From positions 1 through 35,542 of the IMG/VR virus record IMGVR_UViG_3300026534_000040: a DNA stretch of 35,542 nt. One strand, written 5' to 3'. Below are positions 1 through 35,542 of this stretch, piece after piece. Position 1 is the first letter of the stretch. Each line of letters starts with the position of its first letter. The translations under genes and the position numbers were made by a program. Source of the stretch: a virus (lineage: Duplodnaviria > Caudoviricetes). The notes under the pieces were generated by a model, which saw nothing but the letters and a program-made list of their open reading frames with translations, searched no databases and was not told the DNA's origin.

Positions 1-109
1 TCAATTATTTAAAATAATACATATTATTTTTTTTAAGTTGAACCCCTATAATTTAATAAATATATTGAAATTCTAAAATTTTTAATTATTATTATTATTT
101 ATAATCACA

Positions 110-147
110 AAAACAAATTGACCAAAATTTTAAATCAAATTGACCAC
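110..147 (+). repeat. Two tandem end repeats (CAAATTGACCA, 22-bp period), putative transposase-binding sites
   Basis: CAAATTGACCA at 114-124 and 136-146; reverse-complement copy at 35300-35314. Confidence 0.8.
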
Positions 148-151
148 AAAT

Positions 152-182
152 CACGCCGTTTAAATGGTTTTTAAACGGCGTG
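152..182 (-). terminator. 13-bp perfect inverted repeat downstream of the modification cassette
   Basis: CACGCCGTTTAAA (152-164) pairs with TTTAAACGGCGTG (170-182). The U-tail is weak, so it could instead be an end-associated protein site. Confidence 0.55.
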
Positions 183-225
183 TAAATATACAAATTAATA
201 ACTTATCGGCGTTTTCATTTTTGGT

Positions 226-897
226 TTAATTGCTTCCATATTGTTCAATCATTAATAAATCAGGTTTATAAATATCTTTTACATCTGTTCCCGGTTCAAA
301 AGTAGATAGCTCTTGATCCTGCGGAACTTTTTTTATGATACCGGCACTAATATCATCAAGTGCCTGCCTCATCAACTCCAAGCCAAGCGGTAACAATTCC
401 AACCGCCAAAGCTCACGTGCGGCTTCTTTTGGATTCATAGCCCAATACTTTGGTTTGATAAATACGTGTCGTTGATAAGCAATATCGCCTCTGTCTATTC
501 CGGCATTAAGCCAATAAACAGTTCCTCCGGTAACCGGCTCCCGCATTTTTATTGCCCATTCAATTGCCGACCTGCCACGATGCAGTGGTAACAAGCTCGG
601 GTGATAACCAATCCAACCCAAACGAGCTTTATATCTTGTCTTACGTCCAACATAATCAAAAGAATGAGCCGTAATACCCAAATCCACATTAGCAGGAAAA
701 TTATCGCCATTAAGCGTCCCCGCCTCAATTATAGGCAACTCGTTAATTACAGCAAGCCTGCCTATATACTTATCATCAAGCGGGCAACTCACACCCACTA
801 CTTCAACTCTCGGATGTGCCAAGCACATAGCCAAAACATCCTCCCCGAACTTTTTTTGTCCGGAAATAAATACTCTCAATTTCTTATTTGTTTTCAT
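226..897 (-). CDS. Formyltransferase (Fmt/PurN-like N10-formyl-THF-dependent domain)
   Basis: Motifs YHPSLLPLHRGRSAIEWAI, TGGTVYW and GIDRGDI. At 223 aa it lacks the Fmt C-terminal tRNA-binding domain. Confidence 0.88.
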   Translation of the reverse strand: MKTNKKLRVFISGQKKFGEDVLAMCLAHPRVEVVGVSCPLDDKYIGRLAVINELPIIEAGTLNGDNFPANVDLGITAHSFDYVGRKTRYKARLGWIGYHPSLLPLHRGRSAIEWAIKMREPVTGGTVYWLNAGIDRGDIAYQRHVFIKPKYWAMNPKEAARELWRLELLPLGLELMRQALDDISAGIIKKVPQDQELSTFEPGTDVKDIYKPDLLMIEQYGSN

Positions 898-2011
898 AAT
901 TTTTTCCTAAATATTTAAAAGCCTGTATTGCCCGAAAGTGCCCGCCATAGCCTGTTCCATTCATCATTCCTTTCCCGGTTCTTTTGATGCTCTCCATACT
1001 TTTCTTTTTATTAGCGCCGTATAGTTGAGCATTTGTCTGCACCCAAAGTGGCGATTTTCGTAAATAATTAGCCAACTGCGGGTGCGAAGTATGAAAAAAC
1101 GTGTGAAACTTCTTTCCTTTACGTCCGTATCCGTCCAAATGATACTGCATAACTTCGTTAAGAAATTTAGTTCCCACACCCGCACCTTGCCACTCGGGCA
1201 TAACAACCAACCGTGATGCCCTATAAGCATTAGCCGTGAACAAAGGCATAACGGCAACGTGAGCTACAAGCTCGCCATCAACTGTTCCCACAAAGTATTC
1301 GGCAGCCGGCGGGTGCGGTAGGTCTAAATAATAATGCTCTTTAAAAAATCGCCAGTAACTTCCGTTTGTCTTCCAAATGTCGAGCTTGATAGTGGGACGT
1401 TGCCGGATTTTTTTTTTGAAGGACATTGTCCTTGTATCATAAGCCCAATTCGGTTGCAACCACTCTATAATATCATAATGAGGCGACAGCAGAACCGCCT
1501 TACCCTTACCTCGCTTCCAAGACTTTGAAAATGCCAAAGCGCCAATCTTGGCAATCTGCCTATCAACTACCGAAGTAAACTCATCAATTACCACTTCATC
1601 CGGTTGCTCAACTAATAATCTCGCAAGTCCCGCACGGAACTGCTGTCCGTTACTTAACGCCTTAAACGGGCGAAGCCAAGCCGGAACATCGCCCAGCCCG
1701 ACCGAAGCAAGCGCACCGGTTACCGCATTAAAATCGCCGTCCGGCGCAATTTCATCAACTATTGGCTTATCATCTGCCCATCCCTCGTATAAGTTTACAA
1801 TCTTATCATCACCGAAAAACAAACGCCCGATGCTCGTTTTTCCGCTTCCGGAAGGTCCCACAATAAGCCCTAATTTCCAGTCCAAATCCTCAACCGGAAG
1901 TTCTGCCGTATGCTCCCAATTACTGCCTGTCTCGGCATTAAACAAGCTCTTAACCCTGTTAGCACGGTAGCTGTCAAACTCTGCCGTGCTGTGCTTAACT
2001 TCTATTTTCAT
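884..2011 (-). CDS. ABC-type ATPase fused to Mom-like GNAT acyltransferase
   Basis: Walker A GPSGSGKT, signature LSNGQQFR, Walker B VVIDEF, H-loop SPHYD. The C-terminus has EHYYL and GNAT motif A RLVVMPEWQGAGVG. Located at the mom-equivalent position. Confidence 0.85.
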   Translation of the reverse strand: MKIEVKHSTAEFDSYRANRVKSLFNAETGSNWEHTAELPVEDLDWKLGLIVGPSGSGKTSIGRLFFGDDKIVNLYEGWADDKPIVDEIAPDGDFNAVTGALASVGLGDVPAWLRPFKALSNGQQFRAGLARLLVEQPDEVVIDEFTSVVDRQIAKIGALAFSKSWKRGKGKAVLLSPHYDIIEWLQPNWAYDTRTMSFKKKIRQRPTIKLDIWKTNGSYWRFFKEHYYLDLPHPPAAEYFVGTVDGELVAHVAVMPLFTANAYRASRLVVMPEWQGAGVGTKFLNEVMQYHLDGYGRKGKKFHTFFHTSHPQLANYLRKSPLWVQTNAQLYGANKKKSMESIKRTGKGMMNGTGYGGHFRAIQAFKYLGKNYENK

Positions 2012-2139
2012 ACGTTTACAATTTTTAGTTTATACCCTTTCTTTTTAAGCTCCTCAAAGATTTCTATTTGCTGTTTTTCGTTTTCACAAATCACAATAAC
2101 ACCATATTGCGGTTTGTATTTGTAAGTTTTTTTTGCCAT
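2008..2139 (-). CDS. 43-aa small protein MAKKTYKYKPQYGVIVICENEKQQIEIFEELKKKGYKLKIVNV (absent from ORF track)
   Basis: Hand translation. Its TGA overlaps the ATG of the ABC-GNAT gene (ATGA coupling) and the upstream region is A-rich. Confidence 0.75.
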   Translation of the reverse strand: MAKKTYKYKPQYGVIVICENEKQQIEIFEELKKKGYKLKIVNV

Positions 2140-2162
2140 ATCTTTATTTTTATTTAATTTTG
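2132..2162 (+). promoter_or_regulatory. Bacteroidota primary-sigma promoter, antisense to the late/modification transcript
   Basis: TTTG (2132-2135)-N19-TAATTTTG (2155-2162), consensus match. Confidence 0.7.
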
Positions 2163-2163
2163 T

Positions 2164-2285
2164 TTCGTTCCACCATTAATACAGAAAGCACCCGAACCGA
2201 AGATTTTGTCCTCGGCACTTGGGTGCTTTCTGCATTTCTTATTTTGGTGGAACGAAGTAAGGAAAGTGTCGGGGGCTTTTTTTTT
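2164..2285 (+). ncRNA. Putative structured small RNA with alternative folds ending in U9
   Basis: 12-bp stems 2164-2175/2245-2256 and 2182-2193/2221-2232; alternative 13-bp helix 2208-2220/2264-2276 (G-U pairs only on +) followed by T9. Confidence 0.6.
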
Positions 2286-2309
2286 AACCCCCTTTTAACT
2301 ATTTATAAA

Positions 2310-2633
2310 TTACAAATATCTTAAAAACCCAAACATTTTTCTTTTTTTAATATATTGTAAGTTATTTTCATTAGCATATGCTTCACGTTCAAAACTAATG
2401 TTGCGATACGCCATATCTGCATTATTATACTGAAATTTTCGTATAGCATATTCTATTATATACCAAAGAAAAAAAACAATCCAAAGAAGCTCTAATTGTT
2501 GTTTCAGATGAATTTTTTCGTGATTGATTAAAACTATATCATTTTTAAACTCCGGATTTTTTAGGATGATTAGCGGAAAAATAGTTAATGCATTTACATT
2601 TTTTCCTAATATCTTTGGAAATACTATTATCAT
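2310..2633 (-). CDS. Small membrane-associated protein with HExxH zincin-like motif
   Basis: INHEKIHLKQQ...hydrophobic stretch...NISFEREAY; AT-rich. Confidence 0.65.
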   Translation of the reverse strand: MIIVFPKILGKNVNALTIFPLIILKNPEFKNDIVLINHEKIHLKQQLELLWIVFFLWYIIEYAIRKFQYNNADMAYRNISFEREAYANENNLQYIKKRKMFGFLRYL

Positions 2634-2638
2634 ATTTA

Positions 2639-3481
2639 TTAAATATTTTTATAAACAACCCACTTAACTTTTAGCTTAACTTCATAGCCTGAATTTAAAG
2701 TGCCTTGATATCTTATATTAACAACTATTTTATAATCATCATTCACTTTGATTAGATGAGCGTTAACACTATGAATAGCAACTTGACCACTAATAATGTC
2801 AATGAAAGGAGAACAGTTATAATGAACGGGGTCATCTTGTAACCCAATATTAATATAAAAATGGTTTTGATGCTCATCTAAACCGCCGTCTTGAAACGTT
2901 GTTTCCCATTCTCCCTCATCAACTATTCTTATATACTTTTTGTTTGTCAATAAATTATTCAACCCCAAAGAAGTTACCGCCTTACTGTCATCCACACCCG
3001 CATCAACCTCCGTTTGCGTTGCTATCTCCACAATACCTGCGTCATCCTCGGTAGCCGGATTAACCTTTTCCGAAATATCAAACAGTCCCTTCATCCGCTT
3101 CATATCCGCAAACAAAAATCTATCAACGCCTTCATTAGCTCCGCCAAAGCGGGCATATCTCTTATAATAGGTAGGCAAGTCTGCCAATTGACTACTATTA
3201 GTCATATCCGTATTATAAGTAGCGCTATCGATATCCTCAATTATACAAACATAATCCTGGGACTGTCCGCCTTCAAATCGATAAAGCTCTTCTTTCCAAA
3301 CAAAAAAACCAGGGCTATAACCTGTTTGATGAGCTGTTATTCCATATATAATTACCGGAGTTGATGTATCAGTAACCTGTCCGGCAACTGCCTCCGCCAA
3401 TTCCTGAATCATCGTATTTAAAAATTTCCAACTTTCCGTAGTTCCCGGATAACCGGTACTTGCAATGTTTAGTTTATTCAT
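2639..3481 (-). CDS. Tail fibre / baseplate-attached fibre protein
   Basis: Follows baseplate J/I-like genes; tail-fibre repeat ATEDDAGIVEIATQTEVDAG; AT-rich variable C-terminus. Confidence 0.7.
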   Translation of the reverse strand: MNKLNIASTGYPGTTESWKFLNTMIQELAEAVAGQVTDTSTPVIIYGITAHQTGYSPGFFVWKEELYRFEGGQSQDYVCIIEDIDSATYNTDMTNSSQLADLPTYYKRYARFGGANEGVDRFLFADMKRMKGLFDISEKVNPATEDDAGIVEIATQTEVDAGVDDSKAVTSLGLNNLLTNKKYIRIVDEGEWETTFQDGGLDEHQNHFYINIGLQDDPVHYNCSPFIDIISGQVAIHSVNAHLIKVNDDYKIVVNIRYQGTLNSGYEVKLKVKWVVYKNI

Positions 3482-3492
3482 ATCTTATTTTT

Positions 3493-4008
3493 TTAATACC
3501 ATACCAATTTATATTCCTTGCTATACAACTTATAATAGTCTACATAATACCTAACCTGACGTTCCAGTTCCGTAACCGCCTCCGGTGTTCCCGGTTTGAT
3601 AGCGTTCGGCAATTTCACAACAAAATCCGTGTTGTTTTGATTATAATCCGCTTGGTCATAATGATACACCGGCGCTCCATCAGCCGTATCGTAATGATAC
3701 ACCGGCTTATTCTCCGCCGTATCATAATACCAAATCGGCTCGTAAACCTCGACATTCTCAATTACTATCCTTCTGTCTGTATTATCAAACTTGTCGTTAA
3801 GCACTTTTCGCAAATAAACAATCTGCGAGTTATGGCTCATTATATACAACTGTTCATTTCGGAAGTCTAAAAACGCATCGTAAATCTGTTCTACCGGCTT
3901 AATCAATACCCGAAGCCACTTCATCCGCACCGTAGTGCGTAGAAAAGTGGCAACGTTCCACTGAACCAGCCGACCAAAATCAATATTGAAAATATTAGCG
4001 TTAATCAT
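3493..4008 (-). CDS. Baseplate wedge protein (tail protein I-like)
   Basis: Synteny after J-like gene; QIVYLRKVLNDKFD and DFVVKLP...VDYYKL motifs. Confidence 0.65.
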   Translation of the reverse strand: MINANIFNIDFGRLVQWNVATFLRTTVRMKWLRVLIKPVEQIYDAFLDFRNEQLYIMSHNSQIVYLRKVLNDKFDNTDRRIVIENVEVYEPIWYYDTAENKPVYHYDTADGAPVYHYDQADYNQNNTDFVVKLPNAIKPGTPEAVTELERQVRYYVDYYKLYSKEYKLVWY

Positions 4009-4882
4009 TATAAGGTATATAGTTTATCACCGTATTAGCTTCATCAAGCACAATCCAACCCGCATCCGGATTGTAAAATTCTACACGCGTTCCGGTATTC
4101 ATATTATACAAATCACTATACACGCCACCATTAGGACGAGCCGCCGCATATTTCAATACCGGTAACTCAATTCCTTTAACCTTTTGTAGCGCATCAATCA
4201 AATGCGTAAGCGTAAGGCGTCCGTCAAAATCAATGCTTTTTAAATAGCTTTTAATCGCTGGTAAAACGGCGTTTCCGCTTCCGTCCAGATAATCTCCGGA
4301 AGCATCTATCAACTGCGGATCATAATAAATATCCAATTCCAACTTCAAATTATCCGGATCTCCGGAAGTAGCAAAAATATAAGTACCGGCGTCCGTTATA
4401 TCGTTCATATAATCCTTAAACGCATCAAGTTCTGTCTGTGCCAGCTTGGCAAGTTCTCCATTATTATCCTTGGCAACTTTAATTCGCAACACGCCGTGCC
4501 CGGAAACAACCACTTTTCTTACTGACGCAAATTTCACAATCTGCTTGCTCGTATCAATAACATCATACACATCACTATCATTCAGCGTATCACCAAACTG
4601 GAAAGCGAGTGCCTTCTCCCTATACCAACGCCTTGTATGTACCCGCGTTGCCGCAATACGCTCCTCAACTTCTTGCCTGAATTTATCAAATATCTTTTCC
4701 AAAGTCCAAATAGCTACGGCTTGAATCCAAACCCATAGCCGCCATTCACTAACTTTGGACGTGCTGTCCGGATTTTCCACTGCAATTTCTGGCTGTGTTA
4801 AAATATCAAGAGCGTTAAGCTCCTGCGCGTTTTGTTTTGCCGTTAATATTTCTTGCTGTATTTCGTTAATTGTTCTTGCCAT
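4001..4882 (-). CDS. Baseplate J-like wedge protein
   Basis: MARTINEIQ...HTRRWYREKALAFQFGD...DAGT pattern typical of Bacteroidota myophage baseplate J; synteny. Confidence 0.72.
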   Translation of the reverse strand: MARTINEIQQEILTAKQNAQELNALDILTQPEIAVENPDSTSKVSEWRLWVWIQAVAIWTLEKIFDKFRQEVEERIAATRVHTRRWYREKALAFQFGDTLNDSDVYDVIDTSKQIVKFASVRKVVVSGHGVLRIKVAKDNNGELAKLAQTELDAFKDYMNDITDAGTYIFATSGDPDNLKLELDIYYDPQLIDASGDYLDGSGNAVLPAIKSYLKSIDFDGRLTLTHLIDALQKVKGIELPVLKYAAARPNGGVYSDLYNMNTGTRVEFYNPDAGWIVLDEANTVINYIPYND

Positions 4883-4886
4883 AATG

Positions 4887-5279
4887 TCATTTTAAACTTG
4901 CTCTACAATGTCCGCCCTTAAACCAAGCAGACACGTCTATTATATATAATAACATATAAATAAACCAACCAAACCAAGTAAGTCCTCCCCTTATATAAGA
5001 GTTCCTGCCTATCATTTGGCTAATTGTATTATTCATTTTTCTTGTAAACTTTTCTCCGTTTTTTCCGACTAATAAGAAGTTCCATAAACTGCGATTATCA
5101 CGTGCAGAGCGATAGTCAGCTTCAAGTCCTTTGCCGTCAAAATAATTAATAGCTTGCCACTTATACTTAACCGAAACAACTACAAGCGTTAAAAACTCAA
5201 TTATCGGAGTTAAGCACCAGCTTATTAGCCATAGTATAAATTGCAATATAAAATGTGTTATTTGTTTAACTGCTTTCAT
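4887..5279 (-). CDS. Hypothetical membrane protein
   Basis: Two hydrophobic segments, TISQMIG...GHC; part of the AT-rich cassette. Confidence 0.6.
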   Translation of the reverse strand: MKAVKQITHFILQFILWLISWCLTPIIEFLTLVVVSVKYKWQAINYFDGKGLEADYRSARDNRSLWNFLLVGKNGEKFTRKMNNTISQMIGRNSYIRGGLTWFGWFIYMLLYIIDVSAWFKGGHCRASLK

Positions 5280-5282
5280 AGT

Positions 5283-5813
5283 TTAATGTGGATATTCAGT
5301 TTGGTAATACTCTACTGCCTTTTGTCCTACTTGATTAAATAAGTCTATAACCTCCTGTATTGTGGGGTTATTTTCGTTATCCATATAATCAATCACGGCA
5401 AGTGGCCAGTCTCCCTCTTTAATCTTATTAAGCAGAGGATACACTGTCTTGTTTATTTCGGACATTATATTTATTGCGTTTGTTTTACCTACCAAAGATA
5501 AAGTTATCTGGTTTTTGATTTCATCATAGTAAGTTTGCCCATCCTGTTTCCACTTTTCATTTAGAGCATTTATTTGTTCTAATTGTTTTTGTTGCTCTTT
5601 TTGCTCAATTTCTTGTTGGCTTAAATCAATCACATCATAGGTGGCAACATTGCCCACAATATGCAAGTTTTCTAACTTTTGTGTATTTTCATCAAAAGGT
5701 AGAATAACAACTCTATAATACCCCTTACTTGCAAGTGTTTTATTACTTGCGTTATTATAATTGATTATTCCCTTAGGAACTACAAACTCTAATTTATCAT
5801 TTACATATCTCAT
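5283..5813 (-). CDS. Hypothetical protein, possible fibre-assembly chaperone
   Basis: Coupled to the LamG gene (ATGA overlap); function inferred from position only. Confidence 0.5.
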   Translation of the reverse strand: MRYVNDKLEFVVPKGIINYNNASNKTLASKGYYRVVILPFDENTQKLENLHIVGNVATYDVIDLSQQEIEQKEQQKQLEQINALNEKWKQDGQTYYDEIKNQITLSLVGKTNAINIMSEINKTVYPLLNKIKEGDWPLAVIDYMDNENNPTIQEVIDLFNQVGQKAVEYYQTEYPH

Positions 5814-6520
5814 TTCAGGAAATTGTTTTGTTGTTTGTTGTATAATTTCATCACTTCGTTAGCTGACAATTCTTTATCAAATATGGCAACCATTTGTATA
5901 TAGCCATCTAAGTTTAAACCGGAAGTCCATCTCGGATTCCCAATAGTTACTTTTGCCGATGTTAGATGCATAGATACATAGCTCCCTTTTAAATATTTTG
6001 AAGCTGTTACTAAAACCCCATTAATATAAATATTAAGCCCATTTTTATTACCACTACCATCGTAAGTAATGGTTATATGTGTCCATTTATAATTATAATC
6101 CGTGTAGTTTGTTTTAGCATAAATGTAATTATATTTTTTATAAAACAAATAAGAACTAAGATAATTATTATATATAACTATCTCCCATTCTTTATTACCG
6201 CCAGCGCTATCTATTTTTTGCAAAAAAAATGCATGTTTATATCTATTGTATAACCACATAGAAGTAGAGAATGGTTTATCATTGTTCCCATCCGTGAAAG
6301 AGAAAACAGGATTATTTGGTATTTCTATTTTTCTATCATTAGTTCTAACAAATTCAGCAGCCTGACCAACGACACCATTACCATATGTTATTCCTTGAAC
6401 AATATCAGGATTATAGTTATTACCACTGTAATCTAGCGCATCACCATCTAATCTGTAATAAGCAACTAAATTCTTAACAAGTTGGTTTGGTATGACTTTA
6501 TTTATCGCTCCTAATCCCAT
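5810..6520 (-). CDS. LamG/concanavalin-A-like domain protein, probable receptor-binding or adhesion protein
   Basis: LVAYYRLDGDALDYSGN, WTHITITYDGS, IYING, LDGYIQMVAIFDKELSANEVMKLY. Confidence 0.85.
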   Translation of the reverse strand: MGLGAINKVIPNQLVKNLVAYYRLDGDALDYSGNNYNPDIVQGITYGNGVVGQAAEFVRTNDRKIEIPNNPVFSFTDGNNDKPFSTSMWLYNRYKHAFFLQKIDSAGGNKEWEIVIYNNYLSSYLFYKKYNYIYAKTNYTDYNYKWTHITITYDGSGNKNGLNIYINGVLVTASKYLKGSYVSMHLTSAKVTIGNPRWTSGLNLDGYIQMVAIFDKELSANEVMKLYNKQQNNFLK

Positions 6521-6987
6521 TATTGTAAACTTATTAAATTAATCTGTAAACTTCCATCCACCTTACTTATTTCTGCTACAATAATATTCCAACTATTACC
6601 ATTATAAGATATGTTATCCGTAATTACAGGCACACTATTCTCTGCTGTAAATGTCAAGGCAAAATTCCCTTTGATATACAATTTCACCTGCTTGTTTTCT
6701 TGCAGGTTTTTAAAATTTATTGTAGTATCAGCGGTTAATTCTGTTAATTGAAAAGCTACTGCTTTGTTCATTTCAATGTCTGCAACGTTATTAGTTATCG
6801 TTGCGTTTACTGTGGACTTTAATTCAGGCTTTAAATCATTATAGCCTGTGAAACCTACTCCCATTTTAATCCCTATCCCATTGGAGTCGGTTTGCCAAAT
6901 TTCACCAGTATTTCGGACGAAATAAATAGCATTAGCTTCTAACTGTGTGGGAAGCTCATTAACTTGAATATGTTTAACTTTCGCCAT
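6520..6987 (-). CDS. Hypothetical virion/tail appendage protein
   Basis: Beta-rich ORF coupled to the LamG gene; N-terminal ELPTQLEANAIYFV motif. Confidence 0.5.
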   Translation of the reverse strand: MAKVKHIQVNELPTQLEANAIYFVRNTGEIWQTDSNGIGIKMGVGFTGYNDLKPELKSTVNATITNNVADIEMNKAVAFQLTELTADTTINFKNLQENKQVKLYIKGNFALTFTAENSVPVITDNISYNGNSWNIIVAEISKVDGSLQINLISLQ

Positions 6988-6991
6988 AACC

Positions 6992-7285
6992 TTAATTACT
7001 AATTATTATCCACTCACAATCACCGCCACTCGGCACAGGAACTTCCGTATCAATTACGCCAGTGCTACCGGTTGCCGGATGTATATTGTTCTTCCTATAA
7101 TACGCCACAATCTCCGGCACCACAAAATCACTCTCCGGAACAATCAATTCCTGCCCGGCGTTCAGTTCATCCGTAATTCCCAAGCCGTTTGCCATTGCCA
7201 AGTCAAACACTGCCTCAACCGTGCCGTATTCCTGTATGGCAATGTCAAATAATGACTGGTTATTTAAAACTTTTACTTTTTTCAT
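6992..7285 (-). CDS. LysM-like baseplate protein (tail X-like)
   Basis: QSLFDIAIQEYGTVEAVFDLAMANG...LNAGQELIVP. Confidence 0.75.
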   Translation of the reverse strand: MKKVKVLNNQSLFDIAIQEYGTVEAVFDLAMANGLGITDELNAGQELIVPESDFVVPEIVAYYRKNNIHPATGSTGVIDTEVPVPSGGDCEWIIISN

Positions 7286-7746
7286 TTGCTACGTTCTTCC
7301 AGTTCTTTTTCCAATTCTCTAATTCTACCTTGTAAAGTTTTTAGGCGTTTGTCAAAGCTCTCTTTTAACTTTTCAATTTTGTCTTTATACGTTTGCTCCA
7401 ACTCGGCAATTTTTTTTTGATAGCTATCCTCCATTAACTTATATCTGTCCTCTAATAGCTTTATCTTATTTTCATAATATTTTTTAATATCCGATATCGT
7501 TTCATTATATCGCTTTTTAAGATCGTCCAGCGCCTCTTGGTAAAGATCCATAATAGCATTTTCCTTTTCAACTTTGGCTTTATCATTAGCTATTTTTAGC
7601 GATTTATTCTCTTCCATCAATCGCTCGATATTTGCTTTGTTCTTCTTTCGTTCCCTGAAATAAGCAATAAGTCCTCCCGTCCCGAACAGCAGTTCAAACC
7701 AGTGCTCTTGAATAGCTTGTAGCAAATAAGTGTATAAGTCTTTCAT
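7282..7746 (-). CDS. Membrane-anchored coiled-coil protein (holin-like candidate)
   Basis: N-terminal hydrophobic segment followed by RERKK and a long heptad coiled coil. Confidence 0.5.
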   Translation of the reverse strand: MKDLYTYLLQAIQEHWFELLFGTGGLIAYFRERKKNKANIERLMEENKSLKIANDKAKVEKENAIMDLYQEALDDLKKRYNETISDIKKYYENKIKLLEDRYKLMEDSYQKKIAELEQTYKDKIEKLKESFDKRLKTLQGRIRELEKELEERSK

Positions 7747-8012
7747 ATTATCTTAATGTATTGTTTTAGCTTATCAAAATTCTTATTATCTCGTTCCAAG
7801 TGCAATTTTGCCATTTGGCGAATCAACTCGTTATCTTTTTTCCCTTTTATCATTCGTATCAATCCGGGACCTAATACCGGATCTTCTTTCAACTCACCGG
7901 CATTCAGCCGTAAGATGATACCAACTTCTTGCTGAATACTTTCGCCGATAACAAAATCGCCGTTTTGTATCATCAAATCATCTTCTGCCGTATGTAATAT
8001 ATCCAAGCTCAT
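7743..8012 (-). CDS. Baseplate wedge/sheath initiator (gp25/W-like)
   Basis: DLMIQNGDFVIGES...GELKEDPVLG; synteny. Confidence 0.65.
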   Translation of the reverse strand: MSLDILHTAEDDLMIQNGDFVIGESIQQEVGIILRLNAGELKEDPVLGPGLIRMIKGKKDNELIRQMAKLHLERDNKNFDKLKQYIKII

Positions 8013-8013
8013 A

Positions 8014-8232
8014 TCAACTCAATGTTCCGGTTCCTGTTCCTGTTACCGCTCCGCCGCTTTGGCTCGCTCCGGTTACCGTCGTTGTTACCGTTGCTGATTT
8101 TATATAATTATCTATTGCCGTGGACAATCTGTCGGCAAATTGATCAATCGCATTCGCTTGATCCGTTTCATCTTTTAGCGTATTTAAAATCGCTAAAATC
8201 TCTGCCTTTAATGTTTGCTTAACTAATGCCAT
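8014..8232 (-). CDS. Small baseplate/spike-associated protein
   Basis: Directly follows the spike gene; Thr/Gly-rich C-terminus. Confidence 0.5.
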   Translation of the reverse strand: MALVKQTLKAEILAILNTLKDETDQANAIDQFADRLSTAIDNYIKSATVTTTVTGASQSGGAVTGTGTGTLS

Positions 8233-8720
8233 CAGCTTAATAATTGGTTAATTCCTTGTTTTATTTGCGTAAACGCCTGAACATCATTCGGACTGAAATT
8301 TCCCGGACCGGCAGGCGTTCGTATAATTGCATTTTTCAGTTGATCTATCAAGTTATTCAATAAGTCTTTTAAATTCTTGCTTCCGTTTTCCAGCTTCAAC
8401 TTATTGTCCTTGATATTCAACTTCAATTCGCCTATTTGCAACTCCCTTTCCTCCAACTCATCCGCATACAGCAATACCGTATGCTGTGGCTGGTTCTCTA
8501 TCACGGCAAGCAATACCAGCGTATCTTTTTTTGGTTTCATTGTCATACTGCCAAGTCCGAGCTTTACTTCGTAATAGTCCAAGTCATCGATTATACCGGT
8601 AGCGGTCATCTCTTTATTAGCCCAATCCACTTCTTTAACCTTTGCCCATACTATTTGAGCATTGACTAAATCTTTTGCCTTTCCGGTGATCAACTTCCCT
8701 AATTCGTCATATACACCCAT
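8232..8720 (-). CDS. Baseplate central spike (gpV/gp45-like)
   Basis: OB-fold-like N-terminus (AKVKEVD...PKKDTLVLLA), short beta repeats; follows the hub gene. Confidence 0.62.
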   Translation of the reverse strand: MGVYDELGKLITGKAKDLVNAQIVWAKVKEVDWANKEMTATGIIDDLDYYEVKLGLGSMTMKPKKDTLVLLAVIENQPQHTVLLYADELEERELQIGELKLNIKDNKLKLENGSKNLKDLLNNLIDQLKNAIIRTPAGPGNFSPNDVQAFTQIKQGINQLLS

Positions 8721-9685
8721 CAGCTTGCTTTTTTACCCAATTTCAATGTGCGTGCGTAGCCGTCCGAAACATTCCAATCTACCGTAATAGCATCCACATA
8801 GTATATTCCGTTTCTGTCCGGATACAGATTACTCACTACTTTCACTTTTTGTCCGTGAAATATTCTCGGCTGTCCCATTATCTTTAAATCGCCGTCAAAG
8901 CCGTCCCGTTTCATTTGCTCATAATCTCGTTCGGCTACTTTTTCCAACTCGGCTTTTACCTCAATTCCGTAATATGCCAACTGCTGTTCCGTGCCGTTCT
9001 CATCGCCTACAACGGCTTCCAACTTCTGACCGGTTTTTAATGTCGAAACTGCACGTATCTTTATCTTAATATCCTCTTTGGATAGATAGTTCAGAGCGTT
9101 ATTCTTAACCGTATTACCTTCCAAATGAATGATAACCGGTTCTTGTTTATCATCGTCATAAATCTTTCCTACAACCAGCGTATCACCTTTAAAATAGCTG
9201 TATAGTTTATATTCTTTTTTCAAGAACTCCAAAACTTTGGCAACCGTCGTCCGCTTATGTCTTTGCGGCGGCATCGTCCAGTCGGCTACATCGGTTTTTA
9301 TTCCCGGTGCAATCTTTTGGATAAAGTCCTTCAAGCCCATACTTTTGACCGACAGGTTTACCGGAATTTGCTTCAATTTCCACATTTCATCTTCTAAACT
9401 TATCTTTATTGGAATATCCGCAGATACTTTGGTAATGTATCCGCTAAATTCCAGTGTATTATTGCCACTGTAACCCAATTGTATTTCTACCGGTCGCCCA
9501 ACCAAAAACGTGTCTTTTACCTTTTGCTTGTCAAAGTCCTTTACATTGCGGGCTATGGTTATTTCCGCTTTATCGGTCAATAAGTCCCAAGACGATTCAA
9601 TATGCACCGCCGTAGGACGTATCAGGCGAACTTCCGGAAGTCCTTTATATGCTTTAAATAATATGTCTGCGCTCATTACTTTCAT
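8720..9685 (-). CDS. Baseplate hub protein (late control D / Mu gp44-like)
   Basis: IESSWDLLTDKAEI, VEIQLGY...EFSGYI, GIYYVDAI. Confidence 0.75.
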   Translation of the reverse strand: MKVMSADILFKAYKGLPEVRLIRPTAVHIESSWDLLTDKAEITIARNVKDFDKQKVKDTFLVGRPVEIQLGYSGNNTLEFSGYITKVSADIPIKISLEDEMWKLKQIPVNLSVKSMGLKDFIQKIAPGIKTDVADWTMPPQRHKRTTVAKVLEFLKKEYKLYSYFKGDTLVVGKIYDDDKQEPVIIHLEGNTVKNNALNYLSKEDIKIKIRAVSTLKTGQKLEAVVGDENGTEQQLAYYGIEVKAELEKVAERDYEQMKRDGFDGDLKIMGQPRIFHGQKVKVVSNLYPDRNGIYYVDAITVDWNVSDGYARTLKLGKKAS

Positions 9686-10263
9686 ATCAATAATAACTCT
9701 ACCGGTTGGTCGCTTACGGCTTTAATGGTAAATGGTATCACATTGGGTGATCCCTTCACTTGCCAAGTGTTAAATTCCTCAATAACCAGATCATTGATGT
9801 CCGGATGAATAAACAACCCGCCTTTGATTCTGATAGCATCCGCCACTTTTTCCCAACGTTTCAATTCGTCTATTTGCTCCTGAGGGCTAACCAATCCTTG
9901 CGGTTGATTTTTGTCCGGGATACAAATACCGTTAATATCAATTTGCCAATCGCCATAACCAAACATCTCCTTCACCGTTCCGGTACTTACCTGTGTTTTG
10001 ACAATTCGTTTGGCTCTTCGGATACTGACAAGCGTGGCAATAGGCAATTCAAAGTCCTTATAATTTTCTTGTATGATATTGCCGTCCTTATCAATCACAT
10101 TATAATCTTTGCCTTGCAATACAATAGTTGTCAATACCGGCGTTCCGTAACTGCTTTGTCGAACACCTTTTTCGGGCTCGGTTTTGGCAATTTCGTAATG
10201 TTTAATGCCAAATACCGCATCAAACAACTCCTGTATATTATATTGCAAGTCAAATCCTATCAT
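9682..10263 (-). CDS. Tail tube initiator-like protein (DUF6046-like)
   Basis: Lies between tape measure and hub; KRIVKTQV..GTVKE...DWQIDING...AVSD. Confidence 0.6.
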   Translation of the reverse strand: MIGFDLQYNIQELFDAVFGIKHYEIAKTEPEKGVRQSSYGTPVLTTIVLQGKDYNVIDKDGNIIQENYKDFELPIATLVSIRRAKRIVKTQVSTGTVKEMFGYGDWQIDINGICIPDKNQPQGLVSPQEQIDELKRWEKVADAIRIKGGLFIHPDINDLVIEEFNTWQVKGSPNVIPFTIKAVSDQPVELLLI

Positions 10264-12059
10264 CCCATTGCTATTTCTCCATCTCTTAACTTATCTACTA
10301 TTCGCCCGACTATTTGATCGGCGATATTTTCAATTTCCTGTTTGGTGCCGTTTGACAGATTGAAAATGTTCTTAATATCCAAATTCATCGTAAGCGAACG
10401 ACCGGCACCGGAACTTCCGGAACTTGAACCGGGTTTGGTTGTAGCGCTTGGTGTACCTATACCTCTATCAGCTTTTACCGGCGATAGTGCTTTGGCTAAA
10501 CTATGACCGCCGGCTGTTTCATTATTAGCCTTAACCTTATAAGACATTATACCGGCAAGATTACTCTCCGGCTTAAAGTCTTTATACTTAACAGCCGCAA
10601 TACCCTTGTCATAAGCTTCGCCAACATCTTTACCCATTTGCATTGCATTGGCAATCAATTGTTTTTTACTGCCCACACCAACCAAATCGCCAACGGCTCC
10701 TTTACCTGCTTCCCAGGCTTCTTTCCATTCGCCTTTAAAAAAATGCATCAGGGCTTTGCCAATTCCGGTAATGCCGGATAACAATTCTTTAAATCGTGTA
10801 ATGACATAGTCCTTAATCATCTTGCCAAATCCTTTAAGTGCCGCCCAAGCGCCGTCAATGATACCTCTGAATTTTTCAACGTGATTATAAGCGGCTTTAA
10901 TAACGCCAATTAATGCGGCAACGCCTAATATGATTAAACCGACCGGATTGGCATTCATCGCTATATTAAGCGCCCATTGTGCCACGGTTAAAACGCCATA
11001 GGCATAGGCAATTACTTTTAAAATAGGCGCAAATGGTTTTAGCCAGCCGATTAATGTTTTTAATCCGGAAGCGACTACTTTGACATAGCCGGCTGACGTT
11101 TTAAAAGTATTGCTCAAAGTTTCAATAGCCGATGATGCACCTTTGCTTTCACCGGTGATGTTAAATACCGTTTTAATCAAATCCCAACCCACAGCCAAAA
11201 GCTCGCCAATAGGGCTTACAAGCTCAACAATACTATCCCAAACTTTTCCAAATCCATTGACAAAGTCAATAGCATAGTCCGTCGCCTTTTTAAGCCACGG
11301 CACCAGCTTGTTTTTACTAAATTGAGCAATCTTATTCCGGGCAACACCAAACAGAGTGCTTAACTTACCGCCAGCGGTTTCGCTCACCTGATCCATCATC
11401 TTATAAAAACGACCGCCCTCACCGGTGGCGGTTCTAAATGCGTCCTCTACATCTTTGGCACTAATCTTTCCTTTGCTCATTTCTTCTTTGAGCTGTGCCA
11501 TACTTTTGCCTGTTTTCTCGGAAATGATTTGCAGCGGATTAAATCCGGCATTAATCATCTGTAACAAGTCCTGTCCCATCAGCTTACCTGTGGACTGAAC
11601 CTGTGCATAAGCAAGCGAAAGGCTTTTAAACTTTTCTTTATTCCCCCCTGAAACATCGCCAAGCATTTTCATCGTTGGGATAATCTTTTCCTGCGCAAAA
11701 CCATAATTAAGTAAAAGCTCTGCTCCTTGCTTTAAATCTTCATTGTCAAAAGGCGTTTTGTTGGCAAAATCGTTGATACCTTTCAGCATTTTTTTGGCAT
11801 TCTCGGCACTTCCGGTTAATACTTTAAATTTGGTATCGGTAGTTTCTGCGGCAATTCCTAAGCTAAACATACTTTTAACCGCCTGTATTGCCTGATAACC
11901 GGCAAACAATTCGCCAAGAGTTCTTTTTAATGTTTTAAAAGAACTTGTAGCTTTTTTTGCAGAGCCGGTTGCTTTACGTGTCTTTTCATCCACACGCTCA
12001 ACACCGGCAGATGCTTTATCACCAAATTCTAATATCCATTTTGTCTTTACGCTACTCAT
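10260..12059 (-). CDS. Tail tape measure protein (599 aa)
   Basis: Tape-measure domain (FANKTPF...LGDVSGG...GKLMGQDLLQMINAGFNP), ALNIAMNANP; Ala/Gly-rich helical sequence. Confidence 0.93.
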   Translation of the reverse strand: MSSVKTKWILEFGDKASAGVERVDEKTRKATGSAKKATSSFKTLKRTLGELFAGYQAIQAVKSMFSLGIAAETTDTKFKVLTGSAENAKKMLKGINDFANKTPFDNEDLKQGAELLLNYGFAQEKIIPTMKMLGDVSGGNKEKFKSLSLAYAQVQSTGKLMGQDLLQMINAGFNPLQIISEKTGKSMAQLKEEMSKGKISAKDVEDAFRTATGEGGRFYKMMDQVSETAGGKLSTLFGVARNKIAQFSKNKLVPWLKKATDYAIDFVNGFGKVWDSIVELVSPIGELLAVGWDLIKTVFNITGESKGASSAIETLSNTFKTSAGYVKVVASGLKTLIGWLKPFAPILKVIAYAYGVLTVAQWALNIAMNANPVGLIILGVAALIGVIKAAYNHVEKFRGIIDGAWAALKGFGKMIKDYVITRFKELLSGITGIGKALMHFFKGEWKEAWEAGKGAVGDLVGVGSKKQLIANAMQMGKDVGEAYDKGIAAVKYKDFKPESNLAGIMSYKVKANNETAGGHSLAKALSPVKADRGIGTPSATTKPGSSSGSSGAGRSLTMNLDIKNIFNLSNGTKQEIENIADQIVGRIVDKLRDGEIAMG

Positions 12060-12291
12060 CGCTTAATGCTTGCCTTATGGTATTGATTAATGTTTTTTTC
12101 TTTAAATCAACTACAAATAGCCATTCTCTTAGGGTTCTTTTCCAAATATCCTCTGGCATCGTGTCCGGATTGCCTAACCGGTTTATTCTTATAATTGCAT
12201 CGGCTTGCTCAATGTTTCCAATGCTCATTTCAAATTCAGCCGATAATTCTGTTACAAAGCGGTTGAGCTCGCTTCTTTTGGCTGATACAAC
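12052..12291 (-). CDS. Frameshifted C-terminal extension of the tail assembly chaperone (gpGT-like, ~172 aa fusion)
   Basis: In-frame G GGA AAG at 12297-12291; the -1 frame is open for 79 codons to TAG 12054-12052, overlapping the tape-measure start. Confidence 0.85.
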   Translation of the reverse strand, partial: VVSAKRSELNRFVTELSAEFEMSIGNIEQADAIIRINRLGNPDTMPEDIWKRTLREWLFVVDLKKKTLINTIRQALSDE

Positions 12292-12569
12292 TTTCCCAGC
12301 TCTTGCACCAATGTAAGATAGACACTCGGCACAAAGTCAGGTGTGTCGTCAATATACTTTCTATCACCGGCAACGATCATTACGTTGAACATCATCTCGT
12401 TAAAGTCTTCGGTGTTTTCTTTTGAACTCATAGCCGTAAGCTCGGCTTTGCTCGGCTCTTTGGCTATAAATTCGGCGGTTTCTTTATCGCTTACCGGAAT
12501 AGTAATATGATAAAGTTTACCATATTTCTTCTTCAAGTCAGGTACTAATTTTTTCAATTCGGTTTTCAT
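12252..12569 (-). CDS. Tail assembly chaperone (gpG-like)
   Basis: Lies between tube and tape measure; carries the lambda-type slippery heptamer. Confidence 0.85.
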   Translation of the reverse strand: MKTELKKLVPDLKKKYGKLYHITIPVSDKETAEFIAKEPSKAELTAMSSKENTEDFNEMMFNVMIVAGDRKYIDDTPDFVPSVYLTLVQELGKLYQPKEASSTAL

Positions 12570-12598
12570 AGTCTTTCAATGTTTTTTAAATGCTTTTT

Positions 12599-12636
12599 AA
12601 AAAAAGCCACTACCTCAAACAGCAGTAGCTTTTTTT
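12599..12636 (-). terminator. Intrinsic terminator after the tail tube gene
   Basis: Minus strand GCTACTGCT-loop-GGTAGTGGC followed by T7. Confidence 0.7.
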
Positions 12637-12663
12637 CTTTGTTTATCGCTTTCCTCTTTTTGT

Positions 12664-13095
12664 TTATACGTTATAATCAATATGCGTAGGAACTAAGTCA
12701 AACTTGGTATTGATACTTTTATCCCCTTGCTTAACCGTAACGCCGTTGTTTTTAAACGAACAATTACGTATTACATCTTTATACACACGATTTTTATACT
12801 CGTATGCAACCGTAATGTCAAAGTCCGGAATATCTTGTATTCGCATTCCCGGTGGCAAACTCTCCAATATTGCCAATCGCTCCTCGTTGCTTAATGTGAT
12901 GGAAGCAGACGGCTTATAATTGCCTTCGCCCTTGCCTATGGGTGCACGTCCGGCACCGTAAACAAGCTCTTGTTCCACTTCATCCTTGTATTCAAGCTCA
13001 GTGATGCCTTCAAGTGCACGTCCGAATAATCGAGCGGTTACTTTATTCCAGCCCATCACTCGCCCAAATCTGTTAATTAATCTTACTTGTGCCAT
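12664..13095 (-). CDS. Tail tube protein
   Basis: 143 aa after the sheath gene; GITELEYKD...VYGAGRAPIGKGEGNY. Confidence 0.82.
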   Translation of the reverse strand: MAQVRLINRFGRVMGWNKVTARLFGRALEGITELEYKDEVEQELVYGAGRAPIGKGEGNYKPSASITLSNEERLAILESLPPGMRIQDIPDFDITVAYEYKNRVYKDVIRNCSFKNNGVTVKQGDKSINTKFDLVPTHIDYNV

Positions 13096-13099
13096 TTGC

Positions 13100-14311
13100 T
13101 TACAATTTATCGGTTAATCCTAACTGAACATCAAACTCATGAATGATGTCGTTATGTATCACTTTGGCTTGAACAACCAAAGGAACATCATCGCTCAAAC
13201 TTTGCGAAGGGTCAATATAAACACCAACGCCGGATGCTTCTTTATCCGCAACCATTTGCGATACTTTGCCTTCTGCATACTTTTCCAATGCCGTCGCAGA
13301 TGCATCATCAATTGTTCCGGTTTGCGGATCTTTATCAATGTTAGATTTGACCTTTGGCAATAATGCCAATCGTATGATACGAGCGGCTTTGTTCCATACG
13401 CGGTTATTTTCTATACGGCAATAATCGGATGTTTTGGTAATGCAAGTATGCGAGTCATTAAAGTAAAATCCTTGATAGCCGTTATACGAGCCTACGAAAA
13501 TATAGCCTTTATCATTCAAGGCTTTAATTTCGTTTTTCGACAACTCGTTAAAATCCTTCCCGGATTGCAAAACCGCTCCCAACCAACGGGAACGTGCAAT
13601 ATCCGTAAGTGGGTATTGCAAACTGCCTTTAAACAAATCCGGTTTTTTCTCAATATCAACGGATCCAATGTTTTCGTTCACTTTTCGCACGCTAACGGCT
13701 CCAAGTGCAGTTCCTACACTTGCATAGGTTTCGTATTGCGTTTTCAATCCACGAATAACCGGATCTTGCGAAATTACTACCGAGACATTTTCGGCATTAA
13801 TCGTGCGTAAATCGGGATAAGCGGAAATTAGCGTGGCACTGTCAAACTCTTTTCCTTCGACTAACCAAGCATCAATCAAACGACTTTCTGCTTTCAATTC
13901 AGTAATCATTTGTTGCCAAGCAGACACATAAGCCGGGAAGTCTGCCGGTGCCGTAGCACTGTTTCGAACTTCACCGCCAAAACGGATGTCTTGATTTTCT
14001 TTCAGTATCGTTTTTAGCTCTTCTTTTGTCAAACTTCCGTCATCCAAAACGATATACAATTTTCCTCCCGGTGATACCCGGAAAAACTCGTCTATATGAT
14101 GATACGCCAATATATTATTGGTATCATCATAACTCGGATCAATTCCCAAAGCTTCGGCATCTTTTACACCCAGCAATCCTTTGGCGGTTTTTAACGCCAA
14201 ATTACCGGTTGCCGTGGCACCGCCAATGACAAGTATTCCTACACCGTCATTGCTCGGTAATGCACGCCCGAAGCTATTGGTTTTTGATATCTTTACTCCT
14301 ACGAATCCCAT
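13100..14311 (-). CDS. Contractile tail sheath protein (DUF2586-like)
   Basis: LNDKGYIFVGSYNGYQGFYFNDSHT...IENNRVWNKAAR. Confidence 0.85.
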   Translation of the reverse strand: MGFVGVKISKTNSFGRALPSNDGVGILVIGGATATGNLALKTAKGLLGVKDAEALGIDPSYDDTNNILAYHHIDEFFRVSPGGKLYIVLDDGSLTKEELKTILKENQDIRFGGEVRNSATAPADFPAYVSAWQQMITELKAESRLIDAWLVEGKEFDSATLISAYPDLRTINAENVSVVISQDPVIRGLKTQYETYASVGTALGAVSVRKVNENIGSVDIEKKPDLFKGSLQYPLTDIARSRWLGAVLQSGKDFNELSKNEIKALNDKGYIFVGSYNGYQGFYFNDSHTCITKTSDYCRIENNRVWNKAARIIRLALLPKVKSNIDKDPQTGTIDDASATALEKYAEGKVSQMVADKEASGVGVYIDPSQSLSDDVPLVVQAKVIHNDIIHEFDVQLGLTDKL

Positions 14312-14703
14312 TATTCGTTATCGTTTTGATTTTCGTTTCCGTCTTCAGGGCTGTCAGCTCCTGTTTCTTTTGCCTGTAATTCGGCAATCTTTTGCGCTCC
14401 GGCTTCTTTAACCGTTTTGGCTTTTTCGCCTTTCAACAACTCCTCAACCTCGGCAACGGTTTCAGCTTGCATAATTTTTTCAATTCGCTCTTCCGCTGTT
14501 AGTTTGGCTGTTTCATCATTTTTCGGTTTAGAGCCGTTTTCAAATTCTTTGACCGTTAATTTCTTTCCGGCAGGATTGCTCTTGGCGTGCAAATCCGCCA
14601 TATTTTTGTTCAAAAACACATAACCGTCATCGGTTACGTAAATCTTTTTTGCTTCTTTGTTTTTTGCAAAAAAATCGTTTGCAATTTTGTTTAAGTCTTT
14701 CAT
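14311..14703 (-). CDS. Hypothetical protein (charged, possible virion assembly factor)
   Basis: Coupled ORF between the lysis genes and the sheath gene. Confidence 0.55.
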   Translation of the reverse strand: MKDLNKIANDFFAKNKEAKKIYVTDDGYVFLNKNMADLHAKSNPAGKKLTVKEFENGSKPKNDETAKLTAEERIEKIMQAETVAEVEELLKGEKAKTVKEAGAQKIAELQAKETGADSPEDGNENQNDNE

Positions 14704-15134
14704 CTCTTTTTAGTTAAATTATTTACTGCGATTAATCCGGCAAGTAAAACAAAAGCTATCAGAATATCAGATTTTGAAAATTTAAGTCCGTCGGATTTTA
14801 AGTCCGTTTCCTTAATTCTTTCTTTTGTTTCTTGCTCGTAGGTTTCTTTTTGTTCTTTGGGCTTTTGAATGGCTTTTATCTCGGTTACCCGCCCACGGTT
14901 TTGGCGGGTTTTAAGTATCAGGTTTTGGTTCTCAACTACAATAACAGTATCTTTTTTCTTATACCGGATCACCGGCTTATAAACGATACTATCCATTGGT
15001 ATTTTTACAATCCTAATACCTCGCTCGGTTATGTGCCTTACCGTTCTTTGCTTGTGCTTTTGTGTATTCTTAAAAAGTCCGCAACCGGATAGCGTAAAAG
15101 CCAATGCAATTAATATGAAAGCCCTTTTAATCAT
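14700..15134 (-). CDS. Lipoprotein with C-terminal transmembrane helix, probable unimolecular spanin
   Basis: Start revised to ATG 15134 (overlaps the endolysin stop): MIKRAFILIALAFTLSG|C lipobox; C-terminal ILIAFVLLAGLIAV then KKR. Confidence 0.75.
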   Translation of the reverse strand: MIKRAFILIALAFTLSGCGLFKNTQKHKQRTVRHITERGIRIVKIPMDSIVYKPVIRYKKKDTVIVVENQNLILKTRQNRGRVTEIKAIQKPKEQKETYEQETKERIKETDLKSDGLKFSKSDILIAFVLLAGLIAVNNLTKKR

Positions 15135-15592
15135 CCTATATTTTTGTCGGGTATGCCAATCTCTTGTAGCCACGATTTCCAATCGAAACAAGGACAATCC
15201 TTGTTTGCAAACTTATTATGACCGGCTACCTTAATCCACGGGTAGCGTTTGACCATAAATCGAACATAATCCGCCATTGTTTCTTTTTGGGCTTCGGTTC
15301 GTGTATCTTTGGGTTTTAAGTTCTTATCCAATCCCCCTACATATACTATATGCCGGCTGATTTGGTTAATCCCTTTCACTCCCCAAGTCATCTCGTGATT
15401 TTCAATGAGCGAATCCATATCATAATCAGTCAGTAATTCCAATCTGCCGTCCAAATGGATCATATCCGAATAGCCCAAACGGCTCCATCCGTGCCCCTTT
15501 ATATGCCAGTCGTATATATCTTGGCGGGTTACCGGACGTCCTTCCGGAGTTGCCGTGCAGTGTATGATTAGATATTCGATTTTTTTGCTCAT
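15131..15592 (-). CDS. Endolysin, N-acetylmuramoyl-L-alanine amidase (T7 lysozyme/Amidase_2 type)
   Basis: IIHCTAT, GW..LGY, VYVGG..DTRTEAQK, GHN...KDCP zinc ligands. Confidence 0.93.
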   Translation of the reverse strand: MSKKIEYLIIHCTATPEGRPVTRQDIYDWHIKGHGWSRLGYSDMIHLDGRLELLTDYDMDSLIENHEMTWGVKGINQISRHIVYVGGLDKNLKPKDTRTEAQKETMADYVRFMVKRYPWIKVAGHNKFANKDCPCFDWKSWLQEIGIPDKNIG

Positions 15593-15623
15593 TGTTCACA
15601 TTTTTTTATTACGCCCGTAGGCG

Positions 15624-15655
15624 TGCGGTTTCCGTTGCGATAACGGAAAAACCGC
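15624..15655 (-). terminator. Hairpin after the capsid gene (terminator or mRNA stabiliser)
   Basis: GCGGTTTCCGTT-GCGAT-AACGGAAAAACCGC imperfect inverted repeat. Confidence 0.5.
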
Positions 15656-15674
15656 CCTTTAACTATGACAAACC

Positions 15675-16670
15675 CTATGCTGTGCCAGATACAATTGCCG
15701 CCTGTCCTTTCTCACGAATAGGTATGGCAATAAAATGAAGCCTAAATCCTACAACTGATTTTCTAAATTCCGGATCTTGCGAAGCACCACGCATATAGCG
15801 TTTTACCGTTCCTCTTGCCTTGGCGGTTGCTTTGGCATAGAATACTACGGATGCCTGCTTGCCGGTTGTAGCACTTCCAAATGGTATCTTTTGTAAAGTC
15901 GTTGCGTCGTATTCCGGAGAATAGATGTCGTCGTAAATTTCAAAGCCCGCATAATTGCTGGCAATAGCTCCCTCTTTATGATTTTGGTATTGGACGTTAA
16001 GGGCTTTGTCTTCCAACAACAAATCGGCAACGTGATCCGCACTCAATACCAATATCCTACCTTTTTTAGGCACTTTTAACAAATCCAGTTTTTGTTTAAG
16101 CGTTACTAAATCTTTATAGATTAAACGCTTTCTTCCCGTGCCGTCATTAGGACCGGTTGTTTCAATAATAGGGGTGTTCGTAGTGTTAGCCATAGGTGCA
16201 AGGCTATGCAAAGCGTGCTCCTGTGTTTTTTCCTCTAACACTTCACGGGCTTGGCGTTGCACACTGTCTTTTTTATCATAGGGCAAAGCGTATAATTCGT
16301 CATCGGTTACTTCGTAGTTTTCAGTATCGTACTTATGCAAAGAAATGGCTATGCTATCATCCGTTCTGCTTACGTTTGTTATAGGATAAGTGTTATTATC
16401 TATCAACACCTGAATATCCGCGCCTTCCTTATTAATCTTGATAACGTCATTGTTTACCCATTTTTGTTTGCTGGGTATTCTTTCCATCCAAGTTCCCTTA
16501 TGACGAAAATGTTTGATCAATTCTTTCTCTGCCAATTCGTTTTTAGCAACTGCGGCAAACGCCATCATAGGCGCGGTCGTATCAACAATATGCGGTATTT
16601 CCGCACCAAAACTTTGGGCTATAAACCCAAGGGTAATTACTACCATTAAAATTCTTACTAACTTTTTCAT
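15675..16670 (-). CDS. Major capsid protein with signal-peptide-like N-terminal extension
   Basis: Follows protease/scaffold; 331 aa; HK97-like segments (LKQKLDLLKVPKKGRILVL, YAGFEIY). Confidence 0.8.
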   Translation of the reverse strand: MKKLVRILMVVITLGFIAQSFGAEIPHIVDTTAPMMAFAAVAKNELAEKELIKHFRHKGTWMERIPSKQKWVNNDVIKINKEGADIQVLIDNNTYPITNVSRTDDSIAISLHKYDTENYEVTDDELYALPYDKKDSVQRQAREVLEEKTQEHALHSLAPMANTTNTPIIETTGPNDGTGRKRLIYKDLVTLKQKLDLLKVPKKGRILVLSADHVADLLLEDKALNVQYQNHKEGAIASNYAGFEIYDDIYSPEYDATTLQKIPFGSATTGKQASVVFYAKATAKARGTVKRYMRGASQDPEFRKSVVGFRLHFIAIPIREKGQAAIVSGTA

Positions 16671-16725
16671 ATACTAACTTTTTTTTTAATCTTTTTTAAA
16701 TCTTTTACTTTTTATTCCAAAGATC

Positions 16726-17826
16726 TTATTCAACTCCTTTGTAGTGCGCTTTTATAAGTTCTTCCTGCTTTTCTTCGGGCAACTGCTCAAATGCTTCCGG
16801 GTCTTTTTCCAAATAATCTTCATAAGTCCAAGCTGCACGTGCATCAGCTCCTTTACCTTTCAATTGGGCAGACGGCGCCTGATCGATTGCCGGCAAATTC
16901 TCAATAATCGCTTTTATCTGATTAAAATCTTTTTCCGCCAATGCCTCATAATTTGGGCGGGTACTTGCGTTGATCTTATGATCCTTTTCTGCTTGATCCA
17001 ACAAAGCTTTTATTTGTGCTTTTTTCTCTGCGGCTTTTTGTGCCGTTAATTGTGCTTTAAGCGTTTTAACCTCATCGGCTTGCGCTTTCAACTCGTCCAG
17101 TTTTGCCTGAACCTGTGCTTCTGTGGCGTTCTCGTCTAAGCCGAGCTTTACCGCCATTAATTTTAAATCCATATTCTCTTTTTTCGGTTTTGTTACTTGT
17201 TTTGAAATCGACTCAATATTGGGAACTCCGCAAGCGACCATTCGTTCATAAGTCTTGGCGTCAATCGTTACCTTTTCGCTGCTGATAACATCTACCAAAC
17301 CATATTTATGAGCTTCCTTTGCCGTCATCCACCAGTCGTTACGCCATTTATCTTGTAGGTCGTCTGTGGATAGCCCCATTTTTGTGGCATATTCTTTTAA
17401 ATATTGTGTAGTTAAATTTTCTATCAATTTGGTTTCACTTTGAATTTGCTCCAATGTGCCACACGTGCATCCTCTCGGGGCGTGTATCATTATTTGCGAA
17501 TTTTCTTTGGCGGTTGCGTGAAATAAGGTCAAAAAGTAAGACGCCGCACTTGCCGCTAAGGCGCCTACTTCAACTTTTACTTCTTTAAATTCAGACTTTA
17601 AAAAATTTGCAATTTCGTTGGCTTCAAAAACACTTCCGCCCTCACTATTAATGTAAACAACGGCTTTATCTCTTTTGCCTTTGTGTTGTTTAATTGCCAG
17701 TTTTATATCGGAAACACTTGCCTTACTCCATTTGCCTATATAACCGGTGATTTCCAAGCGGATATAATCACCGCCGGTTGTCATCGTAATTTTATTGTCC
17801 TTACCCTGTGCTAAAATCTGAAACAT
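16726..17826 (-). CDS. ClpP-like prohead protease with C-terminal scaffolding domain
   Basis: INSEGGSVFEA, GALAASAAS, IMIHAP, WMTAKEA..YGLVD; Ala/Lys-rich coiled C-terminus beginning MDLKLMAVKLGL (ATG 17172). Confidence 0.9.
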   Translation of the reverse strand: MFQILAQGKDNKITMTTGGDYIRLEITGYIGKWSKASVSDIKLAIKQHKGKRDKAVVYINSEGGSVFEANEIANFLKSEFKEVKVEVGALAASAASYFLTLFHATAKENSQIMIHAPRGCTCGTLEQIQSETKLIENLTTQYLKEYATKMGLSTDDLQDKWRNDWWMTAKEAHKYGLVDVISSEKVTIDAKTYERMVACGVPNIESISKQVTKPKKENMDLKLMAVKLGLDENATEAQVQAKLDELKAQADEVKTLKAQLTAQKAAEKKAQIKALLDQAEKDHKINASTRPNYEALAEKDFNQIKAIIENLPAIDQAPSAQLKGKGADARAAWTYEDYLEKDPEAFEQLPEEKQEELIKAHYKGVE

Positions 17827-17850
17827 AAATACATTTTTCGTCTAAAACTT

Positions 17851-17993
17851 TACCGCAAAATTCAAACGAAATAAACACTCACACAAAAACTTGTTACATA
17901 TTATCAATAAATACAATACTTTTTATAAGCTGTAAAAGCCCTATTTGTAGCAAGTTTTTGCCGTTGAAATCAAATAGAAGCAACTTTGCAGTA
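17851..17993. promoter_or_regulatory. Divergent late promoter pair with a shared upstream box
   Basis: Minus: TGTAACAAGTTTTTG-N20-GAATTTTGCGGTA. Plus: TGTAGCAAGTTTTTG-N20-CAACTTTGCAGTA. Confidence 0.7.
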
Positions 17994-18006
17994 TAATTTT
18001 TTTAAT

Positions 18007-18492
18007 ATGGCAAAGGAAAAAGAAAAGCGAATAGCCAAAGAGTTATATCTCGGAGGTAAAACACAAAAGGAAATTGCTAAAATTGTAGGCGTGCAAGAAA
18101 AAACTATCTCTATATGGGTAAACAAATTCGGATGGAAAGTCTTGCGAGATGCCCAATTATCAAAAGCCGACAATAACATTGATAATATCAAAAAGATTAT
18201 CAGCGATATTGCCGATGAAACTTTTGCGGTAAACTTAAAAATCAACAAAGAAACGGATCCGGAGGAACGCAAAGAGCTAAGAAAGTATCGCAACCAACTC
18301 GCTGACGAAGCGGCAAAATGGAACAAAGCACTCGAAAATTTGGATAAGCAAAATAAAATCAGTTTTGCCATTTACCTACAAGTTTTTGAGGATATATTTA
18401 ACTCCCTACGATTATATGACCAAAAACTATTCTTAAAAACCCTTGATTTCCAAGAAGAACATATTCAACAAAAAGCAATTCAATACCAGTAA
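18007..18492 (+). CDS. Terminase small subunit-like HTH protein (DUF1804/Mu gp27-like)
   Basis: AKELYL.GKTQKEIAKIVGVQEKTISIWV..FGW; start revised to ATG 18007. Confidence 0.78.
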   Translation: MAKEKEKRIAKELYLGGKTQKEIAKIVGVQEKTISIWVNKFGWKVLRDAQLSKADNNIDNIKKIISDIADETFAVNLKINKETDPEERKELRKYRNQLADEAAKWNKALENLDKQNKISFAIYLQVFEDIFNSLRLYDQKLFLKTLDFQEEHIQQKAIQYQ

Positions 18493-18494
18493 TT

Positions 18495-18821
18495 ATGAAA
18501 AGAGCTTATCATTACATCCGAAATTTTATTTACACGCATATACCCGGATTATATATCCGCCTACATTTGTTTAAGATGTGGCTTCAAGGTGCCGATAAAT
18601 ATCAGCGTTGGCTCGAAAAAGGCGACTTCTATATGTATCGTGGCATCCGAGTACGTCTCGGACAACCGGTTAAATACCGTATCCGTGGAATCGTCAAAAC
18701 AAAATGGGTAAAAGGTATTTATTACGACTTTGGCAAACGAAAAGTTTCTGCGCTTTATTCTGACAAGCCGATTAAAGGTTTAAGCGAAAAATTCATCAAC
18801 AATGGCAAAAAAAAGAAATAG
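18495..18821 (+). CDS. Hypothetical basic protein
   Basis: ORF between small and large terminase with an A/T-rich leader. Confidence 0.55.
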   Translation: MKRAYHYIRNFIYTHIPGLYIRLHLFKMWLQGADKYQRWLEKGDFYMYRGIRVRLGQPVKYRIRGIVKTKWVKGIYYDFGKRKVSALYSDKPIKGLSEKFINNGKKKK

Positions 18822-18927
18822 CTTAAGATTTGTTACCATACAAATAGGTGTCAATATTGTGGAACTTCCGCAATACATTACCTATGTAATAGATGATAAA
18901 AGTTTTAGCGGATATATTCACTTATGA
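18802..18927 (+). CDS. 41-aa small ORF MAKKRNSLRFVTIQIGVNIVELPQYITYVIDDKSFSGYIHL (absent from track)
   Basis: Hand translation; TGA overlaps the terminase ATG (ATGA). Confidence 0.5.
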   Translation: MAKKRNSLRFVTIQIGVNIVELPQYITYVIDDKSFSGYIHL

Positions 18928-20441
18928 AAAGACAAGACAAACTCGCATATCAGCGCTACCTCCAAAAGATAAACCTCGCCAGAAGCATTGGCGTTGAAAA
19001 TCCTTTTGAGTCCAAAGAGGAACAAAAAGCACGTATAGAGCGTGCTAAAAAAGATGTGCGATTTATGGTCGAATACTACTTTCCTCACTATGCTACCAGT
19101 CCTTCGGCTGATTTTCAACTTCAATTCGCTAACCAAGTCAAACGCAACAAAACTTATAAAGGTTTTGCCCAATGGGGACGTGGACTTGCAAAGTCCGTAT
19201 GGAACGATATTTTAATACCGTTCTGGCTTTGGCTCAACGGTGAACCTGTTTACCTTGTAATAGTTGGAAACTCACACGATAAAGCTAAACAGCTACTCGG
19301 CGATATAATGGCTGAATTTGAGGCAAACCCCCGCATAATAGCCGATTTTGGAGAACAAAAAAATATCGGTAAATGGGAGGACGGTTTTTTTATAACAAAA
19401 AGCGGTTTCATCGGTCAGGCGCTCGGTATGGGGCAATCTGTTCGCGGCTTGCGTGTAGGAGCCAAACGTCCTACGCATATCGTTGCCGATGATATTGAAA
19501 CCAAAGACATCAACAAAAATCCAAAACGCCAAAAAGAAATTGTCAAATGGATCGAACGTTCGCTTATTCCTACAATGGACGGCAATATAAGACGCTTCAT
19601 TCAAGCAAACAACCGTTTTGCTCCGGTAATGATACAAACGATGCTCCAAAAACGCCACCCAAAATGGAAAGTGCATCAAGTCAATGCTTACCATCCGGTA
19701 ACTTACCGACCGTCTTGGTATAGCAAATATGATAACAACTACTACAAAAGCGTTGAATCAGAAATCGGACGGCTTGCCGCAATGGCTGAATATAACAACG
19801 AACCGCATATCGAAGGAGCAATATTTACCGATGAAATGATACAATGGGTCAAACTGCCACGACTCGATAGCCTTGAAATCATCATCGGGCGTTGGGACGT
19901 TGCGTATGCAGGAACGCCAACATCAGATTATAATGCCGTACGAGTTTGGGGGCTTAAAGACGGTAACTTTTATTTGATTGACAATTTCGTTCGTCAAAGC
20001 AAAATGAAAGAAGCGGTCGAGTGGATGGCTAACTTCCAAAAACGATTACTCAAAACAGTTATGGTGCATTGGGGATTTGAAGCACAGTTTTGGAATGATG
20101 AAGTTTTGCGAACTATTAGCGATGTGGAAAAGGCTTTTAAACTGCATTTAAACATCAGTAAAATAGACCGCCCGCGTGTGCGTAAATATGACCGGATTTT
20201 GTCGTTACATCCATACTATCAGAATAGGCGTATCTTTTACAATAAAGCGATTGAGGCAAACGATGACACGCAGGTCGGTTTAGCACAGCTAAAAGGCATT
20301 GAACCGGGATACAAAGGATACGATGATGCACCGGATGCCGATGAAATGGCAATATCCGAATTGTCAAAATATATTTATGACACCGGGATTGAAAATAACG
20401 AAATATTAACCGCTCGTTACGAGCGACAAAAACGATTTTAA
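18924..20441 (+). CDS. terL: Terminase large subunit (Mu gp28-like)
   Basis: WGRGLAKS ATPase motif, IVADD Walker B, RWDVA...SDYNA and DDAPDA nuclease motifs. Confidence 0.93.
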   Translation: MKRQDKLAYQRYLQKINLARSIGVENPFESKEEQKARIERAKKDVRFMVEYYFPHYATSPSADFQLQFANQVKRNKTYKGFAQWGRGLAKSVWNDILIPFWLWLNGEPVYLVIVGNSHDKAKQLLGDIMAEFEANPRIIADFGEQKNIGKWEDGFFITKSGFIGQALGMGQSVRGLRVGAKRPTHIVADDIETKDINKNPKRQKEIVKWIERSLIPTMDGNIRRFIQANNRFAPVMIQTMLQKRHPKWKVHQVNAYHPVTYRPSWYSKYDNNYYKSVESEIGRLAAMAEYNNEPHIEGAIFTDEMIQWVKLPRLDSLEIIIGRWDVAYAGTPTSDYNAVRVWGLKDGNFYLIDNFVRQSKMKEAVEWMANFQKRLLKTVMVHWGFEAQFWNDEVLRTISDVEKAFKLHLNISKIDRPRVRKYDRILSLHPYYQNRRIFYNKAIEANDDTQVGLAQLKGIEPGYKGYDDAPDADEMAISELSKYIYDTGIENNEILTARYERQKRF

Positions 20442-20443
20442 TT

Positions 20444-20866
20444 ATGAATTGGCTAACCGATTTAGATCTGGAAACACAGGCATTTGATAAATTCTTGATG
20501 CAGGATAACTCTACCAATAGAGATGAAATCCTAACCAATATTGAACATCAAAATATTGAATTAATCAAAGCGAAGTTAAATAATAAATATGATACCCAAG
20601 CCATTTTTTCGACTTCCGGAAATGACCGCCATTGGCTAATCGTCAAAATACTTGCTATTTTGGTGATATACGATTTTTTCCGTAGGAACGCCGCTCGAAA
20701 AATACCCAAAGACTATCAGGAAAGATATGAATGGGCAATGAAACTTTTAGAGGATATAAAAGCAGGCAATGAAGTTCCTGCCGGACTTCCGTTTTATACC
20801 GATGAAACAGGCAACGAGCCGAATCTATTATACGGCAATAACAAAAACAAAGATTTTTATATATAA
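20444..20866 (+). CDS. Head-tail adaptor (Mu gp36/DUF1320-like)
   Basis: L..KYD...IF...R...RYEWAMKLLEDIKAG. Confidence 0.8.
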   Translation: MNWLTDLDLETQAFDKFLMQDNSTNRDEILTNIEHQNIELIKAKLNNKYDTQAIFSTSGNDRHWLIVKILAILVIYDFFRRNAARKIPKDYQERYEWAMKLLEDIKAGNEVPAGLPFYTDETGNEPNLLYGNNKNKDFYI

Positions 20867-20869
20867 GTT

Positions 20870-22153
20870 ATGAGTTGGAGAGATAAATTACAGCAATATA
20901 TTCTCGGCAAAATGCCCGAGGACAAAATAAGAGTTGAAGCCGAAATGCGTTCGGATAGTTCCGGACTAAAAATCCCGAGCAAACAAATCAAACGAAGCTC
21001 GCAAATCTTCGAACCCAAATCATACAGGGATTGGAAAGATGCCATTGCTATGGCTACCAATCCCGACGAGCCTACCTTTACTTTTTTGGCAGAGCTTTAC
21101 GATAACTTATTGCTTGACGCTCACCTGTCCGCAGTTATTGAAAGTCGTATTATGCGGGTAACCCGTAGCCGATTTATCATTCGCAAGCCTGACGGCGAGG
21201 AAATTCCGGAACTTACCAAGCTGTTTCAACGCCCTTGGTTCGAGCAGTTTGTAAAATATGCCCTGATGAGCAAATTTACAGGCGTGAAAGTATTGGAATT
21301 ATACGAACTTGACGATAACCTTGAATTAATCAAGACAACGAGCATCCCGATGGGCTATATCCAACCGGATAAAAAGAAAATAATATTTGAACCCGGAAGC
21401 AATGAAGGTTATTACTATAATAAGCCACCGGTTGATAAATTCTACTTACAAATAGGCGATGATAACCAACTCGGGCTATTGAGCCAAATAGCGCCACTTG
21501 TTTTGGCAAAAAAGCTATCAATGGGTAGTTGGCTTGACTATATCGAAAAATATGGAATCGCCCCAAGAACCATAACCACAAACAATAAAACCGAAAAGCG
21601 AGCAAAAGAGCTTTTGGATATGGCAATGAAAATGATTAGCAATCACGTTGCGGTTTTACGTGAAGGAGAAAAATTGGAAATAGGCGATATACCTTCAACG
21701 GACACCTATAAGGTTTTTGATGAGATGATAAAACGAATAAATTCCGAAATTTCCAAAAGAATACTCGGGCAAGATGCAACGGCTGAAACCAAGAGCAATA
21801 CCGGAACTTACGGCAGTATGAAAGTGATGCAAGAAGTTGCCAACGACAGACACGAAAGTGATAAGCTGTTTATTCAATATATTGTAAATAAATTGCTTAT
21901 TCCCAAACTCACCCAAATATCATCGACTTATTCGGCTTTGGCTAATGCGGAGTTTGACTGGGACGAAACCGAAACAATGACCAACGCCGAGCTTCTCGAC
22001 CGTGTCGTTTCACTTTCACAAGCTGGATTTGAAATAGATCATCAAGCTATTGCTGAAAAAACCGGAATACCAATAACCGGCATCAAATCCGCCGAAACCC
22101 AACCCATAGAAACGGAAGGGGCAAAAAAAAAAACTTTAACCCCAAAGCAATAG
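20870..22153 (+). CDS. Portal protein (DUF935 / Mu gp29-like)
   Basis: LLDAHLSAVIESR, YIEKYGIA, NSEISKRILGQ. Confidence 0.9.
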   Translation: MSWRDKLQQYILGKMPEDKIRVEAEMRSDSSGLKIPSKQIKRSSQIFEPKSYRDWKDAIAMATNPDEPTFTFLAELYDNLLLDAHLSAVIESRIMRVTRSRFIIRKPDGEEIPELTKLFQRPWFEQFVKYALMSKFTGVKVLELYELDDNLELIKTTSIPMGYIQPDKKKIIFEPGSNEGYYYNKPPVDKFYLQIGDDNQLGLLSQIAPLVLAKKLSMGSWLDYIEKYGIAPRTITTNNKTEKRAKELLDMAMKMISNHVAVLREGEKLEIGDIPSTDTYKVFDEMIKRINSEISKRILGQDATAETKSNTGTYGSMKVMQEVANDRHESDKLFIQYIVNKLLIPKLTQISSTYSALANAEFDWDETETMTNAELLDRVVSLSQAGFEIDHQAIAEKTGIPITGIKSAETQPIETEGAKKKTLTPKQ

Positions 22154-22200
22154 CCGAGTATTATGCGGATATTGACAAGCACAGGCACGCTATCGAGCCT

Positions 22201-23313
22201 GTGGCTATCGATATTAGCAAATATACAAAGCTAATACTCAAAATTGCCAAAGAGGGGTTTAAAAAAGGATTTAACAAGGTATTTGATGAAAAATTAGCAA
22301 GCACAATTTTTGACGACCTAAACACCGCCGCAAGCGCCGGTTACGGCGATAAATGGATCAAGTTTGATCCCTATCACTCCCCAACGGTTCAGCAGCTGCA
22401 AAAAAATCTTTTGTTCTTTTCAGTTGGCAAATCCGCCGAACAATTAAAAGCAATGAACGCCTTGCTTATAGACGAAAAAGGTAAAATCCGGAATTGGCAA
22501 AGCTTCCGTGATGAAGTGCTGAAAATGAATAAGCAATACAACCTGCGTTACTTGCAGGCAGAATACCAGACTTCCAAGTCATCTGCACAAATGGCACGCA
22601 AGTGGCAGGAAGCACAAAAACGCAAACATTTATACCCAAATCTTAAATACCTAACGGTTCACGATAGCCACGTGCGGGAGGAACACGCCAAACTTCACGG
22701 AATTGTCCGCCCGATTGATGACCCTTGGTGGGATACTCACTATCCGCCTAACGGCTGGCGTTGCCGTTGCTCTGCCCAATCTACCCGAGACGCCGTTACG
22801 CCAAAAGATAAGATACCACACGTTCCGGTACATAAACACTTTCGGCATAATGTTGGTAAAACAGGTAAGATATTTGATGAAAAACATCCGTATTTTAAGC
22901 ATTTAACAAAAAGTATTTTTAGAAAATTAAGCAAAGAAGCAGATAATAGATTAGCTATTTATACTGCTAATAAAGTAAGACAATGGGCAAAGGATAATTT
23001 AGTGGGTAAAGCTATTACGGCAAAAGATAAGCCAAAGTTTATTTTAACGGGGAGAGATATTAAAGTAATTACGTTTAAGCCACACAAATACAGATGGATC
23101 AGAAACAATATGCTTTATGATATTAATAAATATTATAAAGAAAGTAAGCTAGTACATACAGCCTTTGAAATGAAAGGGAGAAAAAAATATAAATATTGGT
23201 ATTATTATGAAGTTGGTATTGAGGGGAAAAAGTTTTATTTAAATATTGTAATGCTGGCAAATGGTGAAAAGAAATTACACGCAATAACAGATAGTATTAT
23301 AAAAAAGGAATAG
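22201..23313 (+). CDS. MuF (gp30-like) minor head protein with variable C-terminal extension
   Basis: YLTVHDSHVREEH..LHG...DDPWW...YPPNGWRCRC; the AT-rich ~130-aa tail ends YYYEV...FYLNI...LHAITD. Confidence 0.88.
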   Translation: MAIDISKYTKLILKIAKEGFKKGFNKVFDEKLASTIFDDLNTAASAGYGDKWIKFDPYHSPTVQQLQKNLLFFSVGKSAEQLKAMNALLIDEKGKIRNWQSFRDEVLKMNKQYNLRYLQAEYQTSKSSAQMARKWQEAQKRKHLYPNLKYLTVHDSHVREEHAKLHGIVRPIDDPWWDTHYPPNGWRCRCSAQSTRDAVTPKDKIPHVPVHKHFRHNVGKTGKIFDEKHPYFKHLTKSIFRKLSKEADNRLAIYTANKVRQWAKDNLVGKAITAKDKPKFILTGRDIKVITFKPHKYRWIRNNMLYDINKYYKESKLVHTAFEMKGRKKYKYWYYYEVGIEGKKFYLNIVMLANGEKKLHAITDSIIKKE

Positions 23314-23403
23314 CTTCTCAATCACTAGCCCGTAGATATGCATACTACGGGGGGATTAAGAAGCTACACCACAAATATACAACAATTTTTATACCAAAGT
23401 CAA
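23311..23403 (-). ncRNA. Convergent promoter plus 56-nt hairpin at the 3' end of MuF (putative antisense/antitoxin RNA)
   Basis: Stems 23311-18/23359-66, 23320-23/23354-57 and 23329-35/23345-51; minus-strand TTG-N21-TATATTTG (23372-23379). Confidence 0.5.
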
Positions 23404-23408
23404 GTTTT

Positions 23409-23912
23409 ATGTCAAAAAATTTTAAAACACCCGATTTTTCAAGAATGTGGAAACAATTACGGCAAGATCTGGTAGAGATTGCCGCTACCGAAGGCGAAAA
23501 CTTTTTTCATTCGTCTTTTGATAAAGAAGGTTTTACCGATGTTGCTTTTGAGCCTTGGCAAAAAACACACGAGCAGTTAGGGTATAAGATACTAACAAGA
23601 GGCGGAACTTTAAGAAAATCAGTGCAAACTTTTGAAGAGTCATTAAATAGAATTGTATTCGGCTCGGATTCCGAATATGCCGAAATTCACAATAACGGAG
23701 GTATTATTCCTATAACTAAAAGAAGCCGAGGCTTTTTTTGGAAAATGTATGAAAAAACAGGTGATATAAAATGGAAATATCTTGCACTTACCAAAGCAGA
23801 TCACTTTAAAATGCCCAAGCGCCAATTCATAGGCGAGAGTAAAACACTACTGGATAAACTTGACAAAATATTAACCGGCGAAATATCCGAAAGATTTAAT
23901 AATTTAAAATAA
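23409..23912 (+). CDS. Virion morphogenesis / tail completion protein (Mu gpG, P2 S-like)
   Basis: ILTRGGTLRKS...YAEIHNNGG...MPKRQFIGES. Confidence 0.85.
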   Translation: MSKNFKTPDFSRMWKQLRQDLVEIAATEGENFFHSSFDKEGFTDVAFEPWQKTHEQLGYKILTRGGTLRKSVQTFEESLNRIVFGSDSEYAEIHNNGGIIPITKRSRGFFWKMYEKTGDIKWKYLALTKADHFKMPKRQFIGESKTLLDKLDKILTGEISERFNNLK

Positions 23913-23917
23913 TCATT

Positions 23918-24463
23918 ATGGCACAATTACAAAGCTGGCAAGCATTATACAAAGAACTTGCCGAAAGAATTATCGAAAAAATACCCGAAGTAAAATGGGT
24001 GGATCTATGGAGCAACCAAATAGGATTCATTGAGGATGAGCAGATGTTCCCAACCCCTGCCGTATTCGTTTCCTTCCGTATGCGCAGTCCGGAGGATGCA
24101 GGCGACAATATTCAAAACGTGCAGTTGCAAATTGATATGTATTATTATCACGAAACCTTTGCCGATACTTTTGAGGGGAGTTACAACCAAGCCAACGCAC
24201 TTGCTTATTTGCAAATCCTTACCAAATTGCACCAAGCCTTTCACGGAACATCGGGAGATAATTACAGCAGTATGCAACGTATAGACGTTGCACCGGTAGA
24301 GGCGTTTAGAGGTAATTTTTATCGTATTTCATTTGGTTGCTTAGCAACGGATATATCCGCAAGCAATATCAGAAGTCAGGCAACCCCCGGAGATATTAAT
24401 CTTTCGGAAGGAGATAAACCGGGCGATACCGAACCGCCTATCTTCGATATTTCCCTCGGCTAA
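23918..24463 (+). CDS. Tail terminator-like protein (Mu gp37-like)
   Basis: IPEVKWVDLWSNQ...FPTPAVFVSF; synteny. Confidence 0.65.
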   Translation: MAQLQSWQALYKELAERIIEKIPEVKWVDLWSNQIGFIEDEQMFPTPAVFVSFRMRSPEDAGDNIQNVQLQIDMYYYHETFADTFEGSYNQANALAYLQILTKLHQAFHGTSGDNYSSMQRIDVAPVEAFRGNFYRISFGCLATDISASNIRSQATPGDINLSEGDKPGDTEPPIFDISLG

Positions 24464-24632
24464 ATACTATATGCTCAATCGTTCGAGGCGAAAGAAAATA
24501 CTTCTCGGATAGCTTTACAAATATATAGCTATCCGTGTAAATCCGTGTATTTTTGTAACGCTTGGCGTCCCATTTTACATATTCGCTACGGATTGCCTCA
24601 TATTTACGTGTAGTGTGATCTTTAACTGCCAT
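24438..24632 (-). CDS. Mor/C-like HTH transcription regulator (64 aa)
   Basis: KLSEKYFLSPRTIEHIV HTH; last gene of the early/middle block; start revised to ATG 24632. Confidence 0.65.
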   Translation of the reverse strand: MAVKDHTTRKYEAIRSEYVKWDAKRYKNTRIYTDSYIFVKLSEKYFLSPRTIEHIVFSRGKYRR

Positions 24633-24636
24633 AGCA

Positions 24637-24667
24637 CAAAAATAAATCATTTTCAAGTATATACAAA
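24637..24667 (-). promoter_or_regulatory. Consensus promoter for the Mor/C-like gene (probably leaderless mRNA)
   Basis: TTTG (24667-24664)-N19-TATTTTTG (24644-24637); ATG only 5 nt downstream. Confidence 0.65.
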
Positions 24668-24699
24668 AAAATAACCGGCAACATTTTGTTACCGGTTAT
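24665..24699 (-). terminator. Intrinsic terminator of the early operon
   Basis: Minus strand ATAACCGGTAACA-AAA-TGTTGCCGGTTAT followed by a T-run. Confidence 0.75.
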
Positions 24700-24719
24700 C
24701 AACACACACATTATTTGCT

Positions 24720-24938
24720 TTACCGCAAATCCAGCTTATAGCCACAATAGGCACATTCTTCATAATGGTATTTTATTCCAACGTTCTGTATCATTGCATC
24801 AGTGCCGTCAAAATGTTTGTGGCTGCATATTGTTTGCATATTTTTAATGGAGTTCTCAACGGCGTTTAAACGCTTTTGCAATTCGGTTTTTTCCGCCTGC
24901 AAATTCTCAACTGCTCTTTTTATCTCTTCCGGTTTCAT
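24720..24938 (-). CDS. Coiled-coil plus zinc-ribbon small protein
   Basis: Heptad N-terminus, CxH...CxxCG. Confidence 0.6.
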   Translation of the reverse strand: MKPEEIKRAVENLQAEKTELQKRLNAVENSIKNMQTICSHKHFDGTDAMIQNVGIKYHYEECAYCGYKLDLR

Positions 24939-25045
24939 ATCCTTCCTTTATAAATTAAAATTCCTACTATTATCATTAAAGCTATCATCAGCATAAAAAT
25001 TGCCGATATTAGATATATTGTTGCATTAAAATTATCATTTTTCAT
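24935..25045 (-). CDS. 36-aa single-transmembrane peptide MKNDNFNATIYLISAIFMLMIALMIIVGILIYKGRI (absent from track)
   Basis: Hand translation; fills the gap exactly, with ATGA overlap to the next gene. Confidence 0.6.
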   Translation of the reverse strand: MKNDNFNATIYLISAIFMLMIALMIIVGILIYKGRI

Positions 25046-25047
25046 AA

Positions 25048-25854
25048 CTATAAATTGTCTCTAAAATCTCTACTCTCGGCGGTGGCGCCAAGATATAGAA
25101 TGTTAAACATTTCGTTCAACCGGCTGGCTATTCTTGCGCCATACCTTTCTTTAAGTTCCGGCAAGTCCAAGTTAGTGGTGGCGTGAGTTTTCTTTCCTTC
25201 ACGTTTAAAAAGTATATACCGAAGCTCCAATATCCTGCGCAATACATCCTCCTGCTTGCCGTAATAGCGTCCCTGTTCCTCCGTGCCTAAATCGTCAATG
25301 CACAGGTTACCGGTCATAAAACTTTGAATGCCTTTTTCGCCTTCATTGTCATATTTGGCAACTATTTCGTGTGCCGAAACAATACGGAATTTATTGTCTT
25401 TCCAATTCATTTTCCTGTGAATTTCAAACAAAACACTTTTTCCACTTCCGTAATTCCCGGCAAGCAAAACGCCCTTGCTATGTGCCGGATTGTTTATAGC
25501 CACTTTTGCCGGTAGCTTTAAATAACCGAAATACTGAAACATAAAATCAATCACCTTTTTATTTTCCTTATCAATTACAAATTGATGCGGTAAGTGCTTC
25601 GGGTGATGAACCGGCGGGCGTGTCAGTTCCGTAGCCAAATCGATAAACTTTTGTTTTACTTCCTTAACAGTCATTTTACGAGGTTTCGGGGCTTGTTTTT
25701 GCTCCCGAAGCTCTCGCCAACGTTTGTTTATTGCTTTTTGCTCCTCCAATACCGCCTCTTTATAATCATTGATTATCTTATCTGCTTTTTCCGTTCCGGC
25801 TAATCTTGCCGCTAATTGCACCTGTGTATAGCGTGGTTTTATAGTCTTTGCCAT
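25048..25854 (-). CDS. DnaC/IstB-like AAA+ ATPase (helicase loader)
   Basis: GNYGSGKS, LCIDDLGTE, TTNL, YGARIASRL.EMFN. Confidence 0.85.
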   Translation of the reverse strand: MAKTIKPRYTQVQLAARLAGTEKADKIINDYKEAVLEEQKAINKRWRELREQKQAPKPRKMTVKEVKQKFIDLATELTRPPVHHPKHLPHQFVIDKENKKVIDFMFQYFGYLKLPAKVAINNPAHSKGVLLAGNYGSGKSVLFEIHRKMNWKDNKFRIVSAHEIVAKYDNEGEKGIQSFMTGNLCIDDLGTEEQGRYYGKQEDVLRRILELRYILFKREGKKTHATTNLDLPELKERYGARIASRLNEMFNILYLGATAESRDFRDNL

Positions 25855-26300
25855 TATCTCCCGAAGTTTTTTCGTTGATTATTATTTTTCTTTGGTACAT
25901 ATCCCGAAGGTAACGGAAAAAGCCCGCTCCAACCTTTCTCAATACTACGGCGTATCATCTCAATAGCCCGCCGCTCCTCGTGTCCGCTATCAATAGCAAG
26001 GCGTTTTAAAGTTGCCCGCTCGCTGATGTCGGTTTTAAACTTAAAGCCGTGTTCCTTCTTCTTATACTCTTTCCATGTTTGCCAAGCGGTTGCAAACTTT
26101 TCACTGCTAAACGGAAGTTGTATGTCAGTTTTGGCGGTTTTGACCTTGTCAATTTTTGCCAAATCCGTGCTATCCCAATTATTAGAAAATACCTCTGCAT
26201 TAATCAAATGCCATAGCTCGTTTTTTTCTTCCTTACTGCAAGCATCCAAAAATTGTTTGGGTGTAATAGTAATAATTGTTTGTCTTTTAATTTTCGGCAT
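25854..26300 (-). CDS. Replication initiator-like protein (C-terminal helical domain type)
   Basis: FATAWQTWKEYKK...IRRSIEKGWSGLF; coupled to the DnaC-like gene. Confidence 0.6.
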   Translation of the reverse strand: MPKIKRQTIITITPKQFLDACSKEEKNELWHLINAEVFSNNWDSTDLAKIDKVKTAKTDIQLPFSSEKFATAWQTWKEYKKKEHGFKFKTDISERATLKRLAIDSGHEERRAIEMIRRSIEKGWSGLFPLPSGYVPKKNNNQRKNFGR

Positions 26301-26306
26301 ATTTTT

Positions 26307-26636
26307 TTAATTTTTAATTACATCCAAAAGCTCTTCATTAAACTCAAAAGCATCAACCTCTACAAGCAATATTCCTTCTTTTCCGTTCATTTTGTAAAAT
26401 CCTTCAAATTCTTTTTCCCTTAAATCAAATAGGCTGTATCCCTCAGTTGCCTTTTCAATAGCCAACATCGCATATTTTTTAGCAGCTTCATCAATTGGGT
26501 CGGCATCTTCGTCATAATCCCAAGAGAAAAATGTTAAGGTATCTTTTGCTTTTTTTTCTGTAAACTTTTCTCTATCAATTTCTATCTTACAGAATGCCTT
26601 GTAAAAGTCATAGTTGATATTATAAATTGTTTTCAT
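26307..26636 (-). CDS. Hypothetical phage protein (DUF2528-like)
   Basis: YNINYDFYKA..IEID...FF.W...EGF..MNG.EGI.L pattern, recognised by eye. Confidence 0.5.
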   Translation of the reverse strand: MKTIYNINYDFYKAFCKIEIDREKFTEKKAKDTLTFFSWDYDEDADPIDEAAKKYAMLAIEKATEGYSLFDLREKEFEGFYKMNGKEGILLVEVDAFEFNEELLDVIKN

Positions 26637-26669
26637 AATTGTTATTTGTTTTTTAGTTTTGGCATAATT

Positions 26670-26810
26670 TTATTTAAAAAATACTAATTGAAATCTCCAT
26701 AACCTTATTAATAGCCCCCATTTTGCAATTATAAACTTATACCATACTGGCTTAGAAGTAAATTGTCCATTTACCTGTGTTCCCCTTAAATAATAGGCAT
26801 ATATTTTCAT
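26670..26810 (-). CDS. 46-aa hypothetical protein (absent from track)
   Basis: ATG 26810 lies 2 nt after the upstream stop; MKIYAYYLRGTQVNGQFTSKPVWYKFIIAKWGLLIRLWRFQLVFFK. Confidence 0.5.
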   Translation of the reverse strand: MKIYAYYLRGTQVNGQFTSKPVWYKFIIAKWGLLIRLWRFQLVFFK

Positions 26811-26812
26811 AA

Positions 26813-27067
26813 CTATTCTTTTGTAAATTGATTGCATCTATCCACAAGCGTAACAAACTTATCACCCATTTCAGTATAACCAATTCCTTGGGCGGCTTCC
26901 TCCGAAATAGTTCCGGTAATTCTTCCCAAATCCAACTCAAATGCAAGTTTGCAACCTGCTTCCGAAATATCAGTGCTTTCGTCCTCATACAAGCTACACC
27001 TATGGCAGTTATTGAATTGCCATAAGTCTGCCTCCGTGCCGTTGCTAAATGGTATTAATTCTTTCAT
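26813..27067 (-). CDS. Cys-rich hypothetical protein
   Basis: FSNGTE...NCHRC...GC...C, probably metal-binding. Confidence 0.6.
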   Translation of the reverse strand: MKELIPFSNGTEADLWQFNNCHRCSLYEDESTDISEAGCKLAFELDLGRITGTISEEAAQGIGYTEMGDKFVTLVDRCNQFTKE

Positions 27068-27091
27068 ATTGCGAATTTTTTCAAGTTAGCA

Positions 27092-27457
27092 TTAATAATA
27101 ATAATACTCTACGCAAAACTCAAACTTATTGTTATTAAAATTAATAGGATTGTCTTTTTTGACAAAAGTTACAATTCTTTTCCCATTTACTGAACCGTCA
27201 TTAAAATAAATAATTTCTTCATTTAATCTATATTCAACAGACAATCTGTTGAAACGCCTTTTTCGTTCTTCTTCAATGTCTATTTCAATACCAAGTATTT
27301 CTTTTAATTTTTCTCGTATTATAGTTTCTTTTTTTTGTTGTAAATCTTTAATTATTTTATTTATAGTTTCTTCTATTAAATTATTAATATCAACATCGGC
27401 TGATAAATCATTGCCTAATTCGTTACTAAATTCTAATTTTTGTGCTTCTAATTTCAT
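27092..27457 (-). CDS. Hypothetical protein in an AT-rich cassette
   Basis: 121-aa ORF; its N-terminus overlaps an imperfect inverted repeat. Confidence 0.55.
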   Translation of the reverse strand: MKLEAQKLEFSNELGNDLSADVDINNLIEETINKIIKDLQQKKETIIREKLKEILGIEIDIEEERKRRFNRLSVEYRLNEEIIYFNDGSVNGKRIVTFVKKDNPINFNNNKFEFCVEYYYY

Positions 27458-27521
27458 TGTTTTTAATTTGAAAGTTTAAGCGTTTTAATCGGCAACGCTT
27501 CATAGCCGTAATCCGTTATGT

Positions 27522-27698
27522 TTATTTCAAATCAACGCCATTCGGAACAGGCAATGAATTATAAATAGCCCGCTTGGGCGTTGATCCGTTGTTAATTCTG
27601 TAACCAAGCAAAGGGTTTATGCCATAGTTCCACCAGTCATCCGGTAGTTTGCCTTTGGATAGCTCCTTTGCTTGCTTTTTACTCAATTTCTTTATCAT
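27522..27698 (-). CDS. 58-aa hypothetical protein (absent from track)
   Basis: ATGA overlap with the upstream gene; MIKKLSKKQAKELSKGKLPDDWWNYGINPLLGY... Confidence 0.6.
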   Translation of the reverse strand: MIKKLSKKQAKELSKGKLPDDWWNYGINPLLGYRINNGSTPKRAIYNSLPVPNGVDLK

Positions 27699-28126
27699 TT
27701 CCTTTTACTTATCATAAATTCCATAGCATTGATAATTCTGCTCAATTCCGCTTTGTTCATCTGTTTAAGCGGCTTCTGAACCGGACAACGTTTACTTTTT
27801 AGCCAGTTACTTAAATGGTGCAAGTCCACTACCTGTCCGTGTAGGTAATGATGCCGCACCCAACCCAGTTGATGGGCGAGCGACAGCACTTGCAATTGTT
27901 GCCTGTTAGTTTTTTCAAAAATCGCCCAATTCAAGTCCGTAAAGGTTCTGCCCCCCAAGCGGTGAATAAGTTCATTTGCCTGTTCAAAGGTCAAATCCTT
28001 TACGGACGTTTTTTGAGTAGAACCGGTAAAATCGGCAATCAAACTTCGCCATTCGTCCTCATACTTTTTAAGCCGTTCCGGGCGAATGGAGTAGATGTAT
28101 TTGATTTGGTCGGGGCGGATGCTCAT
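27695..28126 (-). CDS. GemA / Mu gp16-like protein
   Basis: TSVKDLTFEQANELI..L and KPLKQMNKAELSRIINAME. Confidence 0.65.
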   Translation of the reverse strand: MSIRPDQIKYIYSIRPERLKKYEDEWRSLIADFTGSTQKTSVKDLTFEQANELIHRLGGRTFTDLNWAIFEKTNRQQLQVLSLAHQLGWVRHHYLHGQVVDLHHLSNWLKSKRCPVQKPLKQMNKAELSRIINAMEFMISKRK

Positions 28127-28341
28127 TTTCTACTTGCATTTAACCGGTTTATCACTTGTTTACTCGCATCAATTTCATTTTCCGTATATACGGCATCCTG
28201 CCTTACCCAATCGTTAAGTCCGGTTCTGATAATATACTTACCATTAACCGTAATTACAGAATTACTGATAATTACAATATCAACATTTTGCTCCGGTGCA
28301 AATGTTTGGCTACCGGTTCTTTTGTCTGTTACGTTAATCAT
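28123..28341 (-). CDS. Hypothetical protein
   Basis: Coupled ORF in the early operon. Confidence 0.55.
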   Translation of the reverse strand: MINVTDKRTGSQTFAPEQNVDIVIISNSVITVNGKYIIRTGLNDWVRQDAVYTENEIDASKQVINRLNASRK

Positions 28342-28991
28342 TATTGGTCAATTTTAATAGATGAAAAGTTTAAATCTACGTTTTGATATTGCCCATTCTC
28401 ATCTTTAATCCACACACGGTAGTATGATCTACTTTCTTTTCTCATGATAGCTTTATTAACAAGATCCACACCTTCGCTAAACAAAGGATCATTAACTTTA
28501 TCCTTATAACTTATTGTTTCCAAAACTTTTTTTACATCAAGTTTTCCACGTTTGGTCTGAAAAGCGTTCATAACAAGCTCTTTTACCAATTCATTTTTTG
28601 AGCTGATATTATTATTAAGAAATTCATTAAACTTTTCTTTTGCAGCTTCAATCAATAAATCGTCAAACTCTATTGGCTCGTTTATGTTTACCTCTATCTT
28701 TACCGATTTGTCGAAATTAAACCAAGTATAATTGCCTTTTCGGTTAAGTTTTGGCTCCGTTCCGGTTTCTTTCATCACCGCATCATAGACCTCGTTGATT
28801 GCCTGTTTCACATAACTTTTTAACTCTTTTAGTTTTTCGTGCAATGTAATTGCCATTTTGGCTATTTTAGCACTTTTTCTCTCTTTTAGCTTTTCGCTGC
28901 GGCTGACTCTTGCGACAGGTATTTGATATCCGTTTTGATCTACCCAAACACTGTCTTTACTTTTGTTAATTCTAAATTTTAAATTGTTCAT
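28341..28991 (-). CDS. DUF3164-like transposable-phage protein
   Basis: KGNYTWFNFD..VKIE...FDD.L..AK...AF...G.LD..KV...SRSYYRVW. Confidence 0.75.
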   Translation of the reverse strand: MNNLKFRINKSKDSVWVDQNGYQIPVARVSRSEKLKERKSAKIAKMAITLHEKLKELKSYVKQAINEVYDAVMKETGTEPKLNRKGNYTWFNFDKSVKIEVNINEPIEFDDLLIEAAKEKFNEFLNNNISSKNELVKELVMNAFQTKRGKLDVKKVLETISYKDKVNDPLFSEGVDLVNKAIMRKESRSYYRVWIKDENGQYQNVDLNFSSIKIDQ

Positions 28992-29068
28992 AATATTCTT
29001 TTTTTTGTTTTAATGTTCTATATTCTTTTTGATATTTGGCTCGTAATTCCGGCTCCAACTCCGGCTGA

Positions 29069-29443
29069 CTAATTAAGATAGATTTGATTAGCTCTAATCT
29101 TTCCTCTATCTCTCGAATTTCTGACTTCAAGTCTATTGACCTGCTTTCTGATGTCATAGATTATTTTTTTATTGAATTTATCCATAAAGCTGTAAGCTAT
29201 ACTTCTATATAACTGTTTAGCCGTTGTTACCTTGATAGGAAGTCTGCTATTTAGAATGGTATTTTCAAACTTCATCAAGTTGTTTCGATATTGCTGTCTA
29301 AACCAAGCTTGTAAGGGCTTGCTGACAAGCATAAGCTGCAATTCAAGTAAATTACTTGCTCTCATCTTGCAATACAAGACAAAGTTGTCTTCGTACTCTT
29401 CTTGTAATTGCTGTACCGGAATAATGTTTTGTATTTTTATCAT
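29069..29443 (-). CDS. Hypothetical early protein
   Basis: ORF following the AAA ATPase; overlaps a 61-aa coiled-coil ORF at 28972-29157 that is probably also real. Confidence 0.55.
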   Translation of the reverse strand: MIKIQNIIPVQQLQEEYEDNFVLYCKMRASNLLELQLMLVSKPLQAWFRQQYRNNLMKFENTILNSRLPIKVTTAKQLYRSIAYSFMDKFNKKIIYDIRKQVNRLEVRNSRDRGKIRANQIYLN

Positions 29444-29448
29444 AGCTT

Positions 29449-30081
29449 TTAATTATTATCGTTATTATCTCCCCAATAAGTCTCTGCCCCTTCTTTCCAT
29501 ATAGTAATTGGCTCGCCGCCGCCATATCTTGAAGTTATAAAAGCTTTGTAACCTTCAACCCATATCTTTACATCGGCGTCAAAGCGAACTTTTTTTGCCA
29601 AATCGCCATCCGGTTCTTTGCCGGAAGCGTGGCTGATGAATATGATTAGCTTATTGGGTAATTTTGCTTTTAAATCAAAATAAGTTCGGCGGTTTAGGAA
29701 ACTATACTGCAAGCTATCAATGATTACTATATCTGGACTGCGGCGTTTTTGTAAACGCTCAACCAGTGCTTTCATAGGCTCACGGTTAAGGATGACAAAT
29801 TGCCCGGGCTTTATATCAAAATTACTCGCCTGTATGGCACGTTGAAAGCTAAACCTCGCTCCTTCTTCCAACGTATCATAAGCAACCTTGCCAAATTGGG
29901 CTAAATAAGCGGCAAGCATCAATGAAAATCGGGTTTTTCCATTTCCGGAATTTCCCCAGATCAACCAAACGCCGTTCGCTTCCGGAATGCCTATTGCACC
30001 CTTCCATTTGCCCTCAAATGGCAAAGTTTTAAACTTCTTGCGTAGCAATTGACCAACCGATATGGCTCGTTTATCTGTCAT
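29449..30081 (-). CDS. RecA/Sms-like P-loop ATPase
   Basis: WGNSGNGKT, LEEG, VIIDSLQY, IFISHA. Confidence 0.8.
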   Translation of the reverse strand: MTDKRAISVGQLLRKKFKTLPFEGKWKGAIGIPEANGVWLIWGNSGNGKTRFSLMLAAYLAQFGKVAYDTLEEGARFSFQRAIQASNFDIKPGQFVILNREPMKALVERLQKRRSPDIVIIDSLQYSFLNRRTYFDLKAKLPNKLIIFISHASGKEPDGDLAKKVRFDADVKIWVEGYKAFITSRYGGGEPITIWKEGAETYWGDNNDNN

Positions 30082-30943
30082 TTAAGTGCTTTTTAAATTC
30101 TATAAATACACGTCTTAAACTGCCACCTGTTTTGGCATATAGTTTGGGTAAACTGCCGTTTAATCCGTTGGCTTTGGCAACCAACGTCATTTGCTGTTTT
30201 TTGAAATTTTGAAGGTCTTCTCTGCCAAGCGGGGTTACACGCTTAAATCCGTCGCCAAATCGTGAAAATATTTCGCTGTAACCTACTTTCTTTCTATCCT
30301 TGCCACGCTCTATCTTTACTCGCAAACCATCGGCTCCCATCATATAATATGATGCCGCTTGCTCGGTAGCGTTCCACAGGGCTTTAAGCTCCAAAAATGC
30401 GGGATAGTCCAAATCACCGGCTTCGTCTAAAATGATAAGCGGATTTTCAATGCTTCGCAAGTAATATACAAGGTCGGCATATACATCGGCATAGCGTCCG
30501 GTATTGTCCACTCCAAATTCTTGGGCTATCTTGCGGATAAGCTTTTGTTTACTCTTTACCTGCGAGCAGTCAATATACACGGCGTTTTTGTTGCTACGCA
30601 CGTAGTATTTTGCCGTGAATGTTTTACCTATGTCAGGTAGATCACATAATACGGCGGATACATTATTGCTTTGGCAAAAAGCCAGCTGATTACTGATGTA
30701 TTCAAATGCCGGCGTTTTAGCAATGTTCCATTTCGGCTGATTGCCGGTTTGAACGTTTAACCTCCGTGCAATACTTATCCAATTGCTATCGGATAATACA
30801 CGGTCAAGCTGTCCTTTTTTAATCCTCGACAGCTGGGCAGAGCTGATACCCAAAGCTCGTGCCTGTTTGGCGGCACTTGGGTATTTGTTTGCATCTTGCT
30901 TAATTGCGTCTAATACTTTTTGTTTAAATTCTTGGTTTATCAT
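30071..30943 (-). CDS. MuB-like transposition ATPase with N-terminal HTH
   Basis: ARALGISSAQLSRIK HTH, DIGKT Walker A, IILDEA Walker B; adjacent to the transposase. Confidence 0.88.
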   Translation of the reverse strand: MINQEFKQKVLDAIKQDANKYPSAAKQARALGISSAQLSRIKKGQLDRVLSDSNWISIARRLNVQTGNQPKWNIAKTPAFEYISNQLAFCQSNNVSAVLCDLPDIGKTFTAKYYVRSNKNAVYIDCSQVKSKQKLIRKIAQEFGVDNTGRYADVYADLVYYLRSIENPLIILDEAGDLDYPAFLELKALWNATEQAASYYMMGADGLRVKIERGKDRKKVGYSEIFSRFGDGFKRVTPLGREDLQNFKKQQMTLVAKANGLNGSLPKLYAKTGGSLRRVFIEFKKHLNDR

Positions 30944-30960
30944 AGTTATATATTTAGTGA

Positions 30961-32943
30961 TTATAATTCTTCAAGGGCTCGTTTGGCGTAGTCATTGGTA
31001 ACCGTTGCTTGCCAGTCGTCATTTTCAGGAATAACTTCGCTAACTATTTCCGGGTCATCGGCGTATTGTTCCGGCTCATTGCGTATAATTTCCACACGTG
31101 TGGTTTTTTGTTTCTTGTCTTTTATACGCTTGTCATACTGTGCCACATAACTTGCCTGCTTGGTATAATTTTCTTTGTCTGTGGCTTCCCATTCTGCATT
31201 AGCCGTATTGTAGTATGGCATTGCTACGGCAGTGCCGACAAATGTTCCGTTTTGATATAAGTATAGCTCCGATACATCGCCGTTAGCATCCGGCATATAG
31301 TAGGCAACTACATTGGTATTGCCATAAGCCAAATTGTCAAGCATACTCACATCCGAAAGCATCCATTTTTCGTTCAATGCTTTGATGTATGAATTACGGC
31401 GGATGCTGGTAGTGATTTTTTTGCCTGCATAAAGCGCCAAAATATGTGCCGGAAATTTGGGTAATTTCGGGTTTACATTTTCAAGCAATACTTGTAGTCT
31501 GGTTTTGCCTGGGAAACGCTCTTGGTCAGGATGCAACTCATTATTATATAGTTGTATATCTTCCAAGTCCCAAGCAACAATTTGTTCATAAGTGGCTTTA
31601 CGCTCCTTGTAGTTATTGTTTTCCTCGTCAAAAATCTTTTGTTGCGTGATTTTGTTTTTTTCGTTTTTGGCATAGTGTCGCCCAACGGCTATATGACGCA
31701 TCTTTTCAATTCCGTATTTTTTCAACCGCACACCTGTTTCCGCCCACTTCTCTTGCGAGTTGGTAGGATTAGCCCAGCGGGTAAATGGGAACATTGTCAT
31801 AAGCGTATCTTTGAACTTATTTACCAAGTGGTGTTCAACTTCCGCCTGCATTGGTATGCCTAATCCATAATTGTTCAAAAAGCGATACATAGAGGCAATG
31901 GCGTCAATAAATAATCGCTCATCTTTCTTTTTGCTATGTGCCTGACCAATGATAGCAGTAGATTGCGTGTCAAAAACATAATAAGCCATTACACGCTCGC
32001 CTTTGTTTGTCTTTGTGTGCATAATATCACGGTCATCAAGCGAAATCTTACTTAAACTATACTTGGCGGGCTTGCGGTGATGGTGCGGACGGTGATGGTG
32101 TGAGTAATGATATGATCCGTCACGCAACGCACTTATCAGATCTCGATTTTCATTGATGATATTCCAAACGGTTCCCTGCGAAATTTCTACATAATCCGGG
32201 TCAGTATGGTCAAATACTTCACCGGTTCGTTTATCAACTACCGTAAGGTTACCTTTGCAAAATTGCTCATACAAACCGTGCACCACATTATCATAAGGTT
32301 TGGTTTGCATTGTAGCAATGTTTATTATAATATTATCAAGTTTTTCGTTTCGTTTCAGTGCCGCTTTGTTTCCACGGTTCCCGTGCAGCAATACCGGATA
32401 ACCGTTATCTTTATACTCTTTTGCTTTCTTACGTAAAGCATCTTTTGACTTTGGCAGACTGTGCGGGTAGAGTTTTTTATCCAAATTATTGACTTCGGCA
32501 GATATGCTTTCCCAAATATTAGTGGTTTCGCCCCCAAGTTTACGGCGGAATTGTCGGCGGTTCTTATAAAGCTCAATGCAGGCATTCAGAACTTCGGCAT
32601 TGGCTACAAGTGTCGGCAGTTTTTTATCCACGTTTTTATCGTGGATGAGTTGCTCCGCAAAATACATCCTTGCCGATGCGTCCGGTGTGATGAAACGCAT
32701 CAGGTAGTTACTCACTACCTTTTTATATGGGTCACCAACCAACGCATATATTTTGTCTTTGATACGATGTGGCATCGTATCATAATCTATCAGCGAAGGA
32801 TTATCGGCGCCTCCGCCACGTTTAACCACTTGGAATTTTTTTTGCTTTATATAGTAGTCATAGCTATACTCACTCATTAGTTCGCTTTTTAGCCATTTGC
32901 TACTCACACATAGTTTATTATTATAATAGGTAAAATCTGCCAT
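30961..32943 (-). CDS. MuA-like DDE transposase (660 aa)
   Basis: ISLDDRD...YYVFD...EVEHHL...NSQEKWAE core, YNNELH; upstream of the MuB-like gene. Confidence 0.88.
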   Translation of the reverse strand: MADFTYYNNKLCVSSKWLKSELMSEYSYDYYIKQKKFQVVKRGGGADNPSLIDYDTMPHRIKDKIYALVGDPYKKVVSNYLMRFITPDASARMYFAEQLIHDKNVDKKLPTLVANAEVLNACIELYKNRRQFRRKLGGETTNIWESISAEVNNLDKKLYPHSLPKSKDALRKKAKEYKDNGYPVLLHGNRGNKAALKRNEKLDNIIINIATMQTKPYDNVVHGLYEQFCKGNLTVVDKRTGEVFDHTDPDYVEISQGTVWNIINENRDLISALRDGSYHYSHHHRPHHHRKPAKYSLSKISLDDRDIMHTKTNKGERVMAYYVFDTQSTAIIGQAHSKKKDERLFIDAIASMYRFLNNYGLGIPMQAEVEHHLVNKFKDTLMTMFPFTRWANPTNSQEKWAETGVRLKKYGIEKMRHIAVGRHYAKNEKNKITQQKIFDEENNNYKERKATYEQIVAWDLEDIQLYNNELHPDQERFPGKTRLQVLLENVNPKLPKFPAHILALYAGKKITTSIRRNSYIKALNEKWMLSDVSMLDNLAYGNTNVVAYYMPDANGDVSELYLYQNGTFVGTAVAMPYYNTANAEWEATDKENYTKQASYVAQYDKRIKDKKQKTTRVEIIRNEPEQYADDPEIVSEVIPENDDWQATVTNDYAKRALEEL

Positions 32944-32963
32944 AAGATTTTGTTTTGTTTTTA

Positions 32964-33005
32964 GCTCCCGCCGAGGGCTTGAACCTCGGTGCCTGCCGGT
33001 CGGGA
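32964..33005 (-). other. Mini tRNA-like element (T-arm plus acceptor-like stem) upstream of the transposase
   Basis: TCCCG...CCGAGG-TTCAAGC-CCTCGG-CGGGA. Confidence 0.5.
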
Positions 33006-33051
33006 TAAAATCACTAAATTTGCTTTGTCTAACTTTAAAATTTTAGTGATT

Positions 33052-33342
33052 ATGAATGATTTAAAAAAGCAGTTTAGCTTTGAGTTTGAAATACAAATTG
33101 ATGCGTATTTGCCCATCGATGAGCGAAAGCAAGTCCACGCAAAGCTGATGGACTTATGCGAAATAGTAAAACAGCCGGTAAAAATAGCGGACGAAAACTT
33201 TGGCGTATATCTTGTTTCGCTTCCGGGTCCAAATGACAAACCCGCTTTGTTTGCACATACAATAAATGCTTTACAAGCTTTTTGTCATATTTACGATGCC
33301 GGCTGTCGCCTTGTAACATTTTTAAATAGTCCGGAGCATTAA
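33052..33342 (+). CDS. Accessory protein (96 aa) antisense to the early operon, with its own promoter element
   Basis: TAAATTTG at 33015-33022; AATCACTAAA/TTTAGTGATT inverted repeat; ATG 33052. Confidence 0.55.
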   Translation: MNDLKKQFSFEFEIQIDAYLPIDERKQVHAKLMDLCEIVKQPVKIADENFGVYLVSLPGPNDKPALFAHTINALQAFCHIYDAGCRLVTFLNSPEH

Positions 33343-33381
33343 GCTCAATTCTTTGTTTAGTCATAGTATTAATTTTTAGTA

Positions 33382-33576
33382 TTAGTCTTTAATTTTTTCT
33401 ACTTCACGTTGTAGTAGCTCTTTTGCGCGTCTGCGGATGGCTTTTGCATTATCCGAATTAGATAAATGATAAAGTGCATTACGAACTGCCTGCTGGCTAA
33501 CGCCAAATTCGTCGGCTAAACCCGGCACCCACTTATTAGGGATATTAATTTTTACGAACGTGTCATTATTTTTCAT
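33382..33576 (-). CDS. Ner/Cro-like HTH protein
   Basis: LADEFGVSQQAVRNAL...AKAIRRRAKE; divergent from the repressor. Confidence 0.8.
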   Translation of the reverse strand: MKNNDTFVKINIPNKWVPGLADEFGVSQQAVRNALYHLSNSDNAKAIRRRAKELLQREVEKIKD

Positions 33577-33606
33577 AAGTTTGTTTTTTAAATATGTTTA
33601 ACACAG

Positions 33607-33659
33607 CAAAGATATACAGAAAATCTGTAAATAAAAAATTTTTTTACAGAAAATATGAA
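33607..33659. promoter_or_regulatory. Early promoter -7 element and repressor operators
   Basis: Minus-strand TATCTTTG (33614-33607); palindrome TACAGA-AAA-TCTGTA 33615-33629; variant TACAGAAAATATGAA 33645-33659. Confidence 0.72.
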
Positions 33660-33678
33660 TTTTTTTAAAGAAACTATT

Positions 33679-34398
33679 ATGGAAAATGAAATAGACAGGT
33701 TTGAAAAAGCTGTAAACTACCTTATAAATAAAGGGATTGTTAAAAATAAAAGCCAAATGGCAAGAGAGTTTGATATATCTCCTTCAAAGTTTACAGAAAT
33801 TATGAAAAGAAGGATGCGACCGGGCTTTAATCTTTTTAATATTCTAAACGAAAAGTTCAATTTTAATCCATATTGGTTGCTTTCCGGTGTTGGACCTATG
33901 TTTAAAACCGAAACAAACACAACAGAAGTTCAAGAACCTGTCGCTGTTTATCCGTTACGCACGGATAAAAAGGAGCCTGTTCAGGATATACCATTATATG
34001 ATATACAAGCAACTGCGGGGCTGGTTTCGTTGCTTGACAATGGCAAAAACATCCCAATTGATACCATACGCATACCTAATCTGCCAAAAGCGGACGGTGC
34101 CATTTATGTTACAGGAGATAGTATGTATCCGCTGCTAAAAAGTGGAGACATTATAATATATAAGCAAATCAAAGATATACCTAATGAGATATTTTGGGGC
34201 GAAATGTATATCATCAGTATGCAAGTAGCCGGTGAGGAATATGTTACTGTAAAATACGTGCAAAAATCGGATCTCGGGGATATGTTTATAAAACTTGTCA
34301 GCCAGAACCAGCATCATCAGCCAAAGGATTATCCGTTAAAAAAGGTTAATGCTATGGCTTTGGTAAAAGCAAGTATAAGATTTAATACAATGAAATAA
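33679..34398 (+). CDS. CI/LexA-like repressor (HTH plus S24 peptidase)
   Basis: N-terminal HTH, FNPYWLLSGVGPM, ATAG cleavage site, GDSMYP serine, VKYV lysine; likely start ATG 33679. Confidence 0.9.
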   Translation: MENEIDRFEKAVNYLINKGIVKNKSQMAREFDISPSKFTEIMKRRMRPGFNLFNILNEKFNFNPYWLLSGVGPMFKTETNTTEVQEPVAVYPLRTDKKEPVQDIPLYDIQATAGLVSLLDNGKNIPIDTIRIPNLPKADGAIYVTGDSMYPLLKSGDIIIYKQIKDIPNEIFWGEMYIISMQVAGEEYVTVKYVQKSDLGDMFIKLVSQNQHHQPKDYPLKKVNAMALVKASIRFNTMK

Positions 34399-34420
34399 TA
34401 ACCAATAAAAATTATATACT

Positions 34421-34798
34421 ATGGGACTATTCAACAAAATTTTAGGAAACGCATCAGAGGTATCATCTGAAAAGCTACAAGAGAAATACGGAAAAGTATT
34501 AATCACCGGTGAGCAGATAGAGCTCGGCTTTAAACTAATGAGAGATGTCTTTATGTTTACAAACAAAAGACTTATTTTAATAGATCACCAGGGCTTCTCC
34601 GGAAAGAAAACAGAAGTATTATCTCTACCATACAAAAGCATATCAAGGTTTAGCTTGGAAAGTGCCGGAACATTAGACCTGGACGCTGAGCTAAAAATCT
34701 GGATATCCTCTGAAAACTCACCTACGGTATCCAAAAAGTTTAATAAGACAATAGATATTTACGAGGTTCAAAAGTTTTTAGCCGAAAAAGTGCTATAA
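34421..34798 (+). CDS. Bacterial PH-domain protein (YvbH/bPH_1-like)
   Basis: MGLF..ILGNAS...RDVFMFTNKRLILIDHQG.SGKK...LPYKSI.RFS.E.AG..DLDAELKIWIS. Confidence 0.88.
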   Translation: MGLFNKILGNASEVSSEKLQEKYGKVLITGEQIELGFKLMRDVFMFTNKRLILIDHQGFSGKKTEVLSLPYKSISRFSLESAGTLDLDAELKIWISSENSPTVSKKFNKTIDIYEVQKFLAEKVL

Positions 34799-35026
34799 AA
34801 CGCCTTAAAACAAATTGACCGCAATACATTGCGGGTATTTTTGGCGTTTTTTATGATATTTATTTGTATATCAATGTTTTAAGCCTATTTTTAAGCGGCA
34901 GATAACCCCCTTTTAAACTACTTAAAAGCGTGGCGAGAACCCCTATATTTTTACGTATTTCTTTACGTATAAGGCTATTTTTTGGAAGTAAGTATATATT
35001 TTCAAGTATGTTTTTACGCTAAAAAC

Positions 35027-35058
35027 TACGGAAAAAACTACGGAAATGTTTACGGAAA
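35027..35058 (+). repeat. Three TACGGAAA direct repeats with 12-bp period
   Basis: Copies at 35027, 35039 and 35051. Confidence 0.75.
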
Positions 35059-35298
35059 AGTGTATTTTGTTAGTCATTTTAAGGATGTTTTCTTGTGTGT
35101 TTAAAAGGCGTTTTTTTGCTGTTTCAATAGCCTTTTTTCTGGCGTCGGCAAAAAGGTCATAAAAAGATAAAAGCCCTGTATTTACAAGGCTAAATAGTGT
35201 TTTTTGTATGTTTTTATGTTTGAAATAGTGCTTTTGTATAGCCGGTTGTATTAACTACCTAAATGAAATTGTATTTTTTCTTTAAAAAGCAGTGGTTC

Positions 35299-35405
35299 GT
35301 GGTCAATTTGTTTTTTGGAGAGTTTTTGTAAAATTTGCCGTAACTCTTTTATTTATAAGGCATTTCGGCGTTTTTTAAAAAAATTGTTTTTGGTTGTTTT
35401 GTTTT
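35299..35405 (-). repeat. End repeats at the repressor-proximal terminus
   Basis: Reverse-complement AAAAAACAAATTGACCAC (35299-35316) and degenerate AAAACAAAACAACCA (35391-35405); another copy on + at 34807-34820. Confidence 0.75.
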
Positions 35406-35542
35406 ATGGGGGATATATTGTTAAAAAATATTTATCTTATTTCAAAATTTATTTTGTTTTTTTATCAGATAATTAAAAATTACAAAAAAAATTGCATATC
35501 ATTTTTTATTTATAAATTTTACATTAATTTAATGCCTTATTA

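Follow-up and report, generated by a model that had tools for sequence, protein, structure and literature searches.

What does a cassette of three overlapping genes do for a Mu-like phage when it lies at the end of the genome, in the place that mom holds in phage Mu? The preliminary description of this locus proposed a new DNA hypermodification pathway, in which a GNAT acyltransferase fused to an ABC ATPase would add an acyl or aminoacyl group to a base, and a formyltransferase would then N-formylate the resulting amine or, alternatively, the donor. The window analyzed here, i.e., the whole stretch of DNA, is the entire virus record of 35,542 bases. The phage that carries the cassette is Mu-like, its gene set including a transposase, a MuB-like protein, the Mu portal, gpF, gp36, and GemA. 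We infer a flavobacterial host, because relatives of the cassette sit in the genomes of Tenacibaculum, Riemerella, Chryseobacterium, and Kaistella.

Genome End and Gene Content

The cassette and the adjacent genome end comprise the following features.

110–149, plus strand: tandem end repeats, likely transposase-binding sites, with further copies at 34811 and 35301
152–182, minus strand: 13-bp perfect inverted repeat, terminator-like, 3' of the formyltransferase gene
226–897, minus strand: 223-aa enzyme of the N10-formyl-THF-dependent formyltransferase fold, nearest to the FDH/ALDH1L1 hydrolase domain, predicted formyl-CoA synthase
884–2011, minus strand: 375-aa protein in which an ABC ATPase (about residues 1–200) continues in frame into a GNAT acyltransferase (residues 205–370, approximately), assigned by Pfam, PHROG 11143, an AF2 model, and fold searches
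2008–2139, minus strand: 43-aa small protein with the motif QYGVIVICE, likely a docking or activator subunit (PHROG 28816, E 9e-18)

The 10-mer CAAATTGACC occurs at positions 114, 136, 34811, and 35301, i.e., in four copies against 0.18 expected. Since copies are present at both genome ends, the cassette is the last unit before the end, approximately 80 nt away from the inner copy of the end repeat. The terminator call at 152–182 is weak on its own, because two terminator-like sites were found and 2.2 were expected.

The ORFs of the 43-aa and 375-aa proteins overlap by 4 nt (ATGA), and those of the 375-aa and 223-aa proteins by 14 nt. The arrangement reported in the preliminary description, three overlapping genes on the minus strand at 2008–2139, 884–2011, and 226–897, is thus as stated, and domain scans recovered the same contents, namely, the 43-aa protein with QYGVIVICE, the ABC-GNAT protein with its HY motif, and a formyltransferase without the C-terminal domain of Fmt. 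The absence of a permease was borne out as well. The domain scan took in 46 window ORFs, picked from 69 ORFs of at least 90 aa, and none of the 46 was recognized as a mom, methylase, or permease gene. A role of the cassette in transport was rejected because these ORFs include no cognate permease; the NCBIfam transporter matches all fell far under the cut-off.

The ABC-GNAT Protein and its Small Partner

The N-terminal part of the 375-aa protein carries the motifs of an ABC ATPase: Walker A GPSGSGKT (position 52), the signature LSNGQ (119), a variant of LSGGQ, Walker B VIDE (141), and the H-loop histidine H178. Residues 1–201 of the AF2 model match ABC NBDs (Z 14.7, rmsd 3.2, 175 aligned). Motifs and predicted NBD fold together place the protein in the ABC ATPase superfamily. 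Residues 208–371 of the model match GNATs (Z 14.7), and this part of the sequence contains HYYL (226) and QGAGVG. The corresponding CoA loop, Q-G-x-G-x-G, does not vary among the 51 representatives, and neither do the Y and L of HYYL; the HY motif and two invariant arginines are kept too. The family is very common, with thousands of homologs (5683 at E ≤ 1e-20 among 7999 scored). A gene of phage pT24 is a tblastn relative (34%), and one database protein, P0031, known as a protein record only, has all cassette domains fused in a single chain.

In the fold search with the GNAT model, acetyltransferases acting on proteins and small molecules score highest (Z 14.9 and below), and the 50 fold matches listed include neither Mom nor TmcA. 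The Mom profile PF25680 has no match in the window protein and is touched by 2 of 51 family members, at E 0.022, while hhalign against a natural Mom gives a probability of 0.3. Membership of the Mom family was rejected on these profile tests. When equivalents of Mom's HTH-like insertion and of its residues D149 and R151 were sought, the GNAT model showed a basic helical insertion of low pLDDT. The match to the NAT10 profile is weak (E 0.064).

The 43-aa protein is, by sequence, a free-standing form of the C-terminal domain of a ParB-like protein that precedes ABC-GNAT elsewhere. This small domain lies upstream of ABC-GNAT in 115 of the 117 ABC-queried loci, and it is free-standing in 84. The fused forms are annotated as ParB-like, and of two such forms scanned one matched ParB_N. 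ParB-like partners are described as activators of a phage DNA-modifying dioxygenase in the available part of PMC13229309.

The Formyltransferase and its Conservation

Formyl_trans_N is the only domain found in the 223-aa protein (E 2e-14). There is no match to the C-terminal tRNA-binding domain of Fmt, and the score against the Fmt equivalog TIGR00460 is 54.6 bits, with a cut-off of 201.5; on these grounds, identification of the enzyme as Fmt was rejected. In the amine formyltransferases Fmt and PurN, an Asn is located two residues before the catalytic His. In 48 homologs of the cassette enzyme, this position is occupied by G (39), I (8), or V (1) and never by Asn, and H99, S101, and D135 are invariant (48/48). 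The family profile matches FDH best (E 2.5e-46), followed by Fmt (4e-29), HypX (4e-16), and PurN (2e-15); the values for FDH and Fmt lie 17 orders of magnitude apart. In FDH and HypX, formyl is passed on to a pantetheine thiol via a His-Ser/Asp-Asp triad, according to the accessible text of PMC6802093. By its triad and its closest profile, the 223-aa enzyme fits the FDH/HypX-like thiol formyltransferases, even though the His-Ser-Asp triad is no proof of thiol chemistry, because it is common to Fmt and ArnA.

The co-occurrence loci are the best matches of our scans rather than a census; of the 117 that were found by the ABC-GNAT query and have both domains, 95 have a formyltransferase gene next to ABC-GNAT, 20 end at a contig edge, and 2 are without it. 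The grouping of the formyltransferase with ABC-GNAT, on which the pathway of the preliminary description was built, is thus conserved in the close family (95/97 complete loci), but it does not extend to the family as a whole. Among 18 Firmicutes-type loci, the formyltransferase is missing in all 16 complete ones, the other two ending at a contig edge, and none is annotated beside the ABC-GNAT gene in six distant phages. Its place is taken by an ASCH gene in the Firmicutes-type locus 315.4 and by a class III CoA-transferase and PanD in phage Jace. Among other cultured carriers of the cassette, Gordonia phage Axumite has the third gene, and Lactococcus phage P335 does not. Because the formyltransferase is missing in some lineages and replaced in Jace, the third gene looks like an exchangeable supplier of the acyl donor rather than a second-step enzyme. 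The same replacement, together with the closest relationship to the thiol-formylating FDH domain, favors supply of formyl-CoA to the GNAT. Of the two orders proposed initially, formylation of the donor is hence preferred, and acylation of the base followed by N-formylation is less likely.

A Shared Leader and the DNA-Modification Slot

Upstream of the cassette, the com position is occupied by a structured element.

2152–2290, plus strand: conserved structured leader (hairpin 2164–2256, whose loop 2208–2220 can pair with 2264–2276, followed by T9)

The hairpin has a z of −9.7, and a TAnnTTTG motif facing the antisense direction is located at 2155–2162. In 18 aligned copies of the leader, a loop-to-3' helix of at least 8 bp can be formed in 17 on the antisense strand and in 12 on the sense strand, and sequence changes among copies preserve the loop-to-3' pairing (antisense strand, segment before the T-run). 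CAAAnnTA is found downstream in 18 of 19 representatives with the hairpin apex motif; in reverse complement, it reads as the −7 promoter motif of Bacteroidota. No Rfam family was found for the leader, and we predict that it encodes a small antisense RNA with a pseudoknot, about 120 nt long and at 2168–2285, or a regulatory element. Contigs that skip the leader hairpin were set aside, as their flanks are short.

A pattern derived from the leader found 99 stretches, of which 80 were examined; 44 had the full element, and the other 36 were left out. The first gene behind the 44 full leaders belongs to the cassette in 14 cases, to Mom in 2, to D12 adenine methyltransferases in 11, to C5 methyltransferases in 2, and to thymidylate-synthase-like proteins in 15. 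For all 14 cassette cases and for three others, the call was made by N-terminal likeness rather than by a Pfam scan. Both Mom genes match PF25680 (E about 1e-62), and in sister phages Mom and the cassette are swapped behind the same leader. The thymidylate-synthase-like genes are often paired with a D12 methylase and could serve nucleotide supply rather than modification. In a scan of 194 loci, the zinc ribbon Com (PF10122) was directly upstream of the cassette in 9. In non-Mu phages, the cassette adjoins terminase genes and ParB-like proteins, and in phage PX29 a DNA methyltransferase is located two genes away from it.

Since one leader precedes the cassette, true Mom, and DNA methyltransferases, and since Com precedes the cassette in 9 loci, the placement of the cassette in a DNA-modification slot is well supported. 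The original assignment to DNA modification at the mom position is strengthened by this context, which falls short of proof. As a marker of DNA-modification genes, the shared leader can serve in the search for further ones. A separate, baseplate-anchored search for sister phages gave 4 loci.

Predicted Recoding at the Domain Junction

Two features coincide at the junction between the ATPase and GNAT domains.

1408–1417, minus strand: A10 run at the junction, in frame here, predicted slippage or frameshift site
1324–1417, minus strand: 30-codon tail in the overlapping +1 frame, with LKSIII-stop at its end

Neither of them, nor the structured leader, had been picked up in the preliminary description. 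If one A were skipped, a 228-aa ATPase-only product (2011 to 1324) is predicted.

A quick-version tree was used only to place the window among its A-run relatives. The junction was found in 32 of the first 33 relatives and is out of frame in 29 of these (27 in −1, 2 in +1). Near-duplicates included, there are 90 A-run loci, with the −1 frame in 85, the +1 frame in 3, and an in-frame junction in 2. An in-frame A_AAA_AAR is present in the window and in 33 of 33 −1-split A-run representatives; the available part of PMC5009743 describes it as a dnaX-type frameshift site and documents slippage where a run has at least 9 A. In Firmicutes phages, the gene is split in −1 at GTT TTT C. The zero-frame product of split genes ends about 30 residues on in III or ITI, with a stop overlapping HYYL (39/39).

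The in-frame representatives (n = 60, <90% identity, GC 36–70%) have the same tail in the +1 frame. That frame is stop-free over 32 codons in 60 of 60, the next-longest runs being 9 and 11, and about 39 open frames of 60 would be expected from synonymous resampling; this and the following tail and codon counts overstate independence, because the representatives are related. The tail stops at one position with an I(T/I)I-type ending in all 60, and its frame, stop position, and ending are the same in 39 of 39 −1-split representatives. All three stop codons are in use (28/22/8 of 58; 0.43 expected), and the stop is held in 16 of 16 representatives at 70% dereplication (0.35 expected). The codons over the tail stop are strongly biased, with CAT for His in 58/60 and TAT for the last Tyr in 59/60, against backgrounds near 48%. 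The junction Leu is encoded by CTT in 51 of 51 (background 23%), whereas codon usage is mixed at five other Leu sites taken as controls; a count over 58 in-frame representatives includes 7 with another codon instead of CTT. An SD-like motif precedes CTT by 3–4 nt in 29 of 32 representatives outside the short-formyltransferase clade and in 1 of 19 inside it, compared with 30 of 1061 in the control. The RF2 signal likewise consists of CUU_U with an internal SD, according to the available part of PMC5009743. The codon after the junction CTT is a sense codon, mostly CGG or TGG, so the signal acts in the manner of RF2 without being the RF2 cassette itself. Of seven held-out phages, obtained after the tail and stop pattern had been defined, six keep both (Jace, LE4, Pmp13, P12024S, pT24, and Komp), and the tail stop is missing in PX29.

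The window is without the RF2-like SD-CTT signal; it is a rare in-frame form with A10 and an intact tail, and the short product would result only if one A were lost or the frame moved by +1 on this run. No downstream stimulatory structure was found at A-runs (mean z −0.5; 35 sequences, 60-nt window). No indel at A10 was seen in the contigs of four other runs (X2–X5), which drop rare variants; the run is bridged by a contig in each of X3, X4, and X5, and the in-frame form is the consensus. As an 87%-identical database protein is likewise in frame at the junction, an assembly error at A10 finds no support.

On the simplest view, almost every lineage produces two chains, reached from opposite frames, an ATPase with the tail and an ATPase-GNAT fusion. 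The conserved tail, the RF2-like signal, and the −1 splits make it likely that both are produced everywhere; for the family, we regard the production of two products as very likely, and for the window itself as probable. ABC domains function as dimers, and an asymmetric dimer of the two chains is therefore likely. Profile comparison of the tail with the 43-aa protein gave no match; by eye, the C-terminus of the tail (G-x-x-L-K-x-I-x-I) looks like that of the small protein (G-x-x-L-K-V-V-x-V), which is at most a hint of likeness.

Proposed Mechanism and Alternatives

In the mechanism that we propose, the third enzyme would transfer a formyl group from N10-formyl-THF to CoA, and the GNAT would transfer it from formyl-CoA to an exocyclic base amine of the phage's own DNA, giving an N-formyl base. 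As the target, cytosine N4 is slightly favored over adenine N6. Against this product speaks the chemical lability of N-formyl groups attached to base amines. The short ATPase-only and long ATPase-GNAT chains would be derived from one gene by frameshifting or slippage, and where the formyltransferase is missing, the donor would be another acyl-CoA. We further infer expression late in infection, with marking that would protect the phage DNA from restriction; an ABC heterodimer of short and long chains, which would give ATP-driven help to the GNAT; and a 43-aa protein that would dock onto or activate the complex, by analogy to the ParB-dependent phage dioxygenases (PMC13229309, available part).

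That DNA is the substrate, with a modification of some kind, is likely. Given a DNA substrate, formyl-CoA is somewhat favored as the donor; the CoA loop leaves the donor unfixed, because Mom binds acetyl-CoA yet uses Gly-tRNA, as stated in the available parts of PMC7261163 and PMC13219725. The whole chain from formyl-THF through formyl-CoA to an N-formyl base on phage DNA, with an asymmetric ABC dimer, has in our judgment about an even chance. A broader reading would see widespread DNA formylation by a formyl-CoA synthase, a GNAT that writes a previously undescribed N-formyl base, and an asymmetric dimer, with recoding signals of three convergent types (an RF2-like +1 shift on a sense codon, −1 at A_AAA_AAR, and −1 at GTTTTTC) and an antisense pseudoknot RNA controlling the Bacteroidota slot; it is tentative and, on balance, somewhat doubtful.

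The mom slot and the HY motif, which is common to Mom and whose H58 and Y59 matter for Mom activity (PMC13219725, available part), could also point to an aminoacyl route, in which the GNAT would move an aminoacyl group from a charged tRNA to the base and the formyltransferase would N-formylate the new amine or the aminoacyl-tRNA. The amine-formyltransferase fold of the third enzyme would suit this route, with its match to Fmt at E 4e-29. However, that enzyme is nearer to FDH than to Fmt and has neither the Asn nor the tRNA-binding domain, the GNAT family shows no profile match to a natural Mom, PF25680 being touched by only 2 of 51 members, and the third gene is missing or replaced by CoA enzymes in other lineages; we consider the aminoacyl route unlikely, albeit the likeliest of the alternatives. 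Next in probability is a cassette that acylates RNA or protein rather than DNA, e.g., for shut-off of host tRNA or ribosomes or on virion proteins. The swapping of the cassette with Mom and DNA methyltransferases behind one leader, its position after Com, and its terminase and ParB-like neighbors in non-Mu phages argue against such a target, while it would be consistent with the resemblance of ATPase plus GNAT to TmcA/NAT10, including the weak NAT10 profile match, with protein N-acetyltransferases among the top fold matches, with the ASCH neighbor in one lineage, and with the finding that no recognizable DNA-binding domain is present in the three cassette proteins of the window.

It is improbable that the GNAT acetylates DNA from host acetyl-CoA everywhere and that the third enzyme is an accessory formyl-THF hydrolase or an eraser. 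In its favor, the FDH domain has a hydrolase role too, the third gene is missing from many lineages, and the CoA loop is intact, but the coupling in 95/97 close loci and the all-domain fusion in the protein record P0031 fit direct hand-over better. The A-run could also be an ON/OFF phase-variation tract, with split genes OFF or dead and no second product selected. Run lengths of 6–11 do occur, and the nearest relatives display three frames (in frame in the window, −1 in L003, +1 in L004). Nevertheless, the A-run loci are overwhelmingly in −1 (85/90), including A6 and A7 runs too short for efficient slippage, run-less lineages keep the tail, the stop, and CTT, and no length variants were found in four runs, although contigs drop rare variants. 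Phase variation is thus the least probable of these alternatives, with a slim chance.

If the proposed formylation of phage DNA is true, it would give phage anti-restriction chemistry both a base and a donor route that are new, and an RF2-like +1 shift on a sense codon at GC 36–70%, with −1 shifts elsewhere, would be a rare case of convergent recoding that sets a subunit ratio. An in-frame, codon-optimized gene would yield the long chain only, possibly in inactive form, so that assays must keep the native junction.

Relation to Known Systems

The cassette was initially called new, which overstated the case: an ABC-ATPase plus GNAT system had already been predicted to acylate a DNA base (PMC7824862, available part, citing Iyer 2013). 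That prediction (Iyer, Zhang, Burroughs, and Aravind 2013) concerns the same domain pair, and its example, pT24, is a relative of the gene studied here. In the available part of PMC7824862, the formyltransferase, the recoding, the short product, and the leader, all of them features of the present cassette, go unnamed. Full-text literature searches found no assay of the cassette and no frameshift report, although Iyer 2013 and the 2020 ABC classification may mention the formyltransferase or other features; likewise, no +1 signal, family-wide tail, or leader-slot test was found reported for the ABC-GNAT family, and in the available portions of the GeneTack paper and its supplement, a gene of this kind is not named either. 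What is added here, from sequence comparison, is the leader-slot evidence, the assignment of a formyltransferase closest to FDH, and the candidate recoding signals across the family.

TmcA has a helicase-like ATPase and not an ABC ATPase. The TmcA/NAT10 enzymes nevertheless resemble the cassette in combining an ATPase with a GNAT, and they acylate an exocyclic base amine of RNA. Like the cassette, Mom of phage Mu has a GNAT fold, an HY motif, and a slot at the genome end, with Com upstream (as in 9 relatives of the cassette). In contrast to Mom, the cassette protein falls outside the Mom profile and is fused to an ABC ATPase, and the system has three genes instead of one. Its donor is predicted to be an acyl-CoA, whereas Mom carries out a Gly-tRNA-dependent modification of adenine, according to the available part of PMC13219725. 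The best structural relatives of the third gene product are the hydrolase domain of FDH/ALDH1L1 and HypX's N-terminal domain, with the same His-Ser-Asp triad; the cassette enzyme is stand-alone, has a GNAT partner, and carries no ACP, dehydrogenase, or decarbonylase domain.

In the candidate recoding signals, the in-frame lineages resemble RF2 (prfB) by the internal SD before CUU but differ from it by a sense codon (CGG, TGG, or AGG) after CUU, where RF2 has UGA. The split lineages, with A_AAA_AAR and A9+ runs, resemble dnaX, in which one gene likewise gives a long and a short subunit (tau and gamma). Unlike in both RF2 and dnaX, the +1 shift would here yield the short product, and different lineages would use opposite frames to obtain the same two products.

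Leader element and the genes behind it

A hairpin with a predicted pseudoknot, located at positions 2152–2290 of the window ahead of the cassette, is kept in four loci of other genomes (L003, L005, L007, and L009) and in 44 elements among the 80 examined stretches that match the leader-derived pattern (L225–L304). Judged by its sequence, the element also carries a promoter motif pointing antisense and a T-run; no match to an Rfam family was found for it. In every case, i.e., in the 44 elements and the named loci, all from Bacteroidota phages, the genes behind the leader are DNA-modification or thymidylate-synthase-like genes. Directly upstream of the leader in the window lies one further gene:

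2310–2633, minus strand, 107-aa protein with a match to PHROG 15610 (protease) and an HE..H motif

The same leader stands ahead of a gene for a thymidylate-synthase-like protein of approximately 212 aa, paired with a D12-type adenine methyltransferase-like gene (L237, L246, L252, L254, L281, and others). Both gene orders occur, and the pair is possibly another uncharacterised modification module.

Variants of the ABC-GNAT locus

In one clade the formyltransferase is shortened at the N-terminus to about 130–190 aa and has an IFHPS motif (L001, L008, L036, L049, L053, and others); in the database protein P0031 such a shortened formyltransferase is fused to ABC-GNAT. At the ATPase/GNAT junction of this clade the CTT codon is present and the SD-like motif is absent, and by eye the CTT sits within a possible stem-loop.

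Three further loci:

L214, 2399–5549, copy in the large Straboviridae phage PX29
L215 (LC168164.1), 2495–3667, pT24 copy with an in-frame stop within the GNAT part
L216 (phage Jace), 3571–4682, aspartate decarboxylase and class III CoA-transferase, downstream of ParB and ABC-GNAT

The PX29 copy, two genes away from a DNA methyltransferase-like gene, has neither the upstream small domain nor the tail stop. The pT24 copy, annotated as two genes in its record, reflects either a broken gene or a sequence error. The two Jace enzymes may supply a different acyl-CoA, e.g., beta-alanyl-CoA.

Other genes of the window

5810–6520, minus strand, protein with a LamG/concanavalin-like domain, encoded among the tail genes
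17986–24463, plus strand, terminase, portal, gpF, and gpS genes
34421–34798, plus strand, bacterial PH-domain protein (bPH_1)

A Pfam neurotoxin receptor-binding match in the first protein overlaps the LamG match and likely reflects a shared fold. The protease, capsid, and tail genes are on the strand opposite to the terminase group, with the divergence point at about 17900. The PH-domain gene adjoins the repressor, at the window end opposite the cassette.
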